64,000 bases of DNA from an uncultured bacterium (GTDB lineage: Bacteria; Zixibacteria; MSB-5A5; CAIYYT01): positions 512,001 through 576,000 of the forward strand of contig CAVSCK010000004.1 in NCBI GenBank assembly GCA_963726455.1, read 5' to 3'. How positions within the stretch are numbered: the stretch's first letter is position 1; each line of letters begins with the position of its first letter. The position numbers and the translations under genes were made by a program. Under the pieces are notes generated by a model. The model made no database searches, was not told where the DNA came from, and saw nothing but the letters and a program-made list of their open reading frames with translations. Positions 1-64,000 of this stretch are shown here, one piece after another.

Positions 1-1089
1 CTCAAAAAAGGCGCCGACGACTACATCACCAAACCTTTCAAAATCGACGAAATCAAACAGGTCATCAAGACACTGCTTCAGGACAACGCGCTTCCGTCCG
101 GCGGCAAGAAACCGGCGCGCCGTAATGCTGATCTGTTTACGCTCGACAGGTTCGTCGGTCAATCGGATATCGTGTTCCGCCTTAAGGACCTGGTGACTCA
201 GATTGCATCTTCCGACTCGGCCGTACTGATACTCGGCGAAAGTGGCACCGGCAAGGACCTGATCGCACGCGCTATCCACGCGCTCTCGCACCGGCGCGAA
301 CAGCCCTTTGTGGCAATCAACTGCGGCGCCATTCCGGAATTGTTGCTCGAATCAGAACTCTTTGGACACAAGAAGGGATCGTTCACCGGCGCCATCAAGG
401 ACAAGGAAGGTCTGTTCCAGACTGCCGATGGCGGAGTGCTTTTCCTTGATGAAATCGGAAATCTCTCAACCGGTCTGCAGGTCAAGCTACTGCGCGTCCT
501 TGAAACTCAAGAGCTGGCCCCGGTTGGCTCCACTGTGCCGGTCAAAGTTGATGTACGCTTGATCGCTGCTACGAATGCTGATCTCGAGGGCGATGTGAAA
601 ACCGGCCGCTTCCGCGCCGATCTTTTCTACCGGCTTAACGTGCTCCCGATTCGCCTGCCTTCGCTCTCACAAAGACGTGAAGACATCCCGATGTTGGCGG
701 AACACTTCTTGATGAAGCTTGCAGCCAAACACAACAGCGCTCCGAAAAAACTATCGCCGGAGGCCGAGCGGCTTATCTCGGTTGCCGAGTGGCCCGGGAA
801 TGTTCGCGAATTGGAGAACACGATCACTCGCGCGTTTCTCCTGTCTCGATCGCAGCTCATCAGCCCGGCCGATTTTCCCGATAAGATCGCCAGGCAGGGA
901 ACGGCGGCAGATGTCACACCGGATGTCCCGACAAGTCCAACCCTCGAGTCAATTGAAAAGGCATACATCTATTGGGTGCTCAGTCAAACCGGCTGGCAAA
1001 AGGCCAAGGCAGCCAAGCTGCTGGGCATCGACGCTTCGACACTCTATCGCAAAATCGAGAAATATGACCTGAAGAGGGAAGGGGAATAG
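1..1089 (+). CDS. Sigma54-dependent response regulator (NtrC/PilR-like), 5' end outside the window
   Basis: Frame is open from base 1 (LKKGADDYITKPF, receiver C-terminus). It has Walker A GESGTGKD, GSFTGA (GAFTGA loop), FLDEIG, WPGNVRELEN and a C-terminal Fis HTH. It lies directly upstream of pilins. Confidence 0.93.
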   Translation, partial: LKKGADDYITKPFKIDEIKQVIKTLLQDNALPSGGKKPARRNADLFTLDRFVGQSDIVFRLKDLVTQIASSDSAVLILGESGTGKDLIARAIHALSHRREQPFVAINCGAIPELLLESELFGHKKGSFTGAIKDKEGLFQTADGGVLFLDEIGNLSTGLQVKLLRVLETQELAPVGSTVPVKVDVRLIAATNADLEGDVKTGRFRADLFYRLNVLPIRLPSLSQRREDIPMLAEHFLMKLAAKHNSAPKKLSPEAERLISVAEWPGNVRELENTITRAFLLSRSQLISPADFPDKIARQGTAADVTPDVPTSPTLESIEKAYIYWVLSQTGWQKAKAAKLLGIDASTLYRKIEKYDLKREGE

Positions 1090-1107
1090 CATTGCAGAAT
1101 GCAATGC
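1089..1107. promoter_or_regulatory. Candidate enhancer (UAS) for the sigma54 activator
   Basis: Perfect palindrome GCATTGCA-GAA-TGCAATGC about 105-125 bp upstream of a -24/-12 element. Confidence 0.55.
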
Positions 1108-1211
1108 CCCTGTCGCAGTTTCCCCGCGTTCCGGGCCCTCCCTTCGGGTGTTTCCCTTTGCAACGCAACATAAGCCGCTGCACATGCGGCAGTTATAACA
1201 CTGCGTCGAGT

Positions 1212-1227
1212 GGGCATTGCAGTTGCA
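1212..1227 (+). promoter_or_regulatory. Sigma54 -24/-12 promoter of the pilin genes
   Basis: GGGCATTGCAGTTGCA with GG at 1213-14 and GC at 1225-26 (canonical 12-bp offset), 30 bp before the pilin ATG. Confidence 0.75.
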
Positions 1228-1256
1228 TCACGTATGGCAGACGGTTACGAGGAGAA

Positions 1257-1694
1257 ATGATGAACTACAGGCAAGACAATCAGAAAGGTTTTACGCTGCT
1301 GGAACTGATGATCGTAGTGGTCATCCTCGGCATCCTTGCCGCCATGGCAATTCCTCGCTTTATCGCCGTCACAACCAAGACCAAACAGTCAGAAGCCAAA
1401 CTGATTCTCAAGCAGATCTACAGTAACGAACGCATCTACTGGGAGCAGTTCGGCGAATACTGGATTCCGCCCGGCGGCACCACTGCCAACCAGGCGAATC
1501 CCTTTGCTTTTGCGGAAATCCTGGTTGAGGTGCAAAACCCGGCGCGTTACGACTATACCATCGCCGGCACGGCGACCACTTTCACTGCCACTGCCACCGC
1601 GAATCTCGATGACGATGCCACTATGGACGAGTGGACCATCAACGAGGCCGGACAATTGCGGGTAACGGCTGGCAAGAATGACGCTGCGGGCTAG
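1257..1694 (+). CDS. Type IV pilin (PilA-like) 1
   Basis: Class III signal QKG/FTLLELMIVVVILGILAAMAIPRF; RBS GAGGAG at 1249-54. Start is at 1257 or 1260, not 1092. Confidence 0.93.
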   Translation: MMNYRQDNQKGFTLLELMIVVVILGILAAMAIPRFIAVTTKTKQSEAKLILKQIYSNERIYWEQFGEYWIPPGGTTANQANPFAFAEILVEVQNPARYDYTIAGTATTFTATATANLDDDATMDEWTINEAGQLRVTAGKNDAAG

Positions 1695-1772
1695 ATCAAT
1701 GCTTGAATGGAAGAATAACCTGAACTTGATGAGAAACCAAGTTTCTTAACCTTAAGCCTGAGGAGGCACAAC

Positions 1773-2213
1773 ATGTTGTCCAATTTTCATCGGAGCCAGA
1801 AGGGCTTCACACTGATCGAGCTGATGATCGTCGTGGTCATCATCGGTATCTTGGCTGCTTTGGCTATTCCGCGGTTCATGAGAGCCACAACGAAGTCGAA
1901 ACAGTCAGAAGCCAAGCAGATCTTAAAGCAGATCTACACAATGCAACAGACCTACAAGCAGGCCAATGACACTTACTGGATTTCCGGTGGTGCCACTGCC
2001 AGTGCTGCAGCGCCAAACGGGTTTGCTGTGCTGGGCGTCGAGGTCGGCCCGACCGCTCGTTACACCTACAGCTTCCCGGTAGAGACCGCGACCACTTTCA
2101 CCGGACAGGCGACAGTAGCCGCACCTGGTCTTGACGATGACGCAGCGCCAGACACCTGGACAATCAACCAGGATGGTCAGCTGGTGTGCACGTCTGATGA
2201 CTCGGTGCTTTAG
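1773..2213 (+). CDS. Type IV pilin (PilA-like) 2, paralog of pilin 1
   Basis: QKG/FTLIELMIVVVIIGILAALAIPRF; shares KQSEAK-ILKQIY and LDDDA-xD-WTIN blocks with pilin 1; RBS GAGGAGG. Confidence 0.93.
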   Translation: MLSNFHRSQKGFTLIELMIVVVIIGILAALAIPRFMRATTKSKQSEAKQILKQIYTMQQTYKQANDTYWISGGATASAAAPNGFAVLGVEVGPTARYTYSFPVETATTFTGQATVAAPGLDDDAAPDTWTINQDGQLVCTSDDSVL

Positions 2214-2236
2214 TCGTACGTTTGAAACTCGTTGTG

Positions 2237-2264
2237 AAGCGGGGTCATTTGACCCCGCTTTTTT
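2237..2264 (+). terminator. Rho-independent terminator after the pilins
   Basis: AAGCGGGGTCA-TT-TGACCCCGCTT followed by a T run. Confidence 0.85.
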
Positions 2265-2312
2265 ATTGCCCGCCTCCTGAATGACCGTGTCAATACTGCC
2301 GAAAATAGCAGT

Positions 2313-3485
2313 ATGACACATAATCTCCCCGGCGAAGTCTGCACCCCAAAGACCGGGACTGTCCCTGCATCAAAACGCCTGTTGCTGGTCACCGACCGAT
2401 TTCCGGCTTCTCCCGACGATTTTCACAGCGCCTGGATTCTGGAAGTCACTACTACTCTGAATTCCCATGGTATCGCTCCCGAGGTGTTTACGACCTCTTG
2501 TGCGACCGCTCGCTCATCTGGCAAGTGGCCTATGCCCGTCTTCCACAGCAGTTCTGCTCAACTCGAATTCCGTTATGGAAGCCGCAAAGGACTGCGAACT
2601 TATCTGAAATTCAGGGATTATCTTCGTAACGGCGCGCTGGCTCTGACTCAACACTTGCAGCGGCATAGCTACGATCATGTCATAGCGCTGGGTGCCTTTC
2701 CGTCCGGGTGGGTGGCGTGGCAGGCGTGCGAACCGAACAACATCCCGTTCTCAATATGGTCCCTCGGAAATGACATCAACGATTGGGCTCGCAGAATGTC
2801 CTTCGGTCGGCTTGTCCGCCAGTCTTTGCGGCATGCCGCCAATCTATACGCCTCAGGGGATAAACTTTCCGACACCGTGACCTCAATCAGTGGACGTGAA
2901 TGCTGCTTCCTGCCGACTTTTCGGCGGTTGCACTACCGGATGTTCCCGATGCCGCGTGAACACTATTTCCTTTACGTGGGCGCCATCGAAAAGCGGCGCG
3001 GCGTCTTCGATCTCCTCAAGGCCTTTGCGCGCATCAGGAAAGACATTTGGGATTATCGCCTGTTAATCGTGGGCTCCGGTTCTCAGGAAAACCGTTTGCA
3101 GAAGGCCATCACATCGCTCCACCTGCGTGGCAAAGTTCATGCCCTTGGCAATGTCTCCGATGAAGAACTCGTAAATTACCTGCAACGCGCCAAGGCCCTG
3201 ATTATTCCGTCCCATTCCGACTCAATTCCTATTGCCCTCGGTGAAGCGCTGCAAACCGCGACGCCCCTGGTTGTGACCGATGTCGGCGACCTTGGCACGC
3301 TCGTGCGCGACAACAAACTCGGCTTCGTGGCACGCCGCAAATCGCCCAGTTCGCTTGCCGATGCCATGGTGCGAATGATGGTCTCCGATCTTGATATCCG
3401 CGCCAGCGCTAAACAAGTAATCGATCGCCTCTTGCCCGAAAATGCCGTGCGCACTCTGATCGAATCTCTGGCGGACAAGACCTGA
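2313..3485 (+). CDS. Glycosyltransferase family 4 (GT-B)
   Basis: FLYVGAIEKRRG, LLIVGSG, IIPSHSDSIPIALGEA (D-x7-E variant of E-x7-E), PLVVTDVG. Confidence 0.85.
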   Translation: MTHNLPGEVCTPKTGTVPASKRLLLVTDRFPASPDDFHSAWILEVTTTLNSHGIAPEVFTTSCATARSSGKWPMPVFHSSSAQLEFRYGSRKGLRTYLKFRDYLRNGALALTQHLQRHSYDHVIALGAFPSGWVAWQACEPNNIPFSIWSLGNDINDWARRMSFGRLVRQSLRHAANLYASGDKLSDTVTSISGRECCFLPTFRRLHYRMFPMPREHYFLYVGAIEKRRGVFDLLKAFARIRKDIWDYRLLIVGSGSQENRLQKAITSLHLRGKVHALGNVSDEELVNYLQRAKALIIPSHSDSIPIALGEALQTATPLVVTDVGDLGTLVRDNKLGFVARRKSPSSLADAMVRMMVSDLDIRASAKQVIDRLLPENAVRTLIESLADKT

Positions 3486-3581
3486 TTCACCGCCAACGCG
3501 TGTCTGAAAGGACACGCCGCTGATTTCGTATCTCGCAAAAAACGATTGCACCGACACGTTGAAACGCGTTAGTTCAAGCAT

Positions 3582-5516
3582 GTGAACAAGCTTTTCCTGT
3601 TGATTTGTCTGGCCCTCTCTCTTGCCGCCACCACTTCAATCTCAGCCGCCGATCTGCACTTTCCAGTCGACACGATCAATCACGTCCTCAACTTCATCGA
3701 TATCGACACCACAGATATTTCCTTCCGGACTGACTGGGTTGACCGCGACAGCTTTCGGCTCAAAATCATCGATGATCTCACGGTGCATCCGCTGCAAATA
3801 CCGCACTACCTCAAGAATCGCGGTGACTTTCTGATGGACACTTCCGCTTCAGTCTTGGATAAATTCGATTCGCTGGCGATGACACTGAATACAACTTGGA
3901 TGCCGATTGCCGATCTCGACAGGCCGTCCCAGTTAGGTAGTTCCTCTGCCACAAGTCTGTTTCCCGCCGCAATTCGGCAAGGTGGAGTCGCGGCGGAATT
4001 TGCCCGGCAACTTGACCTGCTGGTATCTTCGCTCACCGACGCTAATGCCTTGATGGAATCGCGTGTCCTCGCTCCAATGGGCAGAGACCGTTCATTTCTT
4101 GAAAACGATTTTATTCAATTTCTTCACGAGGACGAGAAGAGCGCCGAGTACTCGCTTGACCGCATCGACAGCTTGCAACGCCTCAATGATTCGCTCGCTA
4201 TCCGATTCAAAACTGTCGGACCGAAAGTCCGGCTCAACGCAAGCATCTCCGCCAACCGTCTTGTCGTCAGCGAGTATCAGCAATTTTCATCGTGGCTTGC
4301 CGTCAACCGTCGCGCGCTCTTGAAACTAACTGACGAACAAATTCGGCAACTGTTTCCAACAATCGATGGCCTGTGTGAAATCAGCGGAAAGGGCAATGAC
4401 CGCCACGAGCGTTATTGTGCCGTCACCATTGATCTAGGCGGCGATGATGAATATCTCCTATCCGCATTGGCTTCCCAACGCAGTCAGATCATCTTCGATC
4501 TCTCCGGCGACGACCGCTACATCGCCCAATCTGACTACTGCTTCGGCGGCGGATTCCTTGGTTGCAGCATCCTGGACGACTGGCAGGGGAATGACACCTA
4601 CCTCGCCAAGAGCTACTCTCTCGGCTGCGGTATTTTCGGAACCGGCATTCTGGTCGATCGCGCCGGCGACGACACCTACATCGGCGACATCGGCTGTCAG
4701 GGTGCATCATCCTTCGGTGTTGGCATGTTGCTCGACTATGGTGGAATGGACTCCTACAGTGCGTCGCTCTATTCCCAGGGTTTCGCCTTCATTATGGGTT
4801 CCTCTGCGCTCGTCGATTTCAGCGGCAATGACCGCTACGCCGTCGGCTGGAAATATGGCGACATTCTCCGTTATGAAGACCACTATGTCTCGCTTTCGCA
4901 GGGTTTCGCCTACGGGCTGCGCCCATATTTCTCCGGTGGGGTCGGCCTGTTGGTTGACGGCAGCGGCAACGACGTTTATGAATCCGATATCTTCGGCCAG
5001 GGCGCCTCCTATTGGTTTGCATTGGGCGGGCTGCTGGACTACGGCGGAAACGATCAATACATCTCGTACCAGTATGCCCAAGGCAACGGCACGCACCTTT
5101 CGCTCGGCGCGCTTATTGACATCAGCGGCGACGACTTGTACAGTTCAAAGGGCGTCTCACAGGGCTGCGGACACGATCTCGCTTTCGGGTTGTTGCTCGA
5201 TTGTTCCGGCAATGACCAATACAATGCCTTCGATCTGTCCCAGGCCGCCGGTTCCGCCAACGGCGTCGGCATGCTCATCGACCTTGCCGGTGATGATGCC
5301 TACATGGCGCGCGTGAAGGGCAACACCCATGGTTACGGCAACCCGCGCCGCGAGTACGGATCGGTCGGCCTGCTGCTCGATCTGGGCGGTGTCGACTATT
5401 ATCGCGGTTACGGCGCCGATGATTCCTATTGGGTAACCCCGTCCAAATGGGGTTTGGGCGCCGATCTGAATTCGGTCAAACCCGATACAACAAAGGTGAA
5501 AACCGGTGGCAAGTAG
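3582..5516 (+). CDS. Secreted protein with about 12 D-x-x-G-x-D-x-Y repeats (unknown function)
   Basis: N-terminal signal peptide; Gly/Asp-rich repeats such as IDLGGDDEY, VDRAGDDTY, LDYGGNDQY with a period of about 26 aa. Confidence 0.8.
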   Translation: MNKLFLLICLALSLAATTSISAADLHFPVDTINHVLNFIDIDTTDISFRTDWVDRDSFRLKIIDDLTVHPLQIPHYLKNRGDFLMDTSASVLDKFDSLAMTLNTTWMPIADLDRPSQLGSSSATSLFPAAIRQGGVAAEFARQLDLLVSSLTDANALMESRVLAPMGRDRSFLENDFIQFLHEDEKSAEYSLDRIDSLQRLNDSLAIRFKTVGPKVRLNASISANRLVVSEYQQFSSWLAVNRRALLKLTDEQIRQLFPTIDGLCEISGKGNDRHERYCAVTIDLGGDDEYLLSALASQRSQIIFDLSGDDRYIAQSDYCFGGGFLGCSILDDWQGNDTYLAKSYSLGCGIFGTGILVDRAGDDTYIGDIGCQGASSFGVGMLLDYGGMDSYSASLYSQGFAFIMGSSALVDFSGNDRYAVGWKYGDILRYEDHYVSLSQGFAYGLRPYFSGGVGLLVDGSGNDVYESDIFGQGASYWFALGGLLDYGGNDQYISYQYAQGNGTHLSLGALIDISGDDLYSSKGVSQGCGHDLAFGLLLDCSGNDQYNAFDLSQAAGSANGVGMLIDLAGDDAYMARVKGNTHGYGNPRREYGSVGLLLDLGGVDYYRGYGADDSYWVTPSKWGLGADLNSVKPDTTKVKTGGK

Positions 5517-6429
5517 AATCATCATCCTGCTGCTCTGCATGGCTTCGGCTTTGCTGGCTGATACGCGCTCCGAAGTTACGCGTCTGTTTCAGCAGGCATC
5601 CTCGGGCGAGATTCGTTTCACTAAATTGGTGCAACCCTCCAAAGACTCGCTCAGCGCCATGAAGGATAGTGCCGCCAAATATCTTGTCGAGCGGCTGACC
5701 ACCACCGATGCGCGGGAAGCGCTCACGCTGGTCGACATCTTCCGTGGCATGGGCAGAGTCGCCACTCCGTATCTCGTCGCCGCTCTCAAGACTGACGACA
5801 AGTATCAATTGCGAACCACCTGCCGCTCGCTGGCCGACATCAAGGATTCAACCGCAATTTCTGATCTGCTCATCACCGCGACCAATTCTGATTACACTGT
5901 CCGCGCGGAAGCAGTGACCGCGATCGGCAAGAGCGGTGGGGGAGCGAACACCGCCGCGAAATTGGAGCCGTTCCTGCGCGACTCGGTCTTTTCCGTTCGC
6001 AAAAGTGCTGTCTACGGTCTTGGTGTCCTGAAAAGTCCTGGATCGGCGGAATTGCTCGTGCGCTCGCTATACGATCCGCATTTCGGCGTGCGGCTGTCCG
6101 CCTACGACGCTATCGTATCGTTCGACACTCTGTCCTTTGCCCAGGTCACTGCTTTGATCGACACCGTCAAGACTCCTGCAGTCGCTGGGCTGGCTATCCG
6201 CCTGGCAGGCCGACTTCGTATTCATCAGGTGGAACCGAAAGTCGCGGTATATCTGAACGACGCTGACCCGCTTCTTCGCGGTTGGGCTGTCTGGTCCGAA
6301 GGGCGGCTTCTGGGCAGGAACGTTGCCCCAAAGTTGTCTGAATTGCAGAGTCGTGAGACCGACATTTTCGTGAAGTCAATGATTACTGACACACGCGCCT
6401 ATATCGACACGCTTTCTTCTCATGAGTAA
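5506..6429 (+). CDS. Secreted HEAT-repeat protein
   Basis: Signal peptide; VRAEAVTAIG, VRKSAVYGLG, VRLSAYDAI repeats; overlaps the upstream gene. Confidence 0.85.
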   Translation: MASRIIILLLCMASALLADTRSEVTRLFQQASSGEIRFTKLVQPSKDSLSAMKDSAAKYLVERLTTTDAREALTLVDIFRGMGRVATPYLVAALKTDDKYQLRTTCRSLADIKDSTAISDLLITATNSDYTVRAEAVTAIGKSGGGANTAAKLEPFLRDSVFSVRKSAVYGLGVLKSPGSAELLVRSLYDPHFGVRLSAYDAIVSFDTLSFAQVTALIDTVKTPAVAGLAIRLAGRLRIHQVEPKVAVYLNDADPLLRGWAVWSEGRLLGRNVAPKLSELQSRETDIFVKSMITDTRAYIDTLSSHE

Positions 6430-7645
6430 GTTCGATTTTCTGGATCAGTTCCACAAAGAGCAAAAGCTCGATGTGGATCGCGTCGCCTTGCGCGATTTCG
6501 CCTCCGAAATCGGCGGCGAAATCGTCACTGCCGACAACGGAACCTATCTTGAAATCGTCACCGACTTCTCCAGCAAGTACCTTCATGGCGTCAAGGCGCT
6601 CCAGACAATCCTTGCCAACCGCCAGGTATCTTTCGATTGTTTCGAGACTTCAGGCGGCAACGGTTGTGCCGATTGCGAACAACTTGTCTTCATCGACGCC
6701 GAGACCACCGGCTTGTCGACCACTGCGGGCACAGTCGCCTTTCTGATCGGTGTCGGCTATGTCACCGGCGACATCTTTCGCGTGCACCAGTTCTTTCTTC
6801 CCGATTATGCCGACGAGCCGGCGCTGCTCGATGCCGTCACTGAGCTTGTTGACGGCAAAACCGTTGTTGTCAGTTTTAACGGCAAATCGTTCGACCTCCC
6901 GCTCCTGGAGGCGCGCTATATCGTCCAGCGTATGTCGACTCCATTCGCGCGAATGCGCCATCTCGACCTGCTCCATGTCTCACGCCGTTTCTGGCGGGGA
7001 CGCTTCGTGGACAACACTCTGCAGACACTCGAAAAGGAACTGCTCAATGTCTACCGCTACAATGACACCCCCGGCTACTTGATTCCTCAACTCTATTTCG
7101 ATTATCTCCGCACCGGAGAGCCCGAACCATTGGCGGGAGTCATGTTGCATAACCGATTGGATATCGTGACCCTGCTGTTTCTGATGCAAACGATCCAAAG
7201 TTATCTCGAGGATGCCGAACGTTTCGACTATTATTCTCCACTTGATGCCCTGATGATTTCCCGGCATTTGTCGCGAAAGGGAGAGATCGAAAAAGCCGTG
7301 GAGGTTGCCTGCCGTCAGTTTAATGGTCAGGTGAAGCACGAGACTGAGTTGACGCTGGCGCTCCATCTATATCGCTCCCAGAAGCGTCTGGGACGCCACC
7401 AGGAAGCTCTCACCACCGTCTTGCACATTCGGCAGTCGTTCGGGGAGACCCGCCTGTTTGCCCTGGAGGAAGCCGCCAAGATTTTCGAACACCGTCTGCG
7501 CGACTACGCCGCCGCTTCCCAACTGGTTCTGGAAGCCCTCGAATATTTGGACAGCCCTTTAGCGGAAATCGAGCCGAACCGTCTGTCCGTCTGGTACGAC
7601 AACTTCCAAAAGCGAAGAAAACGCCTTCTGGCTCGTCTGGCCTAA
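6422..7645 (+). CDS. RNase H-like 3'-5' exonuclease (YprB/RNase_H_2 type) with C-terminal TPR-like helices
   Basis: FIDAETTGL, SFNGKSFDLP, HLDLLH and HNRLDI motifs. Confidence 0.88.
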   Translation: MSKFDFLDQFHKEQKLDVDRVALRDFASEIGGEIVTADNGTYLEIVTDFSSKYLHGVKALQTILANRQVSFDCFETSGGNGCADCEQLVFIDAETTGLSTTAGTVAFLIGVGYVTGDIFRVHQFFLPDYADEPALLDAVTELVDGKTVVVSFNGKSFDLPLLEARYIVQRMSTPFARMRHLDLLHVSRRFWRGRFVDNTLQTLEKELLNVYRYNDTPGYLIPQLYFDYLRTGEPEPLAGVMLHNRLDIVTLLFLMQTIQSYLEDAERFDYYSPLDALMISRHLSRKGEIEKAVEVACRQFNGQVKHETELTLALHLYRSQKRLGRHQEALTTVLHIRQSFGETRLFALEEAAKIFEHRLRDYAAASQLVLEALEYLDSPLAEIEPNRLSVWYDNFQKRRKRLLARLA

Positions 7646-7690
7646 CTTTTTGCTGCACATTTTTTTGGTCTCAGCCGATAACTAGACAAG

Positions 7691-8993
7691 ATGAACAAGC
7701 TGCAGTTTGAAGCGCGACTGTCGTCCTTCAAGTCCTTGTCGACGTTGCCCGCCGTAATGGCGCAAGTGCTTCGTGTGTGCGACGATCCCGATTCGTCTTT
7801 GTCGCAACTTAGCGATATCATCATGAGCGATGTCGCTCTGACCGCACGAATCCTCAAAGTCGCCAATTCACCTTATTATGGCACTACACAGGAAATATCT
7901 TCCATTCGCCAGGGCGTCGTTACCCTGGGCGCGGGTCGCGTAAAATCGCTCGCACTATCGCTGTCGCTGTATGATCTCTCTGCCAAAATCGGCGGCAGAA
8001 TTGATCTGAAAGATTTCTGGCGCCATTCGCTCAACGTTGCCTGTGTCGCCGAACTGATTGCCAGGAAGGTCGAACCGGCATATATGGAAGAGTCCTTCAC
8101 CTGCGGTTGCCTTCATGACATCGGCGTTCTCGTGTTGGACAGCATTTACGGCAAGGAATACTCGAAAGTGCTCGGCAGCAGCGTCGCCGGCAGCGATCTC
8201 GCGCGCCGCGAACAGCAGTTTCTCGAAATCGACCATGCCGTCGCCGGCGAAATGGTGGCCCGCGTCTGGAATTTCCCGGCCATGTATGCAGAAGCCATCG
8301 CCCATCATCACGATGTCATCGGCCTGGAGGGTTCCCGCCGCAGCGATGTTCTTCCGATGATTATCAACCTCGCGGACCGACTGGCAACGTTCGCGCATGA
8401 AGTATCGCAGTCGCCTGATCGCGCACAGCTTTCCAACCGCGAAATCCTCGCCAGCAATCTTGGACTCAGCTCGACTGACTCTGCGTGAAATCGAATGTGA
8501 GGCGCTCAGCAAGCTTCTCGAAGCCGCGCGCTTCCTCGAAATGGATGTTGGCACACCGACCGAACTGTTACAGCGCGCCACCGGTCAGCTCTATGATCTT
8601 TACGTGCAGTTGGAGAGCACTTTCAACGAACTGAAGCACGCCAAGGATCAACTGGATGAGGAGAAGCTCAACAAAGTTGCGCTCGATTCCCTGAAAGCTA
8701 TTATCGCGACGTTCTCACATTACCTGAACAACGCCGCCGCTACGATCTCCGGACGCACGCAACTTCTCGATCTCGCACTCCAGAAGGGTAACATCTCGGA
8801 CCCGCAGGGAATGTTGGGCAAATCACTTCCGGTGTATGACAAAGGCGTCGAGCAAATTCTCTCGGTCATCGACAAACTCAAGAAGATCACCATTTTCAAA
8901 ACCGCCATCTATCACGACAACACCCGCATCATCGATTTCGAAAAAGAACTGCGCGAATTCGACGCTGCCACCACCAAAATCACTCACGAATAA
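7691..8993 (+). pseudogene. HDOD-domain signalling protein with a C-terminal HisKA-like helix; one frameshift near 8480
   Basis: TLPAV, DVALTARILKVANSPYYG, FWRHS, LHDIG and DHA in ORF 7691-8488; continues as LREIE...SHYLNN in ORF 8397-8993. Removing one base in gact-t-ctg restores the frame. Confidence 0.8.
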
Positions 8994-9030
8994 TCAATCT
9001 CAAGTACTTTCAGCATTAGTCACCAGATTT

Positions 9031-9052
9031 GTAGGAGCGGCTTCAGCCGCGA
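9031..9052 (+). repeat. GTAG-type REP-like palindrome
   Basis: GTAGGAGCGGCTTCAGCCGCGA: a GTAG tag plus a hairpin, downstream of a gene. Confidence 0.65.
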
Positions 9053-9150
9053 CCTTATTGCTACACTGTCTTTTTCCACGCTGTCAAGAATCCGTATGCC
9101 GCGCCGTCAGGACCACTGTTGCTGTCCTGTAATCCTCAAACAGCGCGGTT

Positions 9151-9230
9151 GCGGCAGGTCCTGATTTCGCGCGTTCTCTGGGAATCCCTTGATAGTTTCT
9201 GACTCCCAGCGCGAAATTGTGACCTGCCGC
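9151..9230. repeat. CAGGTC...GACCTG hairpin family copy
   Basis: GCGGCAGGTC-CTG-ATTTCGCGC...GCGCGAAAT-TGT-GACCTGCCGC; related copies at 28490, 38782, 38879 and 43845. Confidence 0.6.
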
Positions 9231-9301
9231 TTGTGAGTACTGCTGAATATTGAACGTACGGGACTGCCTCCCAATTCCTGACGGTTCTCTCGCACCTGCT
9301 T

Positions 9302-9343
9302 CCTCCCCTCGCCCTTTGGGAGAGGGGCAGGGGGTGAGGGAGC
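9302..9343. repeat. CCCTC/GGGAGAGGG...GGGGTGAGGG palindromic repeat
   Basis: Near-identical copy at 28366-28408. Confidence 0.7.
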
Positions 9344-9474
9344 ACCTGCATTATTCGAACCCATATTACCTTGACCGCCTAACCACATGTTTCCCAACGC
9401 CGATTCCCAAAGAATTCCCTTGATTCCGCCCGTTTCGGAACGTAGTTTCGAGGATAAATTTTTCGGAGGACTTC

Positions 9475-11011
9475 ATGACTGTCAAGATAGGTGATACCAA
9501 ACTCAGCATATATGACGTGCGCAAAGTAGCCCGTCATAATCGATCAAATCGAGATCACTCCAGCCGCTCAAACCGCATCAAACACTGCCGCACTTTCGTC
9601 GATCAAGAAAGTCGCCGAACAGGAAGTTATGTACGGCATCAACACCGGAATCGGGGACTTGGCGAAGGTGGCCCTGCCGGCGGAGAAGCTCGAAGTATTC
9701 CAGAAGCTGCTGGTCTTCTCGCACGCCGCCGGCTATGGCGATCCGCTATCCATCGAATACGTGCGCGCTGCCTGGACATCACGTCTCAGTGTTCTGACCC
9801 AGGGGCATTCCGGCTGCAATTTGCGTGTTGTCGAGACGATGATGCAACGATGCTCAACAAGGGAGTCACACCGATTGCCTGCGAGAAGGGTTCTGTCGGC
9901 GCTTGCGGCGATCTGTCGCCGATGTCGCAAATGGCGCTGGTCATGATCGGCGTTGGGGAGGCCTTCTATCAGGGACAGCGCCTGAGCGCCGAAGATGCCA
10001 TGAAGAAGGCCGGCATTCCGATCATCAAATTCGAAGCGCGTGATGGTCTCGCCTCGATCAACGGCTCCAATGTCATCTCCGGCGCGGGATCGCTGTTGAT
10101 GTGCGACGCGATCGATGTCGTGAAGAATTCCGAGATTGCTGCGGCGATGACGCTCGAAGCGCTCAATACCAATCCGCAGGCCTTCGATGAACGCATTCAC
10201 AAGATCCGCGGCTTTGCCGGCGCGGTTCGATCGGCGCGACATCTGCGCAACATTATGAAAGATTCCGAGATCATGAAGCGTACCGGCAAGAATGTGCAGG
10301 ACGCTTATTCACTTCGTTCCACGCCGCAGGTTGTCGGCGCCGTCTGGGACTGCTCTCGATTTTGCCAGAACAGCAATTCGAAATCGAGATCAACGGTGTC
10401 GGCGACAATCCGATCTTCTTCCCGGATGAAGATGGCGGCGTCGTCCTGACCGGCGCGAATTTCCAGGGCACGCCGATTTCGTATCCGCTCGATTTTGTCG
10501 GCTCGGGCTCGCGATGATCACGGTTATTTCCGAACGTCGTCTCAATCGCACTGCTGAACAAGGCACTCTCGATGGGACTGCCGGCGTATCTGACCAAAGG
10601 CGCAGGCATGATGTCCGGCATGATGCTGATGCAATACACTGCCGGCGCGCTCGTCTGCGAAAATCGAATTCTCTCGGCGCCGGCATCAATTGGCTCGATT
10701 CCCGCCGCGGCCGATCAGGAAGATTTCGTTTCGATGGGAATGACGACGCTGCTGAAAACGCGCGACATCATCAAGAACGCATTTGCCGGCATGGCTATGG
10801 AAATGATCGCCGGCGCGCAGGCGTTCGATATTCTCAAACCGCTCAAGCCGGGCAAGGGATCATTGGCCGCCTACGAAGTCATTCGCAAGTACGTGCCCTA
10901 CATGGACGACGACCGTCCATTGCATAATGACATCAATGCGCTGGCAGCGGAGCAGTGACTCGCGGCGAAATAATATCCGCTGTCGAAGCCGCGGCAGGGA
11001 AGTTGGATTAA
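9475..11011 (+). pseudogene. Histidine/aromatic amino acid ammonia-lyase (HAL/PAL family) with multiple frameshifts
   Basis: YGINTGIG, SHAAG, GSVGACGDLSP, GLASING, QDAYSLR, GANFQG, SERR and DQEDFVSMG are spread over several frames; probable stop TAA at 11009-11011. Confidence 0.85.
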
Positions 11012-11062
11012 ACAGATTATTCCGATCAGGGCGACTTCGATCGCCTGTCTCTCGCGTATGTC

Positions 11063-11099
11063 AAAAAAGCAAAGCCCACAGGCGGCGACCTATGGGCTT
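11063..11099 (-). terminator. Rho-independent terminator on the minus strand
   Basis: Minus strand reads AAGCCCATAGG-TCGCCG-CCTGTGGGCTT-TGCTTTTTT; one pair is G-U only on this strand. Confidence 0.6.
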
Positions 11100-11358
11100 G
11101 TTGGGTGAGTGGAGGGATTATGACCAAACCCGCTTACAAGAGAGTAATCGGTGTAAAGGAACGGTCGAGCTGTTACTGGCCTTGGGAGCTATCGCAATAA
11201 GTCTCTGCCAGTTCCTTTACACATGATTAAGACGCCGAAGTCGCCATTCTGTTCAATGGCCAGTGCCTTTTTTTCCGGCAAAATAGTTGTTGACTGGCCG
11301 CTTTGCGAGTAATTTCCGTTGCTGCTCCGGCCATTAGATGCCGGCATCCCAGATTCTT

Positions 11359-11432
11359 GGGCCCGTAGCTCAGATGGTTAGAGCGCGCGCCTGATAAGCG
11401 CGAGGTCGGCAGTCCGATTCTGCCCGGGCCCA
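11359..11432 (+). tRNA. tRNA-Ile (GAT)
   Basis: Acceptor stem GGGCCCG/CGGGCCC, D arm TAGCTCAGATGGTTAGAGC, anticodon loop CT-GAT-AA; CCA not encoded. Confidence 0.95.
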
Positions 11433-11512
11433 GTTTTGATCTCCACACAAGTCGGTCATCGCTTTTCCGTCGACCTGTTTCATCTTGAGTAGTAGTTTGC
11501 ATGCACGCCTCG

Positions 11513-11535
11513 GTGCCCCATCCGCTTGCGGTGGG
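11513..11535 (+). repeat. GT-x-x-CCCAC-xGCTTGCx-GTGGG palindrome family copy
   Basis: GTGCCCCATCCGCTTGCGGTGGG (one extra T); other copies at 18881, 19145, 20661, 21896 and 22616. Confidence 0.7.
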
Positions 11536-11717
11536 TTTCGTACGCCCCCAGAATTTCTACTCTGCCTTCACCAGGGTTTCGACATTTCCGATTCTTAATT
11601 GGCGCACATATGCTCATGTTGACAAAAACAACGACGGGCGATGTCATAAACACCGCCCGTCTGAAAGCGAATCAATCGGTCTTGGCCGTAGTGTCTAGGC
11701 CATCCGAGTGATATGGC

Positions 11718-12269
11718 TCATTTATTGTGTGATCCCTTACGGGCGCCCGTCCCCTTTGATTCCATTTTCGCCTTTGTCGCCTTTGCCCACATCGCTACAG
11801 GATCTTTTCCTTCCTGTATGTTGTTGACTGAGGCGTCCAGCGTCTCCCCTTTGATCGTGCCCGTCCATTGCATTTGACCGTTGGTTGGACTTGTGCAAGT
11901 CGCCGAGAACTTGACTAAGCCACCCGATTCCTTGGTGGCAGTGTATGCCGCTGGAGTAAATCCCATCGGGTCGCAGGCCAACGAATGGAACATGCCGTTC
12001 TTGAACGTGATGACTTCCTTGTCACCTGTCGTGGCGCCTGTCTTGCCGATTTGGCCGGTAAACGTCCTGCCGTCAAGTATTCCCTTGGTGGCTGTCGTCT
12101 TATTTCCGGTCGTTTCCTTCATGGTCATCTTCGTCGGCTGCTGTGGTTGCTGTTGCACGCCCTGCGTGTTATTCGGCGTATCATCTGCTACTGCAAATCC
12201 CGAAAACGCCACCACGAACATCAATGCCGTGAAGATCATCATGCCCTTGGAAAAAAGGTTCTTTCTCAT
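11718..12269 (-). CDS. Secreted hypothetical protein
   Basis: Signal peptide ending AVA, RBS AAGGAG, Q/T-rich linker followed by a beta-rich domain. Confidence 0.75.
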   Translation of the reverse strand: MRKNLFSKGMMIFTALMFVVAFSGFAVADDTPNNTQGVQQQPQQPTKMTMKETTGNKTTATKGILDGRTFTGQIGKTGATTGDKEVITFKNGMFHSLACDPMGFTPAAYTATKESGGLVKFSATCTSPTNGQMQWTGTIKGETLDASVNNIQEGKDPVAMWAKATKAKMESKGTGARKGSHNK

Positions 12270-12848
12270 TCAGCTTCACTCCTTTCCGACTTCGCTGATT
12301 GAGCCGTTCCGATTTTACCTCAGAACCGCTCAGGTTTCCTTAGTGACTCATCCAATCCTGCTGAGTTCACTTTCATTTTTTTACTGCGGTGAGACATGGC
12401 TCTCAGCCAACGTCTCCCGCCAAAACCTGTCAACTCACGAACACATCCTCCCAATCCACCAAAACTGACCTGATTCTGACTTGAATTAATTACTACGCCT
12501 GCCCTCAAGATGTTGGTATTATCTGTATTGCACTTGACGCGATCGCAGTAAGTGATTGTATCAGTAGCGGTTACGTGACAAATCGTTTGGTCGGAAAACC
12601 GTCCATCTATGGCCACACTGACTCTCATACACCCATCAACAGAACAACAATGCCTGCGCGGAGTGGTGGCGTCCGGGCCGGTGAGCGCGCGACTTTAACC
12701 TTGACTTTGGCGAGGACTGTGGCTATTTTGGTTTATCTTCGCGATCATAACCTATTGGGACTGCGGTACATTATCGGTCAACTGTGCCGAGAGTGGTCTG
12801 CAAGCGCACCGGAAAATGTGAATTGTCATATTGTCATAAGGAGGAAAC

Positions 12849-15092
12849 ATGTTTCGCAGAATGCTAACGTTGGTCTCACTATCAGTGCTGTTTCTTTCGC
12901 TGGCAAGTATTCGCGGCGTTGCCCAGGACTTAGGATGCGGCACCGTGGTTACTCCGGAGCAAGTTCGTTTTGAGCAAGACTGGCAGAAACTGCAGAGCTC
13001 TCTCAAGATCGAGAGGAGCACTGATCACTATTCCATTCCGCTCGCAATTCACATCGTTCGTCAAAGCTCCGGCCTGGGTGGATTAACTCTGGCAGAGCTT
13101 CAGATCGCGTTCGACTCCAGCAATGTGTATGCCGCTCAAACTAACGTCAGCTTCTATCTATATGGTACCGTCGATTACATCGACAACGACCTTTACTATT
13201 TTGGCATGGGTAACACTGCCAACTACGATCTTCTGAAGCAGACCAATCCCGTCCCCGGGGCGATCAATGTCTACTTCGTGCCGCCAACGGAAATCTCCGG
13301 CTTTAGTCTCTGCGGGATATCCTCCTTTACAAGCTCACCGGTTCAGGGAATCATTATGAACAATCATTGCGTGGATCCTACCTTCGCCCGGACGGTACTG
13401 TTTCACGAAGTCGGCCACTATTTTGATCTGTACCACACGCATGAGACCGCCTTCGGTGTTGAATGTCCGAACGGTTCGAACTGCACTATTGCCGGTGACC
13501 TGCTTTGTGACACGCCGGCTGATCCTAATGTGTACCAGCATGTGAGTGGAGCTCCCGCGTGTCTGTACGATCAATATGCGTCGCTGCCACCGTCGTGCGA
13601 TGGCACCCCTTATGATCCACCCGTACTGAACATTATGTCATATTCATCGAAACTTTGTATGCTGGAAATGACGCCACAGCAGAATACCCGGTTCCGCCAG
13701 GTACTGGCCACTGTCCGCTCGGAATTGGTCTATGCTATCAACGGATTTGTCTTGATGCCACCACAGATTGTCGACTGGTCGGTTCAACAGGGAACCGTGC
13801 GCGACACTACGATCCGACTTGCCTATGCTTACAATGATACTGCCACTGTACATTCGGCCGTGACGACGACCGGCAAATTCCAGGTTGCCGTGACGTTACC
13901 TGCAACCATGGACAAAACCGATACCTTGAACTTTGCCTTGACCTTCGATGCCTCGAATCTCAGCGGCCCCTGCGTTCTGGGACGGTACTCCGACACTTTG
14001 GTCATTACGACTTCGATACCCGGATCATCGCCGATGCGGGTTCCGCTCAGCGCCAACGTCAGCTATGGAGTGCCATCCTACTCTGAGACACGGCTCGGCG
14101 CCGGCTGCCTCAGGTTCACCGCGCCGGTTACACCGGGATTCGGCAACATAACGGACTCGGCGTTCGTCGTACCGGGCAAGAATATTCTCTACGATGGTTC
14201 TCTCTTGATCGGGATGCTCCAGGGCAGTGATACCGTGGCCTACATGGATCTCTATACTCGCAACGACTTCTCGCCGATCGACGAATTCGTAAGAGGTATC
14301 GATTCACGCGGGCGAACTACGCAGACGCTCCGTTTCGTTACCAGTGATGGACGCTTTGCGGGAAACGTCAAATACACCTACGGCTGGAACAATACCGGCC
14401 TCGATAGTTGCGGATACGTACTCGTCGACTACACACTCAAGAACCCTTGCTATGCCGCCGCAACTGTATACACCGGAGTATTTTTCGACTTCGATATCGG
14501 CTACAATTCTGCCACTGACATGGCGCAGGTGAATCCGGATAGCAAGGTTGCTTTCGTTACCGACGCGGGTATAACTCGGGCCGGCGGAGTGGCTCTACTT
14601 GCCACCTGCACCGAAGACCCGTTAATCAGTGTCGTGAACAATCAGGATGTCATCTGGCAGACCGGAGGCCTGACACCCGGCTGGGCCTACAAGCTGATGG
14701 CAGTGCCGAATCCTACCGGACTAATCCCGTCGAGCGACTGCTCAGCGATGTTGTCATTCGGCAGCACGACTATCATGGCCGGCGGCGAAGCGAAATATCG
14801 TTACGCCGTTCTTGGCAGCAATTCCAGTTGGACGGGTCTGGCTCATGCGCTTGCCGATGTTGTGACGATGGGAGGAACCTCCACGATTTGTTCGTACGTT
14901 GCCGGTGACGCTAACGGTGATGGCGCCGTCGACATTTCCGATGCCGTTTTCCTGATCCAGTTCATTTTCGCCGGCGGCCCGACGCCGGATCCCATGAATT
15001 CAGGCGACGCCAATTGCGATGGCGCGGTGGATATCTCGGATGTAGTCTACTTGATCCAATATATCTTCTCCGGCGGCCCGGCGCCGTGCTGA
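12849..15092 (+). CDS. Secreted M43/pappalysin-like zinc metalloprotease with C-terminal dockerin-like domain
   Basis: Signal peptide, propeptide CGT, HEVGHYFDLYH zinc motif, Met-turn NIMSY, and two repeats GDANGDGAVDISD / GDANCDGAVDISD. Confidence 0.9.
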   Translation: MFRRMLTLVSLSVLFLSLASIRGVAQDLGCGTVVTPEQVRFEQDWQKLQSSLKIERSTDHYSIPLAIHIVRQSSGLGGLTLAELQIAFDSSNVYAAQTNVSFYLYGTVDYIDNDLYYFGMGNTANYDLLKQTNPVPGAINVYFVPPTEISGFSLCGISSFTSSPVQGIIMNNHCVDPTFARTVLFHEVGHYFDLYHTHETAFGVECPNGSNCTIAGDLLCDTPADPNVYQHVSGAPACLYDQYASLPPSCDGTPYDPPVLNIMSYSSKLCMLEMTPQQNTRFRQVLATVRSELVYAINGFVLMPPQIVDWSVQQGTVRDTTIRLAYAYNDTATVHSAVTTTGKFQVAVTLPATMDKTDTLNFALTFDASNLSGPCVLGRYSDTLVITTSIPGSSPMRVPLSANVSYGVPSYSETRLGAGCLRFTAPVTPGFGNITDSAFVVPGKNILYDGSLLIGMLQGSDTVAYMDLYTRNDFSPIDEFVRGIDSRGRTTQTLRFVTSDGRFAGNVKYTYGWNNTGLDSCGYVLVDYTLKNPCYAAATVYTGVFFDFDIGYNSATDMAQVNPDSKVAFVTDAGITRAGGVALLATCTEDPLISVVNNQDVIWQTGGLTPGWAYKLMAVPNPTGLIPSSDCSAMLSFGSTTIMAGGEAKYRYAVLGSNSSWTGLAHALADVVTMGGTSTICSYVAGDANGDGAVDISDAVFLIQFIFAGGPTPDPMNSGDANCDGAVDISDVVYLIQYIFSGGPAPC

Positions 15093-15225
15093 GACGGGCA
15101 CATGACATACTTGGCCGGCAGCAAAATCTGCCGGCCGTCCCATCCTCTTGCCAGCAGCCAAATTGCCGATAAATGGGCTAGGGAAGCGTCAGCGAAACAT
15201 TTTGCAATTATTTTGAAAAAACCTG

Positions 15226-15254
15226 TTGACATGGGCGAACCACACGTATATATT
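15226..15254 (+). promoter_or_regulatory. rrn-type sigma70 promoter
   Basis: TTGACA-17 bp-TATATT, preceded by an AT-rich UP-like element and followed by the GC-rich discriminator GCGCCCC. Confidence 0.85.
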
Positions 15255-15372
15255 AAGCGCCCCTGTGAGGAGTGTGGGTTGAAGTGTCCTGTAAAATCAA
15301 GGACATACGCGGGTTGAACGGCACGGGGGTCGGACGAAAGCGAAGCGCGACGGCAACGATCTTTGAATTTTC

Positions 15373-15445
15373 GGGGATGTAGCTCAGTTGGGAGAGCGAC
15401 GGCTTTGCAAGCCGTAGGTCGTCGGTTCGATCCCGATCATCTCCA
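15373..15445 (+). tRNA. tRNA-Ala (TGC)
   Basis: Acceptor stem GGGGATG/CATCTCC with G3-U70, anticodon loop TT-TGC-AA, GGTTCGATCC T arm; CCA not encoded. Confidence 0.96.
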
Positions 15446-15511
15446 GTGACGATAAGGCAAATAAGCCGATAATCAATAGAAAAGCTTCTTCTCCGCGTAG
15501 ACCGGAGAAGT

Positions 15512-15527
15512 AACGATCTTTGACAAC
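15512..15527 (+). promoter_or_regulatory. boxA-like antitermination element
   Basis: AACGATCTTTGACAAC before the 23S gene; a second AACGATCTTTGA at about 15355 precedes tRNA-Ala. Confidence 0.6.
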
Positions 15528-15598
15528 CAAATATCAGAGCTATGCGGAATCTTCATAAGAAGACCGTGTGGCTACAGAAATCGAGCTTTTAGGATTTC

Positions 15599-18626
<3,028 letters not shown>

Positions 18627-18880
18627 AAAAATTTGTCGCGCGGGGCGATGGTAACATCGCCCCTAACGTGACGAATTTCAAGTCCTAAAAGCTTTTCTGT
18701 TCTCATGGTTCTCCTTAGATTGATGTCTGCTTGCAGCCATCAATGCTTCATCACACTTTGCACATGATCGTTCGTGCTGGTTCGATCGCAAAGCTGATGA
18801 TTCGAGGACCCGCATAACTCTGATGTTGGTGATAAATTCGTTGGACGTGTCGCGCCGTCTCACCATCACTCTGGCATAGG

Positions 18881-19166
18881 GTGCCCCACCGCTTGCGGTG
18901 GGTTTAATTCCCGTGTCATTCCCGCTTCACTGCGGAGTGCCATTCCTGCTTCGCTGCAGGTGCCATTCCCGCTTGGCTGCGGAGTGTCATTCCCGCGAAG
19001 GCGGAAATCCAGTCCATGGTGTGTCATTCCCGCGAAAGCGGGAATCCAAGACAAAAGACGGTAGGTCGCTCGGGAAGGGATTCCCGGCGACAGACTAATC
19101 ACCACCTGTCATTCCCACGAAAGTGGGAATCCAGGATTACAATGGTGCCCCACTGCTTGCGGTGGG
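18881..19166. repeat. Repeat cluster in the 23S-5S spacer
   Basis: Two CCCAC...GTGGG palindromes (18881, 19145) enclose six GT(G/C)-CATTCC units, three of them full ATTCCC-N8-GG(G/A)AAT hairpins. Confidence 0.85.
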
Positions 19167-19190
19167 TGTCGCGAAACGCTTCAGAAAATA

Positions 19191-19308
19191 TCCCCGGTGG
19201 CAATAACGAGAGGGTCACACCCGTTCCCATTCCGAACACGGCAGTTAAGCCTCTCAGTGTCGATGGTACTGCTTGGGCGACTGAGTGGGAGAGTAGATCG
19301 CTGCCGGT
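19191..19308 (+). rRNA. rrf: 5S rRNA
   Basis: CCGGTGGC...CACACCCGTTCCCATTCCGAACACGGCAGTTAAG...GATGGTACT...GGGAGAGTAG...GCTGCCGG. Confidence 0.96.
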
Positions 19309-19317
19309 CTAAATGAC

Positions 19318-19364
19318 AAACCCCGCCCGTTCACGGTGAACCCGTCGAACCGGCGGGGTTTTTT
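19318..19364 (+). terminator. rrn terminator
   Basis: AAACCCCGCC...GGCGGGGTTTTTT immediately after the 5S gene. Confidence 0.8.
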
Positions 19365-19491
19365 GTTGTTGACAAACGCTAAACAGTTGAAGACATTGTC
19401 GAGTGAATTGAATAAGTTCTACGAGCACGGCCCGTAAGAACACGGGGGTTATCATGAGTTTGCGGGCTTACCACCGGTATTGAGGAGTACG

Positions 19492-20643
19492 ATGCTGGAA
19501 AACGCTTTTTGGTTTGTTCTTGGTCTGATCGCTCAGTGGTTTGTTCCGGGCTCGATCTGGACCACTGGGCCCGTCGTTGCCTGGAAGAGTAGAAGGCGAC
19601 ATAAGAGACTACAGAGGACGCTAGTTGGAACCGGGTCGGACTTGGTCGTGGGTCGCCTACGGGTCGAACAAGTGATGGTTCAAGTCTTCGATCCGCCGCT
19701 TATGTGGGACGAAATCGTCACCGGATTTGAATCGCATCCCCGCCCCATTCCAGCGGATATACAGGAACTGGAGTCTACCTATCTTGACAAAAGAGTAGCT
19801 GCACTTCGCGCGGAGGGAAAGACCGTCGATTTCAACGACCGGTACGCCTTGAAATCAATCAGAATCGAGCGACCGCAAGCAGAAGACGGAAAAAGGCGTA
19901 ATCGTCCAGAATTCATATTCGAACCGACCAATTTCAAGTACTATTTGATGGTTAATGACTGCTTAGATGCTCCTTTGCTTCCAGAACAAGGGGGAAAGAT
20001 GGTTTCGATCCGACAGCGTTTGGACCTCGAATTGGCGGGCTTCGAGTGGTCAGATGTGGAAAGAGTTCCAATCCATCAGCCATTTGGGACAGTGACAAAT
20101 GTTATCACTAGTGACAACCAGTTGGTAATTCCCATACGAAGTAGAATGCAAGCTGTAACCAATATAGCGGGCGGAGAAAGATGGCACAGAGCAACCGGAT
20201 CATGCGCTGAAGGCATGCTTCGACCCGTCGACTCTTCGTCACTAAAAGCGGAAAGCCCTAGTCCCTTTGAAACATCCTTTCGCTCACTGAAAGACGAATT
20301 GGGACTTGTACTAGGTGAACATTACACCAAACGCCAGGTGAAGCTTGTTGGAATTGCATACGACAAACAGCGATGCCAACCTTTTGCGATCTTCTATCTC
20401 AAACTAGAGCACCTTGGTTTTCTGGATGTTCTCCAGCATTGGACCACGTCGAAGGACAGGCAAGAAAATAAGGCCTTAATGCCCGTTGCGGCTGAACAAA
20501 GAACGATAGCCGATCTATTGCTCGGGAAGCTGACTTTTGAGGGCAAACCCGTGCATCTTTTTTCAAACCAGCAACAGCTGGGAGTACTACTGGGAGCTTT
20601 TCAGGTGCTCGAACCGTCGTCTCTTAGCCAAATGCTGCAGTAG
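19492..20643 (+). CDS. Membrane-anchored protein with a degenerate NUDIX-like C-terminal domain
   Basis: RBS GAGGAG at 19482-87; hydrophobic N-terminus; TSDNQLVIPIRS, AEGM and FRSLKDELGL resemble a Nudix fold and box. Visibly more AT-rich than neighbouring core genes. Confidence 0.65.
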   Translation: MLENAFWFVLGLIAQWFVPGSIWTTGPVVAWKSRRRHKRLQRTLVGTGSDLVVGRLRVEQVMVQVFDPPLMWDEIVTGFESHPRPIPADIQELESTYLDKRVAALRAEGKTVDFNDRYALKSIRIERPQAEDGKRRNRPEFIFEPTNFKYYLMVNDCLDAPLLPEQGGKMVSIRQRLDLELAGFEWSDVERVPIHQPFGTVTNVITSDNQLVIPIRSRMQAVTNIAGGERWHRATGSCAEGMLRPVDSSSLKAESPSPFETSFRSLKDELGLVLGEHYTKRQVKLVGIAYDKQRCQPFAIFYLKLEHLGFLDVLQHWTTSKDRQENKALMPVAAEQRTIADLLLGKLTFEGKPVHLFSNQQQLGVLLGAFQVLEPSSLSQMLQ

Positions 20644-20677
20644 GTGTCGGCTGTAAACTGGTACCCCACAGCTTGCT

Positions 20678-20741
20678 GTGGGAGAGTAATCCTCTTCCGC
20701 TCTAAATGACAAACCCCGCCTGACTTCAGGCGCGGTTTTTT
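20678..20741 (+). repeat. Degenerate direct repeat of the 5S 3' end plus terminator
   Basis: GTGGGAGAGTA-N12-TCTAAATGACAAACCCCGCC matches 19285-19327 and is followed by GGCGCGGTTTTTTGTTG. Confidence 0.8.
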
Positions 20742-20805
20742 GTTGCTTGACTCCTTTGCTTTCCTGACTTTATTGTTGGCATTCGTTGGGCATCGATAAG
20801 GCAGG

Positions 20806-21302
20806 ATGGACATAAGAACTTACAATTGTCGACTCGTGATGATTCGCAGGTATGTAACATGCGAGTGGACAACTATAATTTCTGTAGCCGCCCTCGGACT
20901 AGGAGGCGCAATCTATTTGTGCTTGCGACCTGCGACGCTACAAATGTTCAGTTGGTGCCAGTCTCTTGGAATTGACAGTCAAGTTAGTTTTCTACGGGAG
21001 ATAGTTTCTGGGTGGAGGGGTCTGCCCCCGATTGGGTGGTATTCTCTCTTCCTCAAGGACTGTGGTTCTTTAGCGGCTTGCTGCTGCTTCTCAGAGCATG
21101 GAGGGGATTCGACTGGCGCAAATGCTTCTTCTGGTGTCTTGCATTTATCGTCATGGCGTTCGGTTCCGAGTTTGGTCAACTGCCGGGCATCCTACGAGGG
21201 ACATATGACAGTCTTGATGTTATGTTCTTGTGTGTCGGTTTGGTTGCTGCAATATGGGTATTCGTTATCGATCACTCAAAAGTACGGAGGGACTATTCGT
21301 GA
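20806..21302 (+). pseudogene. Integral membrane protein with a frameshift near 21020-21030
   Basis: GGAIYLCLRP...MFSW in one frame joins PDWVVFSLPQGLW...SEFGQ...GTYD in another at G/C homopolymers; start uncertain. Confidence 0.6.
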
Positions 21303-21730
21303 AAACAAAACTAATCGCAAGGAATGTTGTTTCGGCAACCGTCTTCTTGGTCTTTGTCGTCTTAGCAATTGGCAGCTCTGAATCGGAAAAGAACACCGCG
21401 ACCACTCGGTCACAGACAGCGTCCTACAATCTCACAGCAGATCAGCTTTCGAAGGAATACGAAGCTAACGAAGTCGCCGCGGATAACAAGTACAAAGGTC
21501 AAGTAGTTGTTGTGAGTGGATCGATTAAGGACATTGGCAAAGATATTCTTGATGATCCTTATGTCGTAATTGGAGGATTGGGCTTTCTGGATGGGGTGCA
21601 GTGCATGTTCTCAAAATCGGAGTCGTCTTCGATTGCAGCACTTTCGAAGGAGCAATCTATCAGAATCAAGGGACAAGTTGAAGGCAAGTTGATAGGGAAT
21701 GTTCTGCTTAAAAGCTGCAGCATTCAGTGA
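21299..21730 (+). CDS. OB-fold (tRNA_anti-like) membrane-anchored protein
   Basis: GTG start overlapping the upstream TGA, RBS GGAGG; YEANEVAADNKYKG-VVVSG motif. Confidence 0.8.
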   Translation: MKTKLIARNVVSATVFLVFVVLAIGSSESEKNTATTRSQTASYNLTADQLSKEYEANEVAADNKYKGQVVVVSGSIKDIGKDILDDPYVVIGGLGFLDGVQCMFSKSESSSIAALSKEQSIRIKGQVEGKLIGNVLLKSCSIQ

Positions 21731-22024
21731 TCTTTGGGCCACTGCACAGCAATCGCGGAAATGACTAGTTGCGTACGTCAAAACCGCATCGGTCTTGACT
21801 TCTGTTCGTCCGCCCCCTCGCGAATCCCTTCCCGACCGCATTTTACCTTGTCAATTCCGTGACCTGAGACATATCTCCATCTTGGTAATCAACCCGTAGC
21901 CCACAGCTTGCTGTCGGTTACCTGTTCACGCAGTGCGTCATATTCGAAAACACATGCCCGACGCCCCCAGACGAAAGTTGAACTATCTTCTTGATATTCT
22001 CTGTTGATTTGCTTTAGTTAACCC

Positions 22025-22612
22025 ATGCTTCCCGAATATTTCGCGATTATCGGTGCCATCATCGGCTCGCTTGGCGGCTTCTATTACTTATTCGAAACCA
22101 TCGTCGGCAAAGCCCAGCCCAACCGCGTCACCTGGCTGCTTTGGGGAATCTTCCCGATGGTCATCTTTGTGGCGCAAAGGGCGCGGGGCGTGGCGGGCAT
22201 ATCGTGGACGTCGTTTGTCGCCGGCCTTACACCGTTGCTTATCGTCGCTGCATCTTACCTTAACAAGAAGGCTTATTGGAAAAGTGAACCGCGCGACTAC
22301 TACCTGATGGCTGCGGCGATCATCGGCATCATCCTTTGGGCTATAACCGACAATGCGAACTTGGCCATACTGTTCTCGCTGCTGGCCGATATGCTGGCGG
22401 GCATGCCGACACTTATCAAGGCGTATCGCCATCCTCATACCGAGAGTTGGATTGCCTATGCTATCAGCACCTTCGGCTTCGGAATTGCCTTTCTGTCGGT
22501 TCAAACCTACAACTTTGAAAATACCACTTTTGTCGCCTACGTAGTTATCCTCAACGGCACCTTTGCGGTGCTGTCCTCCCGGGGCCGTGGTCATAAACAG
22601 GCAACTACCTAA
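22025..22612 (+). CDS. Multi-pass membrane protein of unknown function
   Basis: Six to seven hydrophobic segments; PNRVTWLLW and PTLIKAYRHP-TE motifs. Confidence 0.8.
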   Translation: MLPEYFAIIGAIIGSLGGFYYLFETIVGKAQPNRVTWLLWGIFPMVIFVAQRARGVAGISWTSFVAGLTPLLIVAASYLNKKAYWKSEPRDYYLMAAAIIGIILWAITDNANLAILFSLLADMLAGMPTLIKAYRHPHTESWIAYAISTFGFGIAFLSVQTYNFENTTFVAYVVILNGTFAVLSSRGRGHKQATT

Positions 22613-22739
22613 CCGGTAACCCACAGCTTGCCGTGGGAGCGCATCTGTCTACCACCGAAGACGCCAATCCACTTTTATTTGACACCTTTATCCTCCAATG
22701 ATTATTCTGCCGGGGGGAAACTTTAGAAAGGCAGGGAGA

Positions 22740-23081
22740 ATGCCTCCTGATGGAAATATAAGCAGCACCGCTCAGATACTTGAAGCGTCCCGGTCGGCCA
22801 TCGCGCTTATCGAGGGAAAATCTGCGGACGACCTGCGCAATGACAGCAACCTGACCCACGCTCTCGAGCAACAGATCGAAATCGTCGGCGAGGCCTCCAT
22901 GCGAACTTCGGCGGAATTTCGCGCTGCACATCCTGAGATCGACTGGCGGCAGATCAAACTTGCCGGCCGCAAGATCACGCACAGTCTGGCGCGCATGAAT
23001 GCGGATGACCTATTCAAATTCTGCGACACCGATTTGCGACGCATGATCCCGTTGCTGGAAAAGATACTGGATGTTGCTTGA
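22740..23081 (+). CDS. HepT-like (DUF86) HEPN-domain protein with degenerate active site
   Basis: IEIVGEAS and HPEIDW typical of DUF86; the R-x4-H position reads GRKITH. Confidence 0.75.
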   Translation: MPPDGNISSTAQILEASRSAIALIEGKSADDLRNDSNLTHALEQQIEIVGEASMRTSAEFRAAHPEIDWRQIKLAGRKITHSLARMNADDLFKFCDTDLRRMIPLLEKILDVA

Positions 23082-23103
23082 TCACGGTGAGTAGTACAGT
23101 AGT

Positions 23104-23162
23104 TCGAAACCCCGTGCGGAAGCGCTTCCGACTTCGATAATAAACTAAATGGGGTTTCGACA
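23104..23162. repeat. TCGAAACCCC...GGGGTTTCGA inverted-repeat family copy
   Basis: Same arms at 28170-28226 with a different interior. Confidence 0.6.
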
Positions 23163-23257
23163 ATTGCGGTCTTTGTTGCTCCACACTTGAATCTTGACAC
23201 GCTTTCTCTGAACCACCACATTCACTTCTGCAACCATCAAAAACGGAGGATTCCCAA

Positions 23258-23668
23258 GTGAACATGCAACCTAACCTTCTGGCGACACTTGTAGGGGGAG
23301 CGATCTACTGGGTCATCGGCGGTCTGTGGTACGCCGCCATCCTGGGCAAACCATATCAAGCCGCTCTGAAATTCGGCGAGGAGGGCGCGCCGCAAGTCAA
23401 GAAATCAATGCCGCTGGCGCTGGTGTTGTTCCTCATTAGCGGCCTCTTGTCTGCCTATGTCATGGGTCATATCGTCATGTACACCGGCGCGGTTACGTTT
23501 GTGAATGGCATGCTGGTCGGCTTCTGGATTTGGGCCGGATTCGCAATTACAATCGTTGTGAACCTTCACGTGTTCGAACACCGACCGCAGCCGCTCTTAT
23601 GGATTAACAGTATTTTCTATATGGTGGCCCTGCCAATACTGGGTGGAATCATGGCGATCTGGAAGTAG
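23258..23668 (+). CDS. DUF1761-like membrane protein
   Basis: Four TM helices; IGGLWY, GFWIWAGF and VFEHRP-LLWIN motifs; RBS GGAGG. Confidence 0.8.
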   Translation: MNMQPNLLATLVGGAIYWVIGGLWYAAILGKPYQAALKFGEEGAPQVKKSMPLALVLFLISGLLSAYVMGHIVMYTGAVTFVNGMLVGFWIWAGFAITIVVNLHVFEHRPQPLLWINSIFYMVALPILGGIMAIWK

Positions 23669-23812
23669 ACATTAATCCTGTCGCGGTTTTGATATTCCTA
23701 AATTGCAGGTAAGACACACACTCATCTTTGCACGGCGCCACGGGTTCTGCCGCGTCGCCGGCAATTCTGCTCCTTGCTCGCCGATTCATTCCCGACTATC
23801 TTGCCGGAGCGT

Positions 23813-25706
23813 ATGAATCGAAGCAAACGTCACGACAACACAGTTTCGCCTTCTGCCGCCTCCCGACAGAGTATTTCCGACAAGCCCTGGTTATGGATAG
23901 CAATCGTCGCAGCCATAGCCACGCTCGTCCGGGTCATCTACTGGCTTGAATCCGGCGATGACCCTTTGCGCGGGCAGTTGCTGCTGGATGCCAAAGTCTA
24001 CGATCTGATGGCGACCGAAATTGCCCGGGAGACTTTCTGGGGAAGCGAGGTCTTCTTCCGCGCGCCGCTATTCCAATATATTCTAGCGTTCACCTATCAA
24101 CTGTTCGGCATCCAGCAGACCGCCATCACATTCCTGAATCTTCTGATGGGAGTAGCTGCCGCCGTTCTGACCTATCTCACTGCGCGAAACTATCTGCGCG
24201 AGAATTGGGCGCGCGATTGCTGGTATTGTCGCCGCCCTCTATCCGACCTTGTACTATTTCGAGCACGAAATCATGCCGACCGCGACGGAAGTGTTCACCT
24301 TCGCGTTGACTCTGTTTGTGTTTTCGCTTTATGATCGCTTCCGGAAACCAACATTCCTTCTGCTGGGTGGATTGTCGCTCGGCATTGCTGCGCTCGCGCG
24401 GCCGAACATCCTGTTGTTTGGCCTGACGCTGCCGATCTGGCTCTGGCTGCTGCACCGTGATGACGGTTGGAACACGATACTCCGCCGCCTCTCACCGATC
24501 GTTGTTGCTGCCACAGTTGTGATCTTACCTTGCACGGTACGAAACTACGTCGTCGGGCATGAATTCGTGCTTATCTCCGCGCAAGGCGGCGCCAATTTCT
24601 ACATGGGTAACAATGCCGACGCCGACGGACAAACTGCAAGTTTCCCGGCACAGTCCGGTGTCGTCAGCAAGTTCGGCGACCACATCTGGACCGACTCCAA
24701 GGCACTCGCGGAGCAGAGGACAGGCCGCAGCATGTCGCCGAGCGAGGTGTCATCGTACTGGTTCGGCGAGGGCCTCCGTTATGCCACCGGCCATCCGTTG
24801 AGCTGGTTGGAATTGTCTCTGAAAAAACTGTATCTGACCTTCTGCGGCGAGGAGTTGTTTAATAACGAGGATCCGCTATCCGGCCGCCGTTATGCGTTCG
24901 TGTATTCGCTGTTCATCTGGTCTTTCGGCCTGCGATTTCCCTATGGTCTGCTTGCGCCGTTGTGCGTCCTTGGAATCCTGACTGCTTTCCGCAAACAGCG
25001 CGCTCCGTGGCTTCCGATCTTGTTCGTCCTGTCGCAAGTTGCGTCGGTCGCATTGTTCTTTGTCTGCTCGCGTTATCGACAGCCGATGATTCCTGCCATG
25101 ATCATCCTTGCTGTCGTCGGCGTGAGCGAATTATGGGCAGCATTCAAGAGCGCGAAACGGAGACAGTTTGTCAAGCTCGTGTCTGCGGGTGTGATACTGG
25201 CGATCATTCTTAATCCACCGTTCACTGTCGCAAGCGCGTCTAACCGCTCCATGTATCACGTCCTCGTCGGCAGGGCGTTGATCAATGACAGCAAAAGTGA
25301 TCTTGCGATTTCGGAACTATCGTCTGCCGGTGAAATTGACAGCCGCAATAATCTTGCGTATCATTACCTCGGTATGGCCTATGCCAATACCGGGCACCTC
25401 GATCTCGCGCTGAACGCTCTCAAAAAGGCGGAAGCGCTGAATCCCAACTACGCGAAGACTCTTATGTTGCTCACGCGGGTATATTACGACCTGAAAGATT
25501 ACCGTGGCGCTTACAACTATCTCGAACGAACCCGTGCACTCGATTCAACTTCGGCATCAGGATACGTTCCTTTCTGGATTGGTGCGCGTTCGGCATTAGC
25601 AGTTGGAAATGTTAGCGTCGCAAGGGGGTACCTCGATCGGCTTCTGGCCCTCAACCCCAACGACCGTGACGCGAAAGCACTCTTGGATTCTTTGGGCTTG
25701 AAGTAG
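23813..25706 (+). pseudogene. GT39/ArnT-like membrane glycosyltransferase with C-terminal TPRs; frameshift near 24210
   Basis: LDAKVYD, FRAPL, LARPN, RNY, GGANFYMGNN, SRYRQP and TPR helices; the two ORFs join across GGGCGCGCGATT. Confidence 0.8.
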
Positions 25707-25779
25707 CTGCGTGGTTCATCTCTGCTTGAGTGCCGAAGAACTTGCTCGGTGACTCCTCAAATCTGCCGATATATAATAC

Positions 25780-26064
25780 ATGCTCGTTGTTCTCGGCACC
25801 ATCTGGCCAATGATAACGTTCCCGCTGGTACTTGTGGCGGCGATCGTTTCCCCCAAGCGCTATCGCTGGCGGGTACTCTTCATCACGCCGATAGTTCTGA
25901 TACTCCCCTGCATTCTCTTTGTCAATGCACTCACCGACAACAGTAATCTCTTGTTCGCTGTGATCATGGGATTTGCGATGCTTGGCTGGGCGGCCTACTA
26001 TTTGGTCCTCATCGTCGTCAGGTTGGCCACTCTGGTCCGAAGCGCCGGCGCCAGGCAGACTTAG
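25780..26064 (+). CDS. Small membrane protein
   Basis: Three hydrophobic segments; no recognisable family. Confidence 0.5.
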   Translation: MLVVLGTIWPMITFPLVLVAAIVSPKRYRWRVLFITPIVLILPCILFVNALTDNSNLLFAVIMGFAMLGWAAYYLVLIVVRLATLVRSAGARQT

Positions 26065-26280
26065 AAGCATCCTGTTCGAATCTTCGACACCTCGCCGTGG
26101 CATTTCTCCCCGTCTCGTTCGCAACGTGGCATAATGCAACCATAAGCGTGGCTGATCAACTATTTCTGAACTGTTTGAATTGTTTTCCGCTCGACTCGTG
26201 TGAAGTGATTCATCGCCCACCGTATCATCAATGAGAAAAACGGAAACCAAAGGTAATTACATACCAAGGAGAGTCTAGAA

Positions 26281-26589
26281 ATGAGAGTCGTCGTCTTAGT
26301 CACGCGGGAGGGCTTCACCAAAAATATTTACGACCAACTGATGCGCGAGTTGAATGTCGAGGACAACCCGCCCAAGGGCATGGTCACGCATATTGCGACG
26401 TTCGACAACAAAGGGATTCGGGTCACCGATATCTGGGAAAGCGAACAGGATTTTCGCAATTTCTCGGAAAAGCGGTTGATGCCCGGGCTCAACAAGGTGG
26501 GATTCAGGGAGAAACCGACGATCGAGATCTATCCGCTGGCGCTGTATCTCACGGAAGAGAAACTACACAAGCACGCCGGAGTCCACTAG
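26281..26589 (+). CDS. Small hypothetical protein (possible dimeric alpha-beta barrel)
   Basis: RBS AAGGAG; PPKG-V-H and IRVTDIWES-QDF-F motifs. Confidence 0.75.
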   Translation: MRVVVLVTREGFTKNIYDQLMRELNVEDNPPKGMVTHIATFDNKGIRVTDIWESEQDFRNFSEKRLMPGLNKVGFREKPTIEIYPLALYLTEEKLHKHAGVH

Positions 26590-26654
26590 AAGCTGGACTG
26601 GCCAGGATTGTTCCACGACCCCGACTGCCTACCGGCCGGGGTCTTTTTTTGTTC

Positions 26655-26921
26655 GTGCGCGGCAGTCGTCCTCGCCCGACTCGCCAGATCCTGTGCGCGG
26701 CAGTCGTCCTCGCCTGCCGCGTCGTACCACAATCTCAATCTTGCCCTCGCCATCGCGAATTCATATCCCGTGCGCGGCAGTCGTCCTCGCCTGCCGCGTC
26801 GTACCACAATCTCAGTCTTGCCCTCACCGTCGCGAATTCATATCCCGTGCGCGGCAGTCGTCCTCGCCTGCCGCGTCGTGCCACAATCTCAATCTTGCCC
26901 TCGCCATCGCGAATTAATATC
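26655..26921. repeat. 77-bp tandem repeat (3 copies plus a partial) carrying a GCGGCAG/CTGCCGC hairpin
   Basis: Units start at 26693, 26770 and 26847; partial unit at 26655. Confidence 0.9.
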
Positions 26922-26929
26922 TTCATCCC

Positions 26930-27442
26930 ATGTATATCCGCAAACTCACTCACGACGACATTTCTGCCTTCCGGGACATCCGTATCGAAATGTGTGAGCG
27001 GCATCCTGAGGCGTTCGGGCAGACCGCCGACGAAGTCAGCGCTATGCCGGCAGAGAAGGCCGTCGAGTGGATCGGTCCCTGCGACAAATTTCCGGAGCGA
27101 TTTGTACTGGCTGCTTTCGACAACGATCAGATTGTTGCCACCGTTGCCTTCATGCGCGAGGATGTTGCCAAGGAACGCCATCGCGGTTGGATTTGGTCGG
27201 TCTATGTTCGTCCTGAGGCGCGCGGCAAGGGAATCAGCAAACTTCTGATGCAGCAACTAATCAGTGAAGCCCGCAAGTGTGACGGCCTGGAAATGCTAAC
27301 GCTATCTGTCTCGCTGCCGCAGACTTCCGCCCGTACTCTGTACACGTCACTCGGCTTCTTCACGACCGGCCTGAATCTTCATGCGTACAAATTGCCTGAC
27401 GGCCGCTACATCGACCACGAACTAATGACCTTGTGGCTATAA
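26930..27442 (+). CDS. GNAT family N-acetyltransferase
   Basis: VYVRPEARGKGIS acetyl-CoA motif; ARTLYTSLGF. Confidence 0.92.
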   Translation: MYIRKLTHDDISAFRDIRIEMCERHPEAFGQTADEVSAMPAEKAVEWIGPCDKFPERFVLAAFDNDQIVATVAFMREDVAKERHRGWIWSVYVRPEARGKGISKLLMQQLISEARKCDGLEMLTLSVSLPQTSARTLYTSLGFFTTGLNLHAYKLPDGRYIDHELMTLWL

Positions 27443-27575
27443 CGCGTTACCGATTTCCACATCGCAAACCTCGACCGATCTAGACTCGTATCTGAATAAA
27501 AGCGATAGACAGCCGGGGGACCGACTGGTAGATTGTTTTTACGACAATAACCAAGTATCAAGGAGGAGTAACACT

Positions 27576-28148
27576 ATGAAACGATCAAGTTTCGTGCTGC
27601 TTGTGTGCGCGTTTCTATTCCTGGCGTTTCCGATTTTGGCGGAGGACGCAAAGACCGCCCAGCCGCAAGGAATGCCGTCCATGGGTCCGCCGGAAGAGAT
27701 GAAACAACTGGCCTACCTGATCGGCACCTGGGATTATACAATGAAAATGAAAATGAATCCTGCCGACACCATGTGGATGGATTCCAAGGGCACGGTCAAG
27801 TATGAGCAGGTTTATGGCGGCGCCGCTCTCCAGTCCACGACGCAGGATCAAGGGATGGGAATGCCTTTCACCGGCGGCGGCTTCGTCTGCTACGATCGTG
27901 AAACCAAGAAATGGCAGATGAGCTGGATTGACAATATGTCCGCGCGGCTCTCCCTCTACACCGGCACTCACACTGCCAACAGCACGGTGTTCACGGGTGA
28001 GGACGTTATGATGGGAAAGCCGGAGATGTCCCGCATGACTTCTTTCAACGAGACTCCGACCGCCTTCGAATGGAAAGGCGAGGTCTCCTATGACAACGGC
28101 AAAACCTGGATGACCTGGGGCACCGCCAAATACGCCAAACGCCAGTAA
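27576..28148 (+). CDS. DUF1579-like secreted protein
   Basis: Signal peptide; LAYLIGTW, YDRETKKWQMSWIDNM and SYDNGKTW; RBS AGGAGG. Confidence 0.8.
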   Translation: MKRSSFVLLVCAFLFLAFPILAEDAKTAQPQGMPSMGPPEEMKQLAYLIGTWDYTMKMKMNPADTMWMDSKGTVKYEQVYGGAALQSTTQDQGMGMPFTGGGFVCYDRETKKWQMSWIDNMSARLSLYTGTHTANSTVFTGEDVMMGKPEMSRMTSFNETPTAFEWKGEVSYDNGKTWMTWGTAKYAKRQ

Positions 28149-28169
28149 CGCGCCCCTAAAGTTAGTTGA

Positions 28170-28534
28170 TCGAAACCCCGAATGTAGCGCGTGCGAAATG
28201 CATCTGCTGCATCCGGGGTTTCGACATTCTTTCCCCGCGCCGTCAGGAATCCTTTGCTGACGGAAACCTCTGAACCCAGTAGGTTGAACATTCCTGTTTG
28301 ACATTTCCTCGTCTGCCATTTGTTCCGCCCCAGAACGAGACAAGCAAGAATCCTTATCCTACTAACCTTCCCCTCGCCCTTCGGGAGAGGGGCCAGGGGT
28401 GAGGGAGCGCGCCTATCGACACATATCCCTTCTCCGCGCCGTCAGGAATCCTTTCCTGACGGGGTTCGACAGTCTTCCTCTTGATCGTTGTGTCAGGTCT
28501 TACCCCGCGACGAAGTCGGGGCGTGACCTGACAC
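28170..28534. repeat. Mosaic of palindromic repeats
   Basis: TCGAAACCCC inverted repeat, two GCCGTCAGGAATCCTTT-x-CTGACGG copies (about 28238 and 28438), a CCCTC-family copy (28366) and a GTCAGGTC hairpin (28490). Confidence 0.75.
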
Positions 28535-29063
28535 CACCGAATCTCCTGTTTTCGTAGTGCCGAACACCAAAAATCTCGATGAGCCCTATAAGTAGAGGAC
28601 GTTGTCAGCGACCATGGCCTCGCGCGGGTTTCCCGTGTCGACAAGTGTGTCGGACTGATGCCGACTCAGCGCTGAGATGAACCGTGTGGATCGGATCGAC
28701 CGATCCAGTGGCCACCCGAGCCATCCCGTTATGGGACACGGCAATACCAAACGGCTTCGGGTTTTTCGCGATGCACGCGCTGGCGCAACGTATCGTGAGC
28801 GGCACATCTACAGGTGTGTCCGCGCAGGATGCGCCAAAGAACCGCGCTACTATAGCGCCGACAACCCTTAGCGTAGCGCTACGCGACCTTTTATTAAGTC
28901 GATCCGATGAGCAAATCGAGATCGAAAGAGGTTCGCGAATAGGGCAAGTATGTCGCTTGCCCTGATGGAAGAGTGTCTCTTGGTGGGGCGTTGGTGTGCT
29001 ATTGCTATTGCAGGTAACACAACGGGCGACCTCGCTCGGCCGCCCGTCATGTCAAAGGATGTA

Positions 29064-29723
29064 TTAGAATCTGCCGAAGCCAATGGCGAAGTTGATGGTC
29101 GCGCCTTCCAGATCGTGCTGGGTATAGCGCTGGCTGTGCAGATCGTTGACAAACCGATAGCCCGCTCCCAGACTGACGCGTACATAGCGCGACAAGTTCT
29201 GAGACAGATCAATCTGCGGTTCAAGGACGAAGAAGCTCTTATCGTGATGGTAGTCGTAGTAGTCGTAATAGGGGAGGTGTTCATTCACGGAACCACCGCC
29301 TATCAGCATGCCAAACGATATCTGTCCCGACCGTGGTTTGCCGGTGATTACCCCAAACTCGAGACCGCCATAACCGAAGTCCCAGCCGTTGCCATGGTCG
29401 TAGTAGTCGTTATAGGGATAGCCCATGTGTTGATGATAGCGGGTGTCGGGCAATCCGTAGCCGGCAAGTCCGACATAGAAACTGTTGTTAAACTCCAGAC
29501 CACCCCGGACCCCAACCATGGCCTTGAAGTCGTCTTTGATTTCGCCGACCTTAAGTACCGGCGCCACGTACCAGCCGATGCCTACTCTGGATTCCTGGGT
29601 CTGGTGCCGGCCACCTTCGCTGCCGCCGCCACCCGATGGCTTCTTGTGTCCGGGGGTCTTGACAACGGCAAAGGCATTCGCCGTCAGGCCGAGTATCGCG
29701 ACTAGTGTTATGAGCTTGCGCAT
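29064..29723 (-). CDS. Outer-membrane beta-barrel-like protein
   Basis: Signal peptide, alternating hydrophobic strands, LGAGYRFV, C-terminal GRF; RBS AGGAGG. Confidence 0.75.
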   Translation of the reverse strand: MRKLITLVAILGLTANAFAVVKTPGHKKPSGGGGSEGGRHQTQESRVGIGWYVAPVLKVGEIKDDFKAMVGVRGGLEFNNSFYVGLAGYGLPDTRYHQHMGYPYNDYYDHGNGWDFGYGGLEFGVITGKPRSGQISFGMLIGGGSVNEHLPYYDYYDYHHDKSFFVLEPQIDLSQNLSRYVRVSLGAGYRFVNDLHSQRYTQHDLEGATINFAIGFGRF

Positions 29724-29776
29724 TCTATCCTCCTATCAAGGGAACCATTATTCATCACGTTCATGCTGATCACATA

Positions 29777-29792
29777 ATCAAGAACCGTGCCC
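29777..29792 (-). promoter_or_regulatory. Possible sigma54 promoter for 29064-29723
   Basis: Minus strand GGGCACG-GTTC-TTGAT; the -24 box matches consensus but -12 is GA instead of GC. Confidence 0.4.
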
Positions 29793-30728
29793 AAGTGGCT
29801 AACTCGCACTACACGTATGAGTTAAGCAATTGCCGGCGCGGTTGGACTGCACACAAATCAGGCGTTTCGACACTGCAGACGCTCGAAATCTACACGCCTT
29901 ATCAATCCTTAGAGCATTACGAACCGCAGACTCCAATTGCTCAATTTCAGTGAAAGGCATCCTCACCGGACGTCCGGAGCCATCCCGTGAAACGGATAAT
30001 TGACCGACAAGTTGCATTGGGTGAGTCACAACCGTCAATTGCGCTCCGTGTTGCTGTACACGCAATCGACACGCCAGGTTTTCGTTAACTTGCTTTCAGG
30101 GCGCGCCTCAGGAAGATCTTTGAATGTGCGACTTTAGGTCGATGTCCAATGTCTGGACAATCGTCCGGCGATTTTCGCGACGGTATCCTAATCGCCGAAG
30201 GTCAGTGCATTTTACGACCAGCATTTCACCCTTTATTGACGCGCCTCGGAAGCGATAAGCAAACTTGCATCGTTCCAAAGCAAACTCTGGCACTGAAGTT
30301 GCTTTAATGATTGCTGCAATCCGTGATGTAATCAAAGTTTGTTTGTGAGGTTAGTTTGAAGCAGAGTTGTTTCAACGTCACACGTTGCATCCAAGTATTT
30401 CCCACTGCAACCACTTATTCAAGGCCTGCGGCGAAGATTTGTTTTGGCTTTGGCTTGTTGGGGAGCGGCCTTGCGCTTCGTTCGCGACAGCGCGAGTGAC
30501 CAGACAGATACCATGAGGGGGAGGCGAAGAGCCCTGGCAGGATGCCGGGGCTTTTCGTACATATGTACCGAAACAAGCTCGGCATTGCGTACATAAGTCG
30601 GAGGGTGTGTTGGACGTGTCTGTTGAAAAATCAGACGCTCAGGTCAATAAAAGTATGTTGACATATAAGAGTTCATAGAGCATATTATCAACGGAGAAAC
30701 TATAACAGTGAGTGCAAGGTGACTGCTT

Positions 30729-31157
30729 ATGGCTCAAGTTTGTGAACGCTGTCGAACCAATCTCTATCTCCGTCACGCCTACATGTGGTATTCCCGATGC
30801 GTCTGCCATTCCTGCCTTAAAGACATGGAGGCGGGTAGAAAGTGGTTCGAGCATCCGTTTCGTCCTGCCCTCGCCAGCCCCCGAAAAATCCCTATTCTCG
30901 CGGGGCTGCTCGCGTTACTTTTCGGTCCTTTCGGCATGCTATATGTCGGTATGTTCTGGAAGCCGTTGGTCAGCGAAATCCTCTTTTACGCAGTCCTCAT
31001 CACGGCGCTGGTAACAACTCCGGAAGGCGAAGTCCTTTTGGTCAGTGTTGCCGGCATTCTTGGCATAGGTCATTCTTTTCTGTTACCGGGCTGGGCTATG
31101 CGCCGCGCCAAGGACATTAACGCCGGCGAATGCGAATCGCTCGACTGCGATTCGTGA
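30729..31157 (+). CDS. Hypothetical membrane protein with N-terminal Cys pairs
   Basis: CERC...CHSC, then LALLFGPFGMLY (TM2-like) and further TM helices. Confidence 0.65.
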   Translation: MAQVCERCRTNLYLRHAYMWYSRCVCHSCLKDMEAGRKWFEHPFRPALASPRKIPILAGLLALLFGPFGMLYVGMFWKPLVSEILFYAVLITALVTTPEGEVLLVSVAGILGIGHSFLLPGWAMRRAKDINAGECESLDCDS

Positions 31158-31167
31158 AATGACCTTC

Positions 31168-31776
31168 TTACGGCCGATTGTCTAAAGATTTCCACAGATA
31201 GAGAGACGCTACGGTGCGATAGGGGCGCCAGGGCTTGCTGACACGCTCAATTGAATTCGGAGTAAGTCTGATTCGGTAGAGTTGCGTCAGCGTCTTGCGA
31301 ATGCCCAGATCACGATCGGGAAAGACGTCAGGACGCGCCAGCACGAACATCAGATACATCTGCGCGCTCCACGGTCCCATGCCTTTGACCTGCGTAATTG
31401 CCGCGGCAACGTCGTCATCGCAACATTCGGCAAGCTTGGCGATCCGTAACTTGCGACTTTCGACATGCTCAACCAGCGAACGGAGCGCGTTGACTTTGGG
31501 GCGCGACACTCCGGCGGCGCGAAGCCGGGCATCGCTGCAGGCGCCGAGCGATTTTGCATTCATACGCCCGCCGACCGCAAGTTTGACTCTGCCAAATATG
31601 GTGTCGGCGGCCTTGCCGGACAGTTGCTGGCCGATGATGATGCGCGCCAGCATTTCGAAAGTATTCGGAAGTCTCGGCATCGGCAATATTCCATGCTTCT
31701 CAATCAGATCCTTCATAATGGGATCGACTTTCTTCAGGTGGCGCAACGCCTGTAGTACATCATGGGCGATCATCAT
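31168..31776 (-). CDS. DNA-3-methyladenine glycosylase II (AlkA/HhH-GPD family)
   Basis: IIGQQLSGKAA, VKGMGPWSA HhH, DVFP-DLGI and WRPYRTVAS-YLW; start uncertain. Confidence 0.92.
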   Translation of the reverse strand: MMIAHDVLQALRHLKKVDPIMKDLIEKHGILPMPRLPNTFEMLARIIIGQQLSGKAADTIFGRVKLAVGGRMNAKSLGACSDARLRAAGVSRPKVNALRSLVEHVESRKLRIAKLAECCDDDVAAAITQVKGMGPWSAQMYLMFVLARPDVFPDRDLGIRKTLTQLYRIRLTPNSIERVSKPWRPYRTVASLYLWKSLDNRP

Positions 31777-31907
31777 TCGTGGCAAGATCGCGTTCACGCA
31801 CGATCCTGTCAAGCTGCGATTGATTGCCGGTTGTGCGTCGTTTTATTTGTTGACTCACGGTACGACAATCGCCAGATTTCCGCTAAACGCACAGATACGG
31901 AGGCAAG

Positions 31908-33044
31908 TTGGAGCAAATCACCAGGGCAGACATCGCTCGCTACAAAGAAAACTGGCTCAAGGAAACCGAGAGCGCCTCGCTCTACCGACTGCTGGCCGAC
32001 AAGGAGTCGCGGCCTCAGCTAGCCGAGGTCTATCGCCGACTTGCCGCCGTCGAAGAAAAACACGCTACCGTCTGGGAAGGCAAACTCAAAGCCGCTGGGG
32101 CGGAACCCCCGAAACCACGGCGACGCTGGCGAGCACGCTTGCTGACGGTTGTCGCCAAATACTTCGGCTCACAATCGGTGTTGCCTTCGATTACAGCGCT
32201 GGAACACGCCGACGGCCAGAGTTATACGACTCAACCCGAGGCAGCCGGAACCGACCTGCCCGCACAGGAACAATCTCACGCCAGATTGTTGCGTGTCATC
32301 ACCGGCCCACTGCAAGGCGGACTGGAAGGCGGAGCGCTGGCGCAGTTTGAGGGACGACATCGCGCAGCCGGAGGCAACGCATTACGGGCGGCCGTTCTCG
32401 GAGCGAACGACGGTTTGACATCGAATCTTAGTTTGATCATGGGAGTTGCCGGCGCCAACCTCGCGGAGAACACTATCATCCTCACCGGTTTCGCCGGATT
32501 GTTGGCGGGCGCAATATCGATGGCGCTTGGTGAGTGGTTGTCGGTACAGAGTTCGCGCGAGTTATATTTGCGACAAATCTCGATCGAAGAACGCGAGCTG
32601 GCAGAGGTACCCGATGAGGAGGAAGAGGAACTCGCTTTGATCTATCAGGCGAAAGGCGTGCCTGAGAATGTAGCACGTGAAATGGCTTCGCATCTGATCT
32701 CAAATCCCGAAACGGCGTTGTCGACGCTGGCACGCGAGGAACTCGGGATCGATCCGGAGGAATTGGGCGGATCCGCCTGGGAAGCTGCCGGGACGTCGTT
32801 CATATTATTTGCGATGGGCGCAATCATTCCAGTGCTGCCGTTTATCCTTTTCAAATCAATGACAGCGGTGGTCGCAAGCATTGCCCTGAGCACCTGCGGC
32901 CTGTTCCTGATCGGCGCCGCAGTGACCATGCTTACCGGAAGAGGCGTGATGCGATCCGGATTACGTATGGTGATATTCGGGCTCTCTGCAGCAGCGCTAA
33001 CGTTTACTATTGGACGGTTGATCGGGGTCTCCTTAGCAGGATAA
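31908..33044 (+). CDS. VIT1/CCC1 iron transporter with N-terminal ferritin-like domain
   Basis: E-x-x-H motifs (EEKH, EQSH), LRAAVLGANDGL, SMALGEWLSV. Confidence 0.92.
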   Translation: MEQITRADIARYKENWLKETESASLYRLLADKESRPQLAEVYRRLAAVEEKHATVWEGKLKAAGAEPPKPRRRWRARLLTVVAKYFGSQSVLPSITALEHADGQSYTTQPEAAGTDLPAQEQSHARLLRVITGPLQGGLEGGALAQFEGRHRAAGGNALRAAVLGANDGLTSNLSLIMGVAGANLAENTIILTGFAGLLAGAISMALGEWLSVQSSRELYLRQISIEERELAEVPDEEEEELALIYQAKGVPENVAREMASHLISNPETALSTLAREELGIDPEELGGSAWEAAGTSFILFAMGAIIPVLPFILFKSMTAVVASIALSTCGLFLIGAAVTMLTGRGVMRSGLRMVIFGLSAAALTFTIGRLIGVSLAG

Positions 33045-33145
33045 CAATCTTAGCTTAACAGTAAGGGTGAGTCGAATAATCTGAGGCAACCGGGCGGTTG
33101 CCTCATTCCACTAACATTTCTATTCACCGCACTTTGGACAATTAC

Positions 33146-33382
33146 TTACTTGTCCGCCCAGATCGGCATGGACCGCATGTAAAAGTCGGCGCGGCGCATC
33201 GCCTTTACGTTGTCCACTTCTGGCATCCACGTCTTCATCCATTCGGCGATTCCTCGTTGTACTTCAGAACGGGGCTTAAGATTGCCTTTCTCATCAGTGC
33301 AGTGCTTACAAAGGTTCTCTGTAACGCCCTTGAACATCGGGTTGTCAAGCGGCGCGGCACAGGAATGACACATCATGGGCAT
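33146..33382 (-). CDS. Small zinc-ribbon protein
   Basis: CHSC...CKHC-DEKG; RBS AAGGAG. Confidence 0.75.
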   Translation of the reverse strand: MPMMCHSCAAPLDNPMFKGVTENLCKHCTDEKGNLKPRSEVQRGIAEWMKTWMPEVDNVKAMRRADFYMRSMPIWADK

Positions 33383-33424
33383 GGATCTCTCCTTAACATA
33401 CCAGCAACTATGCTACGGAGCGTG

Positions 33425-34246
33425 TCAGCGTGAAAGTTTGACAGCTTTTACAGAAAATGTTAACGGAATGGTCTGTTTGTTTCCCGGCAATCGCCACCAG
33501 CCGTCGGCGCCGCGCTCCATAAATGGAAACTGATCCTCAACCATGTAGGGAAACTCGTGGAGAAACTCTATTGTGAGTCCGGCGGCGATCAGAGCGTTTA
33601 CGATCTCACTCATGCTGTGTGTCCATTCGAAAGATGGGTGCGTAATGTTCGCGTCCTTGTCGGCGTAACATCCGTCCGGTTCCCATCTCGTCGGAACTGT
33701 CCGCGGAAAATAATCGAAAGATACTTTGAGATCGGTGGTCGTGCGTTCGTTCTCAAATACGTGAGTGAACGGATGAGATTCTACAATATACAAAAACCCA
33801 CCCGGTTTGAGGAAGCGAGCGACTATCCTCGCCCATTCAGGAACGTCACGCAGCCAGCAGAGGAAACCGTACGACGAAAACACGACATCAAATTGATCGT
33901 TGAGCTTTCCGGGCAAATCGTAGACGTCACTCAGGATAAACCGCGCCGGTATTTTCAATTCTTCACTAAGTGAGCGTGCCAGCGTGATGGCCTTCTCGGA
34001 AAAGTCAACGCCGGTCACGGATGCACCGAGTCGGGCGAAGGAAATGGTGTCCATCCCGAAGTGACACTGCAAATGCAGTATTGATTTGCCGGAGACATCT
34101 CCCAGCTCGTTTAGTTCAATCGATTTTAGCGTCGACTTCCCCACTTTGAAACCGGGCATGTCATACGATGCGGAATTGGAAGTGAACTGCGTCAGCTCAT
34201 TCCAGAGATCGAGATTGGCTTTGGTGTATTCATCCAAGTTGGTCAA
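33425..34246 (-). CDS. Class I SAM-dependent methyltransferase
   Basis: ILHLQCHFGMD, GVDFS and FLKPGG motifs. Confidence 0.92.
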   Translation of the reverse strand: MTNLDEYTKANLDLWNELTQFTSNSASYDMPGFKVGKSTLKSIELNELGDVSGKSILHLQCHFGMDTISFARLGASVTGVDFSEKAITLARSLSEELKIPARFILSDVYDLPGKLNDQFDVVFSSYGFLCWLRDVPEWARIVARFLKPGGFLYIVESHPFTHVFENERTTTDLKVSFDYFPRTVPTRWEPDGCYADKDANITHPSFEWTHSMSEIVNALIAAGLTIEFLHEFPYMVEDQFPFMERGADGWWRLPGNKQTIPLTFSVKAVKLSR

Positions 34247-34415
34247 TCCTTCAGGTGACTGCCTCTACGGATGAAACTTATGTTGAGTCAATTTGTCAAC
34301 AAGATTATCGAGCGTATTATCGCATCACTCCCGGGAAATCAGAGTGCAATACCGCAACTCTGGAGCCGTGGCGCCGTAATCACGACTGTAACTACGAATC
34401 ACTCTGGAGGACGAA

Positions 34416-35117
34416 ATGAAAGCAAGCACTCTAACCATTTGCGTCATGTTGTGGGCACTCCTGTCGGCCCCGATCGTCGAACCGACTCTGGCAGCCGGTC
34501 ACCGGCACGGCATGACGTTGAAGGGAGGGACGGAAATGACCAAGGGTTCAGGCCAGCTCACCACGGAGCAAAGGGAAGTAGCGCCATTCACCCGGATCGA
34601 GTCCAATGTCAGCGCTGACATCGAGGTCGTCATCGGCAAACCGCAACGCGTCGATTTGACATTCGACGATAATCTGCTGGAGTTCATCTCGACGAAAGTA
34701 GAAGGCAAAACGCTGGTGATCGAATCTGAGCATTCGTTTTCGTCGCTGGAGGGTTGTCAGCTCAAAATCGTCGTCCCGCAACTTGACGCCGCCGTGATCG
34801 GCGGATCGGGCAATATCACTGTCGAAGGCCTGGATGCAAATCGATTTGCCGTTGAGATCAACGGTTCGGGTGGCGTCTCCGCGAGCGGGAAGGCATCAGA
34901 ACTCTCAATCGAGGTCAATGGCTCAGGCAATGTCGAGGCCCAGGAACTGACCGCCAGTGAAGCATCGGTCGAAATCAACGGCTCGGGCAACGTCGGCGTG
35001 ATGGCGCGCGATTACTTGACCGCCACGATCAATGGCAGCGGCGACATTACCTACACCGGTAACCCGGGGCAGGTATCCAAGAGTGTCGCCGGTTCGGGAA
35101 GGATCAGGAAAAGATAG
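34416..35117 (+). CDS. DUF2807 / head GIN domain protein
   Basis: Signal peptide and repeated (I/V)NGSG-(V/I) beta-helix units. Confidence 0.9.
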   Translation: MKASTLTICVMLWALLSAPIVEPTLAAGHRHGMTLKGGTEMTKGSGQLTTEQREVAPFTRIESNVSADIEVVIGKPQRVDLTFDDNLLEFISTKVEGKTLVIESEHSFSSLEGCQLKIVVPQLDAAVIGGSGNITVEGLDANRFAVEINGSGGVSASGKASELSIEVNGSGNVEAQELTASEASVEINGSGNVGVMARDYLTATINGSGDITYTGNPGQVSKSVAGSGRIRKR

Positions 35118-35125
35118 ACTAAATC

Positions 35126-35314
35126 TCACCAGATGACGTCGCTGGTCCATTCGGTGCTGTGCTGTTTGATAATGTCTGACGTTTCCTTGTCGTCAATTTC
35201 CAGGCACCGTGGACAGATCTTATTCGTGAGCCGCGCCGAATAGCAGTTGTCGTCGCACGACCATACGTCTTCGCAGTATGGACACAGGTGGTGGTGTCGC
35301 TCTTCTAGTGTCAT
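35126..35314 (-). CDS. Small Cys/His-rich protein
   Basis: HHHLCPYC...C-x3-C...CPRC; RBS-like GAAAGG. Confidence 0.5.
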   Translation of the reverse strand: MTLEERHHHLCPYCEDVWSCDDNCYSARLTNKICPRCLEIDDKETSDIIKQHSTEWTSDVIW

Positions 35315-35800
35315 AATCCATACCTTTCTCTAGGGCAAACCGCATACGGGCCTGCCATAAACTTAGGTCAGGCGCCCTGTCTCGCCGTTCTCTCTGCCCG
35401 AAAGCAGATTTGGACCTTTAGCGCTTACTCCCCCGTAAGACGGCGAATCTGAGCCCTGACCGAGATATCTACGTGTGCGCGAGCCGGTTTGTGGGCGCAA
35501 TAAACGTTGAGAAGACTTTCCACGTCCGCAGCGATGGATTAGCAAATACCCATTACTGTCGCGGATTTCTGGGGCCTGTGCAACTCATGCACAGCGTAAA
35601 CAACAAACCACTGACAGGTTCTGACAGTGACTTTGCCGAAGAAAAACAAGAACAGCGGCAACCGGTAGGTTCGTTTTTTCGCAGGGTTGGCGTCGAACAC
35701 AGGAATCGCGTCTGTCTGAACTACACCGTCAGGCACAATAGCAACAGCGGACAGATGTCGGCCCGGCGAACCAGATGCCGTCACAGAAAGCGGGGTTATC

Positions 35801-36646
35801 GTGCGAACGGTTTTGTTGCAGCATGTCACTGAGCATTGCGAAGAATTGAAAGAGATTCTTGAGAAGTACGACATGGAAGTCATCATCGGTACTTCGTGTC
35901 GGAAAACTATGACGAGAGCGGAAGTCGACGGAGAACTCGATCTCGTAATTTGCGACGTCGGCATTCCTGACTGCGGCGCCATGCACTTGCTTCAGTGTAT
36001 CCGATCCGCGCCTCAATTCCGATGGCTCCCCGTGATCGTGACCGGAGATGAATTCCAGAAAGAAATCATGGGGGAGTGTATCGCGCAGGGCGCCTGTGAT
36101 TCGGCGGTATTGCCGGCGCCGGAGTCGGCGTTCATGGCGAAAGTGACCCGGGCGCTGGCTTTGGGAAAGCGGACGATCCTGCTGGTCACGTGCGAACCGT
36201 CGATAGCGGAATCGCTTGGCAGCTCGCTGCAAATGGATCGTTTCCGAATACTGATAGCCGGTTCCGCCGGCGAAGCGCTGGAAATGCTGCGTACCGAGCG
36301 AGTGCAGGTGATTGTGACCGATATCGTATTGCCGGGAATGTTCGGCCTCAACCTACCGACGACGCCACAGGAGTATTCCGAAACGATTCCCGTGATATTG
36401 ATCACCGGACAGGATGCTTCGTCCCAACTGTACGAGTCTTTGACACACGGAATCGGAAGTTACCTGGCAATCTCCGGCGATGACTTGCCCACCGTCTGCG
36501 CCCTAAACAGAGCGGCCAACCGGGGAGCGGAATCGATGCGGAATTTCGCTCATCACGTTGTAACGCACATGTGGTCTCCGTATCGCGACAAGAGAAGCGG
36601 CGAGATTCAGCCGCAAGTGTCTAGCGATCTCAGGTGCCGAAGGTGA
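35801..36646 (+). CDS. Response regulator with two receiver domains
   Basis: DLVICDVGIPD and VIVTDIVLPG; PVIVTG and PVILITG. Confidence 0.8.
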   Translation: MRTVLLQHVTEHCEELKEILEKYDMEVIIGTSCRKTMTRAEVDGELDLVICDVGIPDCGAMHLLQCIRSAPQFRWLPVIVTGDEFQKEIMGECIAQGACDSAVLPAPESAFMAKVTRALALGKRTILLVTCEPSIAESLGSSLQMDRFRILIAGSAGEALEMLRTERVQVIVTDIVLPGMFGLNLPTTPQEYSETIPVILITGQDASSQLYESLTHGIGSYLAISGDDLPTVCALNRAANRGAESMRNFAHHVVTHMWSPYRDKRSGEIQPQVSSDLRCRR

Positions 36647-36699
36647 ACAGACCTCTTCGCAGTTACGAGTGCCGGAATGCGCGCCGAGAACGTAGCGGA

Positions 36700-37725
36700 T
36701 TAATCGGTGCCGTTGACATGGCACTTGTAACAGAGCTTTCTTTGAAGGGGATCGGCGTAAGGGTTGGGAATCGGGTAGGAGCCAGATACAACACCGTCGT
36801 TGGCCAATAACGAAACATTGAAATCCCAGCGTCCGGCATGCGGCGCCGAAGTTGCGTGCGCACGATGGCAGGTCAGGCACATGACTTTGCTGGAAGAAGT
36901 CGGACCTGTCGTCGATGTCGTCGTGACTGCCGCGTCCTCAAACGGCAAAGCCGCCAGATACGCCGTCGCGTGTGTCCCCGAAGTGGGATTACTGGTGCCA
37001 TTGTAACGATCGTACTGCTGAATGATGCTGCCATCCAGGTTCTCGCCTGCGGGATGTTCGAACCGGCTGTTGTGTGACGACTCATGGAAGTTGCCGTGAC
37101 AATTGCCGCACCATTCGCTGATGCCGCTCTGGTAGGCCGTGTGGTTGCTGTTCGTCTCGGCTGGTCCATCGAGCGCGATTCCTTGTGCAATCGGTGCGGG
37201 CGCTGTGAAGGTGTACAGTCCTCCCTGGACGGGGCCGGCGCCGTTAAGAATTCGGAAGCTCTTCTTTTCATGCGGGTTGTGGCAACTGGTACAGGCCATC
37301 TGATTCGACGGAAACGTTCCACCCGGCGCGACCGCATAGGTGGCGTCAGGTGCCAGGCCATAGGCAGGCGCGTTGAGATTGTGGCCGGCGGCACTGCCGG
37401 GAATCGGATTGGTCGCCCCGTTGGCGGCATCGTTGAGGTTAGATGACAACAGGAAGACGAAGTTGCCGGCTCCCAATTCAGGTGGTGGCGCCAATGGATT
37501 GGTACCTAGAACGGCCCCGAATCTCGTGGCATGGCAAGACAGGCAGAGGTCGGTCGCCGATCCGAACCGCAGCAGGTAAACGTTGCCGTTCGGATTTGCC
37601 GGATCGACCGGCTGGCCATTCTGGCTGTTATGGATCGTATGGCAATCGGTACACTGGTCGTGCACTGCCAGAGCCGTACCAGTGAGAAGGTATATGAGAA
37701 TGGGGATAAGAGTTAGATATCGCAT
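36700..37725 (-). CDS. Exported multiheme c-type cytochrome (6 CxxCH)
   Basis: Signal peptide; CTDCH, CLSCH, CTSCH, CGNCH, CLTCH and CYKCH. Confidence 0.92.
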   Translation of the reverse strand: MRYLTLIPILIYLLTGTALAVHDQCTDCHTIHNSQNGQPVDPANPNGNVYLLRFGSATDLCLSCHATRFGAVLGTNPLAPPPELGAGNFVFLLSSNLNDAANGATNPIPGSAAGHNLNAPAYGLAPDATYAVAPGGTFPSNQMACTSCHNPHEKKSFRILNGAGPVQGGLYTFTAPAPIAQGIALDGPAETNSNHTAYQSGISEWCGNCHGNFHESSHNSRFEHPAGENLDGSIIQQYDRYNGTSNPTSGTHATAYLAALPFEDAAVTTTSTTGPTSSSKVMCLTCHRAHATSAPHAGRWDFNVSLLANDGVVSGSYPIPNPYADPLQRKLCYKCHVNGTD

Positions 37726-38145
37726 CCGAATCCAATAGTCGTCGTTCCAGTGGTAAAAGAGCCGTATTCGACAGGGCAAGGAGACTTCATGGGTAGAATA
37801 TCATCCAAACTGCTGAATTGTCAAGCACTTGCCGACAGTTTTGACCTCATTTTAAGAGGATCGGCTTAGTCGGCAAAACCTTTATCTCCTATTCTCTTAC
37901 AACGACTAAGCCCCTCGCGTTGCTTAATCGAGAGGAGCGCTATTTCGTGCTGAGGCCAAGAAACAATCGGGATTAGCGGATTTATTTGCTCGGTGGCGTT
38001 AGGACGACTTCGCCGCGAACGTGACGAGACTGGCTCATTTCATGGGGAGGCGCAGATCGGATGCAATGATCCGACCAACAGGCCATTGCGCGAGCTAGTT
38101 GAACCCGATGAAAACAGGTGCGCTCTTAGCCCGGCGAATGCCGCC

Positions 38146-38703
38146 CTACGATTCTATTCTTCCGGCAAGCCGGAGCAGTGCCACAAGCTTAGTGAGGACT
38201 TCGTTAATCTCGTCAGCGGCGAGGGATCCGTGGTGATGAATCTCCCTGGCGATCAGTATCCCCTTGTGGTGCACTCTCAGGTAGACGAACGGCTCCAGAC
38301 TGGTGATCAATTGCTGGACGTCCTGGTCTTTCAGAATTGTTGCGTGATCCTGAAATAGCAAATCGGTGGTGAACCGGCGGTCAAATTCGGTAGAGCCAGA
38401 CACCGCTCTTTTGCCCAGGCCGAGATGCCACAGCAGGCGGTCGGAGATACCGGCGGGCCAGATTTCGAAATAGGAAGGCATGCTACCGAGAACATGGATG
38501 TGCAGTTTGTGCTCGGTGAGAAGTTCAATCTCGATCGGGACGCCCTGAAAGGTGCTGCGCAAAATGGGGCAGGGATGCATCATCGTATCTCTGTCGCCCG
38601 ACGAATCCTCCGCAGGCCAGACTATTTCGCCGTCGAAACGTTGCTGGAATTCCTCAAGCAGTTTTTCCAGCGGCTGCATCCAGTGCGGCTTTGTGGAAAT
38701 CAT
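38146..38703 (-). CDS. Hypothetical protein, paralog of 40267-40818
   Basis: Shares LHIH...MP-xFEI-P-GI-DRL...SG-xEFDR-F...L-PF; RBS AAGGAGG. Confidence 0.75.
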   Translation of the reverse strand: MISTKPHWMQPLEKLLEEFQQRFDGEIVWPAEDSSGDRDTMMHPCPILRSTFQGVPIEIELLTEHKLHIHVLGSMPSYFEIWPAGISDRLLWHLGLGKRAVSGSTEFDRRFTTDLLFQDHATILKDQDVQQLITSLEPFVYLRVHHKGILIAREIHHHGSLAADEINEVLTKLVALLRLAGRIES

Positions 38704-38781
38704 AACTACCCTCCTTCAAGCAGATGCTTCCAGCATGAATACGAGGGCCAGGATGTCGAAGTTGCGGGGAAATGGGATGTG

Positions 38782-38938
38782 CCGTCAGGTCACACGCCGC
38801 GAGGTCATGTGCTACACGATGACGGAGGTAACACCGCGGCGCAGGACCTGACGGAACCCTGCTTCCGTCGGTCTTGTTGTGTCAGGTCCTGCGGCGGGTG
38901 GTGTATGGAAATGGTGGGGAAGCCGTGTGACCTGACAC
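38782..38938. repeat. Two GTCAGGTC...GACCTGAC hairpins in opposite orientation
   Basis: 38782-38854 (ACA/CAG loop) and 38879-38938 (CTG/TGT loop). Confidence 0.7.
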
Positions 38939-39014
38939 CCGTAAAAGACCTCCCGAATTGTGACGACCGGACGTTGGTCGTTTGCGTAGCATTTGGTAAG
39001 AAAGGAGACTGAGT

Positions 39015-39473
39015 ATGACGGAAGTCGAAAGAATAGTCGATCAGATAACGCGCGGTTTCCATAAGGACGCGTGGCACGGGCTATCGGTGTCGGAGACGCT
39101 GGAGGGCGTGACCGCTGAGCAGGCGGCGAAACGTCCGATTGCCGCTGCGCATACGATCTGGGAACTTGTGCATCATGTGACGGCATGGAACAATATCGTC
39201 AATCGACGGCTGCACGGGGATGCATCGACACCCACAGATGAAGATGATTGGCCACCGGTGAAGGACACCAGCGCCGCCGCCTGGGACGCCGATTTGCGTG
39301 CGCTCAAAGCCGCTCATGATGACTTGACGAAAGTGGTCAAGGCAATGACCGATGCGCAATTGACCCCGCCGCTACCCGGCCGCGACACGAGCGCCTATTT
39401 CCAGTTGATGGGCGTGCTCCAGCATGACGCGTATCACACGGGGCAGATTGTGATGCTGAAGAAGATGATGTAG
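39015..39473 (+). CDS. DinB family protein
   Basis: AWHG, TIWELVHH and QHDAYHTGQI motifs. Confidence 0.92.
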   Translation: MTEVERIVDQITRGFHKDAWHGLSVSETLEGVTAEQAAKRPIAAAHTIWELVHHVTAWNNIVNRRLHGDASTPTDEDDWPPVKDTSAAAWDADLRALKAAHDDLTKVVKAMTDAQLTPPLPGRDTSAYFQLMGVLQHDAYHTGQIVMLKKMM

Positions 39474-39553
39474 AGGGGATGGAAGCTGTCAGTACTGAAG
39501 TGATAATAATCTACGAAGAACGTGAGCGCCGACTTAAGCCAAGCGAGCAATTT

Positions 39554-39583
39554 GCCTGGATTCCCGCCTTCGCGGGAATGACA
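39554..39583. repeat. Solo ATTCCC-N8-GGGAAT palindrome
   Basis: GCCTGGATTCCCGCCTTCGCGGGAATGACA. Confidence 0.85.
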
Positions 39584-39720
39584 CCGCCGGCTGAGTTCTT
39601 GTCTTTCATAAAATGAGACCATTAGTCGAGCGTTTCATTTGCTCGAACAACGAATTGCTTCCTTTGGCAGTGCCAACTGACGGCCTGACCGTACGTGATA
39701 TGCCCGCCTTGGCCTGTGGC

Positions 39721-40074
39721 TGTCATTCCCACGAAAGTGGGAATCCAGGCTTATTTGTAGGATGGTGACAAATCTTTCCAAGTCGGATTGAAGTTCTCGA
39801 TGAGTTTCAGTTTCCACTGGCGATTCCATTTCTTCAGTTGCTTCTCCCGCACAATTGCCTGATAGGCATCTTCGCAAGTCTCATAGTAAACGAGCAAGTG
39901 TGCCTGATACTTCTTGGTGAAGCCGTCGATGAGATCGTTCTTGTGTTCATAGACGCGGCGATTCAGGTCGCTGGTGACGCCGATATAGAGTGTGCCGTTA
40001 CGTCTGCTGGCCATGATGTAGACGAAATATTGTTTCATTAGTCAGCCTGGATTCCCACTTTCGTGGGAATGACA
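39721..40074 (-). mobile_element. GIY-YIG mini-cassette copy 1 with 31-bp terminal inverted repeats
   Basis: TGTCATTCCCACGAAAGTGGGAATCCAGGCT at 39721-39751 and its exact reverse complement at 40044-40074. Mobility is inferred from the second copy. Confidence 0.75.
39751..40038 (-). CDS. Small stand-alone GIY-YIG nuclease
   Basis: YFVYIM...GTLYIGVT...RRVYEH...REKQLKKW...FNP motifs. Confidence 0.93.
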
Positions 40075-40090
40075 ACTTTAAGTCGCCGAC

Positions 40091-40119
40091 ATTATCGATA
40101 AGGAACGATAGGATGGCAA
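40091..40119 (-). promoter_or_regulatory. Candidate sigma70 promoter reading into GIY-YIG copy 1
   Basis: Minus strand TTGCCA-17 bp-GATAAT, just outside the right inverted repeat. Confidence 0.5.
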
Positions 40120-40266
40120 TACCCTTTTGCCTTATCGCATCACGAAGTATGCCGGGATTCTCGCTGCCGATTTTGACGGAGAGATTCCAGTTGAGTGAGC
40201 GTTGAGAAACAGATTTCAGTCGCACTACGGCCAACCTCTCGGAGGTCGACGTACTGAGCCCTAAGA

Positions 40267-40818
40267 TCAACCGGCGTGGCGGGCGGCGATGGCGAGAAGG
40301 GAAATCAGCTTGGTGATGACTTCACCGATGGCATCGGCGGTGATGTATTCCTCGTGTTCGCAGTCACGTTCCAGCATGACGCCGCCCCGATTCACCTTGA
40401 TGCACGCGAACGGTGCGAGTGATCGGATCAGATGATAGACCTCGGGGAGTTGGAGAAATCGCGATTTGTCGACAGCGTCGGTGTTGGTGGCGAAATGACG
40501 GTCGAACTCACGATTTCCCGATTTGACTGCGCCGCCCATGCCGAACAAACCAAACAACCGATCCGCAATTCCTTTGGGATGTATCTCGAACTCGGCCGGC
40601 ATCGGGCAAGAGTAAGCGTGAATGTGCAGCCGGTTGCCGGACATCGGCTCGACGCGAACCTTGGTGCCCTGAATTGTCGATTCGTAGGCAGGATATACCG
40701 TTTCCCAGGATTCGACGCCGATTGATTCCGTGTTATCATTCGGCAAGGTGATCTTGCCTCCGTGCCGCGCTTGAAGTTGCTGCAGGAGATTGTCGAAGGT
40801 GAGGTGGTAGGTGGTCAT
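40267..40818 (-). CDS. Hypothetical protein, paralog of 38146-38703
   Basis: Shared motifs with the paralog; ATGA overlap with the upstream gene. Confidence 0.75.
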   Translation of the reverse strand: MTTYHLTFDNLLQQLQARHGGKITLPNDNTESIGVESWETVYPAYESTIQGTKVRVEPMSGNRLHIHAYSCPMPAEFEIHPKGIADRLFGLFGMGGAVKSGNREFDRHFATNTDAVDKSRFLQLPEVYHLIRSLAPFACIKVNRGGVMLERDCEHEEYITADAIGEVITKLISLLAIAARHAG

Positions 40819-41495
40819 GGTGCGCTCACTTGCTGCGAGGCGCGTTCAGGCGGAAACTCGTCGGGGAAAGTTGCGCGGACACGTTGTGAACTATGCAAGT
40901 AGAGCAGGAGCAATAGTACTGGTGTCACAAACCACGCCAGTCCAAAGAAGAAGCTAAATATGGTAAACCCGAGAGAAGATTGTGAATGTGCGCCTGCGTT
41001 GAGGATTCGGACGAACAGAATATCCTCAACGATGGCATAGACGACGGCAAGGTGTAGAAATCTTCTGGCCTTGTGCACGGCGAGCGGCTGCATTCTCCAG
41101 AGACGGTAACCGGCGCGGAAACTTTGTACTCCCCAAAGAAGGAAGACCACTGCCTGAATCGCATGAAGCAAAGTTTCTACCATACGCTCCTGCAAATGCG
41201 GATTGCTCGACGTGTGTGGCAAAACTGCGGACAGGGTCGACACAAGCGCAAACACAAAGCTGAAGAAGGGACCCAGGATGCATAAGAAGAAGCAAACGAA
41301 CGAAAGGGAGCCGCCCATTTGGGTAGGAGCAAAATAGGAGGTATCCGTTGGTACCTCTGACGTAACTTGACTCTCGTCTTCTGGGACCGAGATCGTGGCG
41401 TAACAGTACGGGCACTCAGCATCGCGGCCGGCGAAGCTCTGTTTGAAAGTCAGTTGCTCGCCGCAGGAAGGGCAGGGGAAGTGGAGATCGGTCAT
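40815..41495 (-). CDS. Zinc-ribbon plus multi-TM membrane protein
   Basis: CPSC...CPYC, four TM helices, YL-xS-RVRATF tail. Confidence 0.75.
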   Translation of the reverse strand: MTDLHFPCPSCGEQLTFKQSFAGRDAECPYCYATISVPEDESQVTSEVPTDTSYFAPTQMGGSLSFVCFFLCILGPFFSFVFALVSTLSAVLPHTSSNPHLQERMVETLLHAIQAVVFLLWGVQSFRAGYRLWRMQPLAVHKARRFLHLAVVYAIVEDILFVRILNAGAHSQSSLGFTIFSFFFGLAWFVTPVLLLLLYLHSSQRVRATFPDEFPPERASQQVSAP

Positions 41496-41860
41496 GGATC
41501 TTCTCTCGAATCACTGTACTTTGCGCCGCAGTACGGGCAGAATGTGAACTGTCTGAATGGAGAACGTTGGATTACTGAGCGGTTACAGGTATCACAGAAA
41601 TGTGTCATCCTGAATTGCAGAAAAGCAATTAAGATTAATGAGGGAACAAACAACACAAAGGCGACCGCAGGCGCATGAAACAGAGCCAAGAACAAAACAA
41701 GAACAGCCGCCCCAACCACGTACGACAACGCTAGCAGGCGCTTCTTGAATTGGGTATTCCTGGCGAAGCGATACGCAAATGTACCCGCGATGATGGCTGC
41801 CGCAACAAGAAGCAGCAGAATCGTAAGTAGCTGGTCAGACGGAAACGAAGTGTTCGCCAT
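41492..41860 (-). CDS. Membrane protein with C-terminal zinc ribbon
   Basis: Three TM helices followed by CDTC...CPYC; ATGA coupling to the next gene. Confidence 0.7.
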   Translation of the reverse strand: MANTSFPSDQLLTILLLLVAAAIIAGTFAYRFARNTQFKKRLLALSYVVGAAVLVLFLALFHAPAVAFVLFVPSLILIAFLQFRMTHFCDTCNRSVIQRSPFRQFTFCPYCGAKYSDSREDP

Positions 41861-42053
41861 CAAGGTTCTCCGATGCTGAGATTCGTTTCCACTAAGATAA
41901 CCGCCGATAGTTGATAATACAAGCGATTTGCCGGTCACCGCCTGAGGCCTACGGCGCGTGAGTGGCGGCGCTAGGCAGAAAGGGCTGCCAGACGATTGTC
42001 AAGACCGAAGCGGTTTTTGCCTACAGAACTTCTGGACGTGGCTGCGCGGCGAA

Positions 42054-42406
42054 GTCATTCCCACGAAAGTGGGAATCCAGGCTTATTTGTAGGATGGTGA
42101 CAAATCTTTCCAAGTCGGATTGAAGTCCTCGATGAGTTCCAGTTTCCACTGGCGATTCCATTTCTTCAGTTGTTTCTCCCGCACAATTGCCTGATAGGCA
42201 TCTTCGCAAGTCTCATAGTAAACGAGCAAGTGTGCCTGATACCTCTTCGTGAAGCCGTCGATGAGATCGTTCTTGTGTTCATAGACGCGGCGATTCAGGT
42301 CGCTGGTGACGCCGATATAGAGTGTGCCGTTACGTCTGCTGGCCATGATGTATACGAAGTATTGTTTCATTAGTCAGCCTGGATTCCCACTTTCGTGGGA
42401 ATGACA
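42054..42406 (-). mobile_element. GIY-YIG mini-cassette copy 2
   Basis: Same terminal repeats (42054-42083, 42376-42406) with identical spacing to the ORF. Confidence 0.75.
42083..42370 (-). CDS. Small stand-alone GIY-YIG nuclease, near-identical to 39751-40038
   Basis: Seven nucleotide and three amino-acid differences from copy 1 by manual comparison. Confidence 0.93.
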   Translation of the reverse strand: MKQYFVYIMASRRNGTLYIGVTSDLNRRVYEHKNDLIDGFTKRYQAHLLVYYETCEDAYQAIVREKQLKKWNRQWKLELIEDFNPTWKDLSPSYK

Positions 42407-42611
42407 ACCCCGCCGAACACTGGATTCCCGCCTGCGCGGGAATGACACGAAGCGCGAGCACTGGATTCCCACTTTCGTGGGAATGACAACCCCGCCGAAC
42501 ACTGGATTCCCGCCTGCGCGGGAATGACACGAAGCGCGAGCACTGGATTCCCACTTTCGTGGGAATGACAACCCCGCCGAAAACTGGGTTCCCACTTTCA
42601 TGGGAATGACG
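42380..42611. repeat. Tandem array of six 27-bp palindromes with alternating 14-bp linkers
   Basis: Units at 42380, 42421, 42462, 42503, 42544 and 42585; 41-bp period with an 82-bp higher-order repeat. Confidence 0.92.
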
Positions 42612-42617
42612 CGAGGC

Positions 42618-43748
42618 TCACCCTCCCAGCGCTTTCCTGGTGAACTTGCCGCGCAACTCGGGGATGACGAATTCGCCGTCCTTGCGGATGAGACGATTGT
42701 CGAACCAGATTTCGCCGCCGCCGTAATCCTTGCGCTGGATCAATACCAAGTCCCAGTGGATCGCCGACTTGTTGCCGTTGGGGGCTTCGTCGTAGCACTG
42801 GCCGGGTGTCAGGTGAATCGAGCCGTCGATCTTTTCGTCGAACAGCGTGTCCTTCATCGGTTCCTTGACCATCGGGTTGACGCCGATCGCAAATTCGCCG
42901 ATATAGCGCGCGCCGGCATCGGTGTCGAGAAGTTGGTTCATCTTCTTGTTGTCAACGGAATTGGTGGCCTTGACGATCTTGCCGTTCTTGAATTCGAAGC
43001 GGATGTTCTCGAAAACGGTGCCTTCTTCGAGCGAGGGCGTGTTGTAATGAATGACGCCGTTGATCGAATCGCGCACGGGCGCAGTGTAGACCTCGCCGTC
43101 GGGAATGTTGCGGTGGCCGTCACACTTGACGGGCGGGATGCCTTTGATCGAGAAAGTCAGGTCGGTGTCGCCGGGACCCTTGATATGGACTTTGTTGGTG
43201 CGCTTCATCAGTTTGATCAGCGGGTCCATCGCGCGGGACATTTTGGCATAGTCGATGTTGCAGACGTCGTAGTAATATTTCTCGAACACTTCCTGCGGCT
43301 GCTGAGCGAGTTGCGCCATAGCGTCATTGGGATAGCGGAGCACGACCCAGCGGGAACGCTTGACGCGCTGATAGAGATGCACCGGTTTGTAATAGAGGGA
43401 GTTCCAAAGCTTCATCTTGGCGCCGGAGACATCGTTCAGGTCGAACGGATTGCTGGAGCCACGGATGCCGATGTAGCATTGCGCCTGCTTCATTATAGAT
43501 AGATGGAATTTGGCGAACTGCCGGATTTGCGTTTCGTTGTTGCCGAGCAGAAACTGACGGATGATGGATTCGTCATTATAGTACCAGAAGGGGACGCCGC
43601 CGGCTTTGGTGACTCTGCGAATGACGCTTTTGCCCAACTCCATGGTGGGGACGCCTTTCATTTCGACATAAACAAGCTCGCCTTTCTTGACCTGGCAGGA
43701 ATAGTTGACGAGGATATCGGCGAGTTTGTCATTGCGGGGATCGATCAC
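42618..43748 (-). CDS. Aminopeptidase, M29 (AmpS/AmpT) family
   Basis: DPR-xKLA-ILVNYS, NIPDGEVYTAP, IGEFAIG, LFDEKI, H-TPG-CY and SAIHWD motifs. Confidence 0.93.
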   Translation of the reverse strand: MIDPRNDKLADILVNYSCQVKKGELVYVEMKGVPTMELGKSVIRRVTKAGGVPFWYYNDESIIRQFLLGNNETQIRQFAKFHLSIMKQAQCYIGIRGSSNPFDLNDVSGAKMKLWNSLYYKPVHLYQRVKRSRWVVLRYPNDAMAQLAQQPQEVFEKYYYDVCNIDYAKMSRAMDPLIKLMKRTNKVHIKGPGDTDLTFSIKGIPPVKCDGHRNIPDGEVYTAPVRDSINGVIHYNTPSLEEGTVFENIRFEFKNGKIVKATNSVDNKKMNQLLDTDAGARYIGEFAIGVNPMVKEPMKDTLFDEKIDGSIHLTPGQCYDEAPNGNKSAIHWDLVLIQRKDYGGGEIWFDNRLIRKDGEFVIPELRGKFTRKALGG

Positions 43749-43844
43749 GGATTACCTCCTGAAGTAGTTGTGAATCTCTTTGGCAGTAAATAATTGCGGC
43801 GAGAGGCAAAAATCAATTATAATCGCTGGAGAAAGGTTGGAGGG

Positions 43845-44136
43845 GCGTCAGGTCACACCAATCGCGGGGCGATTGGCAGGACCTGACGCAACGAAGAATG
43901 AAGCAGTCAGGTCAATTGCGCAAGACACACCCCTTGATCCCCTCTCAAGAGGGGAAAGAACGATTGTACACCAATCGCGGGGTGATTGGCAGGACCTGAC
44001 GCAACAGGGACAATACATGATGGTTGCGGGCGTGGTGAGAAGAAGACGGCGCAAGACACACCCCTTGATCCCCTCTCAAGAGGGGAAAGAACGATTGTAG
44101 ACCAATCGCGGGGCGATTGGCAGGACCTGACGCAAC
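43845..44136. repeat. Composite palindrome cluster with a ~131-bp duplication
   Basis: CCAATCGCGGGG-GATTGGCAGGACCTGACGCAAC three times and CACACCCCTTGATCCCCTCTCAAGAGGGGAA twice. Confidence 0.85.
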
Positions 44137-44150
44137 GCTGAGCGAGGAGA

Positions 44151-45833
44151 ATGGTGCGAAGAAGACGCCCACAAGGGGCTAGACTACAAGCGTTGATTGC
44201 GGCAACGATATTGATGTTGCTCGTGGGATGTGCGAAGGAATTGCCGCCACCGGGCGGGCCGCCGGATGTGACGCCGCCGTCCATATTGACGACGGTGCCT
44301 GCGGAGGGCGACACGATGGTACCGCTGGATGCGAAGATCAGGGTCAAGTTTTCGGAGCGGGTGGCGCAGAAGTCGGTGCTGAATGCGTTTTCGATTTCGC
44401 CGCCGTTGAAGACCGAACCGCGCGTGAAAGTGCGCAGCGACGAATTGCAGATCAGTCCGGCAGCGAATCTGGAACCGGATCGGACGTACGTGGTGAGCAT
44501 CGGGTCATCGCTGACTGATTTGAACGGCAACAAGCTAGCGAGTTCGCTGGCGTTTGCGTTTTCGACAGGGCATCGGATAGATTCGGCATCGGTGATGGGG
44601 ATTGTCTATAATCAGCAGAGGCCGGAGCCGAATTTCCGGGTGTTCGCGTACGAGATGAAACCGTGGCTGTTCGATTCGCTGTTTGCGGTGATGCCGGAGT
44701 ATATCACCGAAACCGGCAGGGATGGGAAGTTCAATTTGCAGTACATGCGCGCCGGCGAGTACCTGGTGCTGGGTGTCGAGGACAAGGACCGTGACAACAA
44801 GATAAATGGACAGTCGGAGCGGCTGGCGTTTCCGATTCGACCGGCGGTGGCTTCGCAAGTTGTGGATAGCTTGAATCTGTATCCTTTATATATGACGCGT
44901 TTCGATTCGCTCAACTTCGCGCTGATCAATTGCCGGGGAACAGCCGGCGCCGTGACGATGCAATTTTCGGGCGGCAAGTTGGACGCGAGCAGAGTTAGCC
45001 GGGATTCGATCTCGATTCGCTCGTCGACGGGCGCGACCTTTGCGCCGTTGACGGTGATGAATTTCGTGCCGGAGACCGACAAACTGCACCTGTGGAGCGA
45101 CAGTCTGCTGCCGGATTCGTCGTATCATATCACGATAATAGGAATGGTCAGTCTGGAGGGTCGGCATCTGGCGGGTGATACCGCATCATGCGACGTCAGA
45201 CTGCGCGAACTCGACAAGGAGAAACCGTCGATCATTTCGCGCACACCGCCCGACACCCGGTCGATCATCCTGCCGGCGGAGACATTGGCGGTTGTCTTCT
45301 CCGAGCCGATGACGATTCAACCGAACGCGGCAAGTATCATTGTCGACACCGCGTTGACGCTCTCGCTGCGGAGTGTGTTGCACGAGGGAACGGAATATCA
45401 GTTCATACCGGCGGATACGCTGCCGCAAAATCGCAAATTGAAATTCGTGCTTCATAACAGAATGGTGGCTGATCTTTACGGGAATTCGCCGGCGGACTCA
45501 TTATATATGTTTGAGTTCACGGTTGGCAGTCCGGACTCGCTGGGGACGTTGACCGGCACGATCGAAAGTGATGATACCGTCACGATCATTCTGAACGGAA
45601 TTGTGCGGAAATTACAGTATACATTCCTGCACCAGGGAACAGCTCCATATCGGTGGGAACTGTATCCCGATAGCTACACACTGTACAGCTATGCCGACAA
45701 GAATCACAACCACAGGTGGGATTTGGGATCGTTGATTCCGTTCACGTACGCCGAGCCGGCCTGGATTGAGGCCGACACGATCAAGATCAGAGCGCGTTTC
45801 GAACGCGAGGGCTTTGACTTGAAGATAAAGTAG
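44151..45833 (+). CDS. Lipoprotein with Big_5 (Ig-like) domains
   Basis: Lipobox LVGC, then A-x-x-x-PP-GGP-D-TPP, FSE, DLNGN and FAFSTG. Confidence 0.85.
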   Translation: MVRRRRPQGARLQALIAATILMLLVGCAKELPPPGGPPDVTPPSILTTVPAEGDTMVPLDAKIRVKFSERVAQKSVLNAFSISPPLKTEPRVKVRSDELQISPAANLEPDRTYVVSIGSSLTDLNGNKLASSLAFAFSTGHRIDSASVMGIVYNQQRPEPNFRVFAYEMKPWLFDSLFAVMPEYITETGRDGKFNLQYMRAGEYLVLGVEDKDRDNKINGQSERLAFPIRPAVASQVVDSLNLYPLYMTRFDSLNFALINCRGTAGAVTMQFSGGKLDASRVSRDSISIRSSTGATFAPLTVMNFVPETDKLHLWSDSLLPDSSYHITIIGMVSLEGRHLAGDTASCDVRLRELDKEKPSIISRTPPDTRSIILPAETLAVVFSEPMTIQPNAASIIVDTALTLSLRSVLHEGTEYQFIPADTLPQNRKLKFVLHNRMVADLYGNSPADSLYMFEFTVGSPDSLGTLTGTIESDDTVTIILNGIVRKLQYTFLHQGTAPYRWELYPDSYTLYSYADKNHNHRWDLGSLIPFTYAEPAWIEADTIKIRARFEREGFDLKIK

Positions 45834-45846
45834 CAGGAGTTGAGAT

Positions 45847-46914
45847 ATGTTTGAAGGATTTGGTTTGCCTGCCTGGCTGGTGGAAATATTTAACGGCGCG
45901 GCGATGATCGTTGCGGCGGTGTTCATCGCCGGCTTGCTGGTGGTAATACTCAATTTCGTCAAGAAACATCTGATCAAAGCAACGACGCGCGAGCTCAACA
46001 GCCAGGTACTGGATGCGATCAAGCGGCCGGCTTTGTGGCTTTTGGTATTCGGCGCGCTGGCGATTATCGCGCACCGGCTGGAGGCGCGTTTCCCGGAAGA
46101 GAACAAGCTGCTGTTCAGAATACTGGGCAGTGTGATTTTTGTCGGGACGGCGACGGTCGTCACCTTCCTGCTGCTGCGGCTGGTGCGGATATTCACAACC
46201 TGGTATGCGCGCTCAGTCGCCGCGCGCACGGAAAGCAAGATCGACGATCATCTACTGCCAATCGCGCATCGGGTGATGAAGATCGTGATTTTCGTGATAG
46301 CCGCGGTGACGATTCTCGATCATTTCAAGGTCGATGTCAAAGGATTGCTGGCGGTACTCGGTGTCGGGTCATTGGCGATTGCTCTGGCGGCTCAGGACAC
46401 GATAGCGAACATGATCTCGGGCTTCATTATAATGTTGGACCGACCGTTCCGCGAGGGTGACCGGGTGGTATTGCCGTCGGGGGAGACGGTGGACGTGTAC
46501 GACATCGGCATTCGTTCCAGCAAGTTTCTGACCTTCGACAATACGCTGATCGTGGTTCCGAATAACGATCTGGTGAAGTCAAAGATTACGAACATGTCGT
46601 ATCCAGACGAACCGGTGCAGGTCAAAATCGACCTGGGGGTGGCGTACGGCAGTGACATCGAGAAGGTAAAGGCGGTACTTGTCAAAGCCGCGAGTGAACA
46701 TCGGGCGGTGTCAGCAGAGCCAAAACCGGTGGCATCGTTCGTGAGTTTCGGCGATTCGGCCCTGAAATTCCAGTTGGCGTGTCGGGTGGCGAAGCTCTCG
46801 GATCAGGCCGCAGCGGGCGAGGACCTTCGGTGTCGGATTTATCGGGATCTGGCGGAGGCAGGGATCGAAATACCATTCCCGCGCCGGGTTGTATATTTGC
46901 GTAAGGATGAATAG
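45847..46914 (+). CDS. MscS family mechanosensitive channel
   Basis: LAIALAAQDTIAN, DRPFREGD, VPNN, GVAYGSD, FGDSAL and GIEIPFP motifs. Confidence 0.95.
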   Translation: MFEGFGLPAWLVEIFNGAAMIVAAVFIAGLLVVILNFVKKHLIKATTRELNSQVLDAIKRPALWLLVFGALAIIAHRLEARFPEENKLLFRILGSVIFVGTATVVTFLLLRLVRIFTTWYARSVAARTESKIDDHLLPIAHRVMKIVIFVIAAVTILDHFKVDVKGLLAVLGVGSLAIALAAQDTIANMISGFIIMLDRPFREGDRVVLPSGETVDVYDIGIRSSKFLTFDNTLIVVPNNDLVKSKITNMSYPDEPVQVKIDLGVAYGSDIEKVKAVLVKAASEHRAVSAEPKPVASFVSFGDSALKFQLACRVAKLSDQAAAGEDLRCRIYRDLAEAGIEIPFPRRVVYLRKDE

Positions 46915-47054
46915 CTCAGAGTCAGCTTCACGGGAGGGCCTAGGAAACTTTGAACATATTGAATCTGCGACATTGCATTGACAATGGCGTTTAACGCTAT
47001 ATATTTTCGTACGTCTTTGTGATATTGATTGTTATTGACACTCATTAACTTGCG

Positions 47055-50000
47055 GTGAAATTGAAAAGATTGATTCTGTCAGCAATGCTGGCAATGTCCC
47101 TGTCCTCGGCCACATGGGCGCAGGACAAAAGCTGGCCTGACCTGCAATCTCTGGAGCAGTTGTCTCCGGCGACTGGAACGGTGAGCCAGTTGACGGTGAT
47201 TGCGCAACCCGATACAGCGGGCGCAACGTCGGTCTATTCGGTCAACTTCGTAGTGAACGGCGACACGCTGCAGCCCGCTGCGAATGTGTTGGTCTTCTTT
47301 CCGGCCGGGTTTGGACTGAATCAGATTGACTCGGCCACGTTCATCGACGATGACCTGAACACAGAAAACTATTCAATAGATAGCGTCGTGGTTTCCGGCC
47401 AGCAGGTGAGAGCCAAGCTGTCGGCTTACGGTATTGCGCCGGCGATGGGAAGCAGAATCACGATCAAGTTTTACGGCATCACTAACAATACGCTGGCAGG
47501 AAACTATCAGGTCTCGCTTGCCATTCTGGACAAAGAGGGGGATTTGATTGCGGCGCCGACCTGGTCGTCGACCTTCACGATTCGCGCCGCTGACTTGTAT
47601 TTATTTGACTTGTTTCCACACGGTATTCAACAGGTGCACGCCGGCACGACACTACTTTATTATGTCGTGACCCAGGACAAATTCGGGAACGCGGTGACCG
47701 CGCAGCCGATTGTCTGGAGTGTGTTAGGAGTGCCGACGCAGACCGGAACCATCGTCGACGGGAGTTTCCAGGCGAAGTTTACCGGAGCGTCGAAGATCAT
47801 TGCGACATACCAAACTTTCGCGGACACCAGCAGTCTGGTTTACGTTCTGCCGGGAGTGTTTGCGCATTTCGAATTCAGCGGCGGTCCGGATTCAATCATA
47901 GCCGGACAGCACTGGGCCAACGGAACTCAGGACGTTACTGCAATTGCCCGCGATCTGTTTGAAAATGTGAATTACGACTATGCCGGGCAGGTCTATTTCG
48001 AATCGACTGACCCGCAGGCACTGCTGCCGTATACCGTGGCGTCGAAGTATCAATTCATTCCGGCGGATCAGGGACGGCATGTGTTTCCGGGTTCGGGATT
48101 TGCGCTCTATACCGCCGGACGGCAGGATCTCCGATTGGTCAAAGCTGACACGGTGATGGGAACGATCCGCGCGATCACAGTGTTGCCGGCGGCTCCGGCG
48201 ACTTACAATTTCTCGGCGCCGGACACAGTAGTGGCAGGGCATTCATTTACGGTGTCAGTCAGCGGAGCGGCAGACACCTGGGGTAACGCCGTATCGGGCC
48301 AGGCGGACATTAATCTGGCTACGGGCAACGGCGCCGCGCCATCGGGAGCATTGCCGTCATTGCCATCGTTCTTTGTGGGAAACGGCTCTGGTTCGGGCTC
48401 GGTCATGCTGGTCAAGGCAGGGAGCGCGTCGATTCAGTTACATCTCGGCGGAGTGACATCGACGAAAGCGGTGTATGCACGACCGGATACGTTGGCGCGA
48501 TTCGATTTTGCGCTTGATGGAACACAGACGACCGGTCGTCCGTTCATCGGAACGGCTCAACTGACCGCCTACGATCAATTTGACAACAAAGTCGACTGGT
48601 TCAACGCCGCACAGGATACCGTAACTATTCATTGCAGCGGTTCGGGGTCTGTTATCAACGGGCGCATCGTCACGGCGGCAGCGTTCGTCAAGGGCGTTTG
48701 CGATCTCAAGACTATCGGTACCGGCTATTCGGGCACCGACTTCTTTGCGATATTCTATGCAACGTCGCAGTCGGGCAAGCAGAGCAATTCGCAGGGCGTG
48801 GAATTCTCATTTCTCAAGATTACCGGCGGCAATCTCACGGAACCCACGAGGTATGTGGGAGACACCTTCAATTTTCGGCTGACGATCTCTGATTTTGGCA
48901 GCCAGCCGGGTATGATCGATTCGCTGCGGTTGTATGTGGGTGGAACGAGAACCACGTACTCGACATTGGACAGGAATCTTCCTGACACGATACCGGCATT
49001 ATCAAATCATGTGTTCACTTTCACCGGAGTAGTGCCCAATCGTCCCAATGAAGCTCTGGCAATTGCTGCGAAGTTTTTCGGGCATGCCGCCGGAGCGAGC
49101 GTAACGGATTCAGTTGGAAATCTGGCAACGTTAACAGTGTTGCCACTGACCGGGATCGGAGTGACGTCGTCGACGTTGGCGCCGCTGCAAGTGACACGTG
49201 ACCGGGAATATGCATTCAGCGTTAGCGTGTTCAATAATAGCGGGGATGACCTGCATCTGACGACAGTAACGAAACTGATTTTGCCGGAAGCTGCCACGTA
49301 TCTGTTGGCCAGCCCAATCGTCGTCGCCGCAAACGGTGGCACGGCGCAGGTGGATTTCGTGAAAGCAGTGGTACCTGACAGTTCGCCGAGTTTAATCTCG
49401 GAAATCAGCGTGGAACTGGTCGGAACTCTCGGGAGTGTGACATACGATCAGGTATTCCCAATTGCGGCCATAGTCGTTACGCAATCCGCTCCGTCGCTTA
49501 CATACAACGGGGGGACACTGACGCCGACGACGCTATTCAGAGGCCGGAATGTCGCGATTGCCCTGGGTGTGATCAATAGCGGGCAGGCGACGCTGGCTGT
49601 CAATGTCGCGACGGCGGAACTGTCGCTGTTGGCGGGAAGCCGCGTGGTATCGACGCTCGTGGATACGAATCAACTCAGTCTTGCAAGCGGCGGCACTAAT
49701 CTAAGATTCAGGCCGGTATTTGTTCCGGCAGATTTTCCGACCACGGTTGACTCGATCACGGTTGATATTGCCGGAACTGCCAACGGCTACGATGAGGTCT
49801 TTCACATTAAGATACAGGGGAACACGGTCACGATACCGGGTGGCGCCGCAGTGCAACTCATGGGGACGGAAATTATCGCTCATAATGCGCCGTACGTCGA
49901 TGTCGACCAAGCGTTCCTGTTCCATGCCACTGTTCGCAATCAGGGTGACGAACCGCTGCAACATGTGTCGATCAACCTGACCAGCGACGGATCCTCGGGA

Positions 50001-51317
50001 TTCGCGGGAACGATCAACATTGAACTACTGCCAGTCGAGGCCGAGTCGACCGTCACATTTGCAGTGACGGCTTCACAGACGCCGCAATCCTCGGAGTTGT
50101 TCAGCGCGCAGATCGTTTCGGCTACCGGCTCCAACTCGGGATTGGCGGGGCAAGTGCTGCCGGGTCTCAATGCAACGCAGGCAGTGGTGATTCAGTCGCC
50201 GGCGCTGTTGCGTCTGGTGTCAACCATTGCCTCGCCACCTGATGCGCAGATTGGCACAGTCGGTCCATCGACGGCGTTCGCCTTTGGCGCAGTGGTGTTG
50301 AACAACGGTCAGGCAGGTGCAGGCAGCGGTGAGGTGACGCTGCGGCAGTTGAAAGGTTCGTTCACATTGCCGGCGCAGTTGACTCAAACATTCGCGATTG
50401 ACCAAAACGTCACCTGGAATCTTACATCACCGGCGACGCCGGATACGGGAATATTCGAGATTGCGATAACCAGCATTCCGCAGGATAACAACACCGGCGC
50501 TGGGGCATTGGTAGCCCGGAGTGCAGACACAATAACGGTTGCCGTTGCGGAGCAGCAGGTGGTCATCGGTGTTGATTATTCGCCGGCAGCGTCAACATTG
50601 TATCTGACCGGCGCGACGGTCAACATTCTGAGCTTCGCATTTGATGTGGTCGGGGCGTCACGAAATCCATATTTGAAATACATCGAATTTGCATTGCGTG
50701 ACCGCAACGACCAGGAAATCAGTCCTGCGTCCGTGTTGTCGAGCGCATACCTTGACTACAACGGGCAGTACAACCTCACGGCGCAACCGGTCGGAAATCA
50801 TTTGCGGTTCACTATGCAGCCAACGTTCGGACTGCCGGAAACTGCAATCCTGCAGATTATTGTCCGGGTGGATCCGTCGGTGTTCGATGCTGCGATCTAT
50901 CTCGATTCAAATTCGTTTGCTGCGGAATATGCCACGGCCGGAACCCCGCTACCGGTACCGGTCATACCGAGGTTTGCGTCGAAGTTGGTGATCCACCAGC
51001 CGTTTACGCTGGTGCAATCATCGTTGGAGCAGTCGTTCTTCTCATATCCGAATCCGTTCTCGCCGTTGACGGGTAAAGCGACGTTCGTCTACAGTCCGTC
51101 GGCGGACAAGCCGGCGACACTGAAGATCTACACATTGACCGGCGAAGAGGTCTGGAGTCAGTCTATCCCAGCTCCCGTATCTCTGAATGATCCGGTGACT
51201 GTCGAATGGGATGGCCGGAACAAAGACAATATCGTTGTGCTGAACGGCGTCTATATCGCGGTGTTAACTGTCGAAAGTGCGGTTGAACTTCGAACGAAAG
51301 TTGCAGTGGTGAAGTGA
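47055..51317 (+). CDS. Large secreted Ig-rich protein with FlgD-Ig/T9SS-like C-terminal domain
   Basis: Signal peptide; repeated D-x-x-GN Ig modules; C-terminal YPNPF...KIYTLTG...WDGRN...NGVY...KVAVVK. Confidence 0.85.
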   Translation: MKLKRLILSAMLAMSLSSATWAQDKSWPDLQSLEQLSPATGTVSQLTVIAQPDTAGATSVYSVNFVVNGDTLQPAANVLVFFPAGFGLNQIDSATFIDDDLNTENYSIDSVVVSGQQVRAKLSAYGIAPAMGSRITIKFYGITNNTLAGNYQVSLAILDKEGDLIAAPTWSSTFTIRAADLYLFDLFPHGIQQVHAGTTLLYYVVTQDKFGNAVTAQPIVWSVLGVPTQTGTIVDGSFQAKFTGASKIIATYQTFADTSSLVYVLPGVFAHFEFSGGPDSIIAGQHWANGTQDVTAIARDLFENVNYDYAGQVYFESTDPQALLPYTVASKYQFIPADQGRHVFPGSGFALYTAGRQDLRLVKADTVMGTIRAITVLPAAPATYNFSAPDTVVAGHSFTVSVSGAADTWGNAVSGQADINLATGNGAAPSGALPSLPSFFVGNGSGSGSVMLVKAGSASIQLHLGGVTSTKAVYARPDTLARFDFALDGTQTTGRPFIGTAQLTAYDQFDNKVDWFNAAQDTVTIHCSGSGSVINGRIVTAAAFVKGVCDLKTIGTGYSGTDFFAIFYATSQSGKQSNSQGVEFSFLKITGGNLTEPTRYVGDTFNFRLTISDFGSQPGMIDSLRLYVGGTRTTYSTLDRNLPDTIPALSNHVFTFTGVVPNRPNEALAIAAKFFGHAAGASVTDSVGNLATLTVLPLTGIGVTSSTLAPLQVTRDREYAFSVSVFNNSGDDLHLTTVTKLILPEAATYLLASPIVVAANGGTAQVDFVKAVVPDSSPSLISEISVELVGTLGSVTYDQVFPIAAIVVTQSAPSLTYNGGTLTPTTLFRGRNVAIALGVINSGQATLAVNVATAELSLLAGSRVVSTLVDTNQLSLASGGTNLRFRPVFVPADFPTTVDSITVDIAGTANGYDEVFHIKIQGNTVTIPGGAAVQLMGTEIIAHNAPYVDVDQAFLFHATVRNQGDEPLQHVSINLTSDGSSGFAGTINIELLPVEAESTVTFAVTASQTPQSSELFSAQIVSATGSNSGLAGQVLPGLNATQAVVIQSPALLRLVSTIASPPDAQIGTVGPSTAFAFGAVVLNNGQAGAGSGEVTLRQLKGSFTLPAQLTQTFAIDQNVTWNLTSPATPDTGIFEIAITSIPQDNNTGAGALVARSADTITVAVAEQQVVIGVDYSPAASTLYLTGATVNILSFAFDVVGASRNPYLKYIEFALRDRNDQEISPASVLSSAYLDYNGQYNLTAQPVGNHLRFTMQPTFGLPETAILQIIVRVDPSVFDAAIYLDSNSFAAEYATAGTPLPVPVIPRFASKLVIHQPFTLVQSSLEQSFFSYPNPFSPLTGKATFVYSPSADKPATLKIYTLTGEEVWSQSIPAPVSLNDPVTVEWDGRNKDNIVVLNGVYIAVLTVESAVELRTKVAVVK

Positions 51318-53152
51318 TGAGGCGGCTTGTCGGAACGATACTGCTGATCGCGGCGCTTGCAAGTGCCACTGCTTTTGCGGGCAAAGGTGAAGGACTGCTA
51401 CCGCTGTTCTCTCGCGGCGCCGGCGGACGGGCACTCGGAATGGGAGGAGCAAACGTCGCGCTGGCGAATGATGCCTCCGGAATATTCTGGAATCCGGCCA
51501 CTCTGACAATGTTGCCCGACAGGACAGTGTCGTTGATGTACCTGCCGCTGCCCGAAGGCACCAGTTACAGTTTTGCGGCACTGGGAATACCGACCGTCGA
51601 CTATGGCAGTTTCGCTCTGGGAGCGTTTCTGCTCTCAACCGGAAGCATTCAGAGACGCGATGATCAGGGGAGACTGACCGGCGAATTCAGTTCGAGTCAA
51701 CAGATGTTCATGCTTGGTTATGGAAAGACTCTGGGACGCCATCTCGCGATCGGCGGCACGATCAAGTTGTTCGGTGAAAGTTTCGATAACGCGTCGTCGT
51801 TCGGCGCCGGTGGTGACCTTGGTATCAAGTTCATTGTGTCTGACCACCTGGCGCTCGGGTTCAACGCACAAAATCTCATCGCTCCGAGCATCAGGTTGGA
51901 GCGCGACAAAGAGACTCTGCCGCGCAACTTCAAGGGTGGACTTGGTGTGGCGATTCCGTTCTCCGACGGGCGGAATCAGTTGGCAATCGAAGTCGATGTC
52001 GACAAGGCCGACAAGGTTGATCCGGCGATTCATGCCGGCGCGGAGTTGGGATTTAGGCACACCTATTTCTTGCGCGGTGGGTACGATGTCGATCAAATAA
52101 ATTTCGGCGCCGGGGTGCATCTCGGTTTCGCGACGTTTGGTTACACGTTCCGCACGCAAAGTTTCTTCTCGCCGCAGCATCAGATCACGCTCGACCTGGC
52201 ATTCGGCGGTTCGATCGCAAAGACGCTCGCCAAGCGTCAGGAGGAAAAGCGCAAGGCGGAAGAGGAATTTGCTAAACGGCAACGCGAACAGGAACTGACG
52301 GTATCAGTAACGCAGGCGCGCAAATTCTATGACAGCGGCACGCTGGATTCGGCGCGGACGTACTATCAGAAAGTTGCAGCGCTTACCGACGGCGGCAATG
52401 CCGAGGCGACCGAACGACTGGCGGAAATCAGCCGCAAGGATTCGGAGCAATTGACGGCAACCGTGCGCGCGGGCGTGGTGGCAGAAGCGGATTCGCTCAA
52501 GGCGACAGAGTTGTTCGGGGATTTGTCGGATGCGATCAAAGTCAAGGATGTCGAGTCAGCTTCATTGTTATTGGATCGGTTGCGGCCGGCTTTCGGAAGT
52601 GACAAGCGCTTTATACAGGAAGAAGCCAGCTACCGCACACTGGTAAACGACCGCGTGGGCCAGCTTGATTTGGAGGCAGCGCGGCTGACCAGAGACAGTC
52701 GGTTGGCAGATGCGGCGTTGCGGTATGACCAGATCTTGCGTTACGATTCTACTAATACCGTGGCGCGACGCAGCTTGAAGGCAATAACTGACAGAGTCGG
52801 CGCGCTCGGACTGCTGCGCTCGGGAGTGAATGCTTATTACGCCGGTGATACCGCGACTGCCCGGCAGAATCTCGAGCAGTTGTTGGCCGCCAGCCCCAAT
52901 GACTCGGCGGCGATCGGGCTGCTGCAACTCCTGAAGGCGCCATCGCCAAGTTCATCGCTGGCTGAGATTCAGAAGAATGAGGCCGTTTGGAAGGTGTATT
53001 TGGATGGTATTGAGAAGTTCCGGCTGGGGGACTACCAGGGAGCAATCCAGTCGTGGCAGCAAGTTTTGACGGCGTATCCACGCAACAGCGAGACGGAAAA
53101 GAACATCGAGCAAGCTAAATTAAGACTTCAACAAGGCGGCAAGACTAATTGA
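51314..53152 (+). CDS. PorV/PorQ-family beta-barrel fused to coiled-coil/TPR domains
   Basis: GAGGRALGMGGA-xALA-DAS-IFWNPA signature, LRGGY, C-terminal TPRs. Confidence 0.88.
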   Translation: MMRRLVGTILLIAALASATAFAGKGEGLLPLFSRGAGGRALGMGGANVALANDASGIFWNPATLTMLPDRTVSLMYLPLPEGTSYSFAALGIPTVDYGSFALGAFLLSTGSIQRRDDQGRLTGEFSSSQQMFMLGYGKTLGRHLAIGGTIKLFGESFDNASSFGAGGDLGIKFIVSDHLALGFNAQNLIAPSIRLERDKETLPRNFKGGLGVAIPFSDGRNQLAIEVDVDKADKVDPAIHAGAELGFRHTYFLRGGYDVDQINFGAGVHLGFATFGYTFRTQSFFSPQHQITLDLAFGGSIAKTLAKRQEEKRKAEEEFAKRQREQELTVSVTQARKFYDSGTLDSARTYYQKVAALTDGGNAEATERLAEISRKDSEQLTATVRAGVVAEADSLKATELFGDLSDAIKVKDVESASLLLDRLRPAFGSDKRFIQEEASYRTLVNDRVGQLDLEAARLTRDSRLADAALRYDQILRYDSTNTVARRSLKAITDRVGALGLLRSGVNAYYAGDTATARQNLEQLLAASPNDSAAIGLLQLLKAPSPSSSLAEIQKNEAVWKVYLDGIEKFRLGDYQGAIQSWQQVLTAYPRNSETEKNIEQAKLRLQQGGKTN

Positions 53153-53230
53153 GAGACAACATCTTGCGTATGCCTGGTGACGTCGCGTTGTGGACTGTGT
53201 CCCGCGTGAGTCTGAGGCCCGCAGCATAAA

Positions 53231-56065
53231 ATGAGATTATTCAATCGCCCAATCAGAGAGATATTTGCGGAGTTCCCGGCGGCCGAATCGAGGTTGCCGG
53301 AGATTCGGAATTTCATCGAGTCGGTGCTGTCGGACACGCCGTTCCGGCGCAAGGATGTCACTGCCGTCATGCTGGCGATTGAGGAGGCCTGTACCAACGT
53401 AATCCGGCATGCCTATCTCTATGGGGAAGGTACTCTCAAGCTCAGGATTTCGCTGTATAACGACCGCCTGGCCTTGTCGATCTTCGATACGGGCCGAAGC
53501 TTTGACTTCGAGAAATCGTCGGATCCAGACTTAAACCATTACATCAAGACGGGCCGCAAAGGTGGTCTGGGCGTGTACCTTATACGCAAGATCACTGACG
53601 AAGTAAACTACCACTCCTCCGGTGGCGTGAACGAGCTGCGGATGGTCAAACGCTATCCGAAGACGCGTCTTCCGGAAGCAGTCACACCGGAGGGGATGTC
53701 GATACGGTTCAAGTTCTCGCTGTGGACGTCGCTGGTGATGACGCTGGTTATCGTGGCGGTATATTTCTTCTGGGAGAGCAAGGCGGTTAACTCGCGGGAA
53801 AAACAATTCTATCAAAACATCACGGAATACAGCAATACGATCGCGACGCAGGCGTCGGGTTACTTCATTAATAGCAGTTCCGACGTCGAGTTTGACGAGT
53901 TCGTGAGGAACTTCGCCAAGCAGAACCCCGACCTCCGATACATCTACCTTGTCGATGACAGCAACGATGTCGTGGCATCAACCGGCTCGCCGCTCGAGTT
54001 GCACAATCCCTACCGCGCGCCGGGACCCGTCGACGACAAGTTGATCGACCAGCCGCAACGGATCGTTGGTGAAAGCAGAAAACAAGACATTTACTACATA
54101 GTTCAGAACATCAAGTATCAGAATCGGCCGTTCGGCTCGCTGCATGCCGGATTCAGCGGTGAACGATTGCAGAGCGACATCACCTCCACGCGCCGCAGCA
54201 TTTTCCTGGTGACCGGGCTGGCGTTCCTGTTCGCGATCGCGGCTGTGTACCTGCTGTCGAACTACTTCGTCAAGCCGATTCAGAAACTCGTCGACGCGGT
54301 TAAGCGCTTTGGTCGTGGCGACCTGGAGGGCAAGATCACGCTCACGGGCGCCGGCGAGTTCGACGCCATTGCGCAAGCATTCAATGAAATGACGGTGAAG
54401 TTCAAAGAGGCGCAGGCGAATATCGTCGAGCAGGAGCGCATGCGCAAAGAAATGCAAGTCGCCCAGGACATTCAGCACACGCTGTTGCCGAAGCATTTCC
54501 CGGATATCGAAGGATTTGATATTGCCACGATTTATCGCGCGGCCAAGGATGTCGGCGGTGACTATTACGACTTTGTCTGGATCGACGAAAACACTCTGGG
54601 AATCGTGGTGGCGGACGTTTCGGGTAAGGGCGTGCCCGGATCGCTGGTAATGACCATGATCAGAACCGCCATCCGGTTGGAGTCGCGCGGCAACCGTTCG
54701 CCAGTAGATATTCTTACCAAGGTGAATGAGTTCGTGACCGAGGACGTTCGCAAGGGAATGTTCATCACGATCTTCCTGGTGGTGCTGGACACCCGCAATC
54801 GCAAAATTTCGTTCTCATCGGCGGGTCACAATCCAATGGTGCTTTATCGCAAGGACGAGGACAAGACGTTCTTCCTCAATCCGAAAGGCATACCGCTGGG
54901 AATCACCTTGCCGGAGGGAGTCAGTTTCGAGGAGAATCTGAGCAGCGAGAACGTGCGGCTGAAGAAGGGCGACATGCTGGTGATTTACACCGACGGTATC
55001 ACCGAGGCGATGAATCAGCAAAAGCAGCAGTTTGGCATCAACCGCTATCTCGAATTTATCCGCGATAACAGCGACCTTTCGCCGGAGGAATTTGTCGAGA
55101 AATTCAACGACGAGTTGCAGGGGTTCACGGCGGGGGCGGAACAGAACGATGATATCACGATGGTGGTGATCAAGGAGAAGATCGAAGCCGATCAGTACAT
55201 CTTCGCGCGCCGCAAGAAGCTGCTCGATCTCGTGGATATCGAGCAAAGGTCGGTAGCGGAGGCCTGCCGGTTGATGAATCTGTCGACGTCAACGTACTAT
55301 AGATATAAGAAGCGCTACGAACTGTACGGTGATGAAGGCCTGCTGAACAAGACATTGCGGATTGACGATTCGCCGGCGCAGTTGACTTACAAGCAGCGCA
55401 ACGATATGCTCGAGGTCATCAAGCGGAATCCCGATTACGGCGCCACACGCATCCGCAAGGAGCTGGAAACGCTGGGTCATCAGGGGCCGGAGCTCGATGA
55501 CAAGATAATCTACGGCGAATTAGTGCGTTTGCGCCTGAACACGCGGCGTCAGAGATATGAATTTGCGATGCGTGCGGGAGCGGCGCTTACGCCACAGCAA
55601 CAGGAAGATTTTGTCAACTTATCGAAGTCGGAGCCGATCGCGCCTGTTGCAAATACGGATCGAACTGCGTATCTTGGAAAGATCAAGGATTCGCTCCAGC
55701 GCCAGGAGGATGCCCGGGTCGCGGCATGGCGCGCCAAGTTGCTGGAAATGGGCATGACCGACGAGCGTAGCGACGTCCTGACCGCCATGTTCGAAGAGAT
55801 GGAAGGCCAGGTGTCTGCCGAGCAGCTCAAACTTCTTTTTGAACGAGTTGCCGGCAGAGTGCGTAAAATGGATCATGAGGAAGAAAAGGGGAACGTATTG
55901 TCAACTGCCCGCCTGGAAGAGGTGGACAGTACCAAGTGGCAGGAACGCGCCGACGAAGGAATCAGTCTAGAGGTAATCGAATTTCCCGAGACGAAGTCAG
56001 AGATTAAGTTCGAGGACTACGAGCAGAAGCTGGAGCGGCGTCACCGCAAGAGCCAGGACGAATGA
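53231..56065 (+). CDS. RsbW-like kinase + TM sensor + HAMP + SpoIIE/PP2C phosphatase + HTH fusion
   Basis: EEACTNVIRHAY, D-G-xF, GGLGVYLI; two TMs; HAMP; VGGDYYD, ADVSGKG, SAGH, YTDG-TEA, DDIT; C-terminal HTH. Confidence 0.92.
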   Translation: MRLFNRPIREIFAEFPAAESRLPEIRNFIESVLSDTPFRRKDVTAVMLAIEEACTNVIRHAYLYGEGTLKLRISLYNDRLALSIFDTGRSFDFEKSSDPDLNHYIKTGRKGGLGVYLIRKITDEVNYHSSGGVNELRMVKRYPKTRLPEAVTPEGMSIRFKFSLWTSLVMTLVIVAVYFFWESKAVNSREKQFYQNITEYSNTIATQASGYFINSSSDVEFDEFVRNFAKQNPDLRYIYLVDDSNDVVASTGSPLELHNPYRAPGPVDDKLIDQPQRIVGESRKQDIYYIVQNIKYQNRPFGSLHAGFSGERLQSDITSTRRSIFLVTGLAFLFAIAAVYLLSNYFVKPIQKLVDAVKRFGRGDLEGKITLTGAGEFDAIAQAFNEMTVKFKEAQANIVEQERMRKEMQVAQDIQHTLLPKHFPDIEGFDIATIYRAAKDVGGDYYDFVWIDENTLGIVVADVSGKGVPGSLVMTMIRTAIRLESRGNRSPVDILTKVNEFVTEDVRKGMFITIFLVVLDTRNRKISFSSAGHNPMVLYRKDEDKTFFLNPKGIPLGITLPEGVSFEENLSSENVRLKKGDMLVIYTDGITEAMNQQKQQFGINRYLEFIRDNSDLSPEEFVEKFNDELQGFTAGAEQNDDITMVVIKEKIEADQYIFARRKKLLDLVDIEQRSVAEACRLMNLSTSTYYRYKKRYELYGDEGLLNKTLRIDDSPAQLTYKQRNDMLEVIKRNPDYGATRIRKELETLGHQGPELDDKIIYGELVRLRLNTRRQRYEFAMRAGAALTPQQQEDFVNLSKSEPIAPVANTDRTAYLGKIKDSLQRQEDARVAAWRAKLLEMGMTDERSDVLTAMFEEMEGQVSAEQLKLLFERVAGRVRKMDHEEEKGNVLSTARLEEVDSTKWQERADEGISLEVIEFPETKSEIKFEDYEQKLERRHRKSQDE

Positions 56066-56850
56066 AGAAAATAGCCATCATGACCTGCAAAGGTGGAACC
56101 GGCAAAACCACCACTGCCATTAATCTGGGACATTGTCTCGCGATGTCGGGTAAGCGGGTGTTGCTGATGGACTGCGACTCGCAGGGCAACGTCGGCATGG
56201 CGTTCGCCAAGCAGCCGGAGAAGGGTTTGTCGGAATTGTTGACGACAGGTGATGTGGATATTGTCAATCTGCGGCCGAATCTGTATCTCATTGACTCCGG
56301 CGGTATTCGCATTGTCGAAACCGAGCTGTTTCTTGCCAGACAGCCGGAGCGTGAACTGCGTTTGAAGCAGGTTTTGACGAAGTTGCATGGCTGCGATTAC
56401 GTGATTTGCGACTGCCCGCCGGCAATAAATTTGATAAATGTCAATGTTCTGAACTATGTCGACAGCGTGGTGATTCCGGTTTCGATGGATTTTTTTGCTT
56501 GTGAAGGAGCGAAAAAGACCTTAAAGTTACTGGACGGGGTGTACGAACGGATCGGCCACAAGGTCGAGCTGATGGGAATACTGGCCACTTTCTACGATGT
56601 GAGAACGCGCGTGTCCAAGACGATTTATAATCAGTTGCTAACTGAATTTGGCGAAAAGTTGTTCACGACGCGTATCAGAATCAATACGCAGCTCAAGGAA
56701 GCACAGATGTTGTACAAGACGATCTTTGAGCATGCTCCATACTCGAACGGTGCCCTCGACTATTTCCTGTTTGCCAAGGAGATCGCCGGTTCAAAAGTCG
56801 CGGTAGAATCGGAAATCGAAGCTCCGCAAGGAGAAGCATGGACGACATAA
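56062..56850 (+). CDS. ParA/Soj family ATPase
   Basis: Deviant Walker A KGGTGKTT, D-DSQGN, DCPP; no parB nearby. Confidence 0.93.
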   Translation: MKKIAIMTCKGGTGKTTTAINLGHCLAMSGKRVLLMDCDSQGNVGMAFAKQPEKGLSELLTTGDVDIVNLRPNLYLIDSGGIRIVETELFLARQPERELRLKQVLTKLHGCDYVICDCPPAINLINVNVLNYVDSVVIPVSMDFFACEGAKKTLKLLDGVYERIGHKVELMGILATFYDVRTRVSKTIYNQLLTEFGEKLFTTRIRINTQLKEAQMLYKTIFEHAPYSNGALDYFLFAKEIAGSKVAVESEIEAPQGEAWTT

Positions 56851-57548
56851 GAATCTCGCTCGATACTACCGGCCGCACTTCCGATGTGACGATGGTGCGG
56901 GTTGACGGCGTCATTGATACCATGACCGCCAGTGAACTTGAGCGGGTGATGAACACACTCCTGGAGCAACGAAAGTATAAGATCATAGTGGATCTCGCCG
57001 GCGTGGACTATATTTCGTCTGCGGGTTGGGGCATTTTTATCAGCAATATCCGTGAAATCAAATCGCATGAGGGGGATATCAAACTCGCGCGAATGACGCC
57101 CAGTGTCTACGAGATATTTGAATTGCTGGAATTTGACTCGATCCTGAAGGCCTATGATAATATCGAAAAGGCCAGAACAGATTTCCGGCCCCCGGGATCA
57201 GCGCCGGAGCCAATAGCACCCAAGGCAGCGGTCGCAGTGGCTGAGGAACCGGTAGAAGTCGAGTCCCAGCAGGAAGTGACTACTGAGGAATATCATATCC
57301 AGCCGAGCACAGCGCCAACTGCCGAACCGCGTGCTTCGCTGGAAAGCGCCAAACCAACCAACTTCGAGGATGAATTGCTGGCATTAGTGCGGACTGATCC
57401 ATTCTATTCGATAGGGGAGATGGCAAAGCTGATGTGCAATTCCGCCAACGGTGCACAGCACGTCGGTTGGTGGAAGGTTTGGGGCACGCTCCGCCGGCAC
57501 TCCCTGTTATCGAAGAAGAGCCGCTTTCGCTACAGTCGTCGCGGGTGA
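56838..57548 (+). CDS. STAS anti-sigma factor antagonist with C-terminal extension
   Basis: VDGVID, DLAGVDYISSAGWG phospho-Ser motif; acidic Pro/Ala-rich linker; basic helical tail. Confidence 0.92.
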   Translation: MDDIRISLDTTGRTSDVTMVRVDGVIDTMTASELERVMNTLLEQRKYKIIVDLAGVDYISSAGWGIFISNIREIKSHEGDIKLARMTPSVYEIFELLEFDSILKAYDNIEKARTDFRPPGSAPEPIAPKAAVAVAEEPVEVESQQEVTTEEYHIQPSTAPTAEPRASLESAKPTNFEDELLALVRTDPFYSIGEMAKLMCNSANGAQHVGWWKVWGTLRRHSLLSKKSRFRYSRRG

Positions 57549-57765
57549 GCAGGCCTCACTCTTTCACAATTCACAAAATATCATCGGGACATCGCAGGGA
57601 ACAAACAGGAATGTTTATCCTACCGACGCGTTGCAGTAGGTCAGTGAGCACTTTGTCTTGATGGCAAGGCGCGGGGTTTCGTGGACGTTCGTCCTCTGAG
57701 CAGGCGTGACACAGGAATCGAAAACGGGCTCCTGACCTACTTTCTAGTGTTCCGCGAGTCTGGGC

Positions 57766-59613
57766 ATGGCGACCGGCATGGTCGCCTTTCTGCTTGCGGA
57801 AAGCGTTGTGGCGGTCTATAATTATGTGAAAGACTGTATGTCATTGCCGCTCATCGTCTATGTAGCACTGCTGGCGCTGCTCCTGTTGGCCTGCGCGATC
57901 TTCCCCGGATTCGCCAGAATGGGAATCATTGTCTCATTCGTGGTCGCGGCTGTCGGCGGCGCGATCGTTCTTTACCTGCAAAACCGAAAATCAGAGGGAA
58001 GACTGCGGCAAGTCGTGAAGTTGTATCTGCAACGGCTCGAACAGGCGCATGGCGATTTTGTCTCCCGGCGTCAGTTGGAGCGGCAGATTGCCGATCTGGC
58101 GTCCTTCGTTCATTCGGATATGCAGGTGTCTACCGTGGCGTTGTGCAGCCGGAAGAAACTGGGATTTGCAGTGGTGGAGTCGCACGGAATCCAGCCGGAG
58201 AATTTGCGGCAACTGCGAATCGGGCATCGAGACGAATTAGTTAAGGCGTTGGAAGCGCGTCGGGCGGTCGTATCCATTCGGAAGGTTTATGCCTCCGGAA
58301 ATGCGGGAAAGCAATTCGACGGCCTGCCGTTTGTGGAAGCACTGCCGGTCATCACCGGCGGCAAATGCTCGCACTTCATTCTGCTGTCACACTCGCCGGT
58401 GTTCCCGATGCGGCTGATTCGTCCATTTCTGCTGTCGCTGTCCGATCAGATCGCCAATTCACGGGTGGTTGAGGAGTTGTTAAACAAACACAATCAACAG
58501 GTTGGCAAGCTGCGTAAAGAGATGGATTCGTTGATTCGGGAACGGGAGCAAAGGTCGGCGCCACCGATTATGGATGTCAAGAGCATGATCAACGCCCAGG
58601 ATCGACTGTTGCGAATCAGGAGCCGCGAGCAACTGTTCGGCTCGCTTCTGCATCTGGTCGAAGAGCAGTTCAAAGTGGATTTTGCATTTATTTTGATGCG
58701 TCAAGCGAACCAGCCCGGATATGAAATGAAATACAGTCTAAACGTTGGCACCGATCCCGCCGCTAATTTGGCGGTTGCTGATGTTGAGGCATTTATCACT
58801 GAGGCCAGGAGCCGTCCCGGCTGCAAGAAGCTGTCGCAACTTGCCGAGGTTACAAAGGACAATCCTGTTATTGAGGCGCTGCAGAACGCAGGTGTGGTGG
58901 CGCTGGGGATTCTCACGGACGCCGAAGGACGGGAAAGTATGATGGCGGTCGGGCGCGCCAAGAGCCCGTTTAGTGATGAGGAACTGGAAGCGGCCTACGC
59001 CTTCTGCCGGATGTTCAACCTGGTGCTGGAAAATCAGGCGCATTTCGAGCAAATCGAGCAAATGTCGTATACCGACAGCATGACCGGGTTGTACAATTAC
59101 CGGTATTTTTACAAGCGTTTGCAGGAGGAGATTCTGCGCGCCAAACGATTCAGCCGGCATCTGGCGCTGGTGATCTTTGATATTGACGAGTTTAAGGTTT
59201 TTAACGATACTTACGGTCACCAAGCGGGAGACTATCTGCTTGAACAACTGGGCGGTCTATTGGCAAAATCAGTTCGTTCTATCGATGTTGTCTCCCGGTA
59301 CGGCGGAGAGGAATTTTGCGTGATTATGCCCGAAACGTCAGCGGATGACTGCACCTACTTTATGGAACGAATGCGGGCAACGGTGCTGAACCATGAGTTC
59401 AAGGACCGGTTTACGAATGACCAGCACCGGGTAACGGTATCTCTGGGGGGAGCGATTTATCCTAATGACGCACAAAGGATTGACCGATTAATATACTGTG
59501 CGGACATGGCGCTTCTGCAGGCCAAGGCAGGCGGCAGAAACCGGTCCGTGATGTTTGACGAGAAACTTCTTAATTCGAGAAGCGATCTGTATGACAAAAA
59601 AAGTATTGATTAA
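57766..59613 (+). CDS. Membrane-anchored diguanylate cyclase with GAF-like domains
   Basis: DSMTGLYN, DIDEFK-FND-YGH, I-site RSID, GGEEF; start uncertain (57766-57838). Confidence 0.92.
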   Translation: MATGMVAFLLAESVVAVYNYVKDCMSLPLIVYVALLALLLLACAIFPGFARMGIIVSFVVAAVGGAIVLYLQNRKSEGRLRQVVKLYLQRLEQAHGDFVSRRQLERQIADLASFVHSDMQVSTVALCSRKKLGFAVVESHGIQPENLRQLRIGHRDELVKALEARRAVVSIRKVYASGNAGKQFDGLPFVEALPVITGGKCSHFILLSHSPVFPMRLIRPFLLSLSDQIANSRVVEELLNKHNQQVGKLRKEMDSLIREREQRSAPPIMDVKSMINAQDRLLRIRSREQLFGSLLHLVEEQFKVDFAFILMRQANQPGYEMKYSLNVGTDPAANLAVADVEAFITEARSRPGCKKLSQLAEVTKDNPVIEALQNAGVVALGILTDAEGRESMMAVGRAKSPFSDEELEAAYAFCRMFNLVLENQAHFEQIEQMSYTDSMTGLYNYRYFYKRLQEEILRAKRFSRHLALVIFDIDEFKVFNDTYGHQAGDYLLEQLGGLLAKSVRSIDVVSRYGGEEFCVIMPETSADDCTYFMERMRATVLNHEFKDRFTNDQHRVTVSLGGAIYPNDAQRIDRLIYCADMALLQAKAGGRNRSVMFDEKLLNSRSDLYDKKSID

Positions 59614-60562
59614 TCTTGGCGTGGCGCTTGCCCTCCTGTTGTCGCTGGCGCCGGCGGCGTATGCTGAATACACGATTGGCATCGATGATGTGCTGCAGAT
59701 CGTCTTCTGGCAGGCCGCGGATTTAAATCAGACCGTTACCGTTAACTCGGACGGCAAAATTACGCTGTCGGTTATCGGGGATATTACGGCGGCAGGTTTG
59801 ACACCCACGGCGCTGGGCCGCAAAATTGTCGAACAGGTTTCTCGGTTTAACCGCGATATCAGCCAGGCGACCGTGACGGTTGCGGCTTACAACTCGCAGG
59901 CGGTATACGTCGAAGGTGAAGTGATGGCGCCGGGTAAATACTCGCACGAAGTTATTCCCGATCTCTGGTCAATTATCAAGGAGATGGGTGGAGTGACCGC
60001 GTTCGGGGATTTGCGCAACGTCAAGATCGTTCGCGGCACCGGTCCGGATGTCGGCAAGATTATTGCGGTCGATGTCCAGACGGCGGTCTCCAATCGTAAT
60101 GTCGAGTCGCTTCCGAAAATCATGCCGCATGACGTTATCCAGGTGCCACGCACGATTTCCGGCGTAACGACAACGGGCATGCCGACGCAGGCCGAAACCA
60201 CCACGGGGCGCAACATATACTACGTGGTTGGCGCGGTAGCCAAACCGGGAGTGTACTCGTTGGAATCGGGATTGAGCGTCATCGAGGCGATCGCCATTGC
60301 GGGCGGCACATTGCCGACCGCGAATTTGAAGTCGGTCAAAATAAATTCGAAGATGGGCGAATTTTCCAATGTCTATACGATCAACATGGATAAGCAAATC
60401 AAGACCGGCAGCCCGCAGCGCTATTCACTGCGTCCGGAAGACGCGGTAGTCGTTCCTGAGAAAGGCGGTAATTTCTTTGGCAGTTTTGCGGCTTTCCGGG
60501 ATATTCTGGCGGTTTTCGCGACGGTTGTCTCGACGTACATCTTGATAAGGTACCATCCATGA
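59591..60562 (+). CDS. Polysaccharide export protein (Wza-like, SLBB domains)
   Basis: YTIGIDDVL-I, DGKITL-VIG-I-AAGLT, GEV-xPG and GAV-KPG motifs. Confidence 0.9.
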   Translation: MTKKVLINLGVALALLLSLAPAAYAEYTIGIDDVLQIVFWQAADLNQTVTVNSDGKITLSVIGDITAAGLTPTALGRKIVEQVSRFNRDISQATVTVAAYNSQAVYVEGEVMAPGKYSHEVIPDLWSIIKEMGGVTAFGDLRNVKIVRGTGPDVGKIIAVDVQTAVSNRNVESLPKIMPHDVIQVPRTISGVTTTGMPTQAETTTGRNIYYVVGAVAKPGVYSLESGLSVIEAIAIAGGTLPTANLKSVKINSKMGEFSNVYTINMDKQIKTGSPQRYSLRPEDAVVVPEKGGNFFGSFAAFRDILAVFATVVSTYILIRYHP

Positions 60563-62073
60563 GCCAGAAGCAGATTACACTACACGATATCTGGCAGATC
60601 ATCTGGAAGCGCAAGTTCTGGTTGATACTGCCGCTGATAGTCGTGACCGGCGTGGCGTTCGGGGGGAGCTACCTGCTGCCGACAGTGTATTCATCGTCGA
60701 CCAAGATCGTGATTTCCTCGCAGAAGCTGGTTTCGCGCGAACTGCAAAATATGATTCCGACGGACATGGTTGATCTGCCTGATCCACGAACGGCGCAGCG
60801 TTGGCTGGCCTCGACGCGATCCGAGATTTTGTCCTCGGGATACATCAACACACTGATCACTGATCTGAAACTCGATCCCAAGGAAAGCATAATCAAAGCG
60901 GCAGCCCGCATGCAGGATCAATTTCCGCAGTACGCGTTGCAAGACATCGTGCGGAAACTGCAGATCGACGAGTTGCGCGACAACATCGACGTCGGCATGA
61001 TCGGCGACAACCAGATTGTCATAACGTGTTCATCCGACCAACCCAAGCTGGCAGTCGATATGGCCACCAAACTCGCTCAGATTTACAGCGAGAGGAAGAT
61101 CGCCGATGAGGTTGTAACTGCCCGCGGGAGCCAGGCGTTCACGGATCAGCAACTGGCCGTGGCCAAGAAAGAATTCGAAGATGCGGAAAAGGAACTGGCC
61201 GATTTCAAGAACAGTTATATCTCGTCCAATCTAGAGGCAGGAATCAGCTCGCAGACGAACGTCGCGGCCATTCAGTCAGAGGTGGACGCCACCAATTTGG
61301 AAGCCAATGAGGCAGTTGACCGGAAGAATTTCCTGGCCGGCAAAGTGCAACAGGTTGGTATCGACACGGCGATGGTGTTCCGTTCGGTGATCGGTATTCA
61401 GGATTACGTTGATAACGCGCTCAGTTCTGCCAAGGATATCAGTCGCCTGATGATGAAGTATCTGTGGAAGGACGCCAAAATTCAGATGCAGTTGCTCAAG
61501 GTGGCGAGCGCTTTCGACTCGATGCAGACCAGCTCCAATGCCCAGGCACAGAAGCTGTTCAGTGACCGCTCGCAGGCGTTGCAGGCAGATATCGGCGAAC
61601 TGGCGTATCGGCGCTATGAGATCATATATCTGAACGGCAAGAGCCAGATTCTGAAGTCGGCAGTCCAGCAGATTCGGGGAGTCGTGGCGGGCGCGCCGTA
61701 CTACGATCAAATGGTGGAGACGCTGACAAAGAAGGTCGAAGATCGGCGCTCGATTTTGGACAAATGGCAGACTCAGGCGACCGGCATCAATATCCAGCAG
61801 GCAACGACCTCGGCCGAGGCGGAAACCAAGTACCGGATATTAGAGCCGGCGACAATACCGCTGGAACCGTCGTCTCCGAACCGCGTCAAAATCAGTCTGA
61901 TGGGACTGGGACTGGGAATCTTATTGGGTGTTTGCGCCCTGATTTTGGCGGAAGTAGTTGATCATTCTGTGAAGAATATCGAAGATATCGAGGAATTGCT
62001 CGGCCTGGAAGTGCTGGGGACGATTCCGAAGATAGATGATGACACCAAGACCAAGAAAGTCCGGGCAGCCTAA
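60559..62073 (+). CDS. Polysaccharide co-polymerase (Wzc N-terminal/GumC-like)
   Basis: N- and C-terminal TMs, coiled coil, ILEPA-IP-xP-SPN, LG-EVLG-IP. Confidence 0.9.
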   Translation: MSQKQITLHDIWQIIWKRKFWLILPLIVVTGVAFGGSYLLPTVYSSSTKIVISSQKLVSRELQNMIPTDMVDLPDPRTAQRWLASTRSEILSSGYINTLITDLKLDPKESIIKAAARMQDQFPQYALQDIVRKLQIDELRDNIDVGMIGDNQIVITCSSDQPKLAVDMATKLAQIYSERKIADEVVTARGSQAFTDQQLAVAKKEFEDAEKELADFKNSYISSNLEAGISSQTNVAAIQSEVDATNLEANEAVDRKNFLAGKVQQVGIDTAMVFRSVIGIQDYVDNALSSAKDISRLMMKYLWKDAKIQMQLLKVASAFDSMQTSSNAQAQKLFSDRSQALQADIGELAYRRYEIIYLNGKSQILKSAVQQIRGVVAGAPYYDQMVETLTKKVEDRRSILDKWQTQATGINIQQATTSAEAETKYRILEPATIPLEPSSPNRVKISLMGLGLGILLGVCALILAEVVDHSVKNIEDIEELLGLEVLGTIPKIDDDTKTKKVRAA

Positions 62074-62083
62074 GGGGAAATTG

Positions 62084-63202
62084 ATGGAGAACTTTCGACT
62101 GAATTCGCGCGTGGCGTCCCCTGACAGGGAATATCTGATTCAGACCTTCAATGATTTGACACAGCATAGAATCCGTTCGTCGATCTTCACCAACGGCGTA
62201 TTGCTGGACACAGTCGAGGAAGAATTCGGCGCCAATACTCCCGAGCCGGAGCTGTTGGAACTGGTCAAGACTACCCATCGCGAGCGCAAAGAAGAAGTCG
62301 AACATCTACTGCAGAAATTTCACGACGCTATGCAGTCGGAAGAAATCGACCAGATTAATTGCCTGGGCCTGGCGATGATGTACAAGCGGATGTTTCCGGA
62401 GGCGGAATCGCTCTTCCGGCGCTCGACGACATTGAATGCGGACGGTCATGATTCCTTCAGCCACCTCGGCGCGGTGATGATGGCGCAAGGCAAGCCGCAG
62501 GAGGCAGTGCAGCCGTTCGAACGCTGTGTCCAACTGCAGCCGCAGTTCGCCGACTATCACAATAGTCTTGGCGAAGCATTCCTGGCGATTGGATCGTGCA
62601 AGCGGGCGATGATCGAATTCGACGAGGCAATTAGTCTGAATCTGTATTACGGCGACGCCTATTTCAATCGGGCGCTGACTTATATTTTCAATGCCATTCG
62701 CCGCGAGGATTTCAAGCTTTTTTCCGAGCATGCGGCCAAGACGATGGAAATGCTGGAACGCGCGGTGATTATCGCACCCGAACTACAGGTGCCGACTTTC
62801 ATCGAAGGCAAAGAGCTTTTCGAACAAGGGGATCTCGAAGCGGCGTTTCACAAGCTGCTTTATGTTCGCGAGCAGCGCAAGGAAAGACGCTACCGCGAGT
62901 TTTCCGACGTCTATCTGCGATTCCTGCTGAATGCCGACAAGGTCGATGACCGCGTGTTGGCGCGCCGGATCAAGCAGTTGAAGGACGCCATCAGCAAGAA
63001 CCCGCATTTCCCCGATCTGCACTATGAGCTGGGAGTGGCCTACACCTTACTCGGACGCTACACGCACGCCAAGGCGATTCAGGAATATCAGGAGGCGCTT
63101 AAGATCAACCCGAACTTCGAGCGCGCCAAGAAGAGTCTGAAACTTGCGGAAAACGAGTTTCGGGGTTTCGACGTCCTGATTAAAGTGATTATGAAAGGAT
63201 AA
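62084..63202 (+). CDS. TPR protein
   Basis: Multiple TPRs (P-FADYHNSLG, NP-FPDLHYELG, ALKINPNF). Confidence 0.88.
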   Translation: MENFRLNSRVASPDREYLIQTFNDLTQHRIRSSIFTNGVLLDTVEEEFGANTPEPELLELVKTTHRERKEEVEHLLQKFHDAMQSEEIDQINCLGLAMMYKRMFPEAESLFRRSTTLNADGHDSFSHLGAVMMAQGKPQEAVQPFERCVQLQPQFADYHNSLGEAFLAIGSCKRAMIEFDEAISLNLYYGDAYFNRALTYIFNAIRREDFKLFSEHAAKTMEMLERAVIIAPELQVPTFIEGKELFEQGDLEAAFHKLLYVREQRKERRYREFSDVYLRFLLNADKVDDRVLARRIKQLKDAISKNPHFPDLHYELGVAYTLLGRYTHAKAIQEYQEALKINPNFERAKKSLKLAENEFRGFDVLIKVIMKG

Positions 63203-63206
63203 GATA

Positions 63207-63911
63207 GTGGCCAAAGAGACACGGAAACCCATCTTTGATTATTACCATCCGGAGTCGGTGGTGGCCACGGAGTTTCGGCGGCTGTTGCATAATATCACCC
63301 GGCCGACGAACGGTGTCGAACACAAGTCGTTTCTGATAACTTCCGCCATGTTGTCCGAAGGCAAATCGACGGTGGCGGGCTACCTGGCAATCACCGCAGC
63401 AGCATACAAGAAACGCAAGACGATCCTGATCGATTGCGACCTCAGGCGTCCGACGATTCACAAGCTGTTCAATCTTCCGGTGGAAAACGGCGTAACCGAT
63501 CTCATCGACGGAACCATCAAGGTCGAGGACGCATTCAAGAGCACGCCGCTCAAACACCTTTGGGTTGTTACTGCGGGAAGGATGAAGGATAATCCCACCG
63601 AGTTGTTTGAAGGGGAATCGGTCAAACAGGTTATCGAGCAAATCAAGTTTTACTTCGATATGGTTTTCGTTGACTGCGCACCGGTGATACCGGTTTCCGA
63701 TCCGGTAGTTTTGGCGCCGGACCTGGATGGACTGCTGTTGGTGGTCAAAGCAGGCGCCACGCAGAAAGATGTGGTCAGGCGCGCGTGCGACATCATCTCC
63801 AAGTCAGATGCGAACATCCTGGGCGTGGTGCTGAACAACGTCGAAGGCGTGCTGCCATATCACTACAACCACCGTTACTACGGCTATCAGTACTCTGTCA
63901 AAAAGCGATAG
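63207..63911 (+). CDS. CpsD/CapB bacterial tyrosine kinase
   Basis: ITS-x-x-xEGKST, IDCDLRRP, DCAP, GVVLN and a C-terminal Tyr cluster. Confidence 0.93.
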   Translation: MAKETRKPIFDYYHPESVVATEFRRLLHNITRPTNGVEHKSFLITSAMLSEGKSTVAGYLAITAAAYKKRKTILIDCDLRRPTIHKLFNLPVENGVTDLIDGTIKVEDAFKSTPLKHLWVVTAGRMKDNPTELFEGESVKQVIEQIKFYFDMVFVDCAPVIPVSDPVVLAPDLDGLLLVVKAGATQKDVVRRACDIISKSDANILGVVLNNVEGVLPYHYNHRYYGYQYSVKKR

Positions 63912-63917
63912 GTCGCG

Positions 63918-64000
63918 ATGAAGAACATCCTGACATTCGATGTGGAAGAACACTTCCAGGTGGAAGCCTTTTACAGTGTAATTCCGCGTTCGAGCTGGGA
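63918..64000 (+). CDS. Polysaccharide deacetylase family protein, 3' end outside the window
   Basis: MKNILTFDVEEHFQVEAF matches the (T/S)-x-DVE-x-x-FQV N-terminal motif of EPS-locus deacetylases. Confidence 0.75.
   Translation, partial: MKNILTFDVEEHFQVEAFYSVIPRSSW

Follow-up and report, generated by a model that had tools for sequence, protein, structure and literature searches.

The closest described counterparts of the locus analyzed here are the Ssn proteins (Chenal et al. 2025, Nat Commun 16:2388, PMC11893778). These nucleases cut single-stranded DNA at specific sites and bind the NTS/dRS3 hairpin. The family corresponds to CDD cd10448 (GIY-YIG_unchar_3), and its members, four homologues of which are reported on, cut single-stranded DNA a few nucleotides 5' of the NTS hairpin in one orientation; SsnA homologues act on the hairpin sequence in DNA, not in RNA. 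Mutation of Y6 or Y17, the tyrosines of the GIY-YIG motif, or of the predicted cofactor-binding residue E64 abolishes cleavage by SsnA. A repeat lies near 71% of SsnA homologues and flanks 42% of them on both sides. The NTS-ssnA-NTS layout was noted to resemble an insertion sequence, with parallels to IS200/IS605 and REP elements, and the Discussion of that paper already contains both the RAYT/REP analogy and the idea of a selfish element (PMC11893778).

The hairpin belongs to a wider class of repeats. CGTC-tagged REPs include Neisseria dRS3 and Rickettsia RPE-4 and RPE-6, Neisseria CGTC-1 being dRS3 (Di Nocera et al., BMC Genomics 2013;14:522, PMC3733652). In the sections of that paper drawn on here, these repeats are described without a GIY-YIG partner and have no known enzyme, a gap that the Ssn gene fills.

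Here we describe twin cassettes from the genome of an uncultured bacterium. They are a fresh example of the published NTS-ssnA-NTS architecture, not a new kind of system; the locus itself changes little and extends the Ssn/NTS system to this lineage. The comparative results most worth keeping are a cassette-exact unit of duplication in four genomes and a hairpin type that follows the nuclease clade.

Two cassettes with one nuclease gene each

The window, that is, the whole 64-kb stretch of DNA that was analyzed, contains the following cassette features.

39722-40076, minus strand: cassette 1 (hairpin, ssn1, inverted hairpin), delimited by alignment with cassette 2 and blastn against the genome
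39722-39751, plus strand: NTS-type hairpin at the 3' end of ssn1, reading GTCATTCCCACGAAAGTGGGAATCCAGGCT on the plus strand and overlapping the stop codon by 1 nt
39751-40038, minus strand: ssn1, a 95-aa single-domain GIY-YIG protein of the Ssn family (ORF; PF01541)
40044-40073, minus strand: NTS-type hairpin 5 nt 5' of the ssn1 ATG, the same sequence read on the minus strand
42054-42408, minus strand: cassette 2, second copy of the cassette 1 block (alignment, repeat search and blastn)
42054-42083, plus strand: NTS-type hairpin at the 3' end of ssn2 (repeat search)
42083-42370, minus strand: ssn2, a 95-aa paralogue of ssn1, 97% identical (ORF; PF01541)
42376-42405, minus strand: NTS-type hairpin 5' of the ssn2 ATG, which doubles as the first unit of the array on its right

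An earlier, sequence-only reading of this DNA had described two near-identical copies of 354 and 353 bp, each with a 95-aa GIY-YIG ORF between inverted repeats. The ORFs, the PF01541 matches and the alignment of the two copies agree with this description, and the shared block is slightly longer, at 355 nt. The inverted repeat, taken by that reading to be perfect, is so over 31 nt in cassette 1 (arms 39721-39751 and 40044-40074, 100% complementary, 292 nt apart) and over 30 nt in cassette 2. Its finer details were reproduced: the left arm shares 1 nt with the stop codon and the right arm stops 5 nt ahead of the ATG; the copies differ at 7 nt, all within the ORF and 4 of them silent, with 0 differences in arms and spacers; and each repeat is itself a hairpin, for which DNA folding of cassette 1 gave -11.0 kcal/mol (z -5.6) at the left arm and -8.1 kcal/mol (z -3.2) at the right, with 0 of 200 shuffles equal in either case. 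Identity inside the block is 98% and is gone at its edges, the flanks being unrelated directly left of GTCATT and from 3 nt past the right arm. As had also been stated, no direct repeat of flanking bases was found by flank alignment, and none of the 8 ORFs tested around the cassettes gave a transposase or recombinase Pfam match.

When the cassette was compared with the genome by blastn, these two were the only full-length matches, and a sensitive blastn search found no partial cassette elsewhere in the genome. One could suspect that the assembly placed a single cassette twice. This is extremely improbable, given the 7 differences, the unrelated flanks and the 1.98 kb of unique genes between the two intact copies, which lie 2.3 kb apart; moreover, the contig is 1.9 Mb long and the genome is in 5 contigs.

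Both proteins matched the Pfam profile PF01541 (GIY-YIG; E 3.7e-16 for ssn1 and 3.0e-16 for ssn2), which covers residues 3-77 of 95 and is the sole domain above cut-off. A protein of 95 aa with no separate DNA-binding domain falls within the size of the Ssn family (about 94 aa, below 150 aa). For membership in that family, the paper requires a match to SsnA of N. meningitidis (CAX49033.1) at E<1e-10 and 75% coverage (PMC11893778); in place of that protein we used its N. gonorrhoeae orthologue. In N. gonorrhoeae, tblastn found one SsnA-type gene (E 6e-28 over residues 3-90), and pairwise alignment gave 60% identity over 88 of 95 residues without gaps (E 8e-39). The gonococcal orthologue has 94 aa and carries Y6, Y17 and E64, with which Y7, Y18 and E65 of our protein align ungapped. 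The locus therefore resembles the Ssn system in its single-domain GIY-YIG protein of about 94 aa, in the conservation of the residues whose loss abolishes catalysis, and in a gene placed between inverted NTS hairpins; both genes have NTS/Ssn-related hairpins on both sides within 500 bp. It differs from the Neisseria case in having two intact gene copies and an uncultured bacterial host.

Other small GIY-YIG proteins fit less well. Homing endonucleases of the I-TevI type share the catalytic fold, and their genes, too, may spread by repair of their own break; in contrast, they reside in introns, bind DNA through a domain apart from the nuclease, and cleave intron-less alleles in double-stranded form. 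The genes described here are free-standing, with no extra DNA-binding domain and no intron or intein, and no NCBIfam model scored above its cut-off, the best being TIGR01453 (22.6 bits versus 56.05, residues 5-37 only). UPF0213/YhbQ-type proteins (PDB 1ywl, 1zg2), at about 100 aa, are small GIY-YIG proteins that likewise stand alone, but 1ywl, the sole PDB match by sequence, was matched at E 0.0033, and so weak a match suggests that the Ssn protein is distinct from UPF0213. The genome has a third small GIY-YIG gene, which is of the UPF0213 type (1zg2, E 2.2e-18).

From ssn1 to ssn2 the protein changes at three positions (K43R, K78E, N82D). These 3 non-synonymous and 4 synonymous changes correspond to a dN/dS of about 0.18, and the ratio is 0.06 in each of two other cassette gene pairs for which it was computed; such values indicate that ssn1 and ssn2 are under purifying selection.

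The hairpin repeat and its association with the gene

Within the window, ATTCCC-N8-GGGAAT occurs 11 times, versus 0 in 100 shuffles, and a chance origin of these copies is excluded. Outside the cassettes, the window holds further NTS hairpins.

39556-39582, minus strand: solo NTS hairpin, GCG-stem variant, 139 nt left of cassette 1
42420-42610 (C4 554420-554610), minus strand: array of five further NTS hairpins with 41-nt spacing in a single orientation
18986-19134, plus strand: three more NTS copies (18986, 19023, 19108)

In the array at 42420-42610, which sits between cassette 2 and the stop of an M29 peptidase gene, the stem variants CCCGCG..CGCGGG and CCCACG..CGTGGG alternate. The copies at 18986-19134 adjoin a run of degenerate half-units and a putative 5S rRNA gene, the latter read by eye.

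A genome-wide count of cassettes and solo repeats, proposed in the sequence-only reading, gave the two cassettes and between 44 and 47 NTS copies: 44 strict dRS3 matches (ATTCCC-N8-GGGAAT) and about 47 copies by the oriented pattern. The published NTS consensus was found 23 times at ≤1 mismatch and 44 times at ≤3, and 0 times in each of 10 Markov controls. As in the published system, the hairpin is dispersed through the genome and forms arrays, yet its number, only about 45, is far under the hundreds reported for pathogenic Neisseria. Among 47 oriented copies the tag is TGTC in 39, CGTC in 5, AGTC in 2 and GGTC in 1; the base ahead of GTC is thus mostly T, not C as in Neisseria.

All four cassette-flanking hairpins read GTC-ATTCCC...GGGAAT-C. 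The positions most important for cleavage and binding are the GTC that precedes the palindrome and the C that directly follows it (PMC11893778). Relative to the published NTS consensus these hairpins have 3 mismatches, two of which form a compensatory A:T stem pair that differs from the Neisseria repeat. Because of this pair, the degenerate SRM motif of PMC11893778 matches GCG-stem copies only and misses the four flanking hairpins; genome-wide it is barely enriched (38 matches versus a mean of 22.3 in controls). In addition, a 25-nt hairpin is identical in Neisseria and in this genome: 4 copies of the 25-mer GTCATTCCCACGAAAGTGGGAATCC lie no more than 1.5 kb from the gonococcal ssnA-type gene, so that bacteria as distant from each other as Neisseria and the present lineage use one and the same hairpin.

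The repeat has the features of CGTC-tagged REPs and dRS3, namely a palindromic stem-loop, one end of which carries a tag that contains GTC (PMC3733652), here as oriented, GTC-tagged, intergenic ATTCCC-N8-GGGAAT copies that are both dispersed and clustered, with a first tag base that is mostly T. CGTC-tagged REPs occur mainly as head-to-head dimers in the parts of that paper used here (PMC3733652), whereas the arrays of this genome are mostly direct and not inverted doublets.

The comparison with RAYT/REP elements runs along the same lines. As described in the sources used here, they too combine a small nuclease gene between inverted short hairpin repeats that are also dispersed through the genome, recognition of the hairpin in single-stranded DNA, and BIME-like repeat arrays. 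The differences are that the enzyme here is a hydrolytic GIY-YIG nuclease rather than an HUH/Tyr transposase, that the tag is (T/C)GTC rather than the GTAG cut by RAYT (PMC3733652), and that there are two gene copies instead of one, with no REPIN-like inverted doublets seen. GIY-YIG is the only domain of the protein, which has no HUH motif with catalytic Tyr, and no GTAG tag was present in the 47 oriented repeat copies. The sequence-only reading had proposed a RAYT/REP-like unit built on a GIY-YIG nuclease. What stands of this is that the nuclease is the dedicated partner of a dRS3-type hairpin, as RAYT is of REP, a relation already published (PMC11893778); the cassette is an analogy to RAYT/REP, not a member.

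This partnership was expected to show as co-occurrence across genomes, and it does. Among the 80 closest homologues, which come from many phyla, at least one NTS lies within 100 nt of the gene in 55 (both sides 26, upstream only 15, downstream only 14) and none in 25. Among 41 related genomes, a homologue at E<=1e-20 is present in 17 of 21 NTS-rich relatives (>=5 copies) compared with 7 of 20 NTS-poor ones (<=2 copies). Repeats beside distant homologues were recognised by reading the flanks directly. Six of the 7 homologues from NTS-poor relatives have other GTCAT/GTCAC-type repeats in their flanks, and the seventh (G036, L007) is preceded by an NTS; more distant homologues likewise adjoin different GTCAT-type hairpins. 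Taken together, these flanks indicate that different clades of the nuclease go with different types of hairpin. Conversely, 4 of the 21 NTS-rich relatives (G007, G012, G015 and G018, three of them 100% complete) have no close homologue, and the NTS repeat can thus persist without an ssn gene.

Hairpins at gene ends and between co-oriented genes, with an array after a peptidase stop, might instead be ordinary terminators or RNA-stabilising stem-loops that frame a small gene by accident, the nuclease being unrelated to them. We consider this very improbable. It is contradicted by the published binding and cutting of this sequence in DNA, not RNA (PMC11893778), and also by the flanking NTS copies of homologues from many phyla, by a repeat type that tracks the protein clade and by the stems themselves, after which no T-run was seen.

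The cassette as the unit of duplication

Three other genomes carry two cassettes each, and edge-to-edge homology within their pairs is 75% over 374 nt (L017/L137), 81% over 363 nt (L046/L052) and 86% over 378 nt (L085/L088), with arms that are 93-100% alike in each pair. As judged from these alignments and that of our twins, the homology of paired cassettes in 4 independent genomes begins at the outer edge of one hairpin and stops at that of the other. Moreover, a congener (G002) has an 81% identical gene with the same hairpins at an unrelated site. On this comparative evidence, what is duplicated within genomes or transferred is the cassette from hairpin to hairpin and no further sequence. 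The sequence-only reading had proposed, in addition, that the nuclease spreads itself and its repeat; the comparisons bear on the unit and do not indicate the mover. Divergent cassette pairs could be two separate acquisitions rather than the result of copying within a genome.

The search for empty sites, also proposed in that reading, gave no clean empty site in the congeners compared, in which matching intervals hold different genes. In G003 and G001, the interval from a conserved membrane-protein gene to the M29 peptidase gene has no cassette and no hairpin; because other genes occupy it, it is a variable region and not an empty site. In the reverse comparison, neither a cassette nor a hairpin follows the orthologue in our genome of the permease adjacent to the G002 cassette, and the genes downstream of this orthologue differ too. 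As for vehicles, tblastn against phage records returned 13 records, all below 40% identity, and no phage carrier; 32 of 33 plasmid matches were on non-mobilizable replicons, several of them megabase-sized, with no obvious carrier.

The minimal insertion-sequence layout, with a gene between inverted ends, the sharp edges and the copies at unrelated sites would also suit an autonomous transposon, in which Ssn would act as the transposase, excising the cassette at both hairpins and inserting it elsewhere as a GIY-YIG counterpart of IS200/IS605 peel-and-paste. IS200/IS605 elements, too, have hairpin ends that are recognised as single-stranded DNA, and no target duplication. Their ends, however, lie on the same strand and their HUH enzyme acts covalently, whereas the cassettes have their cuttable hairpins on opposite strands and an enzyme unable to rejoin DNA. 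GIY-YIG enzymes hydrolyse DNA and are not known to form a covalent intermediate for rejoining. Since a single strand of the hairpin is cut and the cuttable ends are on opposite strands, one strand is not excisable at both cassette ends. Further points against a transposon are that cutting is the only activity reported for Ssn enzymes in the sections of PMC11893778 used here, and that the cassettes compared have no target duplication or conserved target. The genome also has no gene-less inverted hairpin pairs of cassette type apart from one (C4:1514815-1515077), in whose 236-nt interval tblastn found no ssn remnant. We therefore regard the transposon as improbable.

A model for the spread of gene and hairpin

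A further alternative is that Ssn is a domesticated host nuclease only, which would restrict or modulate incoming or exposed single-stranded DNA bearing the hairpin and play no part in its spread; the hairpins would be maintained by the host, and the twins would stem from ordinary repeat recombination or from two horizontal transfers. The effect of SsnA on natural transformation, together with the domestication offered as a hypothesis in PMC11893778, favors this explanation, as do the purifying selection on both copies, the hairpins that remain in relatives lacking the gene, and arrays that are mostly direct. On the other hand, homologues with 60-72% identity are scattered across unrelated phyla, the 25-nt hairpin is shared unchanged with Neisseria, the gene is at different loci in congeners, and homology is cassette-exact in 4 genomes. 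Because of these four features, a horizontally moving module fits better than a vertically kept host gene. Domestication alone is a possible account to which we give less than even odds.

As a whole, we think it likely that these are Ssn-family NTS-ssn-NTS cassettes, and we propose that their copying proceeds by homing-like conversion of solo hairpins. In this model, the 95-aa protein is a stand-alone GIY-YIG nuclease. Like its homologues from Neisseria and Wolbachia that have been characterised, it would bind the GTCATTCCC-N8-GGGAATCC hairpin only in single-stranded DNA and only in one orientation, and in a reaction that uses Mg2+ it would hydrolyse this strand a few nucleotides to the 5' side of the hairpin. 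Because the two arms are inverted, a cuttable hairpin stands at the 5' edge of the cassette whichever strand is read; therefore, the predicted nicks fall just outside the cassette. The block edges are asymmetric about the predicted cut sites, since the block extends 3 nt past the right arm versus 0 nt past the left. We hypothesize that a nick at one hairpin would be repaired by host recombination with another hairpin copy as homology, and that copying would follow. This would amount to homing-like conversion of a solo hairpin site, without transposase chemistry.

These results raise the question of whether a GIY-YIG single-strand nuclease could propagate its own gene along with an entire class of bacterial repeats, the CGTC REPs, a question that the cassette-exact unit and the clade-linked hairpin type make directly testable. 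In its strongest form, the cassette would be an autonomous selfish element whose sole gene encodes a hydrolytic single-strand nuclease and which copies itself into its own hairpins through nick-induced host repair. We hold this form to be doubtful. If it were true, such "hairpin homing" would also seed gene-less hairpins, and the twin copies and the three edge-exact pairs would be its footprints.

Both genes are on the same strand as their upstream neighbours, and only 5 nt separate the hairpin from the ATG; ssn1 and ssn2 are therefore probably expressed by read-through.

Twin ssn cassettes in the window

The window carries two genes, ssn1 and ssn2, each encoding a small GIY-YIG protein and each framed by inverted copies of the repeat GTCATTCCCACGAAAGTGGGAATCCAGGCT, a form of the NTS (Neisseria Transformation Sequence) hairpin. 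The hairpin-ssn-inverted hairpin blocks are referred to as cassettes 1 and 2.

39751-40038, minus strand: ssn1, 95-aa ORF; PF01541 (GIY-YIG) at residues 3-77, E 3.7e-16 (Pfam)
42083-42370, minus strand: ssn2, 95-aa ORF; PF01541 (GIY-YIG) at residues 3-77, E 3.0e-16 (Pfam)
42420-42610: NTS array, five further units at 41-nt spacing, directly adjoining cassette 2

The arms of cassette 1 (39721-39751 and 40044-40074) are 31 nt long, 100% complementary and 292 nt apart. When the two copies were aligned together with their flanks, a common block of 355 nt emerged (39722-40076 versus 42054-42408), so the two blocks exist but the lengths of 354 and 353 nt given in the sequence-only reading need a slight correction. 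All 7 differences lie within the ssn ORF, leaving the repeats unchanged; 4 are silent and 3 change the protein (K43R, K78E, N82D), with a dN/dS of ~0.18 that rests on very few changes. Similarity stops directly left of GTCATT on one side and 3 nt past the right arm on the other. In DNA-hairpin folding each arm beat 200/200 shuffles, and the window has 11 occurrences of ATTCCC-N8-GGGAAT, versus 0 in 100 shuffles. The alignment, the folding and this count, together with the ORF call and the Pfam match, confirmed what had been read from the sequence: twin copies of a 95-aa GIY-YIG ORF between self-hairpinning inverted repeats, with similarity ending within a few bases outside them.

Read along the minus strand, an M29 peptidase gene is followed by the hairpin array, ssn2, two membrane-protein genes, a gene of 183 aa and finally ssn1. 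Because both ssn genes are co-oriented with the genes upstream and only 5 nt separate the hairpin from the ATG, they are probably expressed by read-through. Cassette 1 is bracketed by paralogous ORFs of 185 aa (38146-38703, minus strand) and 183 aa (40267-40818, minus strand) with no Pfam match; at the syntenic position the congeners G003 and G001 have only one copy (38-44% identity).

Kinship with the Ssn/NTS system

The link between GIY-YIG proteins and dRS3 repeats has been published (Chenal et al., Nat Commun 2025;16:2388, PMC11893778); our search found nothing else on the Ssn family. The NTS is a 28-nt sequence, CGTCATTCCCGCGMAVGCGGGAATCYRG, which includes dRS3, and SsnA is a 94-aa single-domain GIY-YIG protein that binds the hairpin exclusively as ssDNA and in a single orientation, cuts upstream of it at a distance of a few nucleotides, is inactive on duplex DNA and RNA, and loses cutting with Y6A, Y17A or E64A (PMC11893778). 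Using a degenerate motif, the same study found at least one such repeat beside 71% of ssnA homologues and repeats on both sides of 42%. An older survey had named these repeats CGTC-tagged REPs, with Neisseria CGTC-1 equal to dRS3, and concluded that they lack a dedicated transposase (PMC3733652).

The window protein matched one site in each of two 2.17-Mb N. gonorrhoeae records (E 6e-28 and 1e-27), a 94-aa ORF carrying Y6, Y17 and E64 in the numbering of PMC11893778. The two proteins share 60% identity over 88 ungapped residues (E 8e-39), and Y7, Y18 and E65 of the window protein align with the gonococcal Y6, Y17 and E64. The 25-mer GTCATTCCCACGAAAGTGGGAATCC, found 4 times at ≤1.5 kb from the gonococcal gene, is identical to the window arms, which also retain the GTC preceding and the C following the palindrome, positions described as most important (PMC11893778). 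Judged by these sequence matches, the locus is a new member of the published Ssn/NTS nuclease-hairpin pairing, and the partnership of nuclease and repeat had been guessed correctly. There is one mismatch with the publication: all four gene-flanking hairpins are missed by the paper's degenerate search motif (SRM, Ssn-related motif), their stem having a compensatory A:T pair; genome-wide the SRM is barely above chance (38 versus 22.3 expected). The gonococcal records (NZ_CP119140.1, with the matched locus at 1880778-1884041, and NZ_CP119142.1) are filed as plasmids; they are evidently chromosomes, with almost no annotation in the plasmid collection.

Across the window's own genome, 3.64 Mb in 5 contigs with the window at C4:512001-576000, the strict dRS3 pattern was matched 44 times. 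The published NTS consensus gave 23 matches at ≤1 mismatch and 44 at ≤3, with 0 in each of 10 Markov-1 control sequences, and the oriented pattern GTCATTCC-N8-GGAATCCAG gave 50 at ≤3 mismatches. Three of these 50 lack a stem and have 3 mismatches each; they look like chance matches. The genome-wide count came to 2 cassettes and 47 oriented copies, of which 4 flank ssn1 and ssn2 and the other 43 stand alone or form direct arrays. What solo copies have in common with the cassette ends is limited to the hairpin and a short GCTKATT tail, and comparison of the cassette with the whole genome found no internal fragments elsewhere.

Other repeats were also seen. At 18900-19134, degenerate half-hairpins (..CATTCCCGCTTC.. 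every ~30 nt) run into three NTS copies directly upstream of a putative 5S rRNA gene (read by eye). A further palindrome, GTCAGGTC...GACCTGAC with an inner stem (43845-44000 and 38779-38896), has ~7 matches in the genome and near-identical copies on many congener contigs.

Beyond the two ssn copies, the genome holds one uvrC candidate (a weak PF01541 match within a 623-aa open frame, probably uvrC) and one distant small GIY-YIG gene of UPF0213/YhbQ type (L003, C5:592550-595780, gene at ~1495-1851 of the locus; PDB 1zg2 at E 2.2e-18; 33% identity to gonococcal SsnA). The latter is bracketed by a different, 74-nt repeat (C5:593873-593944, 594324-594397 and 594540-594613), a long hairpin of -41.8 kcal/mol with RNA parameters that is confined to this locus (4 matches) and into whose downstream copy the ORF extends. 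This bracketing suggests that another GIY-YIG clade, too, may have a hairpin partner of its own.

Nuclease and hairpin in other genomes

The family is large, with at least 7994 of 8000 scored candidates at E≤1e-5. As closest homologues we took the best 80 loci in species-representative genomes (61-72% identity to the window protein), from Ignavibacteria, Nitrospirae, Patescibacteria, Proteobacteria, Cyanobacteria, Planctomycetota and others; one falls in a genome of the window's own family, labelled Ignavibacteria. Scored at ≤3 mismatches in 25 nt and within 100 nt, the NTS lies on both sides of 26, upstream only of 15, downstream only of 14 and beside none of the remaining 25, usually oriented as in the window.

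Among 41 relatives, a homologue at E≤1e-20 is present in 17 of the 21 with ≥5 exact hairpins and in 7 of the 20 with ≤2, counts to which we attach no statistic because relatives are not independent. The NTS accompanies 10 of 12 relatives' loci at 61-81% identity to the window protein versus 1 of 15 below 60%, where the flanks, when read, showed other hairpins that also start with GTCAT.

Other hairpin types at relatives' loci below 60% identity
GTCATGCTGAGCG...GCATC: 5 loci
GTCATTGCGAG...GCAATC: 3 loci
GTCATTCCGAA...GGAATC: 1 locus

Hairpin type thus co-varies with protein clade, as stated in general terms by Chenal et al. (PMC11893778). The proposed co-occurrence stood in part: 55 of the 80 closest loci are flanked and the repeat follows the clade, but 25 have no NTS, and four NTS-rich relatives, three rated 100% complete, have no close homologue, which argues against tight dependence.

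Two minor loci were seen in this survey. Two Thiobacillus MAG contigs (L105 and L122) share 86% identity across the left flank and the ssn homologue, with homology stopping ≤6 nt past its stop codon and no NTS detected at either; this suggests a rearrangement breakpoint at the 3' end of the gene. In G017 (L139, C87:1-2600), a tandem array at 615-1986 (4.1 units of 332 nt, 99% identity) carries in each unit a distantly related GIY-YIG-like frame that shares 29% identity with the query, and terminates at a tRNA-Asn gene (1947-2020).

Possible mobility of the cassette

Chenal et al. note in their Discussion that NTS-ssnA-NTS resembles an insertion sequence, draw a parallel to IS200/IS605 and REP elements, and propose domestication (PMC11893778). 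Mobility of the cassette is the part of the earlier inference that is not settled in print; it is this question that the edge-exact cassette pairs sharpen. The window's cassettes are 98% identical up to the hairpin edges, with unrelated flanks. Three further pairs, in G028 (75% over 374 nt), isolate SpSt-1139 (81% over 363 nt) and a Planctomycetota MAG (86% over 378 nt), are homologous from GTCAT of one arm to ATGAC of the other, with arms 93-100% alike. For the two pairs in which it was calculated, synonymous divergence is as high as 0.78 and ~2, and such divergent pairs may be separate acquisitions. In the congener G002, an 81% identical gene sits between the same hairpins in a context unrelated to the window's, beside a permease gene and a 48-aa zinc-ribbon ORF. 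The reported lack of target duplication holds in the window's genome, in G002 and in the three other two-copy genomes. Empty sites, sought in related genomes, did not materialize: no clean one was found, and the corresponding congener intervals hold different genes.

By homology, the Ssn of the window would nick ssDNA at a point a few nucleotides 5' of its hairpin. With the arms in inverted orientation, each cassette strand would offer one cuttable hairpin, at its own 5' boundary. Peel-and-paste transposition of the IS200/IS605 kind is unlikely, because GIY-YIG enzymes hydrolyse DNA and are not known to rejoin it, and because a single strand would not be cuttable at both ends. In its account of the enzyme, the published study likewise reports cutting only (PMC11893778). 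Most likely, we infer, the cassette spreads indirectly, via host recombinational repair: if a hairpin were nicked in the course of replication, repair or DNA uptake, host recombination would mend the nick with a second copy of the hairpin supplying the homology, and a solo hairpin site would thereby acquire the cassette. Indirect spread fits the edges at hairpins, the lack of target duplication, the abutment of cassette 2 on the array, and the solo hairpin 139 nt from cassette 1. Its main rival is a purely domesticated role, comparable to the transformation control proposed in Neisseria.

The G002 zinc-ribbon ORF (L004, C98:3608-6084; 1782-1928 of the locus, minus strand) runs into the cassette hairpin. 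Its N-terminus resembles the window's 226-aa membrane protein and its hairpin-encoded end reads ..VIPAKAGIQAY; the cassette may have truncated or extended this gene.
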